A stretch of DNA of 58,590 nucleotides from contig JBBIOM010000005.1 of assembly GCA_037443365.1 (NCBI GenBank), positions 5,760 through 64,349 of the forward strand, given 5' to 3'. This document shows positions 1-58,590 of the stretch, piece after piece. How positions within the stretch are numbered: position 1 is the stretch's first letter; every line of letters begins with the position of its first letter. Under the pieces are notes generated by a model that had not been told where the DNA came from, did no database searches, and saw nothing but the letters and a program-made list of their open reading frames with translations. This stretch comes from Armatimonadota bacterium (GTDB lineage: Bacteria > Sysuimicrobiota > Sysuimicrobiia > Sysuimicrobiales > Humicultoraceae). Both the position numbers and the translations under genes were made by a program.

Positions 1-33
1 CAAGCCCGGTGGGAGCCCGGGCGATCCGCAACG

Positions 34-489
34 ATGATTGCCCGGTGGATCGCGCTAGGGGCGCTTGCCGCGGCCTGCGTTGTCCTGTTCGCCGCGCCGG
101 TGGCCGCGGCCGGGATCCTGCTCGGCGTGTTCTGGGGCACGGCGGCGGTCGCGCTGGGGAGCATCGTCGTATCAGCCGTAGTGCTCTACCTCGCCCCGAA
201 GGTCAGACGCACCACCCTGCTGGGCCGATCGCTATCCTGGATTCGGAGGTGGGCCACCGAACGCGCGGCGCATCCCGGCGCGGCGGTGAGGTGGGCCTAC
301 CACGTCGGTGGTGGATTGGGATTCGTTGTTTCGTCTGTTCTCCTTGGTCCCACGGTAACCAGCCTCATGATAGCGCTCGTCCGCGGGCACCGGCGCCGGC
401 TCTGGCCCGTCGTGATCGGCAGCAGCCTGGTGTTCGCAGCGTTCGCCGTGAACCTCTTCGCCGGGCTCTGGGCCCTGGTCAGGCGATGA
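34..489 (+). CDS. Hypothetical integral membrane protein
   Basis: 151-aa ORF with about 4 hydrophobic segments and GC-type codon usage; no motif recognised. Confidence 0.6.
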   Translation: MIARWIALGALAAACVVLFAAPVAAAGILLGVFWGTAAVALGSIVVSAVVLYLAPKVRRTTLLGRSLSWIRRWATERAAHPGAAVRWAYHVGGGLGFVVSSVLLGPTVTSLMIALVRGHRRRLWPVVIGSSLVFAAFAVNLFAGLWALVRR

Positions 490-505
490 GACGCAGCGCG
501 TCCGT

Positions 506-1411
506 CTAAGCCACCTCGGGAGTCCCGTACATCTGATCCGGCGCAAGGACCTCGGGGAACCGCGCCCGCAGCCCCAGACGGCACTCGTAGCACAGGTGAC
601 AGGCATCGGCGTAGGCGTCTTCGCACGCCAGCCCATAGCGGCGGGCCAGCTCCGCCGGACCGCCCGCCAGGAGCGGGCCGGTGATGGGGTTCAAGTCAGG
701 GGCGTACGTCCGGCAGATCCGTTCGAGCGGGGCGCGGAAGAGGTTGCCCACGACTATTCCCTGGCAGATGTGCAGGTTCCCGAACGCATCCACGTGCACC
801 CGTCCGGGCTCGCGCAGGTCCTCATGCGGGCATTCCGTGAACCGCTCCCATGCCTGCCGCGCGGCCCGCCCGACCAGCTTCTCCGCGGCGCGTCCCCGGT
901 ACATGACGGCCGACTCGCCCGGCGGGAGCTGGCCGACCGACGGTGCCGCGCTCGTCGCCTCGGGCTGGGCCACGCAGATCGTGCCGGATGAGATGCCCAG
1001 CTTCAGGGCCGCGGCGCTCGCGTGACGCGCCTGCTGGCTTAGCTGCTCGTCCCAGTGGTACAGGTCGCTGCTGACCGAGAGGTCCTGGATCCGTCGGGCC
1101 AAAGGACGCAGCCACGCGACCGCGTCCTGCACCTGTGTTGCCCAGTAGGCGTTCGACACGACCCCCACGCGGAAGCCCATGCGCGCGGCCATGCGCACCC
1201 CTCTCACCAGGACAGGGTAATAGAGGAACGGCTCCCCGCCCTCGAAGTAGATGGACTTGACAGTATCGAGGTTCCTCGCCTGGCGCAGGATACGCCGTAT
1301 GCAGCCAAGCGTCATCGTCCCGCTCTGCCGCGGGCTTCCCCAGACGAAGCAGTGGTCGCACTCCATGTTGCACTGGTAGGTCAGGAGGAGATGAAGCCCT
1401 GACAACGTCAC
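506..1411 (-). CDS. Radical SAM protein with C-terminal Cys cluster
   Basis: CNMECDHC (CxxxCxxC), FEGGEPF, and C-terminal C..C..CHLCYEC; GGAGG 8 nt before GTG at 1411. Confidence 0.88.
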   Translation of the reverse strand: MTLSGLHLLLTYQCNMECDHCFVWGSPRQSGTMTLGCIRRILRQARNLDTVKSIYFEGGEPFLYYPVLVRGVRMAARMGFRVGVVSNAYWATQVQDAVAWLRPLARRIQDLSVSSDLYHWDEQLSQQARHASAAALKLGISSGTICVAQPEATSAAPSVGQLPPGESAVMYRGRAAEKLVGRAARQAWERFTECPHEDLREPGRVHVDAFGNLHICQGIVVGNLFRAPLERICRTYAPDLNPITGPLLAGGPAELARRYGLACEDAYADACHLCYECRLGLRARFPEVLAPDQMYGTPEVA

Positions 1412-1492
1412 GCCAACCACCTCCGATCAAGGGTCTTCGCCCTTGCCGGACGCGGCCCTGCGCCCCTACCATCACAGCAGGGAGGTGTGCCC

Positions 1493-2194
1493 GTGTCGCG
1501 CACCGCGATTGCGATCACTGCGCTCGCCCTTGGCTGTGCGGCCGCGTGGGCAGGCCCCAACTCCTACGCCGAAGCCCGCCGCACGATGGTGGAGACCCAG
1601 ATCAGGGCGCGCGGCGTCTCGGACGAGCGGGTGGTGCGCGCGATGCTGGCCGTCCCCCGGCACAGGTTTGTGCCCGACCGGTACCTGCCGCAGGCCTACA
1701 ACGACCATCCTTTGCCCATCGGGCACGGCCAGACGATCTCGCAGCCCTACATCGTGGCCCTGATGTCCCAGGAGGCAGGGGTGAAGCCCGGCCACCGGGT
1801 GCTCGAGATAGGCACGGGGTCAGGCTACCAGGCGGCCGTGCTGGCGGAGCTTACGGCGCATGACCGGGTCTACACCATCGAGATCATCGAGCCGCTGGCG
1901 CGCCAGGCGGCGCAGCGCCTGCGCGACCTGGGCTACGCGCGGGTGCACACGCGCATCGGTGACGGCTACCTGGGTTGGAGCGAGGCCGCGCCGTTCGACG
2001 CGATCCTGGTCACCGCCGCGCCGGACCACGTTCCGCCCCCGTTGGTGCAGCAGCTCAAGGAGGGGGGACGCATGGTGGTGCCGGTGGGTCCTCCCGGGCT
2101 GGTGCAGACGCTGTGGCGCATCAACAAGGAGCAGGGGCAGCTGAAGTTCCACAATCTGGGCAGCGTGGCGTTCGTGCCGCTGGTGAGGCGGTAG
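1493..2194 (+). CDS. pcm: Protein-L-isoaspartate(D-aspartate) O-methyltransferase with N-terminal signal-peptide-like segment
   Basis: VPRHRFV, PIGHGQTISQP, VLEIGTGSGYQAA, GDGYLGW..APFDAILVTAA, FVPL motifs; GGAGG at 1481-1485. Confidence 0.93.
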   Translation: MSRTAIAITALALGCAAAWAGPNSYAEARRTMVETQIRARGVSDERVVRAMLAVPRHRFVPDRYLPQAYNDHPLPIGHGQTISQPYIVALMSQEAGVKPGHRVLEIGTGSGYQAAVLAELTAHDRVYTIEIIEPLARQAAQRLRDLGYARVHTRIGDGYLGWSEAAPFDAILVTAAPDHVPPPLVQQLKEGGRMVVPVGPPGLVQTLWRINKEQGQLKFHNLGSVAFVPLVRR

Positions 2195-2223
2195 CGGCGG
2201 GCGCCGCGAGCGGCACCTGACGC

Positions 2224-4758
2224 TCACGGAGGACATCCTGCGCGTCGCACCGCGATCCCGGCCGTCAGGTAGGCGATTCCCCCGAGAGTCAGCACCACGG
2301 GGAACCCCCATTCCAGCGCGACCATCGCGGCCAGGATCGAGGCCACCACCGAGGCGCACCCATTGATCCCCCATGCCCACGGGACCAGATGCGGGGCGGT
2401 CCTGCCCAACAGCCGGATGCCTGCGGGGAACGGCATTCCCATGAGCAGGCCGAGCGGGAGGATGACGGCGGCAAGCACAGCGATGCGCCCGGGCAGGGGC
2501 AGGCCCAGCGCGGAGTCGAGGATGCGCGGCAACGCCGCCGCGGCGCCCAGGGCCGATGCGGCCAGCACCGCAAGCGCAGCGGGCAGCCATGAGCCCAGGC
2601 GAGGCGCCAGCAGGCTGCCCGCTCCGGAGGCCAGCAGCAGGCCGGCCAGCACCGCGGCCGCCGCGTACGTTGGATGCCCCAGCACCAGGATCATCTGCTG
2701 CAGGAGCGGGATCTCGATGAAGAGGTAGCCGACACCCAGCGCCAGGAAGTAGGCGAAGACAGGCCATCGTTGCCGCGCGCCGTGGGTGCCGGGCAGCGGG
2801 TGCGCAGGGCCCGACTTGCGTGCGGCACCCAGCGCGCGCAGGGGGATCAGGATGAGGCCTGCGCTGAGCACGGCCGCGGTGCCCAACAGCACCAGCAGCA
2901 CCAGATAGCCCCCGCCGCCAAACGGCTGCCAGGTGTGTCCCAGTCCCGCCAGGATCTGCGGCACCTGGCGCCACCGGAAGAAGTGGAAGAAGAAGGGCCG
3001 CCCATCGCGCACCGGGCTCACATCGAACGGGTACGCGCGCAGGAAGCCGGCGCGGCGCCCTGGGTCCAGGATGGCGACGAAGGCATCGCGGTGAGCATCT
3101 CTGGGCAGGACGTTGAAGCGGTTGCCTTCCCAGGCAGGCACCCCAGGCGCGTGGGTGATGTCGAAGCGCCGCGAGGCAGCGAAGGTGCGCAACGCCGTCA
3201 CATCCGCGGGGCTGAAACCACTCGGCTTGACCAGGATCGTCATGGTGTTCATTGAGCGGAGCGCGGCCAGGCAGGCCTCGTGTGCGGGGATCTGCGCGCC
3301 CGGGGCCCGCCCTTCGAGCGCGGCTACTGCCGCCCCCCACACCCTGATCTCCTCGCTGGGAGGCGTCTGGATCCAGCGGGTGACCGCGAGCACGCCGCCG
3401 GGCGCGAGGGCGCGCACGTAGTCGCGGAAGGCCTCGACCGTGTACGTGTGGTGCTCGGCCAGAGAGAAGGCCCCGGAGGCCACCACCTGAAACGATTCCC
3501 GCGGCGGCACCTGGATGACGTCGAACCGTTCTGTTGTGCGCCGCATGTACGTTCGGGGATTCTCGGTGATGGTGCGCACTACGGGCCGGCCGCGGGGTCT
3601 CGCGAGGGCGTCGCCGGCGAGCCGGTGCGCGGCCTCGACCACCAGGGGGTTGCCCTCCAGCACTGCTACGTCCCGCATTCCGTGGTGTAGAGCGCCCAGG
3701 ACCTCCACGCCCATCCCCACGATCAGGGCGCGCCCCTGGCCGAGCCGGTAGGCCCCTAGCCGGTAGGCCGACGCCGCGGGCAGGTACTCGGTGAAGGAGG
3801 CGTCCACATCGGCAGGCAATCCTCGCAGGCCGTCGCCGTCGGTTACAAGGCCGGGCAGCGAGGGCGGCACACCCGGGAAGGCGACGCTCATTCCTGGAGC
3901 CGACCGCACGGCGGTGCTTCGCACGACATCCACCCGCGCGACCGCGCTCCACCGGGAGAAGACGACTCGGGCATCCGGGAAGAGGCGTACCTGGCTGAGG
4001 GTCTTGTAAGGAGACAAGGGAAGGTCGAACGGTACCGTGAACGCGGTCAGCGCCGCTGCCAGGGCGAGCGCCCCCGAGGCCGCTGCCGCGCGTCTGCCCG
4101 GTGACGAGTTCCAGGCACCCGCCGCGTCATTGCCGCCTGCCTCGGGCAGGCCCCACCAAAGCAGGGCCGCGCCTGCGGATGCGACCGCACCGGCCAGGAT
4201 CATCGCGCCCGGTCCTTGCAGCACACCCAGGATCGGCACCGCGGCCAGCGCGCCTGCCCCGGCGCCGAGAAACGACGCCGCGTAGAGACTTCCGGCGGCC
4301 TCGGGGAACCCGGCCAGGACCGCTCCCACCGCCAGGCCGGCGGCGAAGAATGGGATCACCAGGGCCGCCACCTGAATCGCGAGGTATGCGGACTGGACCG
4401 GCTCGAGCGCCATCAGGTAGGCGTCGAAGGGCACCAGGGCGACGGCGAGGAGGGCCACGGCTGTCGCGGGCATCACAAGCAGCGCTCCCCACGCCGCGGT
4501 GCGCACCGGCGCCCGCCGCAGGCCTGGGGTTACCGCAAGCGCGGTCCCGCTGGCCCCGAAGCCGAGCAGCCCCAACCCCACGGCCATGAAGGCGAAGTGG
4601 TGCCACTGCACCACGGCAAAGACCCGGGTGAGGGCAAGCTGCAGCAGCAGGGCCGCGCCGGAGACCAGGGCGACGCCCGCCTGGATCCGTCCCACAGCAC
4701 CCGGAGGTTTTCGGCACGCGCGGCGTTTCGCCTGCGCTCCCGGAAGGCCCGCGGTCAT
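2224..4758 (-). CDS. Multi-pass membrane protein with central spermidine-synthase-like SAM-binding domain (start uncertain)
   Basis: N- and C-terminal TM bundles; YTVEAF..Y, DGRPFFFHF, LMGMPFP.G and WAWGING..SV motifs of this family. Confidence 0.8.
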   Translation of the reverse strand: MTAGLPGAQAKRRACRKPPGAVGRIQAGVALVSGAALLLQLALTRVFAVVQWHHFAFMAVGLGLLGFGASGTALAVTPGLRRAPVRTAAWGALLVMPATAVALLAVALVPFDAYLMALEPVQSAYLAIQVAALVIPFFAAGLAVGAVLAGFPEAAGSLYAASFLGAGAGALAAVPILGVLQGPGAMILAGAVASAGAALLWWGLPEAGGNDAAGAWNSSPGRRAAAASGALALAAALTAFTVPFDLPLSPYKTLSQVRLFPDARVVFSRWSAVARVDVVRSTAVRSAPGMSVAFPGVPPSLPGLVTDGDGLRGLPADVDASFTEYLPAASAYRLGAYRLGQGRALIVGMGVEVLGALHHGMRDVAVLEGNPLVVEAAHRLAGDALARPRGRPVVRTITENPRTYMRRTTERFDVIQVPPRESFQVVASGAFSLAEHHTYTVEAFRDYVRALAPGGVLAVTRWIQTPPSEEIRVWGAAVAALEGRAPGAQIPAHEACLAALRSMNTMTILVKPSGFSPADVTALRTFAASRRFDITHAPGVPAWEGNRFNVLPRDAHRDAFVAILDPGRRAGFLRAYPFDVSPVRDGRPFFFHFFRWRQVPQILAGLGHTWQPFGGGGYLVLLVLLGTAAVLSAGLILIPLRALGAARKSGPAHPLPGTHGARQRWPVFAYFLALGVGYLFIEIPLLQQMILVLGHPTYAAAAVLAGLLLASGAGSLLAPRLGSWLPAALAVLAASALGAAAALPRILDSALGLPLPGRIAVLAAVILPLGLLMGMPFPAGIRLLGRTAPHLVPWAWGINGCASVVASILAAMVALEWGFPVVLTLGGIAYLTAGIAVRRAGCPP

Positions 4759-4805
4759 GAAGGATTCCTTCACCCCAACCGCCTGGTGCGAGAAGGATTT
4801 CTTCG
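4758..4805. promoter_or_regulatory. Pair of 15-bp palindromes, candidate MurR/RpiR operators
   Basis: TGAAGGATTCCTTCA (4758-4772) and AGAAGGATTTCTTCG (4791-4805), 33 bp apart, directly upstream of the RpiR-family gene. Confidence 0.5.
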
Positions 4806-4825
4806 CGCCGCCCCAGAAGACCACG

Positions 4826-5692
4826 ATGATGCCTCCTGTGCGCCACGCCGGCATCGGCAGTCTGACACGGCTTCGCGAACTTCGCCCGCGCCTCGCCGAC
4901 GCGGAACGCCGATTGGCCACCTACATCCTGCGGCACCCCCGTCAGATACTGGACTCCTCGATCACCCTCGTCGCGGGGCGGGCACGCGTGAGCGAGGCCA
5001 CGGTCGTGCGCCTGTGCCGCCGTATTGGGTGCCGCGGGTATCAGGATCTGCGCATCCGGCTGGCGGCCGATCTCGTGCTTCCGCCGCGGCAGATCTACGA
5101 CGAGATAGACCCTGGCGATGATTGTCCCGCGGTCAAGCGCAAGGTGTTTGGGATCTCGATCCGGGCCCTCGAGGAGACCCTGGACGTGCTCGAGGACGGG
5201 GCGCTGGAAGCCGCGGTCGAGGCGATCGCCGCGGCGCGGCAGGTGGACTTCTACGGCGTGGGGGCGTCGGGAATCGTGGCGATGGACGCGCAGCAGAAGC
5301 TCCTGCGCATAGGCATTGCCGCGCAGGCGTTCGTGGACCCGCACGTGCAGGCGGCCTCGGCGGCCCTGCTCCGCCGCGGCGACGTCGCGGTGGGCATCTC
5401 GCACTCGGGCTCAACCAGGGACACGGTCCACGCGCTCGGGGTGGCGCGCTCAGCCGGCGCGACGACCGTGGCCATCACGCGGTACGGTCCGTCCCCGATC
5501 GAGGCGGTCGCGCAGATCCGGCTGCACACCATCTCGACCGAGGGCGGCATACGCGGTGCCGCCATTGCCAGCCGCATGGCGCAGCTCGCCGTGGTGGACG
5601 CCATCACGATGTCCGTGGCGCTCCGTCGCTACGAGGAGACGCTGGCGGCGCTGCGGGCGACGCGCGACGCGGTCGCGGAGAAGAAGTTCTGA
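4826..5692 (+). CDS. murR: MurR/RpiR-family transcriptional regulator (HTH + SIS)
   Basis: VSEATVVRLCRRIG..GYQDLR HTH; YGVGASG and ISHSGST SIS motifs; heads a murQ/anmK operon. Confidence 0.88.
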   Translation: MMPPVRHAGIGSLTRLRELRPRLADAERRLATYILRHPRQILDSSITLVAGRARVSEATVVRLCRRIGCRGYQDLRIRLAADLVLPPRQIYDEIDPGDDCPAVKRKVFGISIRALEETLDVLEDGALEAAVEAIAAARQVDFYGVGASGIVAMDAQQKLLRIGIAAQAFVDPHVQAASAALLRRGDVAVGISHSGSTRDTVHALGVARSAGATTVAITRYGPSPIEAVAQIRLHTISTEGGIRGAAIASRMAQLAVVDAITMSVALRRYEETLAALRATRDAVAEKKF

Positions 5693-6264
5693 TGGAGACC
5701 CCCAGGGTGCGGGGAATGCGATCGGGCGACGTCGAGGCGGTCGCGCAGATCGTCGCCGGCGAGGAGCTCTGGAAGCGCTACGGCCTGACACTGCAGCGGG
5801 CTCGTCGTGTGCTGGCACGGGCGCAGGCGGCGCGGCGGCGCGGCGGGGTCTATGCGCGCAATGCCGGGGAGATGGCAGTCGCCGTCCAGGACCGGCGAAT
5901 CCAGGGCTTCGTCTGGTTTCACCGCAAGGGCACCTTCCGCCACAGCGGGTACATCCAGTGGATCGCGGTGGCTCCCACGGCCCGTGGCCGGGGCGTGGGC
6001 AGGCTTCTCATGCGCTACGCCGAGGAGCGGATCCTCAGGAAGGGCCCCAACGTGTTGCTGCTGGTCTCCGACTTCAACTCGCGGGCGCAGGCGTTCTACG
6101 AGAAGCTGGGCTACGCGCGGGTGGGAGCGATCCCTGACTACATGGTGCGGGGCATCACCGAGTATCTCTATCGCAAGACGCGGGGGCCGGTCTCGACGAG
6201 GGTTCCAGGAGAGGAAACGCAGGGCAGGTACCATACGGAACATCAAAGGAGGGGACGGCGGTGA
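5692..6264 (+). CDS. GNAT-family N-acetyltransferase
   Basis: IAVAPTARGRGVGRLL acetyl-CoA motif and N..AQAFYEKLGY; TGATG overlap with the upstream gene. Confidence 0.85.
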   Translation: METPRVRGMRSGDVEAVAQIVAGEELWKRYGLTLQRARRVLARAQAARRRGGVYARNAGEMAVAVQDRRIQGFVWFHRKGTFRHSGYIQWIAVAPTARGRGVGRLLMRYAEERILRKGPNVLLLVSDFNSRAQAFYEKLGYARVGAIPDYMVRGITEYLYRKTRGPVSTRVPGEETQGRYHTEHQRRGRR

Positions 6265-7775
6265 AAGGACGCTGGTGGTTGCTACTCGTGGTCGCGGCGC
6301 TGGCATTGCCCGTGATGCCCGTGCGCGCGGGCCCGGCCGGGGTTACGTTCACGATCGGCGTGGACCAGGAAGTCGTAGGGCTGGATCCCAACCTGGTGAC
6401 GGCCTTTTCCTCGTTCCGGCGCATTGACTTCCTTTACAACAAGCTGGTCCGGTACAACGACAAGCTCGAGATCGAGCCGGATCTTGCCGAGTCATGGGAG
6501 TTCCCCGACCCGCGGACCGCGGTCTTCAGGCTGCGCCGCGGGGTGAAGTTCCACAGCGGCGCCGAGATGACTTCCGAGGATGTGAAGTTCACCCTCGACC
6601 GCGTGCTGGACCCGGCCACAAGGTCGCCCGGCAGGTCCTTCATTGATGTAATCAAGGAGATCGAAACCCCGGACCGCCACACGGTGCGGATCAAGATGAC
6701 CTTCCCGCTCGCGTCGCTGCTCTCCGGCCTGGCGTCGGCCAACCTCTCGATCGTAGAGAAGGCGGCCGTCCTGCGGCACGGGAACCTGCAGCGAAACGTC
6801 GCCGGCACCGGGCCGTTCATGCTCGCGGAATGGGTCCCCGACAACTTCATGCGGATGGTGAAGAACCCCAACTACTTCCGCAGCGGCCTGCCCAACTTCG
6901 ACACGCTCATAATCCGGGTGATTCCCGATCAGGCCTCGCTTCTCGCCGGCGTGCGGACGCGCGCGTTGGACATGGCCACCATCAACCAGGGGCCGGTGAT
7001 TGCCGCCGCGAAGCGGGAGGCCGCCCTGAACGTCATGCAGAAGGCCGGCATCAACCTGAGGATCTTCGCGTTCAACACAACCCGGCCGCCCTTCACCGAC
7101 CCGAGGGTGCGGTACGCGCTGTCGTTCGCGATTGACAGGCAGGCGATCGTGAACACCGCTGAGTTCGGCTTCGCAACGGTCTCCGGGCCGGTATCCGCCC
7201 CCACGCCGTGGGCGCTGCCGACCACGCGCTTCCCTTCATACACCCAGAACATCGCGCGCGCGCGCCAGATGCTGGCCGAGGCCGGCTTCCCGACTGGGTT
7301 CGCCACCCGGATCGTCACCTCGCCCACCTACGAGGGAGGCATAGCGGTGGCGCAGGTGATCCAGGAGCAGCTCCGGGCGATCGGCGTGAGTGCGACGCTC
7401 GAGACGCTCGAGTGGGGAACCTACATCAACAGGTGGGTCGCCCGCGACTTCGACACCATGATCGAGCTTCGCGGAGGAGACCCTGACCCCGACAGGTTCC
7501 TGTACCGGACGTTCCACAGCACAGGCGCCGTCAACAACTTCCTGTTCAAGGACGGGGCCATAGACCGCCTGCTGGAGCGGGGGCGCGTGAACCTCGATGC
7601 CGATGCGCGCCGACCCATCTACGATGATCTGCAGCGCGCCCTGATAGAGGCGGCGCCGGCCCTGTTCCTGTACGTTCCGATGGAGACGCAGGTGCTTCAG
7701 GGGTATGTGCGGGGCTTCCGGATCATCGGTAACGGCGCCCTGTACCTGTTGGAGCGGGCGACGGTAGAGCGCTAG
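6261..7775 (+). CDS. ABC transporter substrate-binding protein, family 5 (Opp/Dpp type)
   Basis: Signal peptide; PDLAESWE, LRRGVKFH.G, GTGPF and DPRVRYAL..AIDR motifs. Confidence 0.92.
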   Translation: MKGRWWLLLVVAALALPVMPVRAGPAGVTFTIGVDQEVVGLDPNLVTAFSSFRRIDFLYNKLVRYNDKLEIEPDLAESWEFPDPRTAVFRLRRGVKFHSGAEMTSEDVKFTLDRVLDPATRSPGRSFIDVIKEIETPDRHTVRIKMTFPLASLLSGLASANLSIVEKAAVLRHGNLQRNVAGTGPFMLAEWVPDNFMRMVKNPNYFRSGLPNFDTLIIRVIPDQASLLAGVRTRALDMATINQGPVIAAAKREAALNVMQKAGINLRIFAFNTTRPPFTDPRVRYALSFAIDRQAIVNTAEFGFATVSGPVSAPTPWALPTTRFPSYTQNIARARQMLAEAGFPTGFATRIVTSPTYEGGIAVAQVIQEQLRAIGVSATLETLEWGTYINRWVARDFDTMIELRGGDPDPDRFLYRTFHSTGAVNNFLFKDGAIDRLLERGRVNLDADARRPIYDDLQRALIEAAPALFLYVPMETQVLQGYVRGFRIIGNGALYLLERATVER

Positions 7776-7813
7776 ACCGCGGCGCACGCTTGAGGAGCAA
7801 TCCGAACGGGTGA

Positions 7814-7844
7814 TTCCGGGGCGGCGCAACGTCCCGCCCCGGAA
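7814..7844 (+). other. Intercistronic stem-loop after the SBP gene
   Basis: Perfect 11-bp inverted repeat TTCCGGGGCGG/CCGCCCCGGAA with 9-nt loop; typical position for an mRNA-stabilising hairpin in ABC operons. Confidence 0.65.
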
Positions 7845-7862
7845 CCCGGCCGGTGTCCATCC

Positions 7863-8810
7863 ATGCAACGGTATCTGGCCACGCGCCTGCTGGCGCTCAT
7901 CCCGGTGCTGCTCGGCATCCTTGCCGTCGTCTTCCTCTTGATTCGCATGATACCCGGAGACGCCGTCCAGCTCTTCCTGGGAACCCAGGTGGAGATGACA
8001 CCCGACCAGATGGCTGAACTGCGGCGGTTCTTCGGGGTGGACAAGCCGATCTGGGCCCAGTTCATCGACTACCTGGGCCGGATTCTTCGGGGCGATTTCG
8101 GGGTTTCGCTGCGGACCTCGCGCCCTGTGCTCGGCGACATCCTGGCGCGGCTGCCGCTCTCGTTCCAGCTCGCGATGTTCGCGCTGGCCGTCGCCCTGGC
8201 AATCGCGGTGCCGCTTGGCATCCTCTCGGCGGTTGCGCGCAACTCGGCCTTCGACGTGCTGACGCGCATCGGGGGGCTGCTCGGCCTATCGATGCCCAAC
8301 TTCTGGCTTGGAGCGATGCTGATCCTTGTCTTCTCGCGGTACCTGCACGTCTCTCTTGGCCAATACGTTCCCCTGTCGCAGAATCCGCTGGGCACGCTGG
8401 GAAGCCTCTACCTGCCGGCCATCGCCCTGGGGGTGGCGATCGCGGCGATACTCATGCGCTACATCCGGTCGTCGCTGCTCGAGGTGTTGGGACAGGACTA
8501 CATCCGGACCGCGCGGGGCAAGGGGGTGCGGGCTTCAGCCGTGATGCTCCGGCACGCCCTGCCAAACGCGATGATCCCGGTCATCACGGTGGTGGGGTTC
8601 CAGATGGGCTACCTGCTGGGCGGCACAGTGGTGATCGAGGAGATCTTCGCTCTCCCCGGGATGGGCCGCCTCGTGCTGCAGGCGATCTTCCAGCGAGACT
8701 ATCCGGTCGTTCAGGGAGTCGTGCTGACAATCGCCCTGCTCTTCGTCGTCACCAATCTCGTGGTGGATCTGCTCTATGCCTGGATCGACCCGCGCATTCG
8801 CTACGGGTAG
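7863..8810 (+). CDS. ABC transporter permease (OppB/DppB type)
   Basis: IPGD, GDFGVS, YIRTARGKG...HALPNA, RDYPVVQG and DPRIR motifs. Confidence 0.93.
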   Translation: MQRYLATRLLALIPVLLGILAVVFLLIRMIPGDAVQLFLGTQVEMTPDQMAELRRFFGVDKPIWAQFIDYLGRILRGDFGVSLRTSRPVLGDILARLPLSFQLAMFALAVALAIAVPLGILSAVARNSAFDVLTRIGGLLGLSMPNFWLGAMLILVFSRYLHVSLGQYVPLSQNPLGTLGSLYLPAIALGVAIAAILMRYIRSSLLEVLGQDYIRTARGKGVRASAVMLRHALPNAMIPVITVVGFQMGYLLGGTVVIEEIFALPGMGRLVLQAIFQRDYPVVQGVVLTIALLFVVTNLVVDLLYAWIDPRIRYG

Positions 8811-9675
8811 GGCGTCCTCCGCCGCCGGGCCGCGCATCGGCACCGGCTGGCGGTGGTGGACGCGCCGATTCCTGCGCAACCGCGTCGCGCCGATAGGGTT
8901 CACCATCGTCTTCGCCGGCGTCCTGATCGCGGCCCTCGCGCCTGCGATCGTGCCCCATGACATCAGGGTGATGTCTCCCCAGGACGCTCTCTCCCCGCCA
9001 GGAGGTCGCTACCTGTTCGGCACGGACGAGTTTGGGCGCGACGTGTTCAGCCGCGTGCTGGTGGGATCGCGCATTTCCCTGGTTGTGGCCTTCCTCTCTG
9101 TGCTCGTGGCCGTGGCGCTGGGAACCTCGCTCGGCCTGGCCGCGGGGTACTACGGCGGGTGGTGGGACTCGGTCTCGATGCGGGTCATGGACGTCATCTT
9201 CGCCTTCCCGGCGATACTGCTTGCGATCGCGATAATGGCGGTGCTGGGCACGAGTCTATTCAACCTGGTGATCGCCATCGGGATCGTGTACACGCCCCAG
9301 TTCGCGCGCGTCGCCCGCGCAGCGGCGTTGAGCGTGCGCTCGTTGGAGTTCGTTGACGCCGCCAGGGCGCTGGGGATGGGCAACGCCCGCATCATCGCCA
9401 GGCACCTCATCCCCAACGTGCTGGCCCCATTGATCGTGCAGATCTCGCTGAGCCTTTCGCTGGCGATCCTCTCCGAGTCGGCGCTCAGCTTCCTGGGTCT
9501 TGGCACCCAACCCCCCACGCCCTCGTGGGGCAACATGCTGAGCGACGGCCGGCAGCTGCTTGAACTGGCGCCCTGGAACGCCGTCTTCCCGGGCCTGGCG
9601 ATCATGGTCGTTGTGCTTGGCTTCAACCTGCTGGGCGATGGCCTGCGCGACCTGCTCGATCCGAGGCTGCGATGA
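8776..9675 (+). CDS. ABC transporter permease (OppC/DppC type); start uncertain
   Basis: FGTDEFGRDVFSR, EFVDAARALG, ESALSFLGLG..PP.PSWG and GDGLRDLLDPR motifs. Confidence 0.92.
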   Translation: MPGSTRAFATGRASSAAGPRIGTGWRWWTRRFLRNRVAPIGFTIVFAGVLIAALAPAIVPHDIRVMSPQDALSPPGGRYLFGTDEFGRDVFSRVLVGSRISLVVAFLSVLVAVALGTSLGLAAGYYGGWWDSVSMRVMDVIFAFPAILLAIAIMAVLGTSLFNLVIAIGIVYTPQFARVARAAALSVRSLEFVDAARALGMGNARIIARHLIPNVLAPLIVQISLSLSLAILSESALSFLGLGTQPPTPSWGNMLSDGRQLLELAPWNAVFPGLAIMVVVLGFNLLGDGLRDLLDPRLR

Positions 9676-10883
9676 GAGCCCTCCCGATTCGCGCTGTGGG
9701 ACCGGGGTGCGCCGCGGCAGGGAGCACGGTCGCAAGACTGCGTGAGGCCGTGCGCTCGCGCGTTGCAGCCGGGCTGCGCGAAGGGGTCTTTCCGGGCGCG
9801 GTCGTCGCCGTCGTGAGGGGGAGGACCCTGCTGCTGCTCGAGGCGTTCGGCGATGCGCAGGTCGTGCCCCGACGGCGGGCGATGCTGGTGGAAACCGTGT
9901 TCGACCTGGCCAGCCTCACCAAGCCCCTGGCCACGGCGACCGCCGTGCTCCAGCTCTGGGAGCGAGGCGTCGTGGATCTCGACGCCCCGGTGGCGCGGTA
10001 CTTCCCGCGCTTCGCGCAGGGGGGAAAGGCAGGGGCAACGGTGCGGCAGCTGCTGGCGCACACCTCGGGCCTGCCTGCCTGGGAGATGCTCTACCTGCCC
10101 CGCCCAGGCAGGGGAGCCCCGAGCCGGGGGGGCGCCTGCCGTTCAATCCGCGGGGCAGTGGAACGTATCTGCTCCACACGCGCCGTGTCACAGCCGGGGG
10201 CGCGCGTGGAGTATAGCGATCTGGGGTTTGTCGTGCTGGGGCATCTCGTGGAGCGCCTGACCGGGATGCCTCTTAGCGCCTACACACGCGAGCACATCTT
10301 CGCGCCGCTCGGGCTCGGCACGATGCGGTTTGCGCCCCCGCGCTCGTGGGGGATGCGCTGCGCCCCCACCGAGGTCGGGAACGCCTTCGAGCGGGCGAAG
10401 GCGCACGAGCTTGGGCTGGGGCGCGCCTTCACCTGGCGAACGTACCTGCTTCGAGGCGAGGTGCACGACGGCAACGCCTGGCATCTGGGGCGCGGGGTGG
10501 CGGGTCACGCCGGGCTGTTCGCCTCCGCCCGGGACGTCGCACGGCTCGGCGCGGCGATGCTGGGTGGCGGAGAGATCGGTGGCGTGCGCGTCCTGCGCTG
10601 TGCGACGGTTGCCGAGGCCACGAGCGATCAGACGCGTTCGCCGGGTGCGGGGCGCAGGGGATTGGGGTGGAGCCTGCATGGCGCACCGTCGGCCGGCACG
10701 CGTGCCTCGGCGAGGGCATACTGCCACACCGGCTTCACCGGCACCTCCCTGCTCGTGGATCCGGAACGCGACATGATCGTGGTGCTGCTCACGAACCGTG
10801 TGCATCCCGCCGCGGGACGTGAGGAGATCCAGGCCTTCCGGCCGGCGTTCCACGACGCCGTGATCGAGGCCCTCGGGGGGTGA
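9672..10883 (+). CDS. Serine hydrolase, beta-lactamase/AmpC fold (AmiE-like muropeptide amidase candidate)
   Basis: FDLASLTK (SxxK), LLAHTSGL, YSD, VHDGNA, GHAGLF and HTGFTGT; lies in the mur operon. Confidence 0.85.
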   Translation: MRALPIRAVGPGCAAAGSTVARLREAVRSRVAAGLREGVFPGAVVAVVRGRTLLLLEAFGDAQVVPRRRAMLVETVFDLASLTKPLATATAVLQLWERGVVDLDAPVARYFPRFAQGGKAGATVRQLLAHTSGLPAWEMLYLPRPGRGAPSRGGACRSIRGAVERICSTRAVSQPGARVEYSDLGFVVLGHLVERLTGMPLSAYTREHIFAPLGLGTMRFAPPRSWGMRCAPTEVGNAFERAKAHELGLGRAFTWRTYLLRGEVHDGNAWHLGRGVAGHAGLFASARDVARLGAAMLGGGEIGGVRVLRCATVAEATSDQTRSPGAGRRGLGWSLHGAPSAGTRASARAYCHTGFTGTSLLVDPERDMIVVLLTNRVHPAAGREEIQAFRPAFHDAVIEALGG

Positions 10884-11851
10884 CCGAGATGCCTGACACG
10901 ATGCTGGTCGGTGTGGACGGCGGTGCGTCGAAGACCCGCGCGGTGGTGCTGTCCTGGGACGGGTCGGTCTTGGCCGAGGCGGCCCTGCGGTCCTCGAGCG
11001 CCTACCACCGTGAACCCGAGGAGGCGGCGGCCGTGGTGGTCGCCGCGGCGCGTGACGCCCTGGCCAGTGCGGGCGTTCGCGGGCCGGCAGATGTGCTCGG
11101 GACCGGGCTGGCAGGGGCCGACGATCCGGCGATCCGCGAGCGCCTGATCCGGGCACTCGAGGGGTCTGGCATCGCGCATGGCCTGCACGTGGATCACGAC
11201 GCCGCGGCCGCGCTGGCCGGCGGCGCCGCGCTGGCGCCGGGTGTTGTCGTCGTCGCCGGCACCGGGTCCATCGCCTTCGGAACGGATGCGCAGGGCCGTC
11301 GTGCGCGCTCCGGCGGATGGGGACCGCTCCTCGACGACGAGGGCAGCGGCTACTCGATCGGCCGTTCGGTGCTGCGGGCCGCCATGCGCGCGCACGACGG
11401 TCGCGGCGACGCCACAATGCTCGTGGAGGCGGTCAGGGCGCGCTTCGGCATCGCCTCAATGCCGATGCTCAAGGCCGCGGTGCGCGGCGCCGGCATAGAC
11501 GAGATCGCCGACCTGGCCCCGCTCGCGGTGGAGGCCGCTTCCTGCGGAGATGCTGTGGCCGCGCGCATTCTCGAGCGCGCCGGCGGGGGGTTGGCCGCCA
11601 TGGTCGTGGCGGTGGCGCGCGCGCTGGGATGGCAGGGTGAGGGTTTCACCCTGGTTGCCTCGGGAGGGGTGCTCGCGGAAGGCGGGCCGACCACCGGCTT
11701 GATGATGCGCTCGCTCGAGGCGCGCGCCTGCAAGGCAGTACTCACGCCGGCCCGCTTCCCGCCCGAGATCGGAGCCGCGCTGCTTGCGGCCCGCGCGGCG
11801 GGCATGGATGCGGCAGCGCTAATCGAGAACCTCAAGGGGTGGGCGCGATGA
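10880..11851 (+). CDS. BadF/BadG/BcrA/BcrD-family sugar kinase (GlcNAc/MurNAc kinase, MurK-like)
   Basis: GVDGGASKT, VAGTGS and GGWGPLLDDEGSG motifs. Confidence 0.87.
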   Translation: MTEMPDTMLVGVDGGASKTRAVVLSWDGSVLAEAALRSSSAYHREPEEAAAVVVAAARDALASAGVRGPADVLGTGLAGADDPAIRERLIRALEGSGIAHGLHVDHDAAAALAGGAALAPGVVVVAGTGSIAFGTDAQGRRARSGGWGPLLDDEGSGYSIGRSVLRAAMRAHDGRGDATMLVEAVRARFGIASMPMLKAAVRGAGIDEIADLAPLAVEAASCGDAVAARILERAGGGLAAMVVAVARALGWQGEGFTLVASGGVLAEGGPTTGLMMRSLEARACKAVLTPARFPPEIGAALLAARAAGMDAAALIENLKGWAR

Positions 11852-12786
11852 CACCAGCTGATGCAGGGCGGCCGGTGAACTACTACGACCTGGAGACCGA
11901 GCAGCGCAACCCCAGGACGATGGACCTGGACCGCCTCTCCACAGAGGATATCCTGATCGCCATCAACACCGAGGATCACACCGTCCCGCAGGCCGTGGCA
12001 GCACAGATCCCCAACATCGCCCGGGCGGTGGAGGCCATGGTGCGGTCCATACGCTCTGCGGGCCGTATCGTCTACGTCGGGGCGGGCACGAGCGGACGGG
12101 TCGGCTTGCTCGACGCGCTGGAGTGGCCGCCCACCTTCGGGGTTGATCCGGATATCGTTCCGGTCCTCATCGCCGGGGGCTTGCAGGCCACGATCGGCTC
12201 GGCCGCGCCCTGTGAGGACGACGCCGCCGCGGGCGCCGCAGAGATCGCTCGGGTGGGCGTGGGTCCCAACGATACCGTGGTGGCGATCGCCGCGAGCGGC
12301 GTGACGCCGTTCGTGATGGGCGCAGCAGAGGAGGCGCAGCGGCGCGGCTGCACCGTGGTCGGGCTCTGCAACGTTCCCGGCTCTCCCCTGGCGCGGCTGG
12401 CAGACATTCCCGTTGTCCCGGTTACCGGTCCCGAGGTCCTGGCCGGCTCGACGCGCATGAAGGCCGGAACAGCGCAGAAGATGGTGCTGAACATGCTCAG
12501 CACCACGACAATGGTGCGGCTGGGCAAGGCGTACTCGAACCTGATGGTGGACATGTCGCCCAGCAACAACAAGCTGGCCGCCCGCGCGCAGCGCATGGTG
12601 GCGCAGGCGACGGGACTGGCCCCCGATGCCGCCGGGCGGCTGCTGGACCAGGCAGGCGGCAGCGCCAAGGTAGCGATCGTCATGGCGCTGGCCGCGGTGG
12701 AGCGCGAAGAGGCCGAGCGCCTCCTGGATCGCGCAGGCGGGTTTGTCCGGGCGGCGATCGAGGCCGCAACAGGCGCGGAGGGCTGA
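11848..12786 (+). CDS. murQ: N-acetylmuramic acid 6-phosphate etherase
   Basis: TEQRNP, YVGAGTSGR, E.PPTFG, TGPEVLAGSTRMKAGTAQKMVLNMLST and NLMVD motifs. Confidence 0.95.
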   Translation: MTPADAGRPVNYYDLETEQRNPRTMDLDRLSTEDILIAINTEDHTVPQAVAAQIPNIARAVEAMVRSIRSAGRIVYVGAGTSGRVGLLDALEWPPTFGVDPDIVPVLIAGGLQATIGSAAPCEDDAAAGAAEIARVGVGPNDTVVAIAASGVTPFVMGAAEEAQRRGCTVVGLCNVPGSPLARLADIPVVPVTGPEVLAGSTRMKAGTAQKMVLNMLSTTTMVRLGKAYSNLMVDMSPSNNKLAARAQRMVAQATGLAPDAAGRLLDQAGGSAKVAIVMALAAVEREEAERLLDRAGGFVRAAIEAATGAEG

Positions 12787-12799
12787 GAGGGGGCAGGCG

Positions 12800-13996
12800 A
12801 TGCGGGAAGCGGCTGACTTGGCACGCAAGGATCCGAAGCGCGTCGTGGGCCTGATATCGGGCACCTCTGCCGACGGGATTGACGCCGCCCTCGTCGAGGT
12901 ATCCGGCGCAGGGCTGGAGTCGCGGGTGCGGCTGATCGCCGGCCTGACCGCGCCTCTTGCGGCCGCGCACCGCGATGAGCTGTTCTCCATGTTCGACCCC
13001 AAGACGGCCACCGTGGATCGCCTGTGCCGCTTCAACTTCCACCTGGGCGCCCTCTTCGCGGACGCGGCGCTGGCCGTGATAGCGCAGGCCGGGCTGCGCC
13101 CGGGAGACGTGGACCTCATCGGCTCGCACGGTCAGACGCTGTGGCATATCCCTGGGCCGGACGGCGCCACGCTGCAGGCCGGGGAGGCGGCGGTGATCGC
13201 GGAGCGCACGCGCATTCCGGTGGTTGCCGACTTCCGCGTGGGCGATATGGCCGCCGGCGGGCAGGGCGCGCCGCTGGTGCCGTACTTCGACCTGGTTGCG
13301 TTCCGCCACGCGGAACGCACGCGCGCGGTGCAGAACATCGGAGGGATCGGCAACGTTACCTACCTGCCGGCCGGATGCGTCCCCGACGATGTCTTGGCGT
13401 TCGACACCGGACCCGGCAACATGCTGATAGACGGCGTCGTGCAGCTACTGACCGGCGGGGCCGTGGTCTACGATCACGGCGGCGCGATGGCTTCAAGCGG
13501 GCGCGTGGATGAGGACTGGCTGTCCGCGTTGATGGCCGACCCGTTCCTGCATTCCTCCCCGCCCAAGACGACCGGGCGCGAGGTCTACGGCCGGCCGTTC
13601 GCCGCGGCCCTTGTTGAGCAGGCGCGCCGCCGCGACCTGGGCCTCGAGGACACGGTGGCCACGGTCTCGGCTCTGACCGCGGATTCGATCGTGGGCGCCT
13701 ACCGTGACTTCCTGATTCCCCGGGCCGGTTTGGACGAGGTCATCCTGGGAGGCGGCGGGTCCTACAACGACTTCCTGCGCCGACGGATCGCATCGGGGCT
13801 GGGACTCCCGGTCTACCGCTGCGAGGAGTTCGGGGTGGACGGCAAGCTGAAGGAGGCCATGGCGTTTGCGCTCCTGGCGTCCGAGGCGGTGGCCGGGAAT
13901 GCCACGAACGTGCCGGCCGCGACAGGGGCCTCCGGGCCGCGCGTGCTCGGCAAGTACACGCCGGCGCCTCCCCCGCCTGCTCCGCGCACGGACTAG
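12800..13996 (+). CDS. anmK: Anhydro-N-acetylmuramic acid kinase
   Basis: GLISGTSADGID, IGSHGQT, DFR..D.AAGGQGAPLVP, NIGGIGN, FDTGPGN, KTTGRE and KEAMAFA motifs. Confidence 0.95.
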   Translation: MREAADLARKDPKRVVGLISGTSADGIDAALVEVSGAGLESRVRLIAGLTAPLAAAHRDELFSMFDPKTATVDRLCRFNFHLGALFADAALAVIAQAGLRPGDVDLIGSHGQTLWHIPGPDGATLQAGEAAVIAERTRIPVVADFRVGDMAAGGQGAPLVPYFDLVAFRHAERTRAVQNIGGIGNVTYLPAGCVPDDVLAFDTGPGNMLIDGVVQLLTGGAVVYDHGGAMASSGRVDEDWLSALMADPFLHSSPPKTTGREVYGRPFAAALVEQARRRDLGLEDTVATVSALTADSIVGAYRDFLIPRAGLDEVILGGGGSYNDFLRRRIASGLGLPVYRCEEFGVDGKLKEAMAFALLASEAVAGNATNVPAATGASGPRVLGKYTPAPPPPAPRTD

Positions 13997-14004
13997 GCGT
14001 TGGA

Positions 14005-14013
14005 TGATATAGT
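14005..14013 (+). promoter_or_regulatory. Extended -10 element, probable leaderless argS promoter
   Basis: TGaTATAGT ends 6 nt before ATG 14020; no Shine-Dalgarno sequence. Confidence 0.55.
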
Positions 14014-14019
14014 AAGACG

Positions 14020-15681
14020 ATGTTTCGCGAGATCCTCAGAATAGACATACGGGATGCCATCATGCGCGCCATGCAATCCGGCGCGATTCCCCTGGGCGAG
14101 GTGCCGCCGTTTGAGGTGGAGATCCCGCGGGACCGCCGGCACGGCGACTACGCGACCAACGCCGCCCTGCTGCTGGCGAAGCAGGCCGGAGGCAACCCGC
14201 GCCAGATATCACAGCGTCTGATCGAATCCTACGCGCCGCCGGCGGACCGCATCGAGCGCCTCGAGGTGGCCGGCCCCGGGTTCGTCAACATGACGATCGC
14301 CTGGCCGTGGAGGCGCGACCTGGTGGCCGCGATCTGCCGCCTTGGGGACAGTTACGGCCAGCAGACTATCGGCGCCGGGCGACGCGTGAACGTCGAGTTC
14401 GTCAGCGCGAATCCCACGGGTCCGCTGCACGTCGGGGCAGGGCGCAACGCGGTGATAGGCGACGTGCTGGGCAACCTGCTGGAGGCGCTCGGGTTCTCGG
14501 TGTCGCGCGAGTACTATATGAACGATGCCGGGGCGAAGGTGCACAACCTGGCGCGATCCATTGAGGCCCACTACCTGAGCATGCTTGGACAGCCCACGCC
14601 TATCCCGGAGGGAGGCTACCCGGGCCAGTACGTCAGGGACCTGGCGGACCGCCTGGTCGCGGAGGAAGGCGACCGGTGGCTCGGGGCGTCCGAGGACGAG
14701 CGCCTCGATCACTTCCGCGACTTCGGCGTCAGCGCGGTCGTCGCGGACATCAGGGAGGTCCTCGAGCAGTTCGGCGTGAGGTTCGATACCTGGTTCAGCG
14801 AGCGCGGGCTGATCCGATCGGGCGCCGTGGACAGGGCGCTCGCCGAGTTGCGCGCCCGCGACCTCATCTACGAGTCCGATGGCAAGACGTGGTTCCGCTC
14901 CACCTGCTTCGGAGACGACAAGGATAGGGTGATCGTCAAGCCCACGGGCGAGTGGACCTACTTCGGCAGCGACATCGCGTATCATCTGGACAAGCGCTCG
15001 CGCGGCTTCGACCTGATGATAAACGTGTGGGCCATAGACCACATCGGCGACGTGGCCCGCGTCAAGGGCGGCCTGACCGCCCTGGGAGTCCCGGACGAGG
15101 CCCTGGAGATACTCATATACCAGCACGTGCGACTGAAGAACGCGGGCGAGTCCCTGCGCATGTCCAAGAGCAGCGGCGAGTTCGTGACCCTACGCGAACT
15201 GATGGACTCCGTGGGGGGCGACGCCGCGAGGTACTTCTTCGCGATGATCTCACCGGCGGTCCCGATGGACTTCGACGTTGGGCTTGCGCTCCAGCGCTCG
15301 CAGGACAACCCCGTGTACTACGTGCAGTACGCCCACGCCCGCATCGCCGGCATACTGCGCGAGGCAGGCCAGAGGCGGGTGCGCGGAAGCGCGGATTCAT
15401 CGCTCGGCCGCCTGGCCGATGAGCGCGAGGCCGCGCTCATCCACGCCCTGGGCGAGTTCCCCGAGGTCATACGGCTGGCCGGAGTACGGCGCGAGCCCCA
15501 CCGCCTGTGCGCCTACGCCCGTGAGGTGGCCGAGGCGTTTCACCTTTTCTACACGCATTGCCGCGTCCTGACAGACGATCCGGAACTCACAGGTGACCGG
15601 ATGGCGCTCGTCGAGGCGGTGCGGGTGGTTCTGCGGCGCACCCTGGGGCTGCTCGGGGTCAGTGCTCCCGATAGCATGTGA
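14020..15681 (+). CDS. argS: Arginine--tRNA ligase
   Basis: HGDYATN, AGPGFVN, EFVSANPTGPLHVG, DDKDRV, MSK and NPVYYVQYAHAR motifs. Confidence 0.96.
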   Translation: MFREILRIDIRDAIMRAMQSGAIPLGEVPPFEVEIPRDRRHGDYATNAALLLAKQAGGNPRQISQRLIESYAPPADRIERLEVAGPGFVNMTIAWPWRRDLVAAICRLGDSYGQQTIGAGRRVNVEFVSANPTGPLHVGAGRNAVIGDVLGNLLEALGFSVSREYYMNDAGAKVHNLARSIEAHYLSMLGQPTPIPEGGYPGQYVRDLADRLVAEEGDRWLGASEDERLDHFRDFGVSAVVADIREVLEQFGVRFDTWFSERGLIRSGAVDRALAELRARDLIYESDGKTWFRSTCFGDDKDRVIVKPTGEWTYFGSDIAYHLDKRSRGFDLMINVWAIDHIGDVARVKGGLTALGVPDEALEILIYQHVRLKNAGESLRMSKSSGEFVTLRELMDSVGGDAARYFFAMISPAVPMDFDVGLALQRSQDNPVYYVQYAHARIAGILREAGQRRVRGSADSSLGRLADEREAALIHALGEFPEVIRLAGVRREPHRLCAYAREVAEAFHLFYTHCRVLTDDPELTGDRMALVEAVRVVLRRTLGLLGVSAPDSM

Positions 15682-15916
15682 ACAGGGGTTCGCGGGATCG
15701 GGCGGCTATTGCAATGGCATCGGCCTGTGTGATACCAATAGTCTATGGTATCTACCGGCGGCAGGCGCAACGTCGCAGCCCGCCGCTAACAATCTCCGGT
15801 CCGGCCCAAACGAAACTTCCGGGGTAGTGTCCCAGACGATGTCCGAACTACCAGTCACGCGGTGAGCAGTTCCGGCAGACCTGCACGCCATCGGTGACCC
15901 CGAGGGAGGCGCACTT

Positions 15917-17416
15917 GTGATGATGACTCGAGCACGCTTGGCCGCGGTGTTCGTCATGATTGCCCTGGCCGCGGGTCCGGCCACAGCCCAGATCTTCACG
16001 GACATGAGCACGCACCCCGCGCGGCGCGCCGCCGAGCGGTTGGCCGCGAAGGGGCTCGCGATCCGCCTGCCCGACGGACGCCTGGCTCCTGACGAGCCGC
16101 TGACCCGGCTCGACGTGGCGCTCTTCCTGGCCCGCGCGCTGGGCATCCCCACGGGCGGAGTGCGCGCGCCCGACTTCCGCGACGTGGACCAGATTCCCCC
16201 GGCCGACCGCACGGCCGTGGCCGCCGCGTCAATCATGGGCACGGTCTCGGCGGCGAAGGCCGAGGTGACGAAGGGAACGGTTCGCTACACCCTGGCTGCG
16301 AACAAGACCGTCTACGGTCCCGACGAGGAGATAGAGATCACCTTCACGATCGCTAACCACGGCCCGGGACGCGAAACGGAGTTCCTTTCCCCGGATCGCG
16401 GCCGGACGCGCGTCAAGATGAGCGACCGCGACGGGCTGAAGGCGGGGATCGAGGGCGAGCTGTATACCGAGACCCGCACCGCGCAGGCCGTCACGCGCGA
16501 GAAGGTGGCAAGGTTCCGGGTACTGGAGGCGCGCTCGGACGGGTCGATCCTGGAACTCTACGAAGAAGGCGCCGTCCAGATCAAGCCGGGGCTCAAGGTG
16601 TTCTTGCTGCAGGATACCTTCTTCGAGTACTCGACGTCGCAGTTTCACGACTTCGTGATCCGCGATGCAGAGGGCAACGAGGTGGCGCGCTGGTCACTGA
16701 ACCGGCCGTTCGTCCAGGTGGAGCGCCCGGTCGCCCTGGTCGCCAACCAGTCGATGAAGTTCTCAACCCGGTGGAAGCAGCTCGACCAGAACTCGCAACC
16801 GGTGAAGCCCGGTCGCTACGAGATGGTCGCGGTGCACACCACCAAGGAGAACCCCACGGCTCTTACGATCGCGTACCAGCGCGGGCTGATCGCGGCCTAC
16901 CCCGACAACACGTTCAGGCCCCGGTTGCCTGTCTCGAGGTCCGATCTCGCGGTCTTCATGGTGCGCGCGATGGGCCTTGAGATCGAGGCCTTCCGCCGCG
17001 CCAACGAAGCGCTGGTGGTGGCCGACGCGCGCGATATCCCCGCCGAGGCCCGGGGGAGCGTCGTGGTGGCCATTGACCGCAAGATCGTGCTCCCCCTGGC
17101 CGACAACACCTTCCGGCCGGCGCGGACCGCCAACCGAGGCGAGGCGATCTTCGCGCTGAACGCCCTGATGGAGACGATGGGCAGGTATGACTTCGTGACG
17201 GCCACACTGCGCGAGATCCGCGGCGGCCCGCCCCCGGTCGTTGTCGTCGAGGACGCCAACCGCCAGGTGCGGTCGCACCGGGTGGCGGTTGTGAGCGCCA
17301 TCTACCGCAACGACCAACCGGTGATGCTGATGCATCTGCGGCCGGGTGACCAGCTCCGAATGCTGCGCCCCACCGAAGCCGCTGAGATCATGTACATCGA
17401 GGCTACCGGGAGGTAG
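15917..17416 (+). CDS. Secreted S-layer-homology (3x SLH) protein with inserted BsuPI-like domain
   Basis: Signal peptide; SLH motifs (FTDM..HPA, PDEPLTR, YPDNTFRP..VSRSD, DNTFRP..ANRGE); BsuPI-like F.YSTSQ..DFVIRD..G.EV..WS..F.Q; GGAGG RBS. Confidence 0.78.
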   Translation: MMMTRARLAAVFVMIALAAGPATAQIFTDMSTHPARRAAERLAAKGLAIRLPDGRLAPDEPLTRLDVALFLARALGIPTGGVRAPDFRDVDQIPPADRTAVAAASIMGTVSAAKAEVTKGTVRYTLAANKTVYGPDEEIEITFTIANHGPGRETEFLSPDRGRTRVKMSDRDGLKAGIEGELYTETRTAQAVTREKVARFRVLEARSDGSILELYEEGAVQIKPGLKVFLLQDTFFEYSTSQFHDFVIRDAEGNEVARWSLNRPFVQVERPVALVANQSMKFSTRWKQLDQNSQPVKPGRYEMVAVHTTKENPTALTIAYQRGLIAAYPDNTFRPRLPVSRSDLAVFMVRAMGLEIEAFRRANEALVVADARDIPAEARGSVVVAIDRKIVLPLADNTFRPARTANRGEAIFALNALMETMGRYDFVTATLREIRGGPPPVVVVEDANRQVRSHRVAVVSAIYRNDQPVMLMHLRPGDQLRMLRPTEAAEIMYIEATGR

Positions 17417-17421
17417 CGTGG

Positions 17422-18096
17422 ATGGAGTTCTTCATCGACACGGCCAGCATCGAGGAGATCCGCGCGGCGCAATCGTGGGGCATCCTGGACGGCGTCACGA
17501 CGAATCCCACCCACGTCGCCAAGGAAGGCCGTGAGCACAAGGACCTGATCCAGGAGATCTGCTCCATCTGCCCGGGTCCGGTGAGCGTGGAGCCGACGGT
17601 GCCGGATGCCCAGGGGATGATCCGGGAGGGCAGGGAGTTCGCCACCTGGGCCCCCAACGTGGTCGTGAAGGTTCCTGTCACTCCCGAGGGCATCCGTGCG
17701 CTGCGGGTGCTGCGCGCGGATGGCATCCGCTGCAACGTGACGCTGGTGTTCTCGCTGGCACAGGCGCTGATAGCCGCAAAGGCCGGCGGGACCTACGTGA
17801 GCCCGTTCGTCGGGCGCCTGGACGACGCGGGCACCGACGGCATGGCGCTGGTGCGCGACATCTGCGAGGCGTACCGGCACTACGGGTTCTCCACGAAGGT
17901 GCTGGCCGCCAGTCTCCGCCACCCGGTCCACGTCATCCAGTCCGCGCTCCTGGGCTGCCACGTGGCCACCATGCCGTTCAGGGTCATGGAGCAGCTCTTC
18001 AACCACCCGATGACCGACATCGGGCTCGAGAAGTTCCTGGCGGACGCCCGCCGTCTCCAGGCCGAGCTCGAGAGCCGGCGCGCCGCGCGCGGTTGA
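17422..18096 (+). CDS. tal: Transaldolase (short, FSA/Tal family)
   Basis: FIDTA, GVTTNP, VVKVP; Glu in SVE and Phe in SPFVGR indicate transaldolase rather than FSA. Confidence 0.9.
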   Translation: MEFFIDTASIEEIRAAQSWGILDGVTTNPTHVAKEGREHKDLIQEICSICPGPVSVEPTVPDAQGMIREGREFATWAPNVVVKVPVTPEGIRALRVLRADGIRCNVTLVFSLAQALIAAKAGGTYVSPFVGRLDDAGTDGMALVRDICEAYRHYGFSTKVLAASLRHPVHVIQSALLGCHVATMPFRVMEQLFNHPMTDIGLEKFLADARRLQAELESRRAARG

Positions 18097-18138
18097 GCCC
18101 CGCCGAGGCGGCAACAGAACACAAGAGGTGATCCAGTC

Positions 18139-19401
18139 GTGCCCATAGCCGAGCTCGAAGCCAAGACGCTCGCGGACCTCCAGGAGATGGCCCGCGAGCT
18201 CAACATCGCCAACTACCGGCGCTACCGCAAGCAGGAACTGATCATGCGGGTGCTTCAGAAGCAGACCGAGGACGCCGGGCTGCTGATCCGGGCCGGGATA
18301 CTGGAGATCATGCCCGAGGGCTACGGCTTCCTGCGCACGAGCGGCTACCTGCCCGGGAGCGAGGACATCTACGTATCGCCCTCGCAGATCAAGCGCTTCG
18401 GGCTGCGCGTTGGCGACGAGGTCCTGGGCCAGGTCCGGCCTCCCAAGGACAACGAGAAGTACTTCGCGCTCCTGCGCGTTGAGGCGGTCAACGGCCTCGA
18501 CCCCGAACAGGCCCGCTCGCGCCCATCGTTCGAGCACCTGACGCCCGTGTTCCCATTTGAGCGCGTGCGCCTGGAGCTGCCCGAGTCCGACCTGACAATG
18601 CGGGTGGTGGACCTGTTCTCGCCGATCGGCAAGGGGCAGCGAGGCATGATCGTATCGCCGCCCAAGGCCGGGAAGACCACCCTGCTCAAGAAGATCGGGC
18701 AGTCCATCGTGGCGAACCACAGCGAGATCTACCTCATGGTGCTGCTGCTCGACGAGCGCCCCGAAGAGGTCACCGACATGCGCCGCTCCGTGGAGGCCGA
18801 GGTCGTGGCCAGCACCTTCGACCGTGCGCCCGAGGAGCACATCCAGGTGGCGGACCTGGTCCTGGAGCGCGCGAAGCGAATAGTGGAGGGGGGCCGCGAC
18901 GTCGTGATCCTGCTCGACAGCCTGACCCGGTTCTCGCGCGCGAACAACCTGGTCATCCCGCCGTCGGGACGCACGCTGTCGGGCGGGCTCGATCCCGCAG
19001 CCCTGCACCGGCCCAAGCGGTTCTTCGGCGCCGCCCGCAAGATCGAGGAGGGCGGCAGCCTGACGATAATCGCCACCGCCCTGGTGGACACCGGCAGCCG
19101 CATGGACGACGTGATCTACGAGGAGTTCAAGGGCACCGGCAACATGGAGCTGCACCTCAACCGGAAGCTGCAGGAGCGGCGCACGTTCCCCGCGATAGAC
19201 ATCAAGATATCGGGGACGCGGCGCGAGGAACTGCTTCTCTCCGACGAGGAGCTGCGCAAGGTCTGGGTGCTGCGCAAGAGCCTCGAGCAGCTCGATACCG
19301 TCGCGGTGACCGAGCTCATCCTCGACCGGCTGCGCAAGACCGCGAACAACGCCGGGTTCCTGCGGTCCATCGTCAAGAGCTCGGAGGACAACGGCCCGTA
19401 G
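18139..19401 (+). CDS. rho: Transcription termination factor Rho
   Basis: [39 protein letters not shown] and EEFKGTGN motifs. Confidence 0.98.
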
Positions 19402-19525
19402 CAGGAACCGTGCTCCCGGCGTCGAAGAATCTGTGTTGTCCAGACCTGCACGCAGCGAGGTTCGCGATCGCAGCACGCGCCGGTGCAGGCACCTGCGCGT
19501 GACTGGCAAGGCCGAGGAGGGAACG

Positions 19526-20575
19526 TTGCGCACCCCCACCACAGCGATCGTGCTCCTCGGGATGCTGATCGCGGTGGCCCCCTCTATCGGGGCCGCGGAT
19601 ACCCCTCGCCTTCCCGTTCCGTCCGTAGATGTTCCGGCTTCCGCCGAGGATGCTCTCCGGCAGATGGCCGCGGCGCGGCCGTCCGCGCGCGCTGTTCGGC
19701 AGATCGTCGAGGCAGAGGCGGCGGCAAGAGCGGCGATCGAGGCGCCCGCCCCAAACCCTGCTCGTGTCACGTACACGGTGCAGGCCGGGGATACGCTCTG
19801 GACGATAGCGCAGCGGCACGGTGTCGCGGTCGAGGATCTCGCCTCGGCCAACCGCATCGCGCTGACTGCCATACTATCGTTGGGCAGGCAGCTATCGGTC
19901 CCAGCAGGCGGAGGCCCGGCTTCCCCCTCAGGACGCGCGGCCCATGCTTCCGCGCCGTCCGCGCGGCCCGCGGTGCACGTGGTGCGCAGCGGCGAGACCC
20001 TGTGGGAGATCGCCGGCCGCTACGGGACGCGGGTCGAGGAACTGATGGCGCTGAACGATCTGGGTCACTCCGACTGGATCAAGCCGGGGCAGCGGATCGT
20101 CGTTTCTTCCAGCGCGCTCCCGCGGCACCGCCAGATCGAGGTGCGGGCGCGTACCCGGCCCGGTCAGGCAGGACCAGTGATGGCCGATGTCTCGGTGCTG
20201 CGTTCCGGGGGGGCCTTCATCTGGCCGGCGCGCGGCACCCTGACCTCACGCTACGGCTGGCGGTACCGCCGACAGCACGAGGGCATTGACCTGGCCGCTC
20301 CTCGCGGCACGCCGATCTACGCGGCGCGCGATGGCGTCGTGGAGTACTCGGGGTGGAAGGGCGGATACGGGCGGGTGGTGTTTATCGGCCACGGCGGCGG
20401 TGTTACCACGGTGTACGGTCATGCATCGAAGCTCCTTGTGCAGCCCGGTCAGCGCGTCAAGAAAGGCCAACTGATAGCCCTCGTCGGCTGCACAGGCTAC
20501 TGCACGGGGCCACACCTGCACTTCGAGGTCCGCGTCAACGGACGCTCGGTCAACCCGCTGAGATACCTCCGCTGA
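19526..20575 (+). CDS. LysM-repeat M23 metallopeptidase (cell-wall endopeptidase)
   Basis: Two LysM repeats (YTVQAGDTLWTIA; HVVRSGETLWEIA), HEGID, YGH and HLHFE; GAGGAGG before TTG 19526. Confidence 0.92.
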   Translation: MRTPTTAIVLLGMLIAVAPSIGAADTPRLPVPSVDVPASAEDALRQMAAARPSARAVRQIVEAEAAARAAIEAPAPNPARVTYTVQAGDTLWTIAQRHGVAVEDLASANRIALTAILSLGRQLSVPAGGGPASPSGRAAHASAPSARPAVHVVRSGETLWEIAGRYGTRVEELMALNDLGHSDWIKPGQRIVVSSSALPRHRQIEVRARTRPGQAGPVMADVSVLRSGGAFIWPARGTLTSRYGWRYRRQHEGIDLAAPRGTPIYAARDGVVEYSGWKGGYGRVVFIGHGGGVTTVYGHASKLLVQPGQRVKKGQLIALVGCTGYCTGPHLHFEVRVNGRSVNPLRYLR

Positions 20576-20602
20576 TCGCGCCTCGACGCTGGCGACCTGA
20601 TC

Positions 20603-20611
20603 TGATATAAT
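20603..20611 (+). promoter_or_regulatory. Extended -10 promoter of rpmE
   Basis: TGaTATAAT about 45 nt upstream of the rpmE ATG. Confidence 0.6.
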
Positions 20612-20654
20612 CGCGCGTGTTCCCACGACCCCAGGCGGCAACCAGGAGAAGGAC

Positions 20655-20861
20655 ATGAAGCAGGGCATCCACCCGCAATACCACGAGGCGCGCGTCACCT
20701 GCGCGTGCGGCGAGTCGTTCGTGACGGGATCCACCAAGAAGGCGATCCGCGTCGAGATCTGCTCCAAGTGCCATCCTTTCTACACCGGGCAGCGCAGGTA
20801 CGTTGACGCGGAGGGTAGGGTCCAGAAGTTCGCCCGCAAGTACGGCCTGAAGGTCCAGTAA
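20655..20861 (+). CDS. rpmE: 50S ribosomal protein L31 (Zn-binding type)
   Basis: [28 protein letters not shown]. Confidence 0.97.
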
Positions 20862-20991
20862 CCCCACGCGTCCCCTGGCCCTGGCGCAGGTCGCTCTCTT
20901 CGCGGGTTCCGTCCTGGCGTGGAGCCCGCCGGCGGTTCCTCTCCCACGAGTTGAGACATCGGCGCCCAGGGTACAGCCGTGGGTCGTTGCC

Positions 20992-22020
20992 GTGGGCGCG
21001 CGCTCCGCGGTCTACGCTCTCCCCGGCGCGCCCGAGGAGGCCCTGACCGGATCGATCGCGCGCCTGCTGGACGGCCTCCTGGCGCAGGTCGAGCACGACA
21101 GCGGGATCGCGCCGGGCGGCTTGTTCATCTATCCGCTCTACCCGTCGCCGGAGCGGTTCCGGAGGGACTGGTGGCAGTTCGCCGTTCTCCGGGGCACCAC
21201 GTTGCACGGCTGGGGGACCCTCATCGAGGACGGCAAGGCGCATGTCTCCCCCTACCAGATAGCGCGGATTGTCACGCGCCGGGAGGTGGGGCGGGCCGTG
21301 CCGCTCCTGTCCTGGGGGCTGGGGGACCTCATCGCCGATCGGCTGGCGGGAGTTGACAGCCACGCTCACGCGAAGCTGGTTCTCGAGCGAGAAGGACTCC
21401 CTGAGGTGGCGCAGATAGTCCACCAGCTCGACTTCAGCCGGGCCCTGCCGGCCTCCTACCTCCAGAGCGTGTCGTTCCTCGCCTATCTGGCCGAGGAGCA
21501 CGGCATGCATCGCGTGGTTGCGTTTGCACGCGCTGCGGGTGGACGATGGTACGACTTCCACGAGGTGTTCCAGCGCGAGTTTGGCGTTTCTGTGGGCGAG
21601 GCCGAAGGGCGCTGGCGCGCGCGGCTTGCGCAGACGGCATCCCCGCGTCTCTCGGACGCCGAGTTCCGGGGCTACGTGCGTGGGCTGGAGTATGCATGCG
21701 CCTACACGCTGGCTCAGTCTCCGGGTCGGCTGGTTTCCAGGCCCGGCGGCGCGATAGCCTACGTCGAGGCGCTGCGCGCGACCGGGGCCCTGCGCCGGTT
21801 CGACGTGACGGAGGCCGCCCGGTCGGTCGCGGCCGGGCGGCGAGCCGCGGAGCAGGTCCAGCGGCGGACCCTGCGCACGCGGCTTGCGACCACGACGGCG
21901 CTGTGGGCGCTGGGCCTGGGCCCGATCGTTCTGGCCGTGCTGCTCCTCGCATGGCCGGCCATCCGCGGCGCCTGGCGCAGCCGGGGCCGCAGGCGCGCAC
22001 ACACCAGGAGGGCGGGATGA
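20992..22020 (+). CDS. Hypothetical exported/membrane-anchored protein, weak peptidase MA-like similarity; true start probably upstream
   Basis: Y.QS.SF..YLAEE.G...F...FG segment and a C-terminal TM helix; frame open back to 20851 with a signal-like stretch. Confidence 0.6.
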
Positions 22021-22607
22021 ATCGCGCGACCGGAACCATAGAGATCATCTGCGGGAGCATGTTCAGCGGCAAGACCGAAGAGCTCATCCGGCGCGTGCGT
22101 CGAGCGCAGATCGCCCGCCAACGCGTGGCCGTCTTCAAGCACGCGCTGGACGATCGCTACGGGGCCGGCTCGATCACATCGCACAACGGCGTGCGCATCG
22201 AGGCGGTACCCGTGACCCGCAGCGCCGAGATCCTGACCCAGGTGGCCCCGGGTGTGGAGGTCGTGGCCGTGGACGAGGTGCAGTTCCTCGACGACGGGAT
22301 CGGGCAGGTGGCCGCGGCGCTTGCCGGTAGGGGCATCCGCGTCCTGCTTGCCGGGCTCGACACCGATTTCCGCGGAGCCCCCTTCGGCCCCATACCCCAC
22401 CTGCTTGCCGTCGCCGAGGAGGTCACCAAGCTCCAGGCGATCTGCATGCGGTGTGGGGCGCCGGCCAGTCGTACCCAGCGCCTGGTCGAGGGCCACCCCG
22501 CGCACTACGGCGATCCGGTGATCCTGGTGGGAGCGCGGGAGTCATACGAGGCGCGCTGCAGGAGATGCCACGAGGTGCCAGGGCGCCCCGGCGACGCGGT
22601 GCTATAA
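22017..22607 (+). CDS. tdk: Thymidine kinase
   Basis: [30 protein letters not shown] and YEARCR.CH motifs. Confidence 0.96.
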
Positions 22608-22608
22608 T
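22600..22608 (+). promoter_or_regulatory. Extended -10 overlapping the tdk stop codon; near-leaderless prfA promoter
   Basis: TGcTATAAT, 9 nt before ATG 22618. Confidence 0.5.
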
Positions 22609-22617
22609 CGGAGCGGC

Positions 22618-23702
<1,085 letters not shown>

Positions 23703-23706
<4 letters not shown>

Positions 23707-24569
23707 GGACCATCGCCGACGCCTGGCTGGCCGGCAAGGAGCGCCTGGCTGCAAGCGGGGTTGAAGAGGCCGGCCCGACGGCCGAGGTCCTCTTGCGCCA
23801 TGCGCTCGACCTGACACGCGCGCAGCTCTACACCGCGTGGAACAGTCCGATTCCAGAGGACGCCAGGATCCAGTACCTGCGCTGTGTCGGCGAGCGCGCA
23901 CGCGGGCGGCCGCTGGCCTACATCGTCGGCCGCCGTGAGTTCATGGGGCTCGACTTTCTGGTTGACGAGCGGGTCCTGATCCCGCGGCCCGAGACCGAAA
24001 CGCTGGTGGAGGTCGTGCTGGAACTGGTGCGCTCCTCCACCGCGCCCGTCGTGGCCGATATCGGCACGGGCAGCGGTGCAATCGCGGTTTCCGTCGCGGT
24101 CCTGCGGCCCGACGCCGCGGTGGTGGCAACCGATATCTCGCCCGAGGCCCTGGAGGTGGCGCGCGCCAACGCTTCACGGCACGCCGTGGCGGAGCGCATC
24201 ACCTTCCTTGCCGGCGACCTGCTGGAACCGCTGATTGATGCCGGATGGCGGCTCGACGTGCTTGCATGTAATCCACCTTACCTGGATTTGGAAGCCGCCG
24301 CAGGGCTGCCGCGCGAGATCCGGGAGTTCGAGCCTCCCCTGGCGGTCGTGGCGCCGGAGTGCGGCGAGAGCGTGCACGCCCGGCTGGTGGATGCCGCGCC
24401 GGGCGCGCTGCGGCCCGGCGGCTGGCTGGTGCTCGAGGTGGCAGCAGGCCAGGCGCCGCGCGTGGTCGAACTCCTCAGGGGAAGGACCGTCTACGACGAA
24501 GCGCTGGTCCGGCGCGACGGCCTGGGTTGGGACCGTGTGGTCGCGGCCCGCTGGTCCGGCCGAGAATAG
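23703..24569 (+). CDS. prmC: Release factor glutamine methyltransferase
   Basis: [18 protein letters not shown] and NPPY motifs; follows prfA. Confidence 0.95.
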
Positions 24570-24602
24570 TCGCGCTGTTGCCGAGTGTGGGAGGTGGTCT
24601 GT

Positions 24603-25052
24603 GTGCGGATAGCGATCGGCGGAGACCACGCTGGGGTGATTCTGAAAGCCGAGGTGGCACGGCTACTGCTCGAGCTGAGGCACGAGGTGCGCGACTTCGG
24701 CACCAGTTCGGTCGAGCCCGTGGACTATCCCGACTACTGCATCGCGGTGGCCGAGGCCGTGGCGCACGGCGATGCGGACCGGGGCATCATCTTCGGCGGG
24801 ACCGGCAACGGCGAGGCGATGGCCGCCAACAAGGTCCGCGGCATCCGCTGCGCTGTGGTGCACGATGTCACGACGGCCAGGTTGGCCCGATCCCACAACG
24901 ACTCCAACATGATCGCGCTGGGCGCGCGCATCGTCGGCCAAGAGGTGGCCAAGGAGATAGTCCGCACCTGGTTGACCACCCCGTTTGAGGGCGGGCGGCA
25001 CATCCCGCGGCTCGAGAAGATCGCGCGGTACGAGGCGGCGCACAAGAAGTAA
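24603..25052 (+). CDS. rpiB: Ribose-5-phosphate isomerase B
   Basis: IAIGGDHAG, DYPD, GTGNG..MAANKV.GIR, HND.N and FEGGRH motifs; GGAGG RBS. Confidence 0.92.
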   Translation: MRIAIGGDHAGVILKAEVARLLLELRHEVRDFGTSSVEPVDYPDYCIAVAEAVAHGDADRGIIFGGTGNGEAMAANKVRGIRCAVVHDVTTARLARSHNDSNMIALGARIVGQEVAKEIVRTWLTTPFEGGRHIPRLEKIARYEAAHKK

Positions 25053-25071
25053 GGGCCGCCGGGCGCCCGAG

Positions 25072-26403
25072 CTACGGGATTCCCGGCACCGGGAACCCCT
25101 GGCACAGAGCGCGCACTTCCTCCCGGATGGCCGCGAGGCGAGGGGAGGTCTCGATCGCGGCGCGGAACTCCTTCAAGACCCGGTTCCTGGCTTCTTTCTC
25201 CTCGGGCAGCCGGAACCCGGCGATCTCCTCGCGCACCGCAGCCATCCAGTCCGCGATCCGGGCCATCTCGGCCTCGCGCATGCCGCGCGTCGTCGCCGCC
25301 GGCGTGCCCAGGCGCACGCCCGAGGGGTAGAACGCGGACGAGGGCTCGCCGGGGATCGTGTTCTTGTTGACCGTGATCCCGACCGCGTCCAGGGCTTCCT
25401 GCATCAGGACGCCCCGGCCGGCGCCGTCGGGCGTGAGGTCCACCAGCAGCATGTGGTTGTCCGTCCCGCCCGCGACAAGCCTGAATCCCAGGCGCGCCAG
25501 CGCCGCGGCCAGCGCGCGCGCGTTCGCCACTATCTGCGCGGCGTAGGCGCGGAATTCGGGCCGGGAGGCCTCGTCCAGCGCCACCGCGATCGCGGCGGTG
25601 GTGTGGTCGTGCGGGCCGCCCTGCAGGCCGGGAAAGATCGCCCGATCCACCTTCTCGGGGAGTTGCCGGTCCTTGGCCACGCCTCGGTGGGTGACCATGA
25701 TCAGCGCGCCGCGAGGGCCACGCAGCGTCTTGTGGGTGGTGGTGGTGACGATGTGCGCGTGCTCGACCGGGCTGGGGTGCGCGCCGCCGGCTACGAGTCC
25801 CGCGATGTGGGCTATGTCCGCGGCCAGATACGCCCCCACATCGTCTGCGATCTCGGCGAACCGCGCGAACGGCATCTCCCGCACGTAGGCGGTCGCGCCG
25901 CACCAGATCAGGCGAGGCCGCACCTCGCGGGCGAGGCGACGCACCTCGTCGAAGTCTATCTCGCCGTCGGCCCGCACGTGGTACGGCACGCTTCGGTAGA
26001 AGATGCCGGTGGCGCTCACCTTCCACCCGTGCGTCAGGTGGCCGCCGTCGGTCAGGTTCTGGCCCATGATGACGTCGCCCGGCTCGCATACGGCCAGATA
26101 GACCGCCAGATTGGCGGGGCTCCCGGAGTAGGGTTGGACGTTCACGTGCGGCACCCGGAACATGTCCCTCGCACGCCGCTGCGCCAGCCGCTCGATCTCG
26201 TCTATGTGCTCGTTGCCGCCATAGTACCTGCGGCCCGGATACCCCTCCGAGTACTTGTTGGTGAGGATCGAGCCCATCGCCTCGAGCACGGCGGGGGAGG
26301 TGTAGTTCTCGGACGGTATCAGCTCGATGCCTTCCCGCTGCCGCGTGCGTTCGTGCGACATCATTGCGTGCAGTTCTGGGTCCTGCTTCTCGAGGATCAT
26401 CAC
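25072..26403 (-). CDS. glyA: Serine hydroxymethyltransferase
   Basis: LIPSEN, NKYSEGYPG.RYYGG, NVQPYSGS, GGHLTHG, TTTHKTLRGPRG, FPGLQGGP and GTDNH motifs. Confidence 0.97.
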   Translation of the reverse strand: MMILEKQDPELHAMMSHERTRQREGIELIPSENYTSPAVLEAMGSILTNKYSEGYPGRRYYGGNEHIDEIERLAQRRARDMFRVPHVNVQPYSGSPANLAVYLAVCEPGDVIMGQNLTDGGHLTHGWKVSATGIFYRSVPYHVRADGEIDFDEVRRLAREVRPRLIWCGATAYVREMPFARFAEIADDVGAYLAADIAHIAGLVAGGAHPSPVEHAHIVTTTTHKTLRGPRGALIMVTHRGVAKDRQLPEKVDRAIFPGLQGGPHDHTTAAIAVALDEASRPEFRAYAAQIVANARALAAALARLGFRLVAGGTDNHMLLVDLTPDGAGRGVLMQEALDAVGITVNKNTIPGEPSSAFYPSGVRLGTPAATTRGMREAEMARIADWMAAVREEIAGFRLPEEKEARNRVLKEFRAAIETSPRLAAIREEVRALCQGFPVPGIP

Positions 26404-26537
26404 GGACCTCCAACGGGCACCTTTGTCATCTACGGATTGACTTCGGCGGCCACCCGCGGCATGCCTCTTGCGGGAGGACTGGTTTCCCGACGCATCGAAG
26501 CCGGTAGCGACTCCCAGACCATCCAGGAGGCCAGGCG

Positions 26538-27167
26538 ATGGCCAACGTGCATGTGTTCGACCACCCGCTGATCCGGCACAAGCTCACGATTCTGCGCGAC
26601 AAGCGCACCGGCCACAAGGAGTTCCGCGAGATCACCGAGGAGCTGGCCGCGCTGATGGCCTACGAGGCGACCCGCTCGCACCCCGTGCGAAGGGTGGAGG
26701 TGGAGACCCCGCTCGCCAAGACCACCGGCTGGTCCATCGCCGGACAGGAGCTCGCGGTGGTCCCGATCTTGCGGGCCGGACTGGTGATGGAGACGGCGAT
26801 TACGCGGCTGATTCCCACCGCGCGGGTCGGACACATAGGCATGTACCGCGATCACGATACCTTGGAGCCGGTCAGCTACTTCGTGAAGCTGCCGGCCGAC
26901 ATCGCCGAGCGCGAGGCGATGATCCTCGATCCCATGCTGGCCACCGGCGGTTCCACGGTGGAGGCGGTAAACACCCTCAAGGCCCACGGATGCCACAACA
27001 TCAAAGTGATGGCGATCATCTCGGCGCCAGAGGGGATCAAGAAGGTCCAGGATGCCCACCCGGACGTTGAGATCTACACCGCCGAGGTGGACAGCCACCT
27101 CAACGACAAGGGCTACATAGTGCCCGGTTTGGGAGACGCGGGCGACCGCCTGTTCGGCACCAAGTAG
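26538..27167 (+). CDS. upp: Uracil phosphoribosyltransferase
   Basis: [25 protein letters not shown] and [17 protein letters not shown]. Confidence 0.97.
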
Positions 27168-27175
27168 ATACGCCC

Positions 27176-28909
27176 GTGAGCGTCGTCGCCGCCGTCCTGG
27201 CCTTCCTTCTGGGAAGCATCCCCGCCGGGTACGCGGTCGGCCGGCTCCGCCGCGGCGTGGATCTGCGCCGCTACAGCGCGCACAACCTCGGTCTCGGAAC
27301 GGTTGCGGCCGCGGCCGGGACGCTCACCCTCGCGCTGGCAGCGGCGCTTGACCTCATCAAGGGAGGACTGGCGGTTGCCGCCGCGCGGTTGCTGGGTGGC
27401 GGCGACTGGGCCCTTGCCGCCTCTGCGATTGCGGTCGTGGCCGGGCACGCCTTCTCGCCCTTCTGGCTGCTTGCGCCGCCGGCACGCGCGCGCCTGAAGG
27501 GCACCGCGGTGGTGGCGGGGACGTTGCTTGGGTTGGGTGCCCTGGCCGCGGTTCCGCCGGCTGCGATTGCGGCTGCCGTGGGTGTGGCAGCGCTGAGCCT
27601 GATCCTGCCTTGGATCACTGGCAGGCGCTGGGGCTATCTCTCGCTGGCGACCGTGCTCGCGACGGCCAGCCTTCCTGTGGCACTGTGGGTGCTGGGGGGG
27701 CGAGTGCCCTACCTGGCGCTGTCCGCGGCGCTGGCGCTTATCTCCTTGTGGAACCACAAGGAGCATCTGGCGCGGATCGCCGACGGCACCGAGCCCAGGA
27801 TGGGCGAGCGTCTTCCCCTGCCGCGGCTCCCCGGCGACGATGCCGTCTGCGCGTTTCTGATCCACCCGATGACCGTTGACGACAACTGGGAGGCCGGCAG
27901 GTTTCGCTGGCTCCTGCCCCTGCGCCGCCGCGGACTGATCGGCGACGCGTTCGTTCGGCGATTGGCGCGATTCGTACGGCCCATGAAGGTGGACGACCTC
28001 CACCCGGTGATCACCAGGGACGGCAGGCGCGCGCGCGTCTACCTGATAGGGGTCCCGATGCTGCCCGATCAGATCAGGGCCGACCCCGGCCTGGCCGTGC
28101 GCCGCGCGGTGCAGGCCGCTCACCTGGCCGAGAACCTGGGAGCCACGGTGCTGGGGCTGGGCGCCTACTGGTCCGTTGTGGGTGGCAAGGGCGTCGAGGT
28201 GGCAGGAAGATCCGGGATCGCGGTGACCAACGGCGGCGCTTACACCGCCGGCACCGTGAGGATGGCTGTGCCATTGATACTCGAGCGCCTTCGCTCGCGC
28301 GGCGTCGACCCGTCCGGCGCCACGATCGCGGTGGTCGGCGCAGGCGGCGTCGTGGGATTCGGTATCTGCCGCCAGATAGCCGGGTGTGTGGGACGCCTGA
28401 TCATGCTGGGGACCGATGCCCCACGCCTGGAGCGCTCGCGGGAGCTGCTGGCTCGCCGCCACCCCGGCCTTCGCATCGAGACGACGACCGACCACGCGGC
28501 GCTGCGGCAGGCCGACGCCATCTTCACCGCCACCTCCTCGCCGCGCCCGGTCGTCTTCCCCGAGCACGTCAGGGAGGGGTGCCTCATCATAGACCTGGGA
28601 AGGCCCTACGATGTGGACGAGTCAGTGAAGGCGACACCTGGCGTCGAGGTGATCCCGGGAGGAGTCGTGCGTCTTCCGGGGAATCCCAGGTGGCAAATCA
28701 ACCTGGGGTACGGGCCGGGACTCGTGCCCGCGTGCTTGGCGGAGACGGCGATCATCGCGCTGGACGGCTGCACCCAGCGCGTGAGCCTGGGTGATCGCAC
28801 GAGAGCCGAGGACATCGAGTACCTGATGGCACGGGCGGCCGAGATGGGGTTCGAGGTCATTGCTAGGGCGATCGGGAGGGTCGGTGATGACGAAAGAGCA
28901 GGTGCTTGA
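27176..28909 (+). CDS. Fusion: divergent PlsY-like acyltransferase + acyl-ACP-reductase-like NAD(P)-binding domain
   Basis: N-terminal LLGSIP.G..DLR, DLIKG, GH.FS, H...RI..G.E; C-terminal AFLIHP, LGLGAY.SVV, TNG.AYTA, AVVGAGG.VG, ACLAE. Confidence 0.8.
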   Translation: MSVVAAVLAFLLGSIPAGYAVGRLRRGVDLRRYSAHNLGLGTVAAAAGTLTLALAAALDLIKGGLAVAAARLLGGGDWALAASAIAVVAGHAFSPFWLLAPPARARLKGTAVVAGTLLGLGALAAVPPAAIAAAVGVAALSLILPWITGRRWGYLSLATVLATASLPVALWVLGGRVPYLALSAALALISLWNHKEHLARIADGTEPRMGERLPLPRLPGDDAVCAFLIHPMTVDDNWEAGRFRWLLPLRRRGLIGDAFVRRLARFVRPMKVDDLHPVITRDGRRARVYLIGVPMLPDQIRADPGLAVRRAVQAAHLAENLGATVLGLGAYWSVVGGKGVEVAGRSGIAVTNGGAYTAGTVRMAVPLILERLRSRGVDPSGATIAVVGAGGVVGFGICRQIAGCVGRLIMLGTDAPRLERSRELLARRHPGLRIETTTDHAALRQADAIFTATSSPRPVVFPEHVREGCLIIDLGRPYDVDESVKATPGVEVIPGGVVRLPGNPRWQINLGYGPGLVPACLAETAIIALDGCTQRVSLGDRTRAEDIEYLMARAAEMGFEVIARAIGRVGDDERAGA

Positions 28910-30209
28910 GCAGGCCCGCGAGTGGGGTGTGAGGTTCGTCCGCCTGCAGTTCACGGACATCCTGGGCACCCTCAAGAACGTGGAGATACCGGTCGAGCAG
29001 CTCGAGAGGGCCCTCGATAACGAGATCTTGTTCGATGGCTCCTCCATCGAGGGCTTCGTGCGCATAGAAGAGTCGGACATGTACCTCGCGCCCGATCCTG
29101 CGACCTTCGCGCTCTTCCCCTGGAAGAACCGGGGAGGGGCCACGGCGCGCCTGATATGCGACATCCATACCACAGACCGGGAGCCGTTCGCGGGCGATCC
29201 CCGCCACGTGCTGCGGCGCGTTGTGGCCTCCGCCGCGCGCAGCGGGTTCACCATGATGGCCGGGCCCGAGTGCGAGTTCTTCATCTTCCCCACCGACGCC
29301 GACGGCCGGCCGAGGCTGACCACGCACGATCGGGCCGGCTACTTCGACATGGCGCCCGTGGACAAGGGCGAAGAAGCGCGGGCCGACATGGTGACCGCGC
29401 TGACCGCCATGGGCTTCGAGGTCGAGGCAGGGCATCACGAGGTGGCCCACGGTCAGCACGAGATTGACTTCAAGTACACCGATGTGCTGCGCTCGGCCGA
29501 CAACATCGCCACCTTCCGCCTGGTGGTGCGCACGATCGCCCGCCAGCACGGGCTTCACGCGACATTCATGCCCAAGCCCATCGCCGGCATCGCCGGGTCG
29601 GGCATGCACACGCACCAGTCGCTCTACAGCAACGGGACGAACGCCTTCTTCGATCCCCAGGGCCCCTACCAGCTCAGCAAGACCTGCCTCCAGTACGTGG
29701 GCGGGCTGCTGGCCCACGCGCGCGGCATGTGCGCGGTGACAAACCCGCTGGTCAACTCCTACAAGCGCCTCGTGCCCGGTTACGAGGCGCCGGTCTACAT
29801 CGCCTGGGCCGCGCAGAACCGGTCGCCGCTCGTACGCGTCCCGGTGGCGCGCGGGAACGCCACGCGCATCGAACTGCGCATGCCGGATCCGTCCTGCAAC
29901 CCCTACCTGGCCATGGCGGTGATGCTGGCCTCCGGCCTCGACGGCATCGCCAGGGGGCTGGATGCCGGCCCGCCGCTCAACCGCAACATCTACGCGATGA
30001 CCGAGGACGAGCTGGACAAGCTGGGCATTCGCGTTCTCCCCAGGGACCTCAACGAGGCGGTGGACGAGCTCCTGGCCGACGATCTCATGTGCGAGACGCT
30101 CGGCGGGCACATCCTGGACCACCTGACGCGCGCCAAGCGCCTGGAGTACCGGGAGTATGCCACGCGCGTGCACCCCTGGGAGGTAGAGAACTACCTGACG
30201 GCGTTCTAG
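28887..30209 (+). CDS. glnA: Glutamine synthetase type I
   Basis: LQFTDILG, FDGSSIEGF, HHEVA.GQHEI, FMPKP, GSGMH.HQS, SYKRLVPGYEAP and RIELR.PDP. Confidence 0.96.
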   Translation: MTKEQVLEQAREWGVRFVRLQFTDILGTLKNVEIPVEQLERALDNEILFDGSSIEGFVRIEESDMYLAPDPATFALFPWKNRGGATARLICDIHTTDREPFAGDPRHVLRRVVASAARSGFTMMAGPECEFFIFPTDADGRPRLTTHDRAGYFDMAPVDKGEEARADMVTALTAMGFEVEAGHHEVAHGQHEIDFKYTDVLRSADNIATFRLVVRTIARQHGLHATFMPKPIAGIAGSGMHTHQSLYSNGTNAFFDPQGPYQLSKTCLQYVGGLLAHARGMCAVTNPLVNSYKRLVPGYEAPVYIAWAAQNRSPLVRVPVARGNATRIELRMPDPSCNPYLAMAVMLASGLDGIARGLDAGPPLNRNIYAMTEDELDKLGIRVLPRDLNEAVDELLADDLMCETLGGHILDHLTRAKRLEYREYATRVHPWEVENYLTAF

Positions 30210-30653
30210 ATGGGCCGACCTTCCTGGGACGTCTACTTCATGCGGATGGCGGAACTGGCGGCCAGCCGCTCGACCTGCGTGCGCCGTCAGGTCGGCGCGG
30301 TGGTGGTCAAGGACCGGATGGTTCTCTCGACAGGATACAACGACACTCCCCGAGGGCTGCCCAACTGCGGCGACGGCGGCTGCGAGCGGTGCGCGAGCGA
30401 CGCGCCCCCAGGTGCGGCCCACGACACCTGTCTGTGCCTGCACGCCGAGCAGAACGCGATAATCCAGGCGGCCTACCACGGCGTCGCCATCGCGGGTGCC
30501 GCGATCTACGTCACGCATCAGCCGTGCCTCGTCTGCGCCAAGATGATCCTCAACGCCGGACTGCGGCGCGTCGTCTTCGGCGGCGAGTACCCGGATGAGA
30601 TGGCGCGCCAGGTACTGGAGTCAGGAGGGGTTGAACTGGCTCGCCTGGCGTGA
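30210..30653 (+). CDS. dCMP deaminase (ComEB-like)
   Basis: RPSWD.YFM, RSTC.RRQVGA, HAEQNAI and PCLVC motifs. Confidence 0.92.
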   Translation: MGRPSWDVYFMRMAELAASRSTCVRRQVGAVVVKDRMVLSTGYNDTPRGLPNCGDGGCERCASDAPPGAAHDTCLCLHAEQNAIIQAAYHGVAIAGAAIYVTHQPCLVCAKMILNAGLRRVVFGGEYPDEMARQVLESGGVELARLA

Positions 30654-30659
30654 TATACT
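30631..30659 (+). promoter_or_regulatory. Sigma70-type promoter of the DEAD-box helicase gene
   Basis: TTGAAC (30631-30636), 17-nt spacer, TATACT (30654-30659), with extended -10 TG. Confidence 0.7.
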
Positions 30660-30669
30660 GGCCTTGGTC

Positions 30670-30800
30670 GACATAGTTGCGTCTTTCGATACGGGCGATG
30701 TCAACCGGACGTCGCCCGTTTCATGTGTCCGCGGAGTTACTCTCACCAGGGCTGGGTGGACCGGTGGGCACGCGCAGGATGCCGGCACAAACCCGGCCCG
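30670..30800 (+). ncRNA. Structured 5' leader of the DEAD-box helicase gene (candidate cis-regulatory RNA)
   Basis: 12-bp stem ACGGGCGATGTC/GACGTCGCCCGT (30691-30719) enclosed by GACATA/TGTGTC; second stem GGGCTGGGT/ACCCGGCCC. Confidence 0.45.
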
Positions 30801-30834
30801 GGTTCCCCCCGGGTTAGTTCAGGAGGTAAGCAAG

Positions 30835-31968
30835 ATTACCATCTCAACGCACGAGACCGCGTTCGGCGGCCTCGTATTGCGCCCGGAGACCGTCCGGGCG
30901 ATAACCCGTCTCGGGTGGACCGAACCCACCCCGATTCAATCGAAGGTGATCCCCGCGCTCCTGGCAGGCCACGACGTCGCCGGCCAGGCGCAGACCGGAT
31001 CCGGCAAGACCGGCGCCTACGTCATTCCCATGCTCGAGCGCCTCGACCGCAATGCGCGAGGGATCCAATCGCTCGTGCTCTCACCCACCCGCGAGCTGGC
31101 CCTGCAGATCGCGGATGCGGTGCGCGCGCTGGGTGGACCCAAGATCCGCGTCACGGCGCTCTACGGCGGGCAGCCCATTGAGCGGCAGCTCGCCGCGCTG
31201 CGAGCCGGCGTGCAGGTGGCCGTGGCCACGCCAGGCCGCCTGCTCGATCACATCTCCCGGGGTTCGGTGAAGCTCGACGGCGTTCGGTTCCTGGTTCTAG
31301 ATGAGGCCGACCGGATGCTGGACATGGGCTTTCTGCCCGATGTGGAGGACATAATCCGGCTCACCCCGGCAGCGCGCCAGACCGCGCTGTTCTCGGCCAC
31401 GCTCCCAGACGCGGTGTCCACGATCGCGGCGCGGCACATGCGCAATCCATCGTGGATCAGGATCGCCGCGGCGGTGCCGACCGTCCAGACCGTGACGCAG
31501 TACTACCTGGAAGTGGCCGAACAGGACAAGGTGCGGGCGCTCCGGCTGCTGCTGACCAGCGGCGAGGTGCCCTCTGCCCTCGTCTTCCGGCGCACGCGCC
31601 GGGGAGCCGATCGGCTGGCCAAGATCCTGCGCGAGCGGGGTCAGCCGGTCGAGGTGATCCACGGTGATATGACCCAGGGCGCCCGGCTGCGCGCGCTGAC
31701 GGCCTTCGCCAAGGGAAGGGCCCAGGTGCTGGTGGCCACCAACGTCGCGGCCCGCGGGCTCGACCTTCCCGATATCTCGCACGTGGTCAACTTCGACATG
31801 CCCGAGGACGTGGACACCTACATCCACAGAGTCGGCCGCACAGCCCGGGCCGGACGCACCGGCGAGGCGATTACCTTCGTGGGCCAGCACGACGTGGAGG
31901 CGTTCGACCTGCTGCGGCGTCGGATCGGTTCGGCGCTGCAGCCCCACCCGCTGCCGCTGTACCGGTAA
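30835..31968 (+). CDS. DEAD-box RNA helicase, probable ATT start
   Basis: Q motif (PTPIQ), AQTGSGKT, PTRELA, TPGRL, DEAD, SAT, ARGLD and HRVGRTAR; AGGAGGT 7 nt before in-frame ATT. Confidence 0.93.
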   Translation: MTISTHETAFGGLVLRPETVRAITRLGWTEPTPIQSKVIPALLAGHDVAGQAQTGSGKTGAYVIPMLERLDRNARGIQSLVLSPTRELALQIADAVRALGGPKIRVTALYGGQPIERQLAALRAGVQVAVATPGRLLDHISRGSVKLDGVRFLVLDEADRMLDMGFLPDVEDIIRLTPAARQTALFSATLPDAVSTIAARHMRNPSWIRIAAAVPTVQTVTQYYLEVAEQDKVRALRLLLTSGEVPSALVFRRTRRGADRLAKILRERGQPVEVIHGDMTQGARLRALTAFAKGRAQVLVATNVAARGLDLPDISHVVNFDMPEDVDTYIHRVGRTARAGRTGEAITFVGQHDVEAFDLLRRRIGSALQPHPLPLYR

Positions 31969-31988
31969 GAGCCTCCCCGCCCGAACGC

Positions 31989-32024
31989 AGGGACTGGTTT
32001 GGTCTATCCGGCCAACCAGTCCCT
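31989..32024. terminator. Hairpin downstream of the helicase gene (possible terminator)
   Basis: AGGGACTGGTT/AACCAGTCCCT 11-bp inverted repeat; no U-tract. Confidence 0.45.
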
Positions 32025-32121
32025 CACCGGCACCCCGAGCGCTCCCGCGAGTCGTTCCAGGGTATCGAGGCTGGGAACATGTCGCCGGCCGTCAGATTGG
32101 AGTTATCCTGGGCCTCGCCAT
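32004..32121 (-). pseudogene. Remnant of an XRE/Cro-family HTH regulator
   Basis: Minus strand reads MARPRI / NL.AG / RHVPSLDTLERLAGALGVPVRDWLAG* across frameshifts, matching the C-terminal half of HTH_3 domains. Confidence 0.6.
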
Positions 32122-32142
32122 TTCGCGCCGGGCGTCCGGGCG

Positions 32143-32151
32143 TGGTATGCT
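32143..32151 (+). promoter_or_regulatory. Extended -10; probable leaderless transcript for the DUF47-wHTH gene
   Basis: TGgTATGCT ends 8 nt before ATG 32160; no Shine-Dalgarno sequence. Confidence 0.55.
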
Positions 32152-32159
32152 CGGTGCGT

Positions 32160-33110
32160 ATGGCTGATCCTTCGCTGCCTGCCGCGGTGCCCTCGCCGCG
32201 CGCCACACCGGTTCAGCGCGAGAGGGAATTCGAGCTACTCGAGGAGATGACGCGCGCCATCCTCGAGGCAGCCGAGGTGCTCACCGGGGCCCTGGAGAGC
32301 CGCACGCCCGCGGGTCAGGCCTGGCAGGCGATCCGAGATCTCGAGCACAAGGGCGATGCGATTGCGCGCGATCTCTTCGAATTCCTCTCATCCCCCGGCG
32401 TCCCCGCCGGCGATCGCGACGCTCTGCAGGGTCTGACCGGACTCCTCGACGACGTGCTCGACGCCATCGAGGCCGCGGCCGCGCGGCTGGCGATCCACCG
32501 TATCCGCCGGGCGATCCCCCCGGCACGCGAGATGGGGCAGATCATGCTCCGGTTGGCGCAGGAACTCAGGCAAGCGATTCGCGAGGTACGCCACGGGCGA
32601 GAGGTCTTCCCCCACACGCGCACGTTGCATCGCTTGGAGAACCAGGGCGACGACGTGCTGCGGGACGCCCTCGAGACCTTGTTCTCGGGCCGGTACAGCG
32701 CCAGGGACATCATCAAGTGGAAAGACATCTGCGAGATGCTTGAGACCGGCACCGACCGCTGCGAGGATATCGCCAACGTCTTGGAGACGCTAATCGTTCG
32801 TCCAGGCGTGGAGCAGAAGCTTGCAGCCGGCCGTCTGTCCATTGACACGGACCGCCACGAGGCCACCGTGGCCGGCAAGCCCATTCCCCTCACCGCGAAG
32901 GAGTTCGGTCTCCTGCACCTTCTGGTTCGCCATCAAGGCAAGGTGGTTCGTCGCGAGCGGCTCCTGCGCGAGGTTTGGGGCGAGGACTACTTCGGCAACT
33001 CGCGTACCCTCGATACGCACATTGGCTGGCTACGCAAGAAGGTCGAGCCCTACGCTGGACTGCGGTTGGTGGTCGTGCGGGGCATCGGATACCGCCTGGA
33101 CCTAAAGTAG
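32160..33110 (+). CDS. DUF47 (PhoU-like) domain fused to an OmpR/PhoB-type winged-helix DNA-binding domain
   Basis: DUF47: IRDLEHKGD, LDDVLDAIE, LENQGD, IIKWKDI.E.LE..TDRCED.AN; wHTH: LTAKEF.LL..L....GKVV.RE.LL..VWG, RTLDTHI..LRKK, VRGIGY. Confidence 0.88.
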   Translation: MADPSLPAAVPSPRATPVQREREFELLEEMTRAILEAAEVLTGALESRTPAGQAWQAIRDLEHKGDAIARDLFEFLSSPGVPAGDRDALQGLTGLLDDVLDAIEAAAARLAIHRIRRAIPPAREMGQIMLRLAQELRQAIREVRHGREVFPHTRTLHRLENQGDDVLRDALETLFSGRYSARDIIKWKDICEMLETGTDRCEDIANVLETLIVRPGVEQKLAAGRLSIDTDRHEATVAGKPIPLTAKEFGLLHLLVRHQGKVVRRERLLREVWGEDYFGNSRTLDTHIGWLRKKVEPYAGLRLVVVRGIGYRLDLK

Positions 33111-33111
33111 G

Positions 33112-33162
33112 TTTTTCCCAGGTTTGACATAGGGTTTACCCGGCCTTGGCCTATCTATCACC
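33112..33162 (+). promoter_or_regulatory. PHO-box-like array of 11-nt-period direct repeats upstream of pstS
   Basis: TTTTCC(33113), TTGACA(33124), TTTACC(33135), TTGGCC(33146), ATCACC(33157) at exact 11-nt spacing; TATGGT -10 candidate at 33172. Confidence 0.65.
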
Positions 33163-33214
33163 CCCCGAGTCTATGGTTGGGGGGGAATGGACTGCAGCCA
33201 AAGGAGGCCAGGCA

Positions 33215-34273
33215 GTGCTCAAGCCGTTATCCTGTCTTCTTAGTCTTGCTCTAGGCATCGCGGTGGTATTGGGCGCGGCAGGGACCACGCCCGCGCAGCA
33301 ACCGGTGACGCTCAACGGCGCGGGCGCCACGTTTCCGTTCCCGCTCTACTCTAAGTGGTCGCAGGTGTACCACGCCGAGCGAGGGGTCCAGATCAACTAT
33401 CAGTCTATCGGCTCGGGAGGCGGCATCCGGCAGTTCATGGCCAAGACGGTGGATTTCGGCGCCACCGACGGGCCGATGACCGGTGAGCTGATCCGGCAGG
33501 CCGGCGGCAGGGTCCTGCACATCCCGATGGTGGCGGGCGCGGTTGTGCCAGTGTACAACGTTCCCGGCGTGGGCCCCGGCCTGAACTTCACCCCCGATGT
33601 CCTGGCGGACATCTTTCTCGGCAAGATCACGAAGTGGAACGATCCGCGGATTGCCGCCGTCAACACCGCAGCGAAGCTGCCGTCCGCCGACATCATCGTC
33701 GTCCGCCGCTCGGACGGCTCGGGGACCACGGCCATCTGGGTTAACTACCTAAGCAAGGTGAGCGCCGAGTGGAAAGCGAAGGTCGGCGAGGGAACCTCGG
33801 TCAACTGGCCGGTCGGACTGGGCGGCAAGGGCAACGAGGGCGTCACTGGGCTCGTCAGGCAGATGCCCAACTCGCTGGGCTACGTGGAGCTGGCCTACGC
33901 GCTCACGAACCAGATGACCTTCGGCAACGTGCGAAACAGGGCTGGGCAGTTCATCCGACCATCGCTATCGAGCACCACGAGGGCCGTGGAAGGCGCGCTT
34001 CGGTCTATCCCTGAAGACTACCGCATGTTCTTCACGAATCCCGAGGGCCGGGACGCTTACCCCATCGCGGGTTTCACCTGGATCCTGATCTACGGCGACC
34101 AGCCCGATCCTGCCAAGGGCAGGGCGCTGGTTGAGTTCCTGTGGTGGGCCACGCACGAGGGCCAGAAGTATGCGCCGACGCTGCTGTACGCAACGCTGCC
34201 CAAGAGCCTGGTGCAGCGCGTCGAGGGAACCTTGAAGACCGTGACCTCACAGGGGAAGGCCGTCATGCCCTAA
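33215..34273 (+). CDS. pstS: Phosphate ABC transporter substrate-binding protein
   Basis: GAGATFP.PLY.KW, YQSIGSGGG, DFGATD, RSDGSGTT, GKGNEGV and YPI..FT; AAGGAGG RBS. Confidence 0.96.
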   Translation: MLKPLSCLLSLALGIAVVLGAAGTTPAQQPVTLNGAGATFPFPLYSKWSQVYHAERGVQINYQSIGSGGGIRQFMAKTVDFGATDGPMTGELIRQAGGRVLHIPMVAGAVVPVYNVPGVGPGLNFTPDVLADIFLGKITKWNDPRIAAVNTAAKLPSADIIVVRRSDGSGTTAIWVNYLSKVSAEWKAKVGEGTSVNWPVGLGGKGNEGVTGLVRQMPNSLGYVELAYALTNQMTFGNVRNRAGQFIRPSLSSTTRAVEGALRSIPEDYRMFFTNPEGRDAYPIAGFTWILIYGDQPDPAKGRALVEFLWWATHEGQKYAPTLLYATLPKSLVQRVEGTLKTVTSQGKAVMP

Positions 34274-35214
34274 TGAGCACGTCGCCGCGCGCCGCCTCAG
34301 GGGCGGGCGACCTCCTCTTCCAGCGGCTGCTGGCCGCCGCCGCGGGCAGCGTGCTGGTTATTGTGGGCGCCATGCTACTCGCGCTTACCGTCTCTGCCTG
34401 GCCGGCGATCCGGCGGTTTGGCCTGGCGTTCTTCGCCACATCAACATGGGATCCGGTGGCCGGCCAGTTCGGCGCCCTCCCCTTTGTTTACGGGACGGTC
34501 GTGTCATCGATCATCGCACTGGCGCTGGCCATTCCGCTGGGGCTGGGCGTAGCCATCTTCCTGTCGGAACTCACCCCGCGTGGGCTCCGGGCACCCATAG
34601 GCTTCCTGGTCGAACTGCTGGCGGCCATCCCCAGTGTGGTTTACGGCCTGTGGGGTATCTTCGTGCTGGTCCCCTGGGTGCGCGCTTCGCTGGCGCCGTC
34701 GCTCAAGGCGTTGTTCGGATTCCTCCCCTTGTTTGAGGGACCGCCGCTGGGGGTGGGGATGCTGACCGCTGGCCTGATCCTGGCCATCATGGTTGTGCCG
34801 TTCATCGTCGCGGTGAGCACCGCGGTCATGCGTGCCGTGCCGCAGTCCCAGCGGGAGGCCGCGCTCTCGCTCGGGGCCACCACCTGGGAAACCACCCGAA
34901 CCGCCGTGCTCCCCTACGCCCGATCCGGCATCATGGGCGCGGTCTTCCTGGCCCTGGCCCGGGCCCTCGGCGAGACGATGGCGGTGACCATGTTGATCGG
35001 CAATGTCCCCCAGATCAAGGCGTCGCTGTTCGCGCCCGCCTACACCATCGCAGCGGTGATCGCCAACGAGTTCGCCGAGGCCACGGAAGACCTGTACCTG
35101 GCCGCCCTGATCTACGCGGGACTCGTCCTCTTCCTGGTCACGGTCGTCGTCAATGTCCTCGCCCGCATCCTCGTCGCCCGGGCGGCAAAGGGCCCGAGCC
35201 TGATCAGGGAGTGA
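34273..35214 (+). CDS. pstC: Phosphate ABC transporter permease PstC
   Basis: WDP....FG, ELLAAIPSVVYGLWG, RALGETMAV and IANEF.EA. Confidence 0.95.
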   Translation: MSTSPRAASGAGDLLFQRLLAAAAGSVLVIVGAMLLALTVSAWPAIRRFGLAFFATSTWDPVAGQFGALPFVYGTVVSSIIALALAIPLGLGVAIFLSELTPRGLRAPIGFLVELLAAIPSVVYGLWGIFVLVPWVRASLAPSLKALFGFLPLFEGPPLGVGMLTAGLILAIMVVPFIVAVSTAVMRAVPQSQREAALSLGATTWETTRTAVLPYARSGIMGAVFLALARALGETMAVTMLIGNVPQIKASLFAPAYTIAAVIANEFAEATEDLYLAALIYAGLVLFLVTVVVNVLARILVARAAKGPSLIRE

Positions 35215-36065
35215 TGGGGATGGACCTGAGCTACGTACGGCGCAGGTGGACCAACCGGGCCATGGCTGTCCTAACATTCCTTTGCACCGTCGTCGTGCTG
35301 GCACCCCTGTTCTTCATCCTGTTCTTCCTGGCGCGCACCGGGCTTTCCGCCCTCAATCTGGATTTCTTCACCCACCTGCCGGGGCCGGCCGGTGAGCCCG
35401 GCGGCGGCATGGCCAATGCCATCGTGGGAACGCTGGTGCTGGTCGGGCTGGCAGCACTGCTCGGTGTGCCGGTCGGCGTGCTGGGCGGCATGTTCCTGGC
35501 AGAGTTCCCCGGCAGCCGGCTGGGCCACGCGGTCCGGCTGTTCGCTGACGTGATGAACGGGATGCCGAGCATCGTGATGGGTTTGTTCGCGTACACGCTC
35601 CTGGTGCTGCCACTCCGGCACTTCAGCGCGCTCGCCGGCGGGGTCGCCCTGGGCGTTATGCTGATTCCGACGGTGATGCGCACCACCGAGGAGATCGTCC
35701 GACTCGTGCCCCAGAGCCTCCGAGAGGCGTCGCTGGCGCTGGGTATCCCTCAGTGGAAGACGCTGCTTTGGATCGTCCTGCCCGCGGCGGCGGCCGGCAT
35801 CGTGACTGGAGTCATGGTGGGGCTCGCCCGCATCGCGGGAGAGACGGCGCCGTTGTTGTTCACGGCGTTCGGCAACCGCTTCTGGAACTGGGACCTGCTG
35901 CAGCCGATTGCCGCCCTGCCGCTGCAGATTTTCGCCTACGCCATCTCCCCGTTCGATGACTGGCACCGCCAGGCGTGGGCTGGCGCGCTTGTGCTGGTGG
36001 CGATAGTGTTGGCCATCAACGTCGCGGCGCGCTACTTCGCGGGCCGGCAGGCCAGGCTGCGTTGA
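35211..36065 (+). CDS. pstA: Phosphate ABC transporter permease PstA
   Basis: [25 protein letters not shown] and [10 protein letters not shown]. Confidence 0.95.
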
Positions 36066-36844
36066 TGCCCGCCGCGCTCATTGACCACGCCGCCGGGATC
36101 GAAACCCAGGACCTGCACGCCTGGTTTGATCGGCTCCATGTGCTGCGCGGCATCACACTGAGGGCGGCCCCGCGGAGGGTGACGGCCATCATTGGGCCAT
36201 CCGGCTGCGGCAAATCCACCTTCCTGCGCTGCCTCAACCGGATGCACGAACTCGTCCTGGGCTCAAGGTCGAGCGGCCGCGTGTTGTTGGACAGCCAGGA
36301 CATCTACGCGCCGGCGGTGGACCCCGTGTTGATCCGCCGTCGCGTGGGCATGGTGTTCCAGAAACCCAATCCGTTTCCCACCATGAGCATCTATGACAAT
36401 GTGGCCGCGGGGCTGCGGCTGGCAGGCGAACGGGATCGCCGGAGGCTGGACGAGACCGTTGAACGCAGCCTGCGCGCGGCCGCGCTGTGGGATGAGGTGA
36501 AGGACCGGCTAGCCAAGTCCGGCACCAGCCTGTCGGGGGGGCAGCAGCAACGCCTGTGCATCGCCCGGGCCCTAGCGGTCTCACCGGAGGTGCTGCTGAT
36601 GGACGAGCCGGCCTCCGCGCTCGACCCTTCCGCGACATTGAAGATTGAGGAGCTGGCGCGCGAGCTGGCCGCGCAGATCACCATCGTGATAGTGACCCAC
36701 AACATGCAGGAGGCGGCCCGGGTCTCCGACTTCACAGGGTTCTTCCTCAGCGGTGAGATGGTGGAGTACGGCGCCACCGACCAGATCTTCACCAGGCCCC
36801 GGGACCGCCGCACCGAAGACTACATCACCGGCAGGTTCGGGTAG
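36065..36844 (+). CDS. pstB: Phosphate ABC transporter ATPase
   Basis: [41 protein letters not shown] and YITGRFG. Confidence 0.97.
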
Positions 36845-36853
36845 GAGGCGGCC

Positions 36854-37510
36854 GTGACGCGGGAACTCTTTCTCAGGGAGCTGAACGCCCTCCAGGGCGA
36901 CGCCGTGCGCATGGCCGGGATGGCCGGGGATGCTATTCACGCGGCGGTGGAGGCGCTCAAAGAACGCGACAGCGCCCTCGCGGACCGGATCATTGAAGAG
37001 GACGACAGGATCGACGCGCTGCACCTGGAACTCGAGGAACGGTGCATGCGCCTGCTAGCCAGGCAGCAGCCGATGGCATCGGATCTGCGGACGATCGCGG
37101 CGGTTCTTGCCATCACCATCGACCTGGAGCGCATGGCTGATCACGCCGAGGGGATTTCGAAGTGCGCGAAACGGCTGGCTGACCAGCCGTTGCTCAAGCC
37201 CTTGATTGACATCCCGCGGATGGAGATCCTGGTCGGGGAGATGCTGCGCGACGCGATGGACGCGTTCCTCCGTCGCGATGCCGTACTCGCCGAGGCGATG
37301 GCGAAGAAGGACGACGAGGTGGACGCGCTGCGCAGCCAGGTGTTCCGCGAGCTGCTGACGTACATGATGAGCGATCCGCGGTCCATCCCCAGGGCCCTGG
37401 AACTGCTGCTGGTGGCGCAGCACCTCGAACGGGCGGCCGATCACATCACCAACATCGGCGAGCGCGTCATCTACATGGTGACCGGCGAACTGCGGGAATT
37501 GAACGTCTAG
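36854..37510 (+). CDS. phoU: Phosphate signalling/uptake regulator PhoU
   Basis: QQP.ASDLR, DLER.ADHA and LER.ADH.TNI.E; AGGAGG RBS. Confidence 0.96.
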   Translation: MTRELFLRELNALQGDAVRMAGMAGDAIHAAVEALKERDSALADRIIEEDDRIDALHLELEERCMRLLARQQPMASDLRTIAAVLAITIDLERMADHAEGISKCAKRLADQPLLKPLIDIPRMEILVGEMLRDAMDAFLRRDAVLAEAMAKKDDEVDALRSQVFRELLTYMMSDPRSIPRALELLLVAQHLERAADHITNIGERVIYMVTGELRELNV

Positions 37511-37535
37511 AGACCGAATCACAACGGAGCGTGCG

Positions 37536-37736
37536 ATGCCCACTGTCCTATTCGTCTGAGCCCACAACACCGCCCGCTCGCAGGTAGCGGAGGGGCTGTT
37601 CAACGCCCTGGCGCCGGCGGGCTGGCGGGCTCGGTCCGCGGGAACGGACCCCCAGGGTACGGTGCGCGAGGAAGCCTGCCCAGTCCTCCCCGTGGTACGC
37701 AGCCTCATCCACGACCTGGGAGGAGAACCAGCATGA
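37536..37736 (+). pseudogene. arsC: Internally shortened thioredoxin-type arsenate reductase/LMW-PTP ORF with in-frame TGA at the catalytic Cys (candidate Sec); pseudogene or mini-protein
   Basis: MPTVLFV*AHNTARSQVAEGLFNALAPAGWRARSAGTDP...EEACPVLPVVRSLIHDL; GGAG RBS; not in the ORF track. Confidence 0.75.
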
Positions 37737-38175
37737 GCGATCGCCGGTCCGATGTGGTTGCCTACGCGGCGGGCTGCGCCTGGACCGCGTCCTCTACTCA
37801 CCGCTTCACTACCCGGCTGACTACGGGTTCATCGTGGACACCCTGGCGAACGACGGGGACCACCTCGATGTCCTCATCTTTACCTATGAACCGACCTTCC
37901 CGGGCTGCCTCGTGGAGGTCCGTCCCGTCGGCGTGCTGGACATGCACGACGAGAAGGGGCACGACCAGAAGATCCTGGCCGTGCCAGTCGGCGACCCGCG
38001 CTTCCAGGGCGTGACCGATCTGGGGCACCTGCCCCCGCACTTCCTCAAGGAGGTGGAGCACTTCTTCGCGGTCTACAAGACGCTTGAGCAGAAGCCGGTG
38101 GAGATCCACGGCTGGGCCGGGGCAGAGGAAGCGCGCCGGTTGATCAGCGAGGCCCGGCGCTCGCTGCCGTCCTGA
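37733..38175 (+). pseudogene. ppa: Family I inorganic pyrophosphatase, frameshifted by an N-terminal deletion
   Basis: LRLDRVLYSP.HYP.DYGFI..TL..DGDHLDV, M.DEKG.D.KI and FF..YK.LE in a different frame from ATG 37733; the EIP.GS..KYE segment is missing. Confidence 0.8.
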
Positions 38176-39073
38176 GGTAGCGCATCAGCCCCAGGGCGTT
38201 CAGCCGCGAGGACATGATGATCTCCCTCCGCTCCGCGGCGCCCGGCCCGTCCGCGGCAGCCGCGCTGGCACCCGCTTCGCGCAACCGCTCCACGATCGTG
38301 TCTTCCGCGCATCCGGCTTCCAGCCCTGAGCGCACCATCTCCACGCCCGCCGCGAGACGCTCCTCTGCCTGGACGAGCAACTCGTCGCACCAGGTGTGCG
38401 GGCCGAAGTGCGTGAGCAGCATGCGCTCCGGCCGCAGGGCGCGCAGGCGCTCGAGCGTCGCGATCCAGGTTGGCACGTCTAGCTCGGGCGGAGGGGTCGG
38501 AGGCAGGACATAGCGCGATCCCGGCAGGCATATGCCTGCCGCGTCCCCGGTGAAGAGGTCGCCGGAGGACTCGTCCAGCAGCACCAGGTGATGCCGGGCG
38601 TGCCCGGGCGTATCGAGGGATCGCAGCCGACGCGACCCCAACCGGATCTGCGCCCCGTCCTGCAGCAGCCGCACCCGGTCCGCCGGAACCGGCTCGGGCT
38701 CGCCCAGCAGCGCGTCGAGGTCTCCACCGTAGAGCCGGCGGGCGCTCGCGATCAGGCGCGAGGGGTCTGCCAGGTGCGGCGCGCCCGCCGGGTGCACCCA
38801 CACTTCGAGATGGGGGAAGCGCCGCACGAGCGCGCCTGCCGCCCCTGCATGGTCCAGGTGGATGTGCGTGACCGCGACCGCCCGCAGATCCTGCGGGTCG
38901 CACCCGGCCGCGTGCACGCCCTCCAGCATCACCTCGACGGTCGAGGCCGGCCCGGTCTCGATCAGGGCCGGGTACTCACCCGGCAGCAAGTAGACGCCGA
39001 TCGCCGCGGGAGTGCGGCAGTAGCCGGTATCAATGAGCACCAGGTCATCGTCGAGGCGTTCAATGCCAGGCAT
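38144..39073 (-). CDS. MBL-fold metallo-hydrolase
   Basis: THIHLDHAG, TPGHA.HH, FTGD and THFG motifs. Confidence 0.9.
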   Translation of the reverse strand: MPGIERLDDDLVLIDTGYCRTPAAIGVYLLPGEYPALIETGPASTVEVMLEGVHAAGCDPQDLRAVAVTHIHLDHAGAAGALVRRFPHLEVWVHPAGAPHLADPSRLIASARRLYGGDLDALLGEPEPVPADRVRLLQDGAQIRLGSRRLRSLDTPGHARHHLVLLDESSGDLFTGDAAGICLPGSRYVLPPTPPPELDVPTWIATLERLRALRPERMLLTHFGPHTWCDELLVQAEERLAAGVEMVRSGLEAGCAEDTIVERLREAGASAAAADGPGAAERREIIMSSRLNALGLMRYLRTAASAGPR

Positions 39074-39132
39074 GGCGTGGTCTCCGGTGTAGGGGGGTCT
39101 CGCACCAAGATACCACAGTTCGCCCGGGACGG

Positions 39133-39160
39133 TTGCGGCAGGGGCCCCGCGTGCTATAAT
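39133..39160 (+). promoter_or_regulatory. Promoter of rplY-pth
   Basis: TTGCGG, 16-nt spacer, TATAAT with extended TG; a divergent TGgTATCTT at 39115-39107 serves the MBL gene. Confidence 0.55.
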
Positions 39161-39218
39161 GAGCGGTGTTCGGGCCCCGGCGATTGGGGCCTGTTGTGTG
39201 TGTTGGAGGGAGTCGCGG

Positions 39219-39872
39219 ATGGAGCGTCTGGCGCTGGCTGCACAGGTTCGTGATGGGGTTGGAAAGGGCGTGGCGAGAAGCCTGCGACGCAGGGGGCTCG
39301 TGCCGGGCGTGGTCTACGGACGCGGCCGAGACCCGCTGCCCGTGGCAGTGGAGGCGAGGGCGCTGTCCTCGGCGCTCCAAACCCACGCCGGGCTGAACGT
39401 GCTCATCGATCTCGACGTAACGGGATCCGGCGCAGATCCCGCTACCGTGATGGTCAAGGAGATCCAGCGCGGTGTTTTCAAGCAAGATATCATCCACGCC
39501 GACTTCCACGTCATCTCTCTCACCGAGACCATTGAGACACGCGTGCGGGTCGCGCTGCGCGGCACCTCCAAGGGCGTCGCCGAGGGCGGCATACTGGAGC
39601 ACCACCTGCGTGAGGTGCTCGTCGAGTGCATGCCTACGCTCATCCCCGAGCAGCTGGAACTGGACGTCACCAACCTGCTCGTGGGGCAGTCGCTGCATGC
39701 CAGCGACCTGGTAGTCCCCGGGGGCGTGACCCTGCTCACGCCTCCCGATGAGGTCATCCTGACGGTCGTCGCTCCCCGCGTGCACGAGGAGGCGGCACCG
39801 GCGGCCGCGGTTGCGGTGGAGGGTGCGCCTGCTGCTACGGCGGTTCCTGAAGCGGCTCCCCAGAAGGAGTAG
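39219..39872 (+). CDS. rplY: 50S ribosomal protein L25 / Ctc
   Basis: GKG.AR.LRR.G.VPGVVYG, VKEIQR, HADF and GV.EGG; acidic tail. Confidence 0.94.
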   Translation: MERLALAAQVRDGVGKGVARSLRRRGLVPGVVYGRGRDPLPVAVEARALSSALQTHAGLNVLIDLDVTGSGADPATVMVKEIQRGVFKQDIIHADFHVISLTETIETRVRVALRGTSKGVAEGGILEHHLREVLVECMPTLIPEQLELDVTNLLVGQSLHASDLVVPGGVTLLTPPDEVILTVVAPRVHEEAAPAAAVAVEGAPAATAVPEAAPQKE

Positions 39873-39909
39873 GGGGCCCTTCCCCGGGCAGGTCGGCCCT
39901 ACGGTCACG

Positions 39910-39935
39910 GCAGGGGCGCCCGACGGCGCCCCTGC
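39910..39935 (+). other. Perfect GC-rich hairpin between rplY and pth
   Basis: GCAGGGGCGCC-CGAC-GGCGCCCCTGC. Confidence 0.6.
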
Positions 39936-39960
39936 TCGCATGCCGGGCGCAGGAGGGCAC

Positions 39961-40545
39961 ATGCGGCTGATAGTCGGCCTTGGCAATCCGGGACGCCGGT
40001 ACCGCGGCACGCGCCACAACATCGGGTGGGAGGTGCTGGAGGCGCTGGCCCGAGCGTACGGCGTCGCCATCGCGACCGAGGATGGATGGGCGCTCGTGGG
40101 GCGGGGCGCGATCGGTGGACGACGCGTGATGCTTGCCCGGCCAGAGACCTACGTGAATGTGAGCGGCACGGCGGTCGCGCACCTGCGCCGGCGCCACCGC
40201 GTGCCGATGGAGCATCTGATGGTGGTCGCCGACGACCTAGATCTACCGGTGGGCGCCGTGCGCGTGCGTGAGAAAGGGAGCCACGGCGGGCACAACGGCC
40301 TGCGTTCGATCATCGAGGCCCTGGGTACGACGGCCTTCGCCCGCGTGCGCGTGGGCGTTGGCCGTCCCCCGACTGACCAGGATCCCGCGGAGTATGTGCT
40401 CGGCCGGCCCGCAGCGGACGAGCGCGTCCTGCTGGACGAGGCGGTCGCCCGCGCCGCCAGGGGCGTGGAACTGTGGGTAGCCGAGGGCGCGTCCTCGGCC
40501 ATGAACTACTGCAACCCCAGGCGCCGCCAGGATGACAAGGGATGA
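39961..40545 (+). CDS. pth: Peptidyl-tRNA hydrolase
   Basis: LIVGLGNPG..Y..TRHNIG, P.TY.N.SG, DDLDL and GSHGGHNGLRSI. Confidence 0.96.
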   Translation: MRLIVGLGNPGRRYRGTRHNIGWEVLEALARAYGVAIATEDGWALVGRGAIGGRRVMLARPETYVNVSGTAVAHLRRRHRVPMEHLMVVADDLDLPVGAVRVREKGSHGGHNGLRSIIEALGTTAFARVRVGVGRPPTDQDPAEYVLGRPAADERVLLDEAVARAARGVELWVAEGASSAMNYCNPRRRQDDKG

Positions 40546-40879
40546 TGGGAGCGCGATCCGACCCACGCGTTCCGCCGGGACAGCGTGTCACCAGGGATTG
40601 GCCCGTTCTCCACTATGGCGCCGTGCCGGAGTTCGACCCCGCGACCTGGGACTTTCGGATCTTCGGGCTGGTTGAGGAGCGGGTGCGTCGTGAGGCGCGG
40701 TTCGCGATGGTGCACGCCGAGGCCGGGTTTGAGACGAACCTGCCCCTTTCTGGAAGAGCGCCAAGTGGGTACGCGGCATCGAGTTGATGACCGAAGACCG
40801 GCCAGGGTTCTGGGAGAAGAACGGCTATCACATGCGCGGCGATCCATGGAAGGAGGAGCGCTACTCTCCGCCGTGGTGA
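40542..40879 (+). pseudogene. Sulfite-oxidase-like molybdopterin oxidoreductase (YuiH-like) with two internal deletions
   Basis: RVPPGQ....WPVLH.G..P....WDFRIFGLV, then F.TNLPL, then in another frame [12 protein letters not shown]...DRPGFWE.NGYH.RGDPW.EERY; the central Cys-bearing (HCVT) region is absent. Confidence 0.8.
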
Positions 40880-42081
40880 AACCGCAGACCTTCGCGCCGC
40901 TCCGCCAGCGCAACTTCCGGCTGCTCTGGACCGGCCTGCTGGTTTCCAACACCGGGTCGTGGATGCAGTTCACCGCGCTCGGGTACCTCGTTGATCAGAT
41001 CACGAAGGATCCCCTCTACCTGGGATTGTTGGGCCTGGCTCAGGCGCTGCCACGGTTGCTCTTCGCGTTCCTGGGAGGGGTGGCGGCCGATCGCTTCGAC
41101 CGGCGTCGCGTGTTGCTGTGGACGAACGGCGCCACCATGGTCGCCGCGCTCCTGCTGGGCATGCTGGCGGTCTCGGGACGCATACAGGTCTGGCAGATCC
41201 TGACGATCGGCGCCTTCAACTCCCTGGCCAGCTCCTTCGACATGCCGGCCAGGCAGTCGCTCGTCCCATCGCTTGTGGGCGAGCGCCAGCTGATGCAGGC
41301 CGTCAGTCTCAACGCCATGGCGTTCAACGGTTCGGGCATATTTGGCCCGTCGCTGGGCGGGGTGCTGATCGCCGCGGTTGGGGTGGCCGGCTGCTTCTTC
41401 GCCAATGCCGCGAGCTACGTGGCCGTGATCGCAGCGCTCTGGCTGATGGAGGTGCCCTCTGGGAGCGCCAAGAGCCGTGCGTCGCTGGGGGAGGACGTAA
41501 GGCAGGGCGTGGGGTTGCTCATTCGGCACCGCCACCTGCTGGCGATCCTCTCGATCGTCGCGGTGGTCAGCTTCTTCGGCCGTCCCTACATCCGCCTGAT
41601 GCCCACGCTGGCCCGCGAGGTGCTGCGCGTGGGCCCCTCTGGCCTCGGCCTGCTGCAGGCCGCGCCCGGAGTCGGCACGATCCTGGCGGTGTTCCTGCTG
41701 GGCTCCATCGGCGATGCGGCGCAGAAGGGCAAGCTCCTGATCGGCGCGGCGATGGCGACCGGTGCCATGGTGGTGCTGTTCGCGCTGTCCCCGTGGTTCG
41801 CCGCCTCGATGGCGCTCCTGGTGCTGGTCGGGGCAAGTCAGGCAGTAACGATGGCCGCGGCCAATACACTTCTGCAGACGAGCGTGCAGCCCGACGAGCG
41901 TGGGCGCATAATGGGGCTCTACGGCATGGTGACCTTCGGAATGGTCGCGCTGGGCACGCTGCCGCTCGGCGCCCTGGCCGGGATTGTCGGAGTGCCGCTG
42001 ACCCTGGGGCTGGGAGGGGCAGTGGTCATCGCGCTCGTTGGGGGGCTCGCGCTGGCGTCGCCGAGGCTCACCGGCCTGTAG
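40876..42081 (+). CDS. MFS transporter (MFS_3/EntS-like)
   Basis: RNFRLLW.G...SN.G.WMQ, GG..ADRFDRR and D.PARQS; about 12 TM; GTGA overlap with the upstream stop. Confidence 0.9.
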
Positions 42082-42087
42082 CGCGGG

Positions 42088-43506
42088 CTATCTCTGGGTC
42101 GGCCTGCGCAGGGCAACGAGCATCGCCGAAACCCGCCTCTCGCCGCCCCGCGGCAGCGCGCTGACAACGCGCCCGCCGACCACCAGCGTCGCCGATCCTC
42201 CGCCGTCCAGGTTCATCGCCTCGCGGGCGCCAAGCGAGCGCATCAGCGCCGCGAGCTCCGCCAGATTCATCCCTGTGCTCTCGGGGCGCCCATGACGCGT
42301 CACCGTCCGGTCCACCGTCACGAACAGAACACCCCCTGTGCCGGTGATGCCCACGGCGGCCCGCGCGGCGCGTCTCGCGGCGAACCCCCTCCCGAATCCC
42401 TCCCAGGCGTAGGGTACCTCGACCACACCACCGCGAACGAGACGCGGACCGCCCTGAATGGCGTGGCGAAGGCCTGCGGGCTCCAGCGCCAGATGCACCG
42501 TGACACGCTGCCCGCGCACCACGTTTGTCAGCAGGTGCTGCTGCCCTGCCGCCGCAGCGAGCGCGTAGCCGTCAGGAGGGACGGGAGGCCGCCCGCTCTG
42601 AAACGACGCGATCCGCCCGCCGCGCACGATTGCCACCAGCGCCTGGGGCGGGGTCTCGGGCCCGAACTCGGGCGTGTAGAGCGCAACCCCATCTGCGCGC
42701 GGTGGCCGGTTCACGGCTGTGATCGGGACCTCCATTCCGGTGTCCGCCATCAGGCGTCCCTTGAATCTCACCGTACCGATCCACGCCCTGCCCGCCGCAT
42801 CCACTCCAAAGGCCGTGCGGCGCGGCAGGGGCGCGGACAGGATGCGTCCCTCGTGCACGACCAGTCCCAGCGGCAGGCCTGCGCGCGAGTAGTAGTTGCC
42901 GTTGATGGCGGCCGCGGCCTCCAGCCGGGAGGCGGCCGTGCTGGTGGCCTCGGTCGCGGCCACCGCACCTCCGCCCAGCGCCGAGCGGATCTCGATTCCC
43001 GGAGCGCGTGGATTCAGAGTGACGACGTGCACGCGTGCCCGTCCCGCGCCGGTTGCGACGCGGAGCGACCGGTACGCCACGCCCTGCGGGAGCGCGGTTG
43101 CGCCCTGCCGGTGCGGAAAGAGCGCTACCGTCAGCCGGTCACCCCGAGCGAAGACCTTGAACCGACCCTGTTTCCTCAGGCCGATCACCAGGCGGGCGAC
43201 CCCGGGGGTGAGCCGGCTCAGCCGGATTGATGAGACATTGCCTTCTGCAACGACAGCCGTGCGGTCGCCTTCGTGCCGGACGTTCCACATGTCCACGACC
43301 ACTGCGCGCTGCGAGGAGAAGGTGCGGTGGCGCACCGGCGCGGAGGTCCGTAGCGTCACCGTTGTAGACTCGCCGTGCCGCCCCCAGCGGAGATCGAGGA
43401 TTCGGGAGGGTGTGCTGGCCTCGGCGGCACACGATGGGCGCCCCGCGAGCAGGAGGCCGGCGCAGATGCCCAGGACGAGTATTCGGCGTAGTGTGCGACG
43501 ATGCAT
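42088..43506 (-). CDS. Secreted phosphodiester glycosidase (NAGPA-like) family protein with AMIN-like N-terminus
   Basis: Signal peptide; AINGNY, GGPRLV..G, RAAVG and AMNLDGGGS motifs. Confidence 0.85.
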   Translation of the reverse strand: MHRRTLRRILVLGICAGLLLAGRPSCAAEASTPSRILDLRWGRHGESTTVTLRTSAPVRHRTFSSQRAVVVDMWNVRHEGDRTAVVAEGNVSSIRLSRLTPGVARLVIGLRKQGRFKVFARGDRLTVALFPHRQGATALPQGVAYRSLRVATGAGRARVHVVTLNPRAPGIEIRSALGGGAVAATEATSTAASRLEAAAAINGNYYSRAGLPLGLVVHEGRILSAPLPRRTAFGVDAAGRAWIGTVRFKGRLMADTGMEVPITAVNRPPRADGVALYTPEFGPETPPQALVAIVRGGRIASFQSGRPPVPPDGYALAAAAGQQHLLTNVVRGQRVTVHLALEPAGLRHAIQGGPRLVRGGVVEVPYAWEGFGRGFAARRAARAAVGITGTGGVLFVTVDRTVTRHGRPESTGMNLAELAALMRSLGAREAMNLDGGGSATLVVGGRVVSALPRGGERRVSAMLVALRRPTQR

Positions 43507-43686
43507 GGGCGGACCCAAGGAGCAGCGTGATCGGCCGTTTTGAACTGCCCGCAGGCGGTTTATGCGCCCGGGGGAGCGAATCCTGCAAGGACGCGCCGGG
43601 ACCCTGGCGGCTCCTTGCCTCCACAGGGTAGATGTCATCTGCTAGGATGAAGGTCGGCAGGACCGCGCGGGGAGCCCGTGTCATCT

Positions 43687-44124
43687 ATGTCTCTCAACCT
43701 GGACCTGATCCGTACCCGTTCCGCCGACATCCGGCGCGAGCTCGAGATGCTGCGTGCGTACGCGGCGCTGGACGCGGGGGTCTTCTCGACCGATCCCGAG
43801 AAGGTAAGGGCCGCACGGTACAGTCTGACCGTCGTGGTCGAGGCCGCCGCGGCCATCTGCAACCACCTGGTCGCCCGCCGGGGCCGTGTCTCCGAGAGCT
43901 ACCCCGGATGCTTTCATATCCTGGGAGAGCTGGGGATTGTTGCCGCTTCCCTTGCCACCAGCCTTGCTGCCATGGCGCGGCTTCGCAACCTCCTCGTGCA
44001 CGGCTACGGTCGCGTGGATGACAGGCGGCTGCATCAAGTCCTCCGGCAGGACCTGGGCGACCTGGAGGCGTTCCTGACCGCGGTTGGGGCCTACGTGTCC
44101 TCCACGGGTGGTGGGTCACCGTGA
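43687..44124 (+). CDS. HEPN (DUF86/HepT-like) RNase toxin
   Basis: RNLLVHGY (Rx4H-Y) motif; SY..CF..L; TGcTAGGAT promoter candidate at 43640. Confidence 0.88.
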   Translation: MSLNLDLIRTRSADIRRELEMLRAYAALDAGVFSTDPEKVRAARYSLTVVVEAAAAICNHLVARRGRVSESYPGCFHILGELGIVAASLATSLAAMARLRNLLVHGYGRVDDRRLHQVLRQDLGDLEAFLTAVGAYVSSTGGGSP

Positions 44125-44615
44125 AGGAAGAGCCGCTCGCAGGAGCGCTGAAGCACCACCGTCTCTCGGCATCCGAACGTGAGGACGTGTTGGAGCGCGT
44201 TGCCGGGTGTCTTGCGGCTGAGGGCGCTGTCCTGTTTGCCTACGCGCTTGGCTCGTTCGTTGAGGGCCGGCCCTTCGGGGACGTTGATGTGGCCGTCTTC
44301 CTCGACCTGGAACGCTGCCCGGAGGCGGGTATGTTGGCCCTGCAGCTCGATCTGGCAGACCGACTGGAGAAGGCGGCGGGCCTGCCGGTTGACGTGGTGT
44401 TGCTCAACGGTGCTCCGCTTGGCATCCGGATGGCCGCCGTGCGCGGGCGCGTGGCCTACTCACGCGACGATGCAGGTCGCCTGGCCTTCCTCGAAGCCAC
44501 CTGCCTGGAGACCATGGACATGGCCTACCTGCGCGGCGAGACCCTGCGCGAATTGCTGGGTATCGGTACTAGGACCGCGTCGGCCGGGCCAGACCGCGCC
44601 GCAACAGTATCGTGA
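44121..44615 (+). CDS. Minimal nucleotidyltransferase (MntA-like antitoxin)
   Basis: GS......GDVDVAV and VDVVLLN.AP motifs; GTGA overlap with the HEPN gene. Confidence 0.88.
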   Translation: MKEEPLAGALKHHRLSASEREDVLERVAGCLAAEGAVLFAYALGSFVEGRPFGDVDVAVFLDLERCPEAGMLALQLDLADRLEKAAGLPVDVVLLNGAPLGIRMAAVRGRVAYSRDDAGRLAFLEATCLETMDMAYLRGETLRELLGIGTRTASAGPDRAATVS

Positions 44616-45018
44616 CCGTCCGCGACGCCTGCCTTTCCTCAACCGTGACGATGTAGAACTCCCTGCGCTTGGCGTCGGCGAGGAACCGGTTGTACACCCT
44701 GCCCGCGCTCTTGGGCGCCTCGCTCTCGAAGGTGGACGTCCAGCCGCTGATCGCCAACTTCGCGTAGAAATCCCGCACCTGCTCGTACGGCGCACTGCTG
44801 CGCAGCTCGACCTGCGACCACTCCGCTCGAGGGAAGCCGTACGCCTCGCCGACCAGCGACGTCCTGCCCACGCGCGTGGAGCCCGGGAAGTAGGGGAGGT
44901 CACCCAGCCGATCGCCTCGCGTGCAGGCGGCAGCGACGATCAGCGCGGGCAGGAGGACCAGCAAGGACAGGATGGTAGGTACCTCGACTGCCCGCTTGCG
45001 GGTGATCGGCCTGTCCAT
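44569..45018 (-). CDS. Hypothetical lipoprotein
   Basis: Basic N-terminus, hydrophobic core and VAAAC lipobox; LPYFPGS repeat-like motif. Confidence 0.6.
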   Translation of the reverse strand: MDRPITRKRAVEVPTILSLLVLLPALIVAAACTRGDRLGDLPYFPGSTRVGRTSLVGEAYGFPRAEWSQVELRSSAPYEQVRDFYAKLAISGWTSTFESEAPKSAGRVYNRFLADAKRREFYIVTVEERQASRTVTILLRRGLARPTRS

Positions 45019-45090
45019 CGCGAATATCGTATCGTCCCGCACCAGGGCGGTCAAACGCGGGGAGAGACGCTGGGGGAGGACGGCTGACAC

Positions 45091-47727
45091 ATGCGAAGGC
45101 TCAAGATCGCGCTGTGGACCCTCATCGGCGTCTTCTTCGTGGTGGGACCCCTGATCGCGCGCTGGTACACCGACTGGCTGTGGTTCGCCGAGGTCGGTTA
45201 CCTGCGGGTCTTCTGGGTGCCGTTCCTATCGAGGGCCGCGCTGGCGCTCGTGGTGGCGGTCGCGGTCTGGCTGCTGTTGGTGCTCAACCTGCGGCCGGCG
45301 CGCGATGCGTGGGGCGGGCGTGGCCGCTGGCTGGGTTGGATCACGGCCGCGGTGGCGGTGCTGGCCGGCCTGTCGGCCTCGAACGAGTGGGTGGCCGTCC
45401 AGCAGTTCCTGCATGCCCGGGCATTCGGCGAGACGGATCCGCTCTTCGGGCGCGACGTGGGATTCTACGTCTTCCGCCTGCCTGTCTACCGCATGCTGGC
45501 CGACGGCCTGTTTGCCTGGCTCGCGCTGACCGCCGGCGCCGTCGCGCTGGGGTACGGGGCCGCCCACGGACGGCTCGCGCTGCGCGGAATCTGGACGGCA
45601 CCCCCGCGGGCGCGCGCGCACCTCTCTGCGCTGTTGGGAGCGACGGTGCTCGCGCGCGCCGCCGGGTTCTGGCTGGACGCCTTCGACCTCCTCTACTCGT
45701 CGCGCGGTCCGGTCTTCGGGGCTGCGTTCACCGATGTCCATGCCGTGCTGCCTGCGCTGCGGGTGCTGGCCCTGCTCTTCGCCGCGTGCGGGCTGCTGCT
45801 CGTTGCCAACGCCTGGCTGCGCACGGCGCGCCTGGCGATCTGGACGGTTGTGCTGATCGTCGTGGCCTGGGTCTTGGGCCTCGTCGTGTATCCGGGTCTC
45901 GTTCAGGCGCTGCGCGTGCGGCCCAACGAGCTGACCGCCGAGGCGCCGTTCATCCGGCACGCGATAGCCGGGACGCTGCGGGGATTCGGGCTGGACCGGG
46001 TGCGAGAGCGCGAGTTCAACACAGAGCCGCTCGATGCCGCGGCGATCGCGCGAAACAGGGCTACCGTCGAGAATGTGCGGCTGTGGGACTACCGGCCGCT
46101 GCTGCGGGCCTACGGGCAACTCCAGACGCTGCGGCAGTACTACGCCTTCTCCGATGTGGACATAGACCGCTACACGATCGGCGGCGCGCAGCGACAGGTG
46201 ATGCTCGCGCCGCGCGAGCTGGCCCCTGGCCGGCTGGCTCCCCAGGCGCGCACATGGGTCAACCAGCACCTTGTCTACACTCACGGCTACGGGTTGGTGA
46301 TGTCGCCGGTCAACCGCGTCTCGCCCGAGGGGATGCCCGAGTTCCTGGTTCGGGACATCCCGCCCGAGACGGTTCCGGATCTACCGATCGCGCGACCCGA
46401 GATCTACTTCGGGGAGATGACAACGGACTACGTGGTGGTGAACACCAACGTCCGCGAACTCGACTACCCGCGCGGTGACGAGAATGTCTACGCGCACTAC
46501 CAGGGCCGGGGCGGGATCCGGCTCGGCTATCTCGCGCGCCTGGCCCTGGCCTACAGGTTCGGAGACGCCCGGCTGCTCTTGTCCGCGGACATCGGCCGGG
46601 ACAGTCGGCTGATCTTCGCCCGGCAGATCGGTGCGCGCGTGACGCGCATCGCCCCGTTCCTGCGCTATGATCGCGACCCCTACCTGGTGCTCGCCGAAGG
46701 TCGGCTCTTCTGGATCATCGACGCCTACACGGCCACCGATCGCTACCCGTACGCGACGCGTTACGGCGACGTCAACTACATGCGCAACAGCGTAAAGGTC
46801 GTGGTGGACGCCTACGACGGCGCCGTGACCTTCTACCAGGTGCTCCCGGACGAACCGATCGCCCGCACCCTGGCCGCCATCTTCCCCGACCTGTTCCGGC
46901 CGGCGGATCGGATGCCGCCGGCGCTTGCCGCCCACCTGCGCTATCCCGTTGACCTCTTCGAGCTCCAGGCTCAGGTGTACGCGACGTTTCACATGCGCGA
47001 CCCGCAGGTGTTCTACAACAAGGAGGACGTCTGGGCGATCCCTCGTGAGCTCGTCGGCCGGGAGGCGGTGAGCGTCGAGCCCTACTACGTGACGATGCGC
47101 CTCGCCGAGGGCACGGCGCCCGAGTTCGTGCTCATGCTGCCGCTTGTCCCCTCGGGCCGAGACAACATGATCGCCTGGATGGCGGCGCGCAACGACGCGC
47201 CGAACTACGGCGAACTGATCGTTTACAGGTTTCCCAAGGCGCGCGTGGTGTTTGGGCCGATGCAGGTGGAGGCCCGCATAGACCAGGACCCCTTCATCTC
47301 CCAGCAGTTGACGCTGTGGAACCAGCTGGGTTCGCAGGCAATCCGTGGCAACCTGCTGGTGATCCCGATCGAGAGCGGCCTGCTCTATGTCGAGCCGCTC
47401 TTCCTCCAGGCTGAACGCAGCCAGATGCCCGAGCTGAAGCGCGTGATCGTTGCCAGCGGCGCCCGTATCGCGATGGCGCCGACCCTGGAGGCGGCGCTGG
47501 GCGAGTTGTTTGGAGCGCAGCCGCCGGGTGGGCCATCGCCAGCGCGGCCAGTCCCTTTGGCGATCCCTGGAGCGCCGGCTGGCGACGTGCGGACGCTGGC
47601 CGAGGAGGCGCTGGCTGCCTACGGCAGGGCGCAGGAACGCCTGCGCGCGGGCGACCTGGGAGGATACGCCCAGGAGATCGAGCGCCTGGGGCAAGTACTG
47701 CAGCGGTTGCGCGCGGCCACGCAGTAG
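45091..47727 (+). CDS. UPF0182 family membrane protein
   Basis: YTDWLWF.EVGY, DP.FGRD.GFYVF.LP, V.PNEL..E, NVRLWD, HLVYTHGYG, NYMRNSVK..VDAYDG and RGNLLV.P. Confidence 0.94.
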   Translation: MRRLKIALWTLIGVFFVVGPLIARWYTDWLWFAEVGYLRVFWVPFLSRAALALVVAVAVWLLLVLNLRPARDAWGGRGRWLGWITAAVAVLAGLSASNEWVAVQQFLHARAFGETDPLFGRDVGFYVFRLPVYRMLADGLFAWLALTAGAVALGYGAAHGRLALRGIWTAPPRARAHLSALLGATVLARAAGFWLDAFDLLYSSRGPVFGAAFTDVHAVLPALRVLALLFAACGLLLVANAWLRTARLAIWTVVLIVVAWVLGLVVYPGLVQALRVRPNELTAEAPFIRHAIAGTLRGFGLDRVREREFNTEPLDAAAIARNRATVENVRLWDYRPLLRAYGQLQTLRQYYAFSDVDIDRYTIGGAQRQVMLAPRELAPGRLAPQARTWVNQHLVYTHGYGLVMSPVNRVSPEGMPEFLVRDIPPETVPDLPIARPEIYFGEMTTDYVVVNTNVRELDYPRGDENVYAHYQGRGGIRLGYLARLALAYRFGDARLLLSADIGRDSRLIFARQIGARVTRIAPFLRYDRDPYLVLAEGRLFWIIDAYTATDRYPYATRYGDVNYMRNSVKVVVDAYDGAVTFYQVLPDEPIARTLAAIFPDLFRPADRMPPALAAHLRYPVDLFELQAQVYATFHMRDPQVFYNKEDVWAIPRELVGREAVSVEPYYVTMRLAEGTAPEFVLMLPLVPSGRDNMIAWMAARNDAPNYGELIVYRFPKARVVFGPMQVEARIDQDPFISQQLTLWNQLGSQAIRGNLLVIPIESGLLYVEPLFLQAERSQMPELKRVIVASGARIAMAPTLEAALGELFGAQPPGGPSPARPVPLAIPGAPAGDVRTLAEEALAAYGRAQERLRAGDLGGYAQEIERLGQVLQRLRAATQ

Positions 47728-47742
47728 AAGTAGGTGGGGCGC

Positions 47743-48249
47743 ATGGTACGGGCCGTATGTGCCGTTCTCCTGCTCCTGTCTCTCCCCGCCGCCGGGGCCG
47801 CCCGGCAGCCCGGCATCTGGCTGATCGTGCCGGGCGAGGCGATCGGTCCGGTGAGGATCGGCATGACCCTGGCCCAGGTGAGGGGTCAGGGCACCCGCCT
47901 TCCCTGTGAGATCGCGGTGATCTACACCGCTGGCCTCGCCAGCCGTCTCGAGACCAACTGCGGGGTGGCCTATCAGACGCCCGAGGGAATCACGGTCGGC
48001 CTGGACGGCTCGCGCATCTGGTGGGTGCACGGCGCGCCCGACCAGACGGTGCCGAGCAACTTCGCCGGAGTGCGCGCCGACTGGTTCCTCTACCGCGGCG
48101 AGGGCATCGGGTTCCGTGTGATCTACGCCGAGGGCGGCACCTTGATCCAGGCGATAGCGATCTTCAAGGGCACGGGCGCCGCGACCGTGCGGCGCCCGCC
48201 GGCCTCCCCGGTTGGGCCCTCTGTGCAGCCCCCGGTGCTGGGCGACTAG
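47743..48249 (+). CDS. Hypothetical secreted protein
   Basis: Signal peptide; IVPG..IGPVRIGMT and TPEGI.VG repeat-like motifs; Pro-rich tail. Confidence 0.65.
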   Translation: MVRAVCAVLLLLSLPAAGAARQPGIWLIVPGEAIGPVRIGMTLAQVRGQGTRLPCEIAVIYTAGLASRLETNCGVAYQTPEGITVGLDGSRIWWVHGAPDQTVPSNFAGVRADWFLYRGEGIGFRVIYAEGGTLIQAIAIFKGTGAATVRRPPASPVGPSVQPPVLGD

Positions 48250-49355
48250 GCGGCGAACCTGGCCATCCGCACCGTGTGCCGCTCGACGCGCTCGGGAACA
48301 ACCCGCACGCCCAGGCCGACGCCAGAGGGCACCGTGATCGTCCCGTCGTTGTTCAGCGTGATCGGCGGGTCAATCAGGTCCTCCTCGAAGTAGCGGTCGC
48401 TGGCCGAGAGGTCGGCCGGCAGCGTGAAGTTCGGCAGCGAGCACAGCGCCAGGTTGGCCGCCCGGCCGATGCCGGTCTCCAGCATGCCTCCGCACCACAC
48501 CGGGACGCCCTGCTCCCGGCAGAGGTCGTGGATGGCCACGGCCGCGGCGAGCCCGCCGCAGCGCGCCTGCTTGATGTTGATCACCCGGCATGATCCCAGC
48601 TCGAGAGCCGCCCGGGCCGCGCGCTCGTGCACGATGGATTCGTCCAGGCAGATCGGCGTGCGGATCTGGGCCTGCAGCCGGGCGTGGTTCACCAGGTCGT
48701 CTTCCTCGAGCGGCTGCTCGATCAAGAGCAGCGCGTACGAGTCCATGGCCCGGAAGGTGTTGGCGTCGGCCAGGCTGTACGCGGAGTTGGCGTCCACCTG
48801 GAGCAGGATGTCGCCGAAGCGCTCGCGGATCACGCGCACGGGCTCGAGGTCCCATCCCGGTTTGATCTTGATCTTGATGCGCCGGTAGCCCCGACCGAGG
48901 TAGTCGGCGACGCGCGAGAGCAGGTCTCCCACGGTCGGCTCGATTCCCAGGCTGACCCCCACCGGTACCGTGACCCGCTCGCCGCCCAGCAGCCGCGACA
49001 GTGACCGCCCCTGATGCTGCGCCGCGATGTCCCACAGCGCGGCCTCCAGCCCAGCCTTGGCCATGTGATGCCTGCGGATGTGCTCGGCGCCCGAGGCGAA
49101 CGCCTGCGGCGTTGGGACCGGTCGCCCAAGCAGCGGCGGTATCAGGAACTTCTCCAGCACCGACCAGGCGGTGTCCGTCGTCTCCTCGTTGTAGAGCGGA
49201 GCGCTCATGGCCGGGGTCTCGCCCCAACCCTCCAAGCCGCCGGCCTGCACGCGCACGAGCAGGCACACCTTGTTCTCGTCGCGCCCGAACGAAGTCTCAA
49301 ACGGCGCGCGCAGCTTCATCGCGATCTCGCGCAGTTCAACGGCTTCGACCCTCAT
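48246..49355 (-). CDS. menC: o-succinylbenzoate synthase / N-succinylamino acid racemase (NSAR/OSBS subfamily)
   Basis: PFETSFG, KIKIKPG (KxK), VDANSAY, IEQP, LDESI, INIK and WCGGMLE.G.GR. Confidence 0.9.
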   Translation of the reverse strand: MRVEAVELREIAMKLRAPFETSFGRDENKVCLLVRVQAGGLEGWGETPAMSAPLYNEETTDTAWSVLEKFLIPPLLGRPVPTPQAFASGAEHIRRHHMAKAGLEAALWDIAAQHQGRSLSRLLGGERVTVPVGVSLGIEPTVGDLLSRVADYLGRGYRRIKIKIKPGWDLEPVRVIRERFGDILLQVDANSAYSLADANTFRAMDSYALLLIEQPLEEDDLVNHARLQAQIRTPICLDESIVHERAARAALELGSCRVINIKQARCGGLAAAVAIHDLCREQGVPVWCGGMLETGIGRAANLALCSLPNFTLPADLSASDRYFEEDLIDPPITLNNDGTITVPSGVGLGVRVVPERVERHTVRMARFAA

Positions 49356-50185
49356 GTCCCCTCCTCGTCGGTCTCTCGCGAGAGCACGTACTCGCATCGA
49401 AGCCCTCCCTCACGGTGCAGGAGGAAGTCGGCGGCCGCATAACCTCGGCCGAAATAGTGAAGGAACGCCTCCCGGCTGGCCACCCGCCAGGCATGTGCCA
49501 GACCCAGGTCGCGCGCGCGCAGGTCCGGGAAGTCGGCCGGGATCTCGAGCAGGACCGCGCTCGCCTCCAGGCCCAGGACAGGATCACCCGGCGCCGAGGT
49601 CACCGGGTCCAGCGACAATACACGGGGCGAGCCCGTCCACGCGCGGTCTGCGGCCCGCCCCGACGTCGCCTCCTCGACACGGCGTGAGCGCAGTGCCCAG
49701 TCCACCTCCATCCTGTCGCTGGCGGTTCCCCGGTTCAACGCGTCGGGCATGTCGCCGTAGTAGTCCACGTAGTAGCGGCGCGCGGTGGCTCCCAGCTTGT
49801 GCATGTTGAACCGCGCGTTGATGCTCTGCAGCGGGTCGTACGTCCAGACGGCGTGGTCGTATCCCATCGCCAGCGCTGCCTCCCGCTGGGCGCACTTCAA
49901 CCGGAACCCGATGTCCTGCAGCTGCCTGCCGCTTAGCACGCCGGCCATGTGCGAGTAGAACAGCGGCCGGCCGTTGCGCCATCCGGCAAAGCCGTAGCAG
50001 AACCCGACGAACGTGCCGTCCGGAGCGATCGCGGCGATCACCGCTCCGCCGGCGCCACAGGCCGCCTGGAACTGGTGTACCGGCACGATGTCGCGCTCGG
50101 GCATCCCCCAGATCGCGATCTGCAGATCCTCTATCCGCCGGAACGCGTCGATGTCCTTGACCGTGGCTATCACGACATCCGTCAT
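49352..50185 (-). CDS. GNAT-family acyltransferase (probable D-amino-acid N-succinyltransferase)
   Basis: LQ..IWG, YSHMAGV, LK.AQR, WTYDPLQS.NA.FN..KLG and YG.M.D.LN.G..SDR; coupled to NSAR/OSBS. Confidence 0.85.
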   Translation of the reverse strand: MTDVVIATVKDIDAFRRIEDLQIAIWGMPERDIVPVHQFQAACGAGGAVIAAIAPDGTFVGFCYGFAGWRNGRPLFYSHMAGVLSGRQLQDIGFRLKCAQREAALAMGYDHAVWTYDPLQSINARFNMHKLGATARRYYVDYYGDMPDALNRGTASDRMEVDWALRSRRVEEATSGRAADRAWTGSPRVLSLDPVTSAPGDPVLGLEASAVLLEIPADFPDLRARDLGLAHAWRVASREAFLHYFGRGYAAADFLLHREGGLRCEYVLSRETDEEGT

Positions 50186-50244
50186 GTCTGCATCACAAGG
50201 GAGAAGGGTTCGCCGCGGGCGGCCCGAACTCTTCCTGCGGCTCC

Positions 50245-51594
50245 ATGGATGCCCTTCGCGCTCACGCCGCAGCCTACCTGACCGAGCACATAGGTCGCCT
50301 CGACGGACTCGTCCGGCTGCCCAGCGTCGCTGCCCAGGGGCAGGGGCTCGAGGAGACGGCCGCGGCGGTGCGCGGTCTGTTCGAGGACACCGGGGGCGCC
50401 TCCGAGATCCTGCGCCTTCCGGGCGCCGCGCCGGTCGTCCTTGCCGAGTTCTCCGGGCGAAGCGACCGCACGCTGCTGTTCTACGATCACTACGACGTTC
50501 AGCCGGCTGAACCCCTGGGCGAGTGGACCGTCCCTCCCTTCCAGGTGACGCAGCGCGACGGCCGCATCTACGGCCGGGGGGTGAGCGACAACAAGGGCGA
50601 TCTGGTCACGCGGCTGGCCGCGCTGCGGGCGCTGCGCGACACCTCGGGCGGGCTCCCCTGCCGCGTGCTCTTCCTCGTCGAGGGCGAGGAGGAGATCGGA
50701 TCGGTCCACTTCCACTCCCACGTATCCGGCCTGCGCGAGCGCCTGCGCGCCGACGCCTGCATCTGGGAGTATGGTGACCGCGACCCCGCTGAGCGGCTGG
50801 GCGTCATCGCCGGGGTGAAGGGCATCTGCTACGTCGAGATCGAGCTCACCGCAACGGGCCGGGACCTCCACTCCTCGATGGGTGCCATCGTGGAAGGCGC
50901 CGCCACCCGGCTGGCCTGGGCTCTGGCCGGTCTGCGCGATTCAACGGGGCGCATCCTGATCCCGGGGTTCTACGATAGGGTGACCCCGCCGCGGCCCGGT
51001 GCGCTGGCAGCGGCGCGCGCGATGCCCTTTGAAGAGGCCCGGACGCGGGAGCACGCCGGCGTGCGCGCCTTCATCGGCGGGCGCACCGGATGGGAAGCGG
51101 TGCACGCCCTGCTGTTTGAGCCCACCTGCACCGTCTGCGGCCTCGAGGCGGGGTACACCGGCGCCGGGCTCAAGACCGTGCTGCCCCGGCGCGCCCGCGC
51201 CAAGATTGACTTCCGGCTGGTGCCCGACCAGGACCCCGAAGAGATCGCAGCGCTCCTGCGCGCCCACCTCGATCGCCGCGGGTTTGCGGACTGCGCCATC
51301 ATCACCCTGGGTGGCGAGCGCGCCTTTCAGACCGATCCGTCGCATCCCTTCGTGCGGACAGTGCTGGATGCCGCATCCGCGTCCACCGGCCGCGAGGTCG
51401 TGCTCGTTCCCACCTCGCCCGGCACCGGGCCGATGCATCCGGTAGGCGATCTGCTGGCGGTACCTGTCGTCAGCATCGGGACTGGCTACTGGGGCTGCAA
51501 CGCCCACGCGCCCGACGAGCACATACGGGTCGCCGACTTCGAAGAGACGATCGTCATGATCGCCCACCTGCTGGAGCGCTTCGCGCGCGCTTGA
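50245..51594 (+). CDS. M20/DapE-family peptidase (paralog 1)
   Basis: [29 protein letters not shown] and HAPDE motifs. Confidence 0.92.
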   Translation: MDALRAHAAAYLTEHIGRLDGLVRLPSVAAQGQGLEETAAAVRGLFEDTGGASEILRLPGAAPVVLAEFSGRSDRTLLFYDHYDVQPAEPLGEWTVPPFQVTQRDGRIYGRGVSDNKGDLVTRLAALRALRDTSGGLPCRVLFLVEGEEEIGSVHFHSHVSGLRERLRADACIWEYGDRDPAERLGVIAGVKGICYVEIELTATGRDLHSSMGAIVEGAATRLAWALAGLRDSTGRILIPGFYDRVTPPRPGALAAARAMPFEEARTREHAGVRAFIGGRTGWEAVHALLFEPTCTVCGLEAGYTGAGLKTVLPRRARAKIDFRLVPDQDPEEIAALLRAHLDRRGFADCAIITLGGERAFQTDPSHPFVRTVLDAASASTGREVVLVPTSPGTGPMHPVGDLLAVPVVSIGTGYWGCNAHAPDEHIRVADFEETIVMIAHLLERFARA

Positions 51595-51607
51595 GGGTGC
51601 GCGCCGG

Positions 51608-52972
51608 ATGGAGGCCCCGATGCCGCCGCTACGTGACGTAACCAGGGAGCACGCCGATCTCGCGTTGGAGGTGCTGCGCGCGCTGCTTCGCCAGCCCAGC
51701 GTGGCCGCCACCGGCGAGGGGATCGCCGCCTGCGCAGACCTGGTCCGCCGCGCCTTCGAGGATGCCGGCGCATCCGCGACCGCGCATCAGATTGGCAACG
51801 CCGCCCCGGTAGTGATCGCCGAGTTCGAGGGGACGGGCGATCGCACCCTCCTGTTCTACGACCACTATGATGTCCAGCCCGCCGATCCCCTAAGCGAGTG
51901 GAGCTCGCCGCCGTTCGAGCCGGCTGTGCGCGACGGCCGTCTGTACGCGCGCGGCGTCGCCGACAACAAGGGCGACCTGGTCACCCGCCTGGCCGCCGTG
52001 CGGGCGCTTCAGGCGGCCCGGGGCCGGCTGCCCTGCCGGGTGAAGTTCCTGGTCGAGGGCGAGGAGGAGATCGGATCGCCCGCGTTCGGCTCGTACGTGC
52101 GGGCGCACGCAGGCGCGCTGCGCTCGGATGCGTGCATCTGGGAATCCGGGCTGCGGGACCTCAAGGAGAGGATGGAGATAACTGCCGGCATCAAGGGCAT
52201 ATGCTACCTCGACCTGGAACTGCGCGCCGCCAGTCGGGATCTCCACTCGTCGTTGGGCGCCCTAGTGGAGGGAGCCGGCAATCAGATGGCCTGGGCGCTG
52301 GCCTCACTGAAGGATCCGGCCAGCGGCCGCGTCCTGGTGGAGGGCTTCTACGACCGTGTGCGGTCACCGAGCGCGCGCGAGATCGCCTCTGCCCGGGCGC
52401 TCCCGTTCGATGAGTCCGAGATCAAGGCGTACGTCGGCGTGGACCGCTTCATAGGGGGCCTCACCGGATATGACGCGCTGTGCAGGCTCCTCTTCCAGCC
52501 CACCTGCACGGTCTGCGGTCTGGAAGGCGGTTACACCGGGGAGGGATCCAAGACGGTGCTGCCGCGCCGCGCACACGCCAAGGTGGACTTCCGGCTGGTG
52601 CCTGACCAGGACCCTGACGAGATCGCCGATCTGGTACGCGCGCACTTCGCTCGACTGGGGATCGAGATCGAGGTATCGCTGCTTGGAGGCGAACGCGCCT
52701 ACCGCACCGACCTGGACGACCCGTTCGTGTCGCTCGTGGCCGACGTGGCAAGCGAGACCACCGGCCGCGAGATCAAGCTCTACCCCACCTCTCCTGGCAC
52801 CGGTCCGATGTACGAACTGGGAGGTGTGCTGGGGATACCGGTGGTTGGCGTCGGCGGATCCTACTGGGGCAGCCGCGCGCACGCGCCCGACGAGAACATC
52901 CGGATGGCCGACTTCGAGGAGACGGTCTACCTGATGGCGCGGCTGATCGAGCGCTTCGCAGGGCTGCCCTAA
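51608..52972 (+). CDS. M20/DapE-family peptidase (paralog 2)
   Basis: Same motif set ([30 protein letters not shown]); collinear with paralog 1. Confidence 0.92.
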
Positions 52973-54369
52973 GACTGCATGCGCGCGCGCAGCGCGGCCA
53001 GATTCGGGCTCAGTGCCACGTGGTACGCCACCGCGTCCTCCAGGCGGCAGAGCTCCTCGGGGAGCGACGCCAGACGCTCGGTGCAGCGCGCGCGAATCGC
53101 GGAGAGGGTCTCGGATCGCAGGCGTGCGCCGGCTTGCATCGCATCCGCCAGCAAGGGAACGCCCCCCGGCGGCGGAGGCTCGTCGTGCAACGCGATCAGA
53201 TCGCCGATGGGCCCGCCGTAGGGGTCGGTGCTCCTCCAGACCTGCTTCCTGCCCGGCAGCGTGGCCTTGCCGGTGCTCAGCTTGACCCGGTATCCCTTCT
53301 CGTCCTCGACCAGCTTGTACACTCCGCCGATGCTGGGAGCGTCCGCCGAGGTCCCCAACTCGGTGCCCACGCCGAAGGCGTCCGCCGCCGCGCCTTGCGC
53401 CAGCATCTCGGCGATGCGGTACTCGTTGAGGTCCCCGCTAAGGAGAATCTGCACGTCGCGCAGCCCTGAGGCGTCTAGCGCCGCCCGCACGGCCCGGCTG
53501 TGCGAGACCAGGTCGCCGCTGTCTATGCGCACGCCGCGCAGCCGCGCGCCCGCGGATGCCATCTCGCGGCCGACCGTGATCGCGTTCTGCGCGCCCTGCA
53601 TCGTGTCGTAGGTGTCTATGAGCAGCACGGCGTTGGTTGGGAAGTCGCGCGCGAACGCGCGGAAGGCCTCGAGCTCGTCCGAGAAGGACATGACGTACGA
53701 GTGCGCCATCGTCCCCACGACCGGGATCCCATAGATCATACCGGCGAGCACGTTGGAGGTGCCGGTGCAGCCGGCGATGTAGGCGGCCCGCGCGGCCTTG
53801 AGTGCCGCGTCGGCGCCGTGGTCGCGCCGTGGGGAGAAGTCCACCACGCCGCGCCCCCGGGCGGCCAGCACCGCGCGCGCCGCCTTGCTGGCCACCATCA
53901 CCTGGAAGTTCAGGGTGTTGAGCAGGAACGTCTCGACGATCTGTGCCTCGATGCGGGGCGCGCTCACCTCCAGCAGGGGCTCGTTGGGGAAGAACACCTC
54001 GCCTTCGGGGATGGCCCGCACGTCGCCGCTGAAGCGGAAGCCGCGCAGGTACTCCAGGAACCGCCCGCTGAACAGCCGGAGTCCGTGCAGGTAGCGGATG
54101 GCCTCGTCCTCGAAGCGCAGCGTCTCGAGGCCGGCCAGGGCCGTCTCGAGGCCGGCACTGACAAGGAACGCGCGGTTGGGGGGTAGCGAGCGCACGAACA
54201 GCGCGAAGGTGGCCCGGCCGTTCATGCCGTTCCGCAGGTAGCTGTCGGCCATGGCCAGCTCGTACAGGTCCACGAGCAGGGCCAGGTTGGACGGGGTCAG
54301 GTGCCCGAAGCCGGGAAAGCGCCCTCCCGCATCCTCGAGCCCGCCGGGGTCGTTCGCGCTCACAGCCAT
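52969..54369 (-). CDS. pncB: Nicotinate phosphoribosyltransferase
   Basis: DLYEL.M, F..RR.HG, GTMAHS, LIDTYD, VRIDSGD, FGVGT and VYKLV. Confidence 0.94.
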
Positions 54370-55346
54370 CGCAGGCGGCGGAAGATCGCCAGCATCGTCA
54401 GCACGCTGGCTGCCATGAGCCCCAGGGCGGCCGCGAACCCGCCCCGCCAGTCAAACGGCGGGAAGGCCCGTTCGAAGTTCATCCCGTAGATTCCGGAGAT
54501 GACCGCCAGCGAGGCGAAGATCGCGGTGATGACCGTGAGCACCTTCATCACCTCGTTCAGCCGGTTGCTCACGATGCTCAGGTATATGTCCAGCGCCCCG
54601 GCCAGCAGGTCGCGGTGCGCGTCGATCTGGTCGGTGATGCGCAGCAGGTGATCGTAGATGTCGCGGAAGTAGGCGCGCAGCGGTGCGCCGACGAGGCGCG
54701 AGTCGTGCCGCATCAAGAGGTTCATCATGTCGCGCTGCGGCGCCGCGACATGCCGCAGGTGCAGCAGCGCGCGCTTCGCACTGAAGAGCTGGTCCATCGT
54801 CTTCTGCCTGGGCTCCCTGAAGAGCGTGTCCTCGAGGCGCTCCACGTAGCCGTCCAGGGCGTCGAGCACCGGGAAGTACGAGTCCACCACGGCGTCGAGG
54901 ATGGCGTAGAGAACGTGACCCTCGCTGCTGCGCAGGCCGGCCGGGGCCGCCGCGAGGCGCCGCCGGACCTCGTCCAGAACCGGAGCCGCGCCGCTGTGGG
55001 CGGTAATCACGAAGCCCGGTCCCATGAAGATGTCAATCTCGTCCAGACCGACGTCGTGCCCGCCCGGGCCGCGGAGCCGCGCAGCGTGCGTGGTGACGAA
55101 CAACAGCCCATCATACTCCTCGGCCTTGGGGCGCTGCCGGCGTTTGAGCGCGTCCTCGACCGCCAGGGGGTGCAGTCCGAATACGCTGGCGACGGGCGCG
55201 ATCATCTCCTGGGTGGGGCGCGACAGATCAATCCACAGGACCTGCCCCTCGCGTCCCCGCAGGGAGTCGAGGGGCTCTGGAGGGTCGGCAATGGTCTCCG
55301 GGCCGCGGAAGACCAGGACCTGTATGCCAGGACGGGGCGCGGGCAT
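54360..55346 (-). CDS. corA: CorA-family Mg2+/Co2+ transporter
   Basis: [29 protein letters not shown] and YGMNF; two C-terminal TM helices. Confidence 0.94.
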
Positions 55347-55434
55347 CGGGAAGTACGTTCGTCCCGCGGGGGGGCTTTCCTTGCAGGGAGGACGCCGGAC
55401 CAGGAGGAATCCCGTCCCGCCGCGAATAGAGGCG

Positions 55435-55504
55435 GTGCTCCACGACAGCCGTCCACGAGGGGTGCGCCCAGGATGAGGGTGGCCTCCTGTCATCTGATGA
55501 GCAC
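55435..55504 (+). ncRNA. Structured leader of the AOR operon (candidate Moco/Wco-like riboswitch)
   Basis: Nested stems GTGCTC/GAGCAC, GACAG/CTGTC and CCGTCC/GGGTGG upstream of AOR-MoaD-MoeA genes. Confidence 0.3.
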
Positions 55505-55572
55505 GTCTCCTGCCGCGTGCATCTGTCGAGCCATGCGAGAAGCATGAGAGAAAGAAGGGAGGGGAGAGTCCG

Positions 55573-57318
55573 ATGAGCAAGCTGCTTCGGGTCAACATGA
55601 CCGACCTGAAGGCCGCGTTCGAGGAAGTCCCCGAGCCCTACCGGCTTTGGGGAGGCCGGGGCTTCACTTCAATGCTCACGTCCGGGGAGGTCCCGCCCAA
55701 CTGCCATCCCCTCGGCCCCAACAACAAGCTCACCATCGCGCCCGGGATCGTGAGCGGCACCGCGGCGCCCACCTCCGGCCGCACGTCGTTCGGCGGCAAG
55801 AGCCCGTTGACCGGGACGATCAAGGAGACCAACGTCGGAGGGCTGTCCTCGCAGAAGATAGCGCGGCTCGGCATCAAGGGGATCATCATCGAGGGCCAAC
55901 CCGCCGAGGCCGGGAAGTTCTGGCTGCTTCGGATCAACAAGGACGGTGCGGAGTTCCTTCCGGCGACGGACCTGGTGGGCAAGGGGATGTACGAGGTCTG
56001 CCGCACGCTGTGGGAGCGCCACGGCAAGGGTGTGGCGATCATCGGTATAGGCCCGGCAGGCGAGTACCGCCTGACCAACGCCGGCATCTGCGTCAACGAC
56101 CCGGAGAACAGCGCCGGCCGCTACGCCGGGCGCGGCGGCATGGGCGCGGTCATGGGCTCCAAGGGGCTCAAGGCGATCATCGTTGATGACACCGGCGGCC
56201 CAGGGGTGGAGATCGCCGAAAAGGAGCACTTCCGGACGGCGATCAAGAAGCTCACCGAGGCCTCGCTCAAGCACGACGTGACCAAGAAGGAGGGCGCCCT
56301 CAACACCTACGGCACCAACGTCCTGGCCAACATCATGAACGAGGCCGGCGGCTACCCCACGCGCAACTTCAGCGGCGGCCGGTTTGAGCTGACCGGGCAG
56401 ATCAGCGGCGAGGCCGTGGCCGAGCTCGTCAAGAAGCGCGGAGGCGTTGGGACCACGGGCCATCCCTGCCATCCCGGCTGCATCATCCAGTGCTCTAACA
56501 TCTTCCCCTACCCCGACGGCAAGTTCCACACCTCGGTGCTGGAGTACGAGTCGGTGTGGGCGCTGGGCGCCAACTGCGGGATAGGCAACCTGGACGACAT
56601 CGCCGACCTGGTCTGGGCGTGCAACGACGTCGGCCTGGACACCATCGAGGCAGGCGCCACGATCGCCGTGGCCATGGAGGGCGGCCTGCTCGAGTTCGGG
56701 GACGCCCAGGGCGCCAAGAAGTTGATACACGAGGACGTGCGGGGAGGCACTCCGCTGGGCCGCATCATCGGCTGCGGCGCCGAGCTGACCGGCAGGGCGT
56801 TCGGCGTGGTGCGCGTGCCCACGGTGAAGGGCCAGGCCATGCCTGCCTACGAGCCCCGGGTCGTCAAGGGTATCGGCGTGACCTACGCCACCACCACCAT
56901 GGGCGCCGACCACACCTCGGGGTACACGATCGCCCCGGAGATCCTGAGCGTGGGCGGCAAGGCCGATCCGTTCAACCCGCAGAAGGCCGAGCTGTCGCGC
57001 TCGTTCCAGGCGGCCACCGCGTTCATTGACACGAGCGGGTACTGCCTGTTCGATGCCTTCGCGGTGCTCGACATCCCGGAGGGCCTGGCGGGCATGGTGG
57101 AGTCGTGCGCGGCGGTGCTGGGCACGAAGTGGACCGTGGATGACATCGGGCGGATCGGCACCGAGGTCCTCAAGGTCGAGCGCGCCTTCAACGCGGCGGC
57201 CGGATTCACCAAGGCACACGACCGCCTGCCCGAGTTCATGAAGTACGAGCCGCTCCCGCCGCACAACACGGTGTTCGACGTGCCGGACGAGGATCTGGAC
57301 AAGGTGCACGCCTATTGA
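55573..57318 (+). CDS. aor: Aldehyde:ferredoxin oxidoreductase family (tungstopterin) protein
   Basis: KSPLTG.IKE.N.GG, IGPAGE, AGRGG.GAVMGSK.LKAI, C..GC...C, EYE, D..GLDTI and GADHT. Confidence 0.92.
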   Translation: MSKLLRVNMTDLKAAFEEVPEPYRLWGGRGFTSMLTSGEVPPNCHPLGPNNKLTIAPGIVSGTAAPTSGRTSFGGKSPLTGTIKETNVGGLSSQKIARLGIKGIIIEGQPAEAGKFWLLRINKDGAEFLPATDLVGKGMYEVCRTLWERHGKGVAIIGIGPAGEYRLTNAGICVNDPENSAGRYAGRGGMGAVMGSKGLKAIIVDDTGGPGVEIAEKEHFRTAIKKLTEASLKHDVTKKEGALNTYGTNVLANIMNEAGGYPTRNFSGGRFELTGQISGEAVAELVKKRGGVGTTGHPCHPGCIIQCSNIFPYPDGKFHTSVLEYESVWALGANCGIGNLDDIADLVWACNDVGLDTIEAGATIAVAMEGGLLEFGDAQGAKKLIHEDVRGGTPLGRIIGCGAELTGRAFGVVRVPTVKGQAMPAYEPRVVKGIGVTYATTTMGADHTSGYTIAPEILSVGGKADPFNPQKAELSRSFQAATAFIDTSGYCLFDAFAVLDIPEGLAGMVESCAAVLGTKWTVDDIGRIGTEVLKVERAFNAAAGFTKAHDRLPEFMKYEPLPPHNTVFDVPDEDLDKVHAY

Positions 57319-57569
57319 TTGAGGTTCACCTGTACGGGCGGCTGCGGCGTCTGGCCGCGCAGCCAGGGGTGTGGAGGCCTTCGATCGCCTGGGTCGCCCT
57401 GCCGGAAGGCACGGTCGCCCAGGTGATCGAGGTGCTTGGCATTGGGCCGGGGGACGTGAGCAACATCTTCGTCAACGGGTGCTACGATCAGGCAGCGCTG
57501 GGCCGGACCGTGCGGAGCGGAGATCGGATCGGGCTGTTCCCTCCTGAGATGCGGATGCTCTATGTCTAG
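57315..57569 (+). CDS. MoaD/ThiS-fold protein lacking the C-terminal GG
   Basis: IEVHLYG.LR, TVA.V...LGI, IFVNG, GDRIGLFP, then EMRMLYV*. Confidence 0.75.
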   Translation: MIEVHLYGRLRRLAAQPGVWRPSIAWVALPEGTVAQVIEVLGIGPGDVSNIFVNGCYDQAALGRTVRSGDRIGLFPPEMRMLYV

Positions 57570-57849
57570 CGACGCGGTGGACGTGCTCGTCTACGGCGCG
57601 CTGCAGAAGCGGTTCGGCCCCCCTTCGCCGTTTCAGGCGGTGCGCAGGCAGGTGGCCGTGCGCGAGGGGAGCACGATCGCGGAAGTCCTCGGGGCGATCG
57701 GGGTAGCGCCCGAGGAGGCGAGCCACCTCTTCCTCAACCACGAGTACTCCGCCCCCAGCCGGCGCGTGAAGCCCGGGGACCGGCTGGCCGTGTTCGGGCG
57801 CGACATGGCGCTGATCTACCGGCAGTACTTCCGCAAGGCCACCGAATAG
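57562..57849 (+). CDS. MoaD/ThiS-fold protein lacking the C-terminal GG
   Basis: V.VYG.L, EG.TIAEVL..IGV, LFLN, VKPGDRLAVF, then GRDMALIYRQYFRKATE*. Confidence 0.75.
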   Translation: MSSDAVDVLVYGALQKRFGPPSPFQAVRRQVAVREGSTIAEVLGAIGVAPEEASHLFLNHEYSAPSRRVKPGDRLAVFGRDMALIYRQYFRKATE

Positions 57850-57851
57850 CC

Positions 57852-58590
57852 GTGATCGTCACCGTGCGGCTCTACGCGACGCTGCGGGATCTCGTCCCGG
57901 GCGGGCGGCAGGCCCTGCGGGTGGACCTTCCCGAGGGCACCACCGTGGCAGGCCTGATTGCGCACCTGGGCATCCCCGAAGGGACCGTGCGCAAGGTGTT
58001 CGTTGGCGGGGTTGCCCGGGAGGATTCGTACGTGCTGCAGCCGGGCGATGAGGTGGGCGCGTTCCCGCCGATAGCGGGCGGAGCGCCCGCGCGCGAGTTC
58101 CTGCACATCCTGACGGTGGACCAGGCCCGGGCGCGATTCCTGGAGGCCTGGAACCCCTCGCCCCCGCGAGCCGTCCCCGTGGATCTCGCCGCGGCCTGCG
58201 GGCGCGTGCTCGCATCGGACGTCGTCGCCCCCGAGGATCTGCCGCCCTTTCCGCGCTCGGTCGTGGACGGCTACGCGGTGCGCGCCGCCGATACCTTTGG
58301 AGCCAGTGAGGGCCTTCCGGCCTACCTCGAGGTTGTCGGCGAGGTCCTCATGGGCGAGGCCCCGGCGCTTGCGCTCGGCCCCGGGCAGGCGGTCCGCATA
58401 CCAACCGGGGCGATATTGCCCCCTGGCGCGGACGCCGCGTTGATGGTCGAGCACACCGAGGAAGTGCCCTCGTCCCAGATCGAGGTCCGTCGCGCCGCGG
58501 GCCCGAGCGAGAACGTTATCACCCGTGGCGAGGATGCCCGGCGCGGGGCGGTCGTGCTGCGCGCCGGGGCAGTCCTGCGCGCGGCGCAGA
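57852..58590 (+). CDS. moeA: MoaD-like domain fused in frame to molybdopterin molybdotransferase MoeA (truncated by window end)
   Basis: VRLYATLR...LQPGDEVGAFPPIAGG continues without a stop into EFL..LTV.QAR, GRVLA.DV.APEDLPPF.RS.VDGYAV and I.TGA.LP.GADA..M.E. Confidence 0.85.
   Translation, partial: MIVTVRLYATLRDLVPGGRQALRVDLPEGTTVAGLIAHLGIPEGTVRKVFVGGVAREDSYVLQPGDEVGAFPPIAGGAPAREFLHILTVDQARARFLEAWNPSPPRAVPVDLAAACGRVLASDVVAPEDLPPFPRSVVDGYAVRAADTFGASEGLPAYLEVVGEVLMGEAPALALGPGQAVRIPTGAILPPGADAALMVEHTEEVPSSQIEVRRAAGPSENVITRGEDARRGAVVLRAGAVLRAAQ

Follow-up and report, generated by a model that had tools for sequence, protein, structure and literature searches.

A PhoU-like DUF47 domain joined to a PhoB-type winged helix beside pstSCAB-phoU: a candidate kinase-independent phosphate regulator of Sysuimicrobiota

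The window (the whole 58,590-nucleotide stretch of DNA analyzed here) encodes, directly upstream of pstSCAB-phoU, a 316-residue protein in which a DUF47 (PhoU_div) domain is followed by an OmpR/PhoB-type DNA-binding domain. The architecture is conserved across the phylum and linked to pst, phased direct repeats lie at a regular distance from the -10 box of the pstS promoter, and the gene takes the place that a DUF47-phoP-phoR cluster holds in relatives. We consider it fairly probable that this fusion is an activator of phosphate genes that acts independently of a kinase, with a PhoU/PitR-like domain as its input instead of a receiver. The features of the locus are as follows.

31990..32023, + strand: inverted repeat with 10-bp arms and a 14-nt loop, just 3' of a DEAD-box helicase gene (read from the sequence)
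32143..32151, + strand: extended -10-like element TGGTATGCT, 8 nt before ATG 32160
32160..33110, + strand: fusion gene, 316 aa, DUF47/PhoU_div plus OmpR/PhoB winged helix
32208..32798, + strand: DUF47 (PhoU_div) domain, residues 17-213, six helices (Pfam; model helices 17-212; Foldseek)
32799..32816, + strand: short flexible linker, residues 214-219, the fusion point (pLDDT below 50 at residues 214-217)
32817..33107, + strand: complete OmpR/PhoB effector domain, residues 220-316 (profile matches, model, Foldseek)
33110..33161, + strand: five direct repeats 11 bp apart (repeat reading, matrix)
33112, 33123 (TTTGAC), 33134 (GTTTAC), 33145 (CTTGGC) and 33156 (TATCAC), + strand: repeat cores
33172..33177, + strand: -10-like hexamer TATGGT, 10 nt after the last repeat core
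33200-33207, + strand: Shine-Dalgarno sequence AAAGGAGG (read from the sequence)
33215-34273, + strand: pstS from GTG 33215 (TIGR00975, 389 bits)
34273-35214, + strand: pstC (ORF list, Pfam)
35211-36065, + strand: pstA (ORF list, Pfam)
36065-36844, + strand: pstB (ORF list, Pfam)
36854..37510, + strand: phoU, with two PhoU domains (TIGR02135, 226 bits; PF01895, 158 bits)

Architecture and spread of the fusion protein

The open reading frame runs without interruption (32079/32160..33110, + strand) and encodes 316 aa from ATG 32160. PF01865 (PhoU_div/DUF47) matches residues 23-213 with 56.6 bits against a gathering cut-off of 24.4, spanning profile positions 13-213 of 214, and PF00486 (Trans_reg_C) matches residues 239-313 with 89.1 bits against a cut-off of 26.2. 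Pfam found no domains besides these two, with no match at E ≤ 0.01 for Response_reg or for PF01895 (PhoU). An AlphaFold2 model (mean pLDDT 87.4, pTM 0.71) shows the N-terminal beta sheet, three helices and wing of an effector domain after the DUF47 helices. By Foldseek, the DUF47 domain superimposes on the solved member 3l39 with a TM of 0.85 and an rmsd of 2.2 over 201 columns, and the winged helix on solved effector domains with TM 0.8-0.88; structural neighbors of the latter include GlnR and a streptococcal redox sensor. Pfam, frame and model therefore agree on the full DUF47 domain, with both ExxxD motifs, and the winged helix that the original prediction had described, and also on its claim that a receiver is absent, since residues 17-213 form a six-helix DUF47 bundle. 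One polypeptide thus combines a putative input domain with a DNA-binding domain and has no phosphotransfer domain in Pfam or in the model, the layout of a one-component regulator.

Both ExxxD motifs (E62..D66 and E160..D164) are invariant across 61 fusion proteins and remain so when 28 stand-alone DUF47 proteins are aligned with the fusions, an alignment in which E62, D66, D97, D101, E160 and D164 are all unchanged between the two groups. The C-terminus of the stand-alone proteins aligns with fusion residues ~206-215, and two of their motifs, the loop TF(V/I)TPxDRED and the N-terminal PRE..FF, are replaced in the fusion. In the fusion family the recognition helix, RTLDTHxxWLRxK, does not vary, and mean column identity across the 61 proteins is 70%; judged by these alignments, both domains are under strong constraint. 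Among curated models the DNA-binding domain matches PhoB TIGR02154 best, with 72.9 bits confined to model positions 128-226, under the whole-protein cut-off of 296.2 bits; among solved relatives RegX3, the M. tuberculosis phosphate-starvation regulator, scores highest (73.7 bits).

The two domains occur together in at least 120 database proteins at 63-84% identity, which excludes a single-genome chimera, and the fusion is present in 50 of the 94 species genomes examined from the uncultivated phylum CSP1-3/Sysuimicrobiota, where it forms one tight family (at least 59% identity). We found no description of a DUF47 plus PhoB-type winged-helix architecture in the searchable literature, in keeping with the earlier statement that no such protein has been characterized. 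An assembly chimera, or a pseudogene formed by deletion, was considered and rejected as having practically no chance of being correct: the frame is intact in the 50 genomes, with partial copies at contig ends only, both domains are highly conserved, and contigs from two further runs within that study (covering 32082-33300 and 32000-33143) bridge the domain junction without a gap, where read support had been called for. The module is dispensable, since half of the genomes of the window's genus (4/8) have neither the fusion nor this pstS.

Linkage to pst and exchange with DUF47-phoP-phoR

In the window the gene order is fusion, pstS, pstC, pstA, pstB, phoU; the region 3' of phoU (37511-37840), outside the fusion gene, looks degraded. 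Among 28 related loci, the pst genes follow the fusion on the same strand in 13, the fusion is divergent from pstS in 1, and phoU lies directly downstream of the fusion in 6 and just upstream in 2. Across the phylum, every genome whose PstS is at least 75% identical to that of the window also has the fusion (27/27, with G049 counted from a contig-cut fragment only), and in 26 of these 27 the two genes lie on one contig within ~1.1 kb. Five genomes of genus g26, whose PstS is 50-55% identical to the window's, bring the total with the fusion near pstS to 31, and the claimed link of the fusion to pstSCAB-phoU is thereby borne out by gene order in the window and by proximity to pstS, within ~1.1 kb, in 31 genomes. 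The window's genome also encodes a separate stand-alone DUF47 and PiT pair, on contig C3.

The fusion is absent, and a PAS-type PhoR lies beside pst, in genus g21 (6/6 genomes) and in genera g22, g24 and g25, whereas in genus g26, which belongs to the same family, the fusion lies next to pstS and the PAS-type PhoR has no orthologue. In sister genera phoP-phoR directly follows, on one strand, a stand-alone DUF47 gene (at least six genomes: G057, G059, G060, G061, G071 and G072); in G059 the order is DUF47, phoP, phoR, pstSCAB, phoU. Because it sits in the slot where relatives keep PhoP-PhoR, the fusion probably turns on phosphate uptake genes without a kinase. The idea that DUF47 has replaced the receiver fits both this exchange and the position of the domain boundary at the stand-alone C-terminus, while direct sensing of Pi or metal-phosphate, or docking on PhoU or PstB, the other parts of that idea, are proposals. 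In a tree of DNA-binding domains the fusion stands apart on a long branch of its own (100/100, stem length 0.95); the deep nodes are unresolved (40/71), so the tree does not establish descent from a pst-linked PhoP.

As had been claimed, no sensor kinase lies near the fusion: the window's contig, C5, carries none of the genome's nine HisKA matches and no match to the PhoR model. Orthologues of either PhoR-like kinase type of the relatives are lacking from the window's genome, and neither type has a match at E ≤ 1e-60 in any of the eight genomes of its genus. The same genome nevertheless encodes five full OmpR-type regulator/kinase pairs, and the regulators on contigs C11 and C23 score nearly as high on the PhoB model as on any other model (234.5 and 220.2 bits), so a canonical regulator could bind the repeats described below. 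Its best regulators are 55-56% identical to the tier-2 regulator of G001, which has seven orthologues from five families at 67-79% identity. Outside the window's genus, a PAS-kinase/regulator pair is retained in most genomes with the fusion, and four genomes (G064, G066, G067 and G069) retain the pst-linked PhoPR as well, so that strict replacement by the fusion does not hold. The label "kinase-free" therefore suits the window's genome as far as the two PhoR types are concerned, but not its five OmpR-type pairs or most relatives.

Repeats and promoter geometry

The inverted repeat at 31990..32023 is likely a transcript end that parts the helicase gene from the fusion gene; lacking a T run, it was passed over by a simple terminator scan. 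There is no Shine-Dalgarno sequence before the fusion ATG at 32160, and TGGTATGCT is likely the promoter of a leaderless fusion-gene transcript; in 16 of 23 loci examined, a TAnnnT element stands 8-11 nt before the fusion start codon. No repeat array was found upstream of the fusion gene in the window (best matrix score -9.9). In G001 and G047 an array precedes the fusion gene itself, which suggests regulated feedback.

Between the fusion gene and pstS, related loci carry 4-6 direct repeats 11 bp apart with the core CTT(C/G)AC; phased arrays of 4-6 units were seen in 14 loci. We scored arrays with a matrix of 56 units from 12 loci, excluding the window and its near twin; repeat phases were picked by eye. 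The window's pstS-promoter array scores 29.8, second best in the 2.2-Mb genome, compared with a maximum of 16.5 in a reversed-genome control, and it is among only three arrays in the genome at or above 17.8. Arrays also precede pst genes in loci outside the matrix (L021, L022, L035, L038, L045 and L046). Similar arrays stand before two small secreted-protein genes in the window's genome and before a methylglyoxal-synthase-like gene in some relatives; arrays of this kind are placed in G000 at C21:22648 and C62:181.

From the last core to the TAnnnT -10 box the distance is 10 nt in 11 of the 14 loci, while the remaining 3 have 22 nt. Repeats that end 10 nt before the -10 box occupy the position of the E. 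coli Pho box, and this spacing would be an activator-type geometry. The pstS promoter has no usable -35, and a promoter scan found no sigma-70 consensus promoter there. Because a usable -35 is missing, pstS promoters look activator-dependent; as in a Pho box, tandem direct repeats one helical turn apart appear to stand in its place. The original prediction had put the pstS promoter at 33105-33180, and the phased array and -10-like hexamer found there, with repeats of the PhoB/PhoP kind, uphold it to that extent.

Models of regulation

We infer that the fusion protein binds these repeats, activates rather than represses, and acts independently of a kinase. In the mechanism that we favor, tandem copies of the C-terminal winged helix would bind the 11-bp-spaced CTT(C/G)AC repeats, the bound repeats would stand in for the -35 box before pstSCAB-phoU, and the bound protein would activate transcription when phosphate is scarce. 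The N-terminal DUF47 domain, at the place of PhoB's receiver, would serve as input and, only at low phosphate, let the DNA-binding domains bind or pair, so that a histidine kinase would not be needed. The regulator itself may be made as a leaderless mRNA from its own extended -10 promoter, which is repeat-free in the window.

The fusion shares with PhoB, PhoP and RegX3 the winged-helix effector domain, the target operon pst, and a promoter whose tandem repeats, spaced by one helical turn, extend to 10 nt from the -10 box. It differs from them in having DUF47 in place of the receiver and its phospho-acceptor aspartate, and in that no kinase gene adjoins it, where those regulators have the kinases PhoR or SenX3. 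Stand-alone DUF47/PhoU_div proteins are partners of Pit transporters; the fusion has their family, fold and conserved acidic residues, but they are ~205 aa long and encoded beside Pit, whereas it is 316 aa long, joined to a DNA-binding domain and encoded beside pst. PhoU (PF01895) has a related helical-bundle fold with ExxxD motifs, and a true phoU lies in the same operon, but PhoU has no DNA-binding domain. Other OmpR/PhoB winged helices are used without phosphotransfer: in ToxR/CadC-type and SARP/AfsR/EmbR proteins the winged helix is N-terminal and accompanied by a membrane or BTAD part, and the atypical orphan regulators GlnR and RitR retain a receiver-like fold. In the fusion, by contrast, the winged helix takes the C-terminal position that it has in response regulators, with a PhoU-like bundle as its partner. 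The role of PitR in phosphate signaling extends the likeness: this stand-alone PhoU_div protein of S. aureus controls PhoPR activation (PMC13170248), a precedent for a DUF47 domain that passes phosphate status to a PhoP-type output. The analysis in that study covered single-domain PhoU_div proteins only (PMC13170248).

That study also describes PhoU and PitR as negative in their effect on Pho signaling in the bacteria studied (PMC13170248), which lends some weight to an opposite, though rather unlikely, arrangement in which a canonical response regulator is the true activator at the repeats, and the fusion, as a DNA-bound negative control of the PhoU/PitR kind, competes with it or represses there independently of phosphorylation when phosphate is plentiful. 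The activator could then be one of the five OmpR-type pairs in the window's genome (C11 or C23) or, in relatives, the widespread PAS-kinase pair; PhoPR and the fusion do coexist in four genomes, and repeats that overlap the -35 region would also make a workable repressor site. Against it stand the activator-dependent look of promoters without a usable -35 and the persistence of the array in the window's genus although both PhoR types are absent. In G069, which has both systems, the repeat cores differ between them, with TTAA(C/T)-type repeats at the PhoPR/pst promoters and the CTTCAC type after the fusion gene, and the best score upstream of the C11 operon (15.6) falls below the control maximum of 16.5. 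OmpR-family domains must pair to bind tandem repeats, and DUF47 might be a mere pairing scaffold that makes the fusion a constitutive activator or architectural factor of the pst promoter, with phosphate control residing elsewhere, for example in PhoU acting on the transporter. The repeat-free promoter of the fusion gene in the window agrees with this, but an acidic site invariant in 61 of 61 fusion proteins is unexpected for a scaffold and the array before the fusion gene in G001 and G047 suggests feedback; we regard the scaffold as quite improbable.

If the fusion is an activator as we propose, the chances are about even that its DUF47 domain responds to cytoplasmic Pi or metal-Pi at the conserved acidic site, and only a little lower that it reads the state of the Pst transporter through PstB or PhoU; a response to something else would be a long shot. 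Taken as a whole, the proposal that DUF47 is itself a cytoplasmic phosphate sensor, with Pi or metal-Pi at the invariant acidic site directly gating the PhoB-type domain, is tentative, and we rate it as possible rather than probable. Were it correct, the fusion would be the first Pho regulon switch without any kinase, with a single origin in CSP1-3/Sysuimicrobiota through collapse of a DUF47-phoP-phoR cluster, and the long-unknown signal of the PhoU family would become measurable in a test tube, in a one-protein system.

The fusion protein and its family

Window positions 32079..33110 (+) form a single open frame, which encodes 316 residues from ATG 32160. The original prediction described this protein as a complete DUF47 domain followed by an OmpR/PhoB-type domain without a receiver, and Pfam bears this out: it returns the two domains listed here and, at E ≤ 0.01, neither a receiver nor any third domain.

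Features of the fusion protein
Residues 23-213: PhoU_div/DUF47 domain (Pfam, 56.6 bits)
Residues 239-313: Trans_reg_C domain (Pfam, 89.1 bits)
Residues 17-212: six helices (AlphaFold2 model)
Residues 214-217: short low-confidence stretch (AlphaFold2 model)
Residues 220-315: winged helix (AlphaFold2 model)
Invariant among 61 proteins, DUF47 part: E62, H63, K64, D66, D97, D98, D101, E104, E160, N161, D164, K186 through N206
Invariant among 61 proteins, DNA-binding part: R282, T283, L284, D285, T286, H287, W290, L291, R292, K294

Among curated NCBI models, PhoB scores highest for the C-terminal part (72.9 bits, model positions 128-226), in a match that takes in the complete effector domain with its N-terminal sheet and falls far under the full-length cut-off. 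Among solved structures, RegX3 is closest in sequence to the DNA-binding part (73.7 bits; PhoB, 61 bits). The AlphaFold2 model, made with 61 family members, is confident (mean pLDDT 87.4, pTM 0.71). In Foldseek comparisons its N-terminal part superposes on 3l39, a PhoU-like DUF47 protein (TM 0.85, rmsd 2.2), and its C-terminal part matches PhoB, PhoP, YycF, RegX3 and similar effector domains (TM 0.8-0.88).

A word-indexed protein search gave 417 matches at E ≤ 0.001; window's own protein apart, all 120 matches listed carry both Pfam domains at 63-84% identity, and the source names of these homologues are just "DUF47 family protein" or similar. We also ran HMMER over 1.84 billion cluster representatives, clustered at 50% identity. 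This pass contained one full-length fusion representative, P0122 (320 aa, 66%), besides fragments; after these came only stand-alone DUF47 proteins (~205 aa, 28-40%) or regulators matching the DNA-binding part, and P0122 aside, the DUF47 and Trans_reg_C pair was absent from ten odd-length matches checked by Pfam. The fusion therefore constitutes one tight family. A database protein of 451 aa, P0139, has another arrangement, with two PhoU repeats (PF01895) and then PhoU_div in a single chain.

A pattern scan of species-representative genomes found 28 loci with the fusion, all metagenome-assembled and labelled Armatimonadota, "bacterium", Bacillota (2), ANGP1, Candidatus Fervidifonticultor, Thermofontivivens or Calidihabitans. 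Because Fervidifonticultor and Calidihabitans are named as members of phylum CSP1-3/Sysuimicrobiota in a paper on that phylum (PMC11604079), the family is assigned to it, and window's genome most likely belongs there too.

At E ≤ 1e-60 the fusion is present in 50/94 genomes of window's phylum and is thus not confined to a single genome: 22/34 in family f1, 15/22 in f3, 12/23 in f4, 1/1 in f6, 0/12 in f5, and 0/1 each in f2 and f7. These counts take in two unpublished genomes, the fusion holder G025 and the non-holder G017 (49/92 without both), and contig-cut fragments occur in two further genomes. In two other runs of the same study, contigs span the gene from end to end; they differ by 15-16 base changes and have no gap within it, so the junction is not an assembly chimera; that the fusion is an artefact of any kind strikes us as wildly improbable. 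The family is real and conserved, but narrow.

The pst neighborhood and a putative operator

The original prediction placed the fusion gene directly upstream of pstS, at the head of pstSCAB-phoU, and this is the gene order seen in the window: pstS, pstC, pstA, pstB and phoU lie 3' of the fusion, and a DEAD-box helicase gene with a hairpin lies 5' of it.

Features around the fusion gene in the window
31990-32023: hairpin, 5' of the fusion gene
32160-33110 (+): fusion gene
8 nt before the fusion ATG: TGnTAnnnT, no ribosome-binding site
33110-33161: five direct repeats, 11-bp spacing, core CTT(C/G)AC, after the fusion's stop codon
33215: GTG start of pstS, behind AAAGGAGG

Several irregularities were seen nearby. 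One contig of another run of the study, X2, has 1401 extra letters between window 32081 and 32082, in the interval between the helicase hairpin and the fusion promoter, and the G run at window 33179, in the pstS leader, is one G shorter in all four other runs. The stretch from phoU to a pyrophosphatase gene (37511-38175) looks degraded or frameshifted: the pyrophosphatase ORF (37834-38175) covers only Pfam positions 43-150 of 153, and a short frame at 37536-37730 resembles the first half of an LMW-phosphatase/ArsC-type protein, with a TGA at what we take to be the position of the active-site cysteine.

Same-strand pst genes follow the fusion in 13/28 related loci, as a full pstSCAB-phoU where the contig reaches. 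Elsewhere the fusion is divergent from pstS (1/28), directly precedes phoU (6/28) or comes after it (2/28); no pst gene adjoins it in 6/28, two of which have pst 2-4 kb downstream. PstS at least 75% identical to that of the window occurs in 27 genomes of the phylum, and all 27 hold the fusion (in G049 as a contig-cut fragment), which lies on the same contig within ~1.1 kb in 26 of them. Five more genomes, of genus g26, have a 50-55% identical PstS beside the fusion, and the four fusion-free genomes of window's genus (completeness 96, 95, 91 and 85%) also lack this PstS. The fusion and pstS form a module whose parts are gained and lost together.

At two loci without pst beside the fusion, L026 and L077 (G069), the next gene carries an MGS-like (methylglyoxal synthase) domain and probably encodes methylglyoxal synthase, an enzyme that frees Pi from dihydroxyacetone phosphate. 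Here a three-unit CTTCAC-type array and then a TAnnnT hexamer stand between the fusion and the MGS-like gene (L077 9225-9798, L026 7909-8525). For the ABC transporter encoded after the fusion and MGS genes in G069, the binding protein scored 31.5 bits against PhnS (cut-off, 395), too little to argue for phosphonate uptake.

Other DUF47 genes were also encountered. At L027 150-716 and L032 2360-2917, a second DUF47-like gene, with 34% identity to the DUF47 part of the fusion, lies divergently just upstream of the fusion gene. L017 holds an ordinary stand-alone DUF47 and PiT pair, and at L018 1561-2304 (C3:88826 region of window's genome) an N-terminal DUF47 half is in frame with a PiT-like membrane part, which is either a DUF47-transporter fusion or a frameshift.

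Arrays of four to six units similar to that before pstS occur in 13 other loci. A weight matrix was built from 56 units of 12 loci, with the window and its near twin L042 excluded, and used to search the 2.2-Mb genome, on both strands, for sets of four phased units. The three best matches were C21:22648 (31.8), window's pstS promoter (29.8) and C62:181 (17.8); the reversed genome, used as a control, gave a single match at 16.5. Arrays also precede pst genes in loci outside the matrix set. The other two top matches (L080, C21:22648-23263; L081, C62:181-801) precede two paralogous genes whose products are secreted, 162 and 166 aa long, and unmatched in Pfam and NCBIfam; both genes are candidate members of the same regulon as pstS. 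A strong array (35.7; CTTAAC/CTTAAT/CTTCAC units) was also seen at L100 1203 (G038 C13), ~6 kb upstream of an unrelated regulator gene.

In 11/14 loci the distance from the last core to the start of a TAnnnT hexamer is exactly 10 nt, and in the remaining three it is 22 nt. No hexamer resembling a -35 box is suitably spaced, and a simple sigma-70 scan of window 31800-38300 returned 0 sites. Upstream of the fusion gene itself, the window has no array (best score, -9.9); one does precede the fusion in G001 and G047. TGnTAnnnT close to the ATG without a ribosome-binding site is common to 16/23 loci, which suggests that the fusion mRNA is leaderless. Transcripts are predicted to start at 32160 for the fusion and at ~33184 for pstS; a look for RNA runs over window 31900-34300 turned up none.

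Kinases and regulators in related genomes

Classical Pho signaling runs from the Pst transporter via PhoU to PhoR, the kinase, which relays it to PhoB. The absence of a sensor kinase near the fusion extends to the whole of window's contig, on which none of the genome's nine HisKA kinases lies. The single PAS-bearing one adjoins a REC-PAS protein rather than an OmpR-type regulator. Five OmpR-type pairs are present (best models: one KdpE, one copper/heavy-metal, three MtrA/PhoB-like), none over any curated cut-off.

By comparison, G059, of genus g21, encodes on one strand a stand-alone DUF47 protein, an OmpR-type regulator, a 465-aa kinase with PAS, HisKA and HATPase domains, and pstSCAB-phoU. 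Orthologues of this kinase (61-83% over full length) occur in 14 genomes of family f4 only (g21, 6/6; g23, 5/7; g22, g24 and g25, one each); the gene lies ≤6.5 kb from pstS in 12/14, and a DUF47 gene stands just upstream of the cluster in at least 6 of the 14. In genus g26, also of f4, the fusion takes the place beside pstS and no such kinase is present.

A second PAS-kinase/regulator pair ("tier 2"; 38-47% to the pst-linked pair) is present in most genomes of the phylum and in 0/8 genomes of window's genus at E ≤ 1e-60. Across five families, seven orthologues of its regulator show 67-79% identity to that of G001; the best in window's genome reaches 55-56%. As to whether fusion genomes lack PhoR, window's genus has no orthologue of either kinase type at E ≤ 1e-60 and g26 none of the pst-linked type, most other fusion genomes keep the tier-2 pair, and four g23 genomes have the fusion together with the pst-linked kinase. 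Membership of the tier-2 pair in the pstS regulon was rejected, as the array upstream of it is weak and found in G001 alone (four GTTCAC units, 13.7), with none at 6 other tier-2 loci and 3 same-clade f5 loci (best three-unit scores ≤9.0).

In G069 the pst-linked pair lies inside the pst operon, and the fusion lies elsewhere, before the MGS-like gene and the ABC transporter. TTAA(C/T)-type repeats occur near the pair and pst, as in G059, whereas CTTCAC-type repeats follow the fusion gene, a difference consistent with two regulators whose sites are related but not identical. In keeping with this, the recognition helix reads RTVDVHVRWLR in pst-linked regulators and RTLDTHIGWLR in the fusion.

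In a tree of 39 DNA-binding domains, those of the fusions form one clade (100/100) on a long stem, which supports a single origin. Deep nodes (40/71) leave the clade unplaced relative to pst-linked regulators, tier 2 and others, and a claim of descent from pst-linked PhoP was dropped on that support. Loss of the receiver and kinase from a DUF47-phoP-phoR cluster is a scenario that fits. The nearest regulators to the fusion's DNA-binding domain, G047a, G014a and G038a (48-50% identity), were set aside as PhoP candidates on context only, having their own kinase and no pst nearby.

A one-component reading and its significance

In S. aureus, the stand-alone PhoU_div protein PitR has been shown to be the dominant accessory regulator of PhoPR activation (PMC13170248). 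That work analyzes single-domain proteins only, and "fusion", "fused" and "DNA-binding" occur in it 0 times. Whereas PitR is a separate accessory protein of PhoPR, the fusion joins an accessory-type domain to the output domain. Given PitR's role as described there, the most economical reading is that the accessory DUF47 domain is wired straight to the output domain, and we favor, with some reserve, a one-component activator that acts on pst and a few other genes without a kinase.

The repeat/TAnnnT layout without a -35, which we take to be that of PhoB- and PhoP-dependent promoters, argues for an activator at the repeats. The fusion might instead compete with or repress alongside a canonical regulator, a setting for which the four g23 genomes provide both partners; we consider this a minority prospect, at roughly one chance in several. 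Less probable still is a constitutive factor whose DUF47 part is a scaffold. Both domains are under strong constraint in the 61 aligned proteins, and E62, D66, D97, D101, E160 and D164 stay invariant in an alignment extended by 28 stand-alone DUF47 proteins. The DUF47 part of the fusion has the same C-terminal limit as these in that alignment and similar identities to all of them (30-37%). As the input of the kinase-independent activator, the DUF47 domain may bind Pi or metal-Pi directly at its invariant acidic site, or may be coupled to PstB or PhoU; a complex prediction for PhoU with the DUF47 part (residues 17-216) scored 0.01 (mark, 0.32), which speaks neither for nor against such coupling.

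Both domains, the promoter type and, in databases, the domain pair are already known. A description or test of a DUF47/PhoU_div fusion to a winged helix was not found in the literature searched, nor was any characterized protein of this architecture, in line with the original prediction. Papers on DUF47 and PhoU show no fusion by title or abstract; those on CSP1-3/Sysuimicrobiota do not mention PhoU, pst, pstS, PhoR or two-component systems in the main text searched, and gene tables in the supplements of these and of the PitR study might list the gene.

To our knowledge, it has yet to be settled how bacteria sense phosphate sufficiency and what PhoU-family domains detect. The fusion family places a PhoU-like domain and a PhoB-type output in one polypeptide, with a putative cognate operator next to the gene, and related genera keep the three-gene version of DUF47, phoP and phoR. 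It thus ties DUF47 proteins to PhoP-type regulators as a natural "Rosetta stone" and exemplifies the apparent shortening of a two-component pathway to a single component; it also yields a predicted motif for the phosphate regulon of an uncultivated phylum that is common in hot springs, the subsurface and deep soil. A single protein with a 60-bp putative operator makes a minimal system for asking which ligand or partner the PhoU-fold domain reads, and the fusion is of real interest because the PhoU-family signal may thereby become directly measurable.
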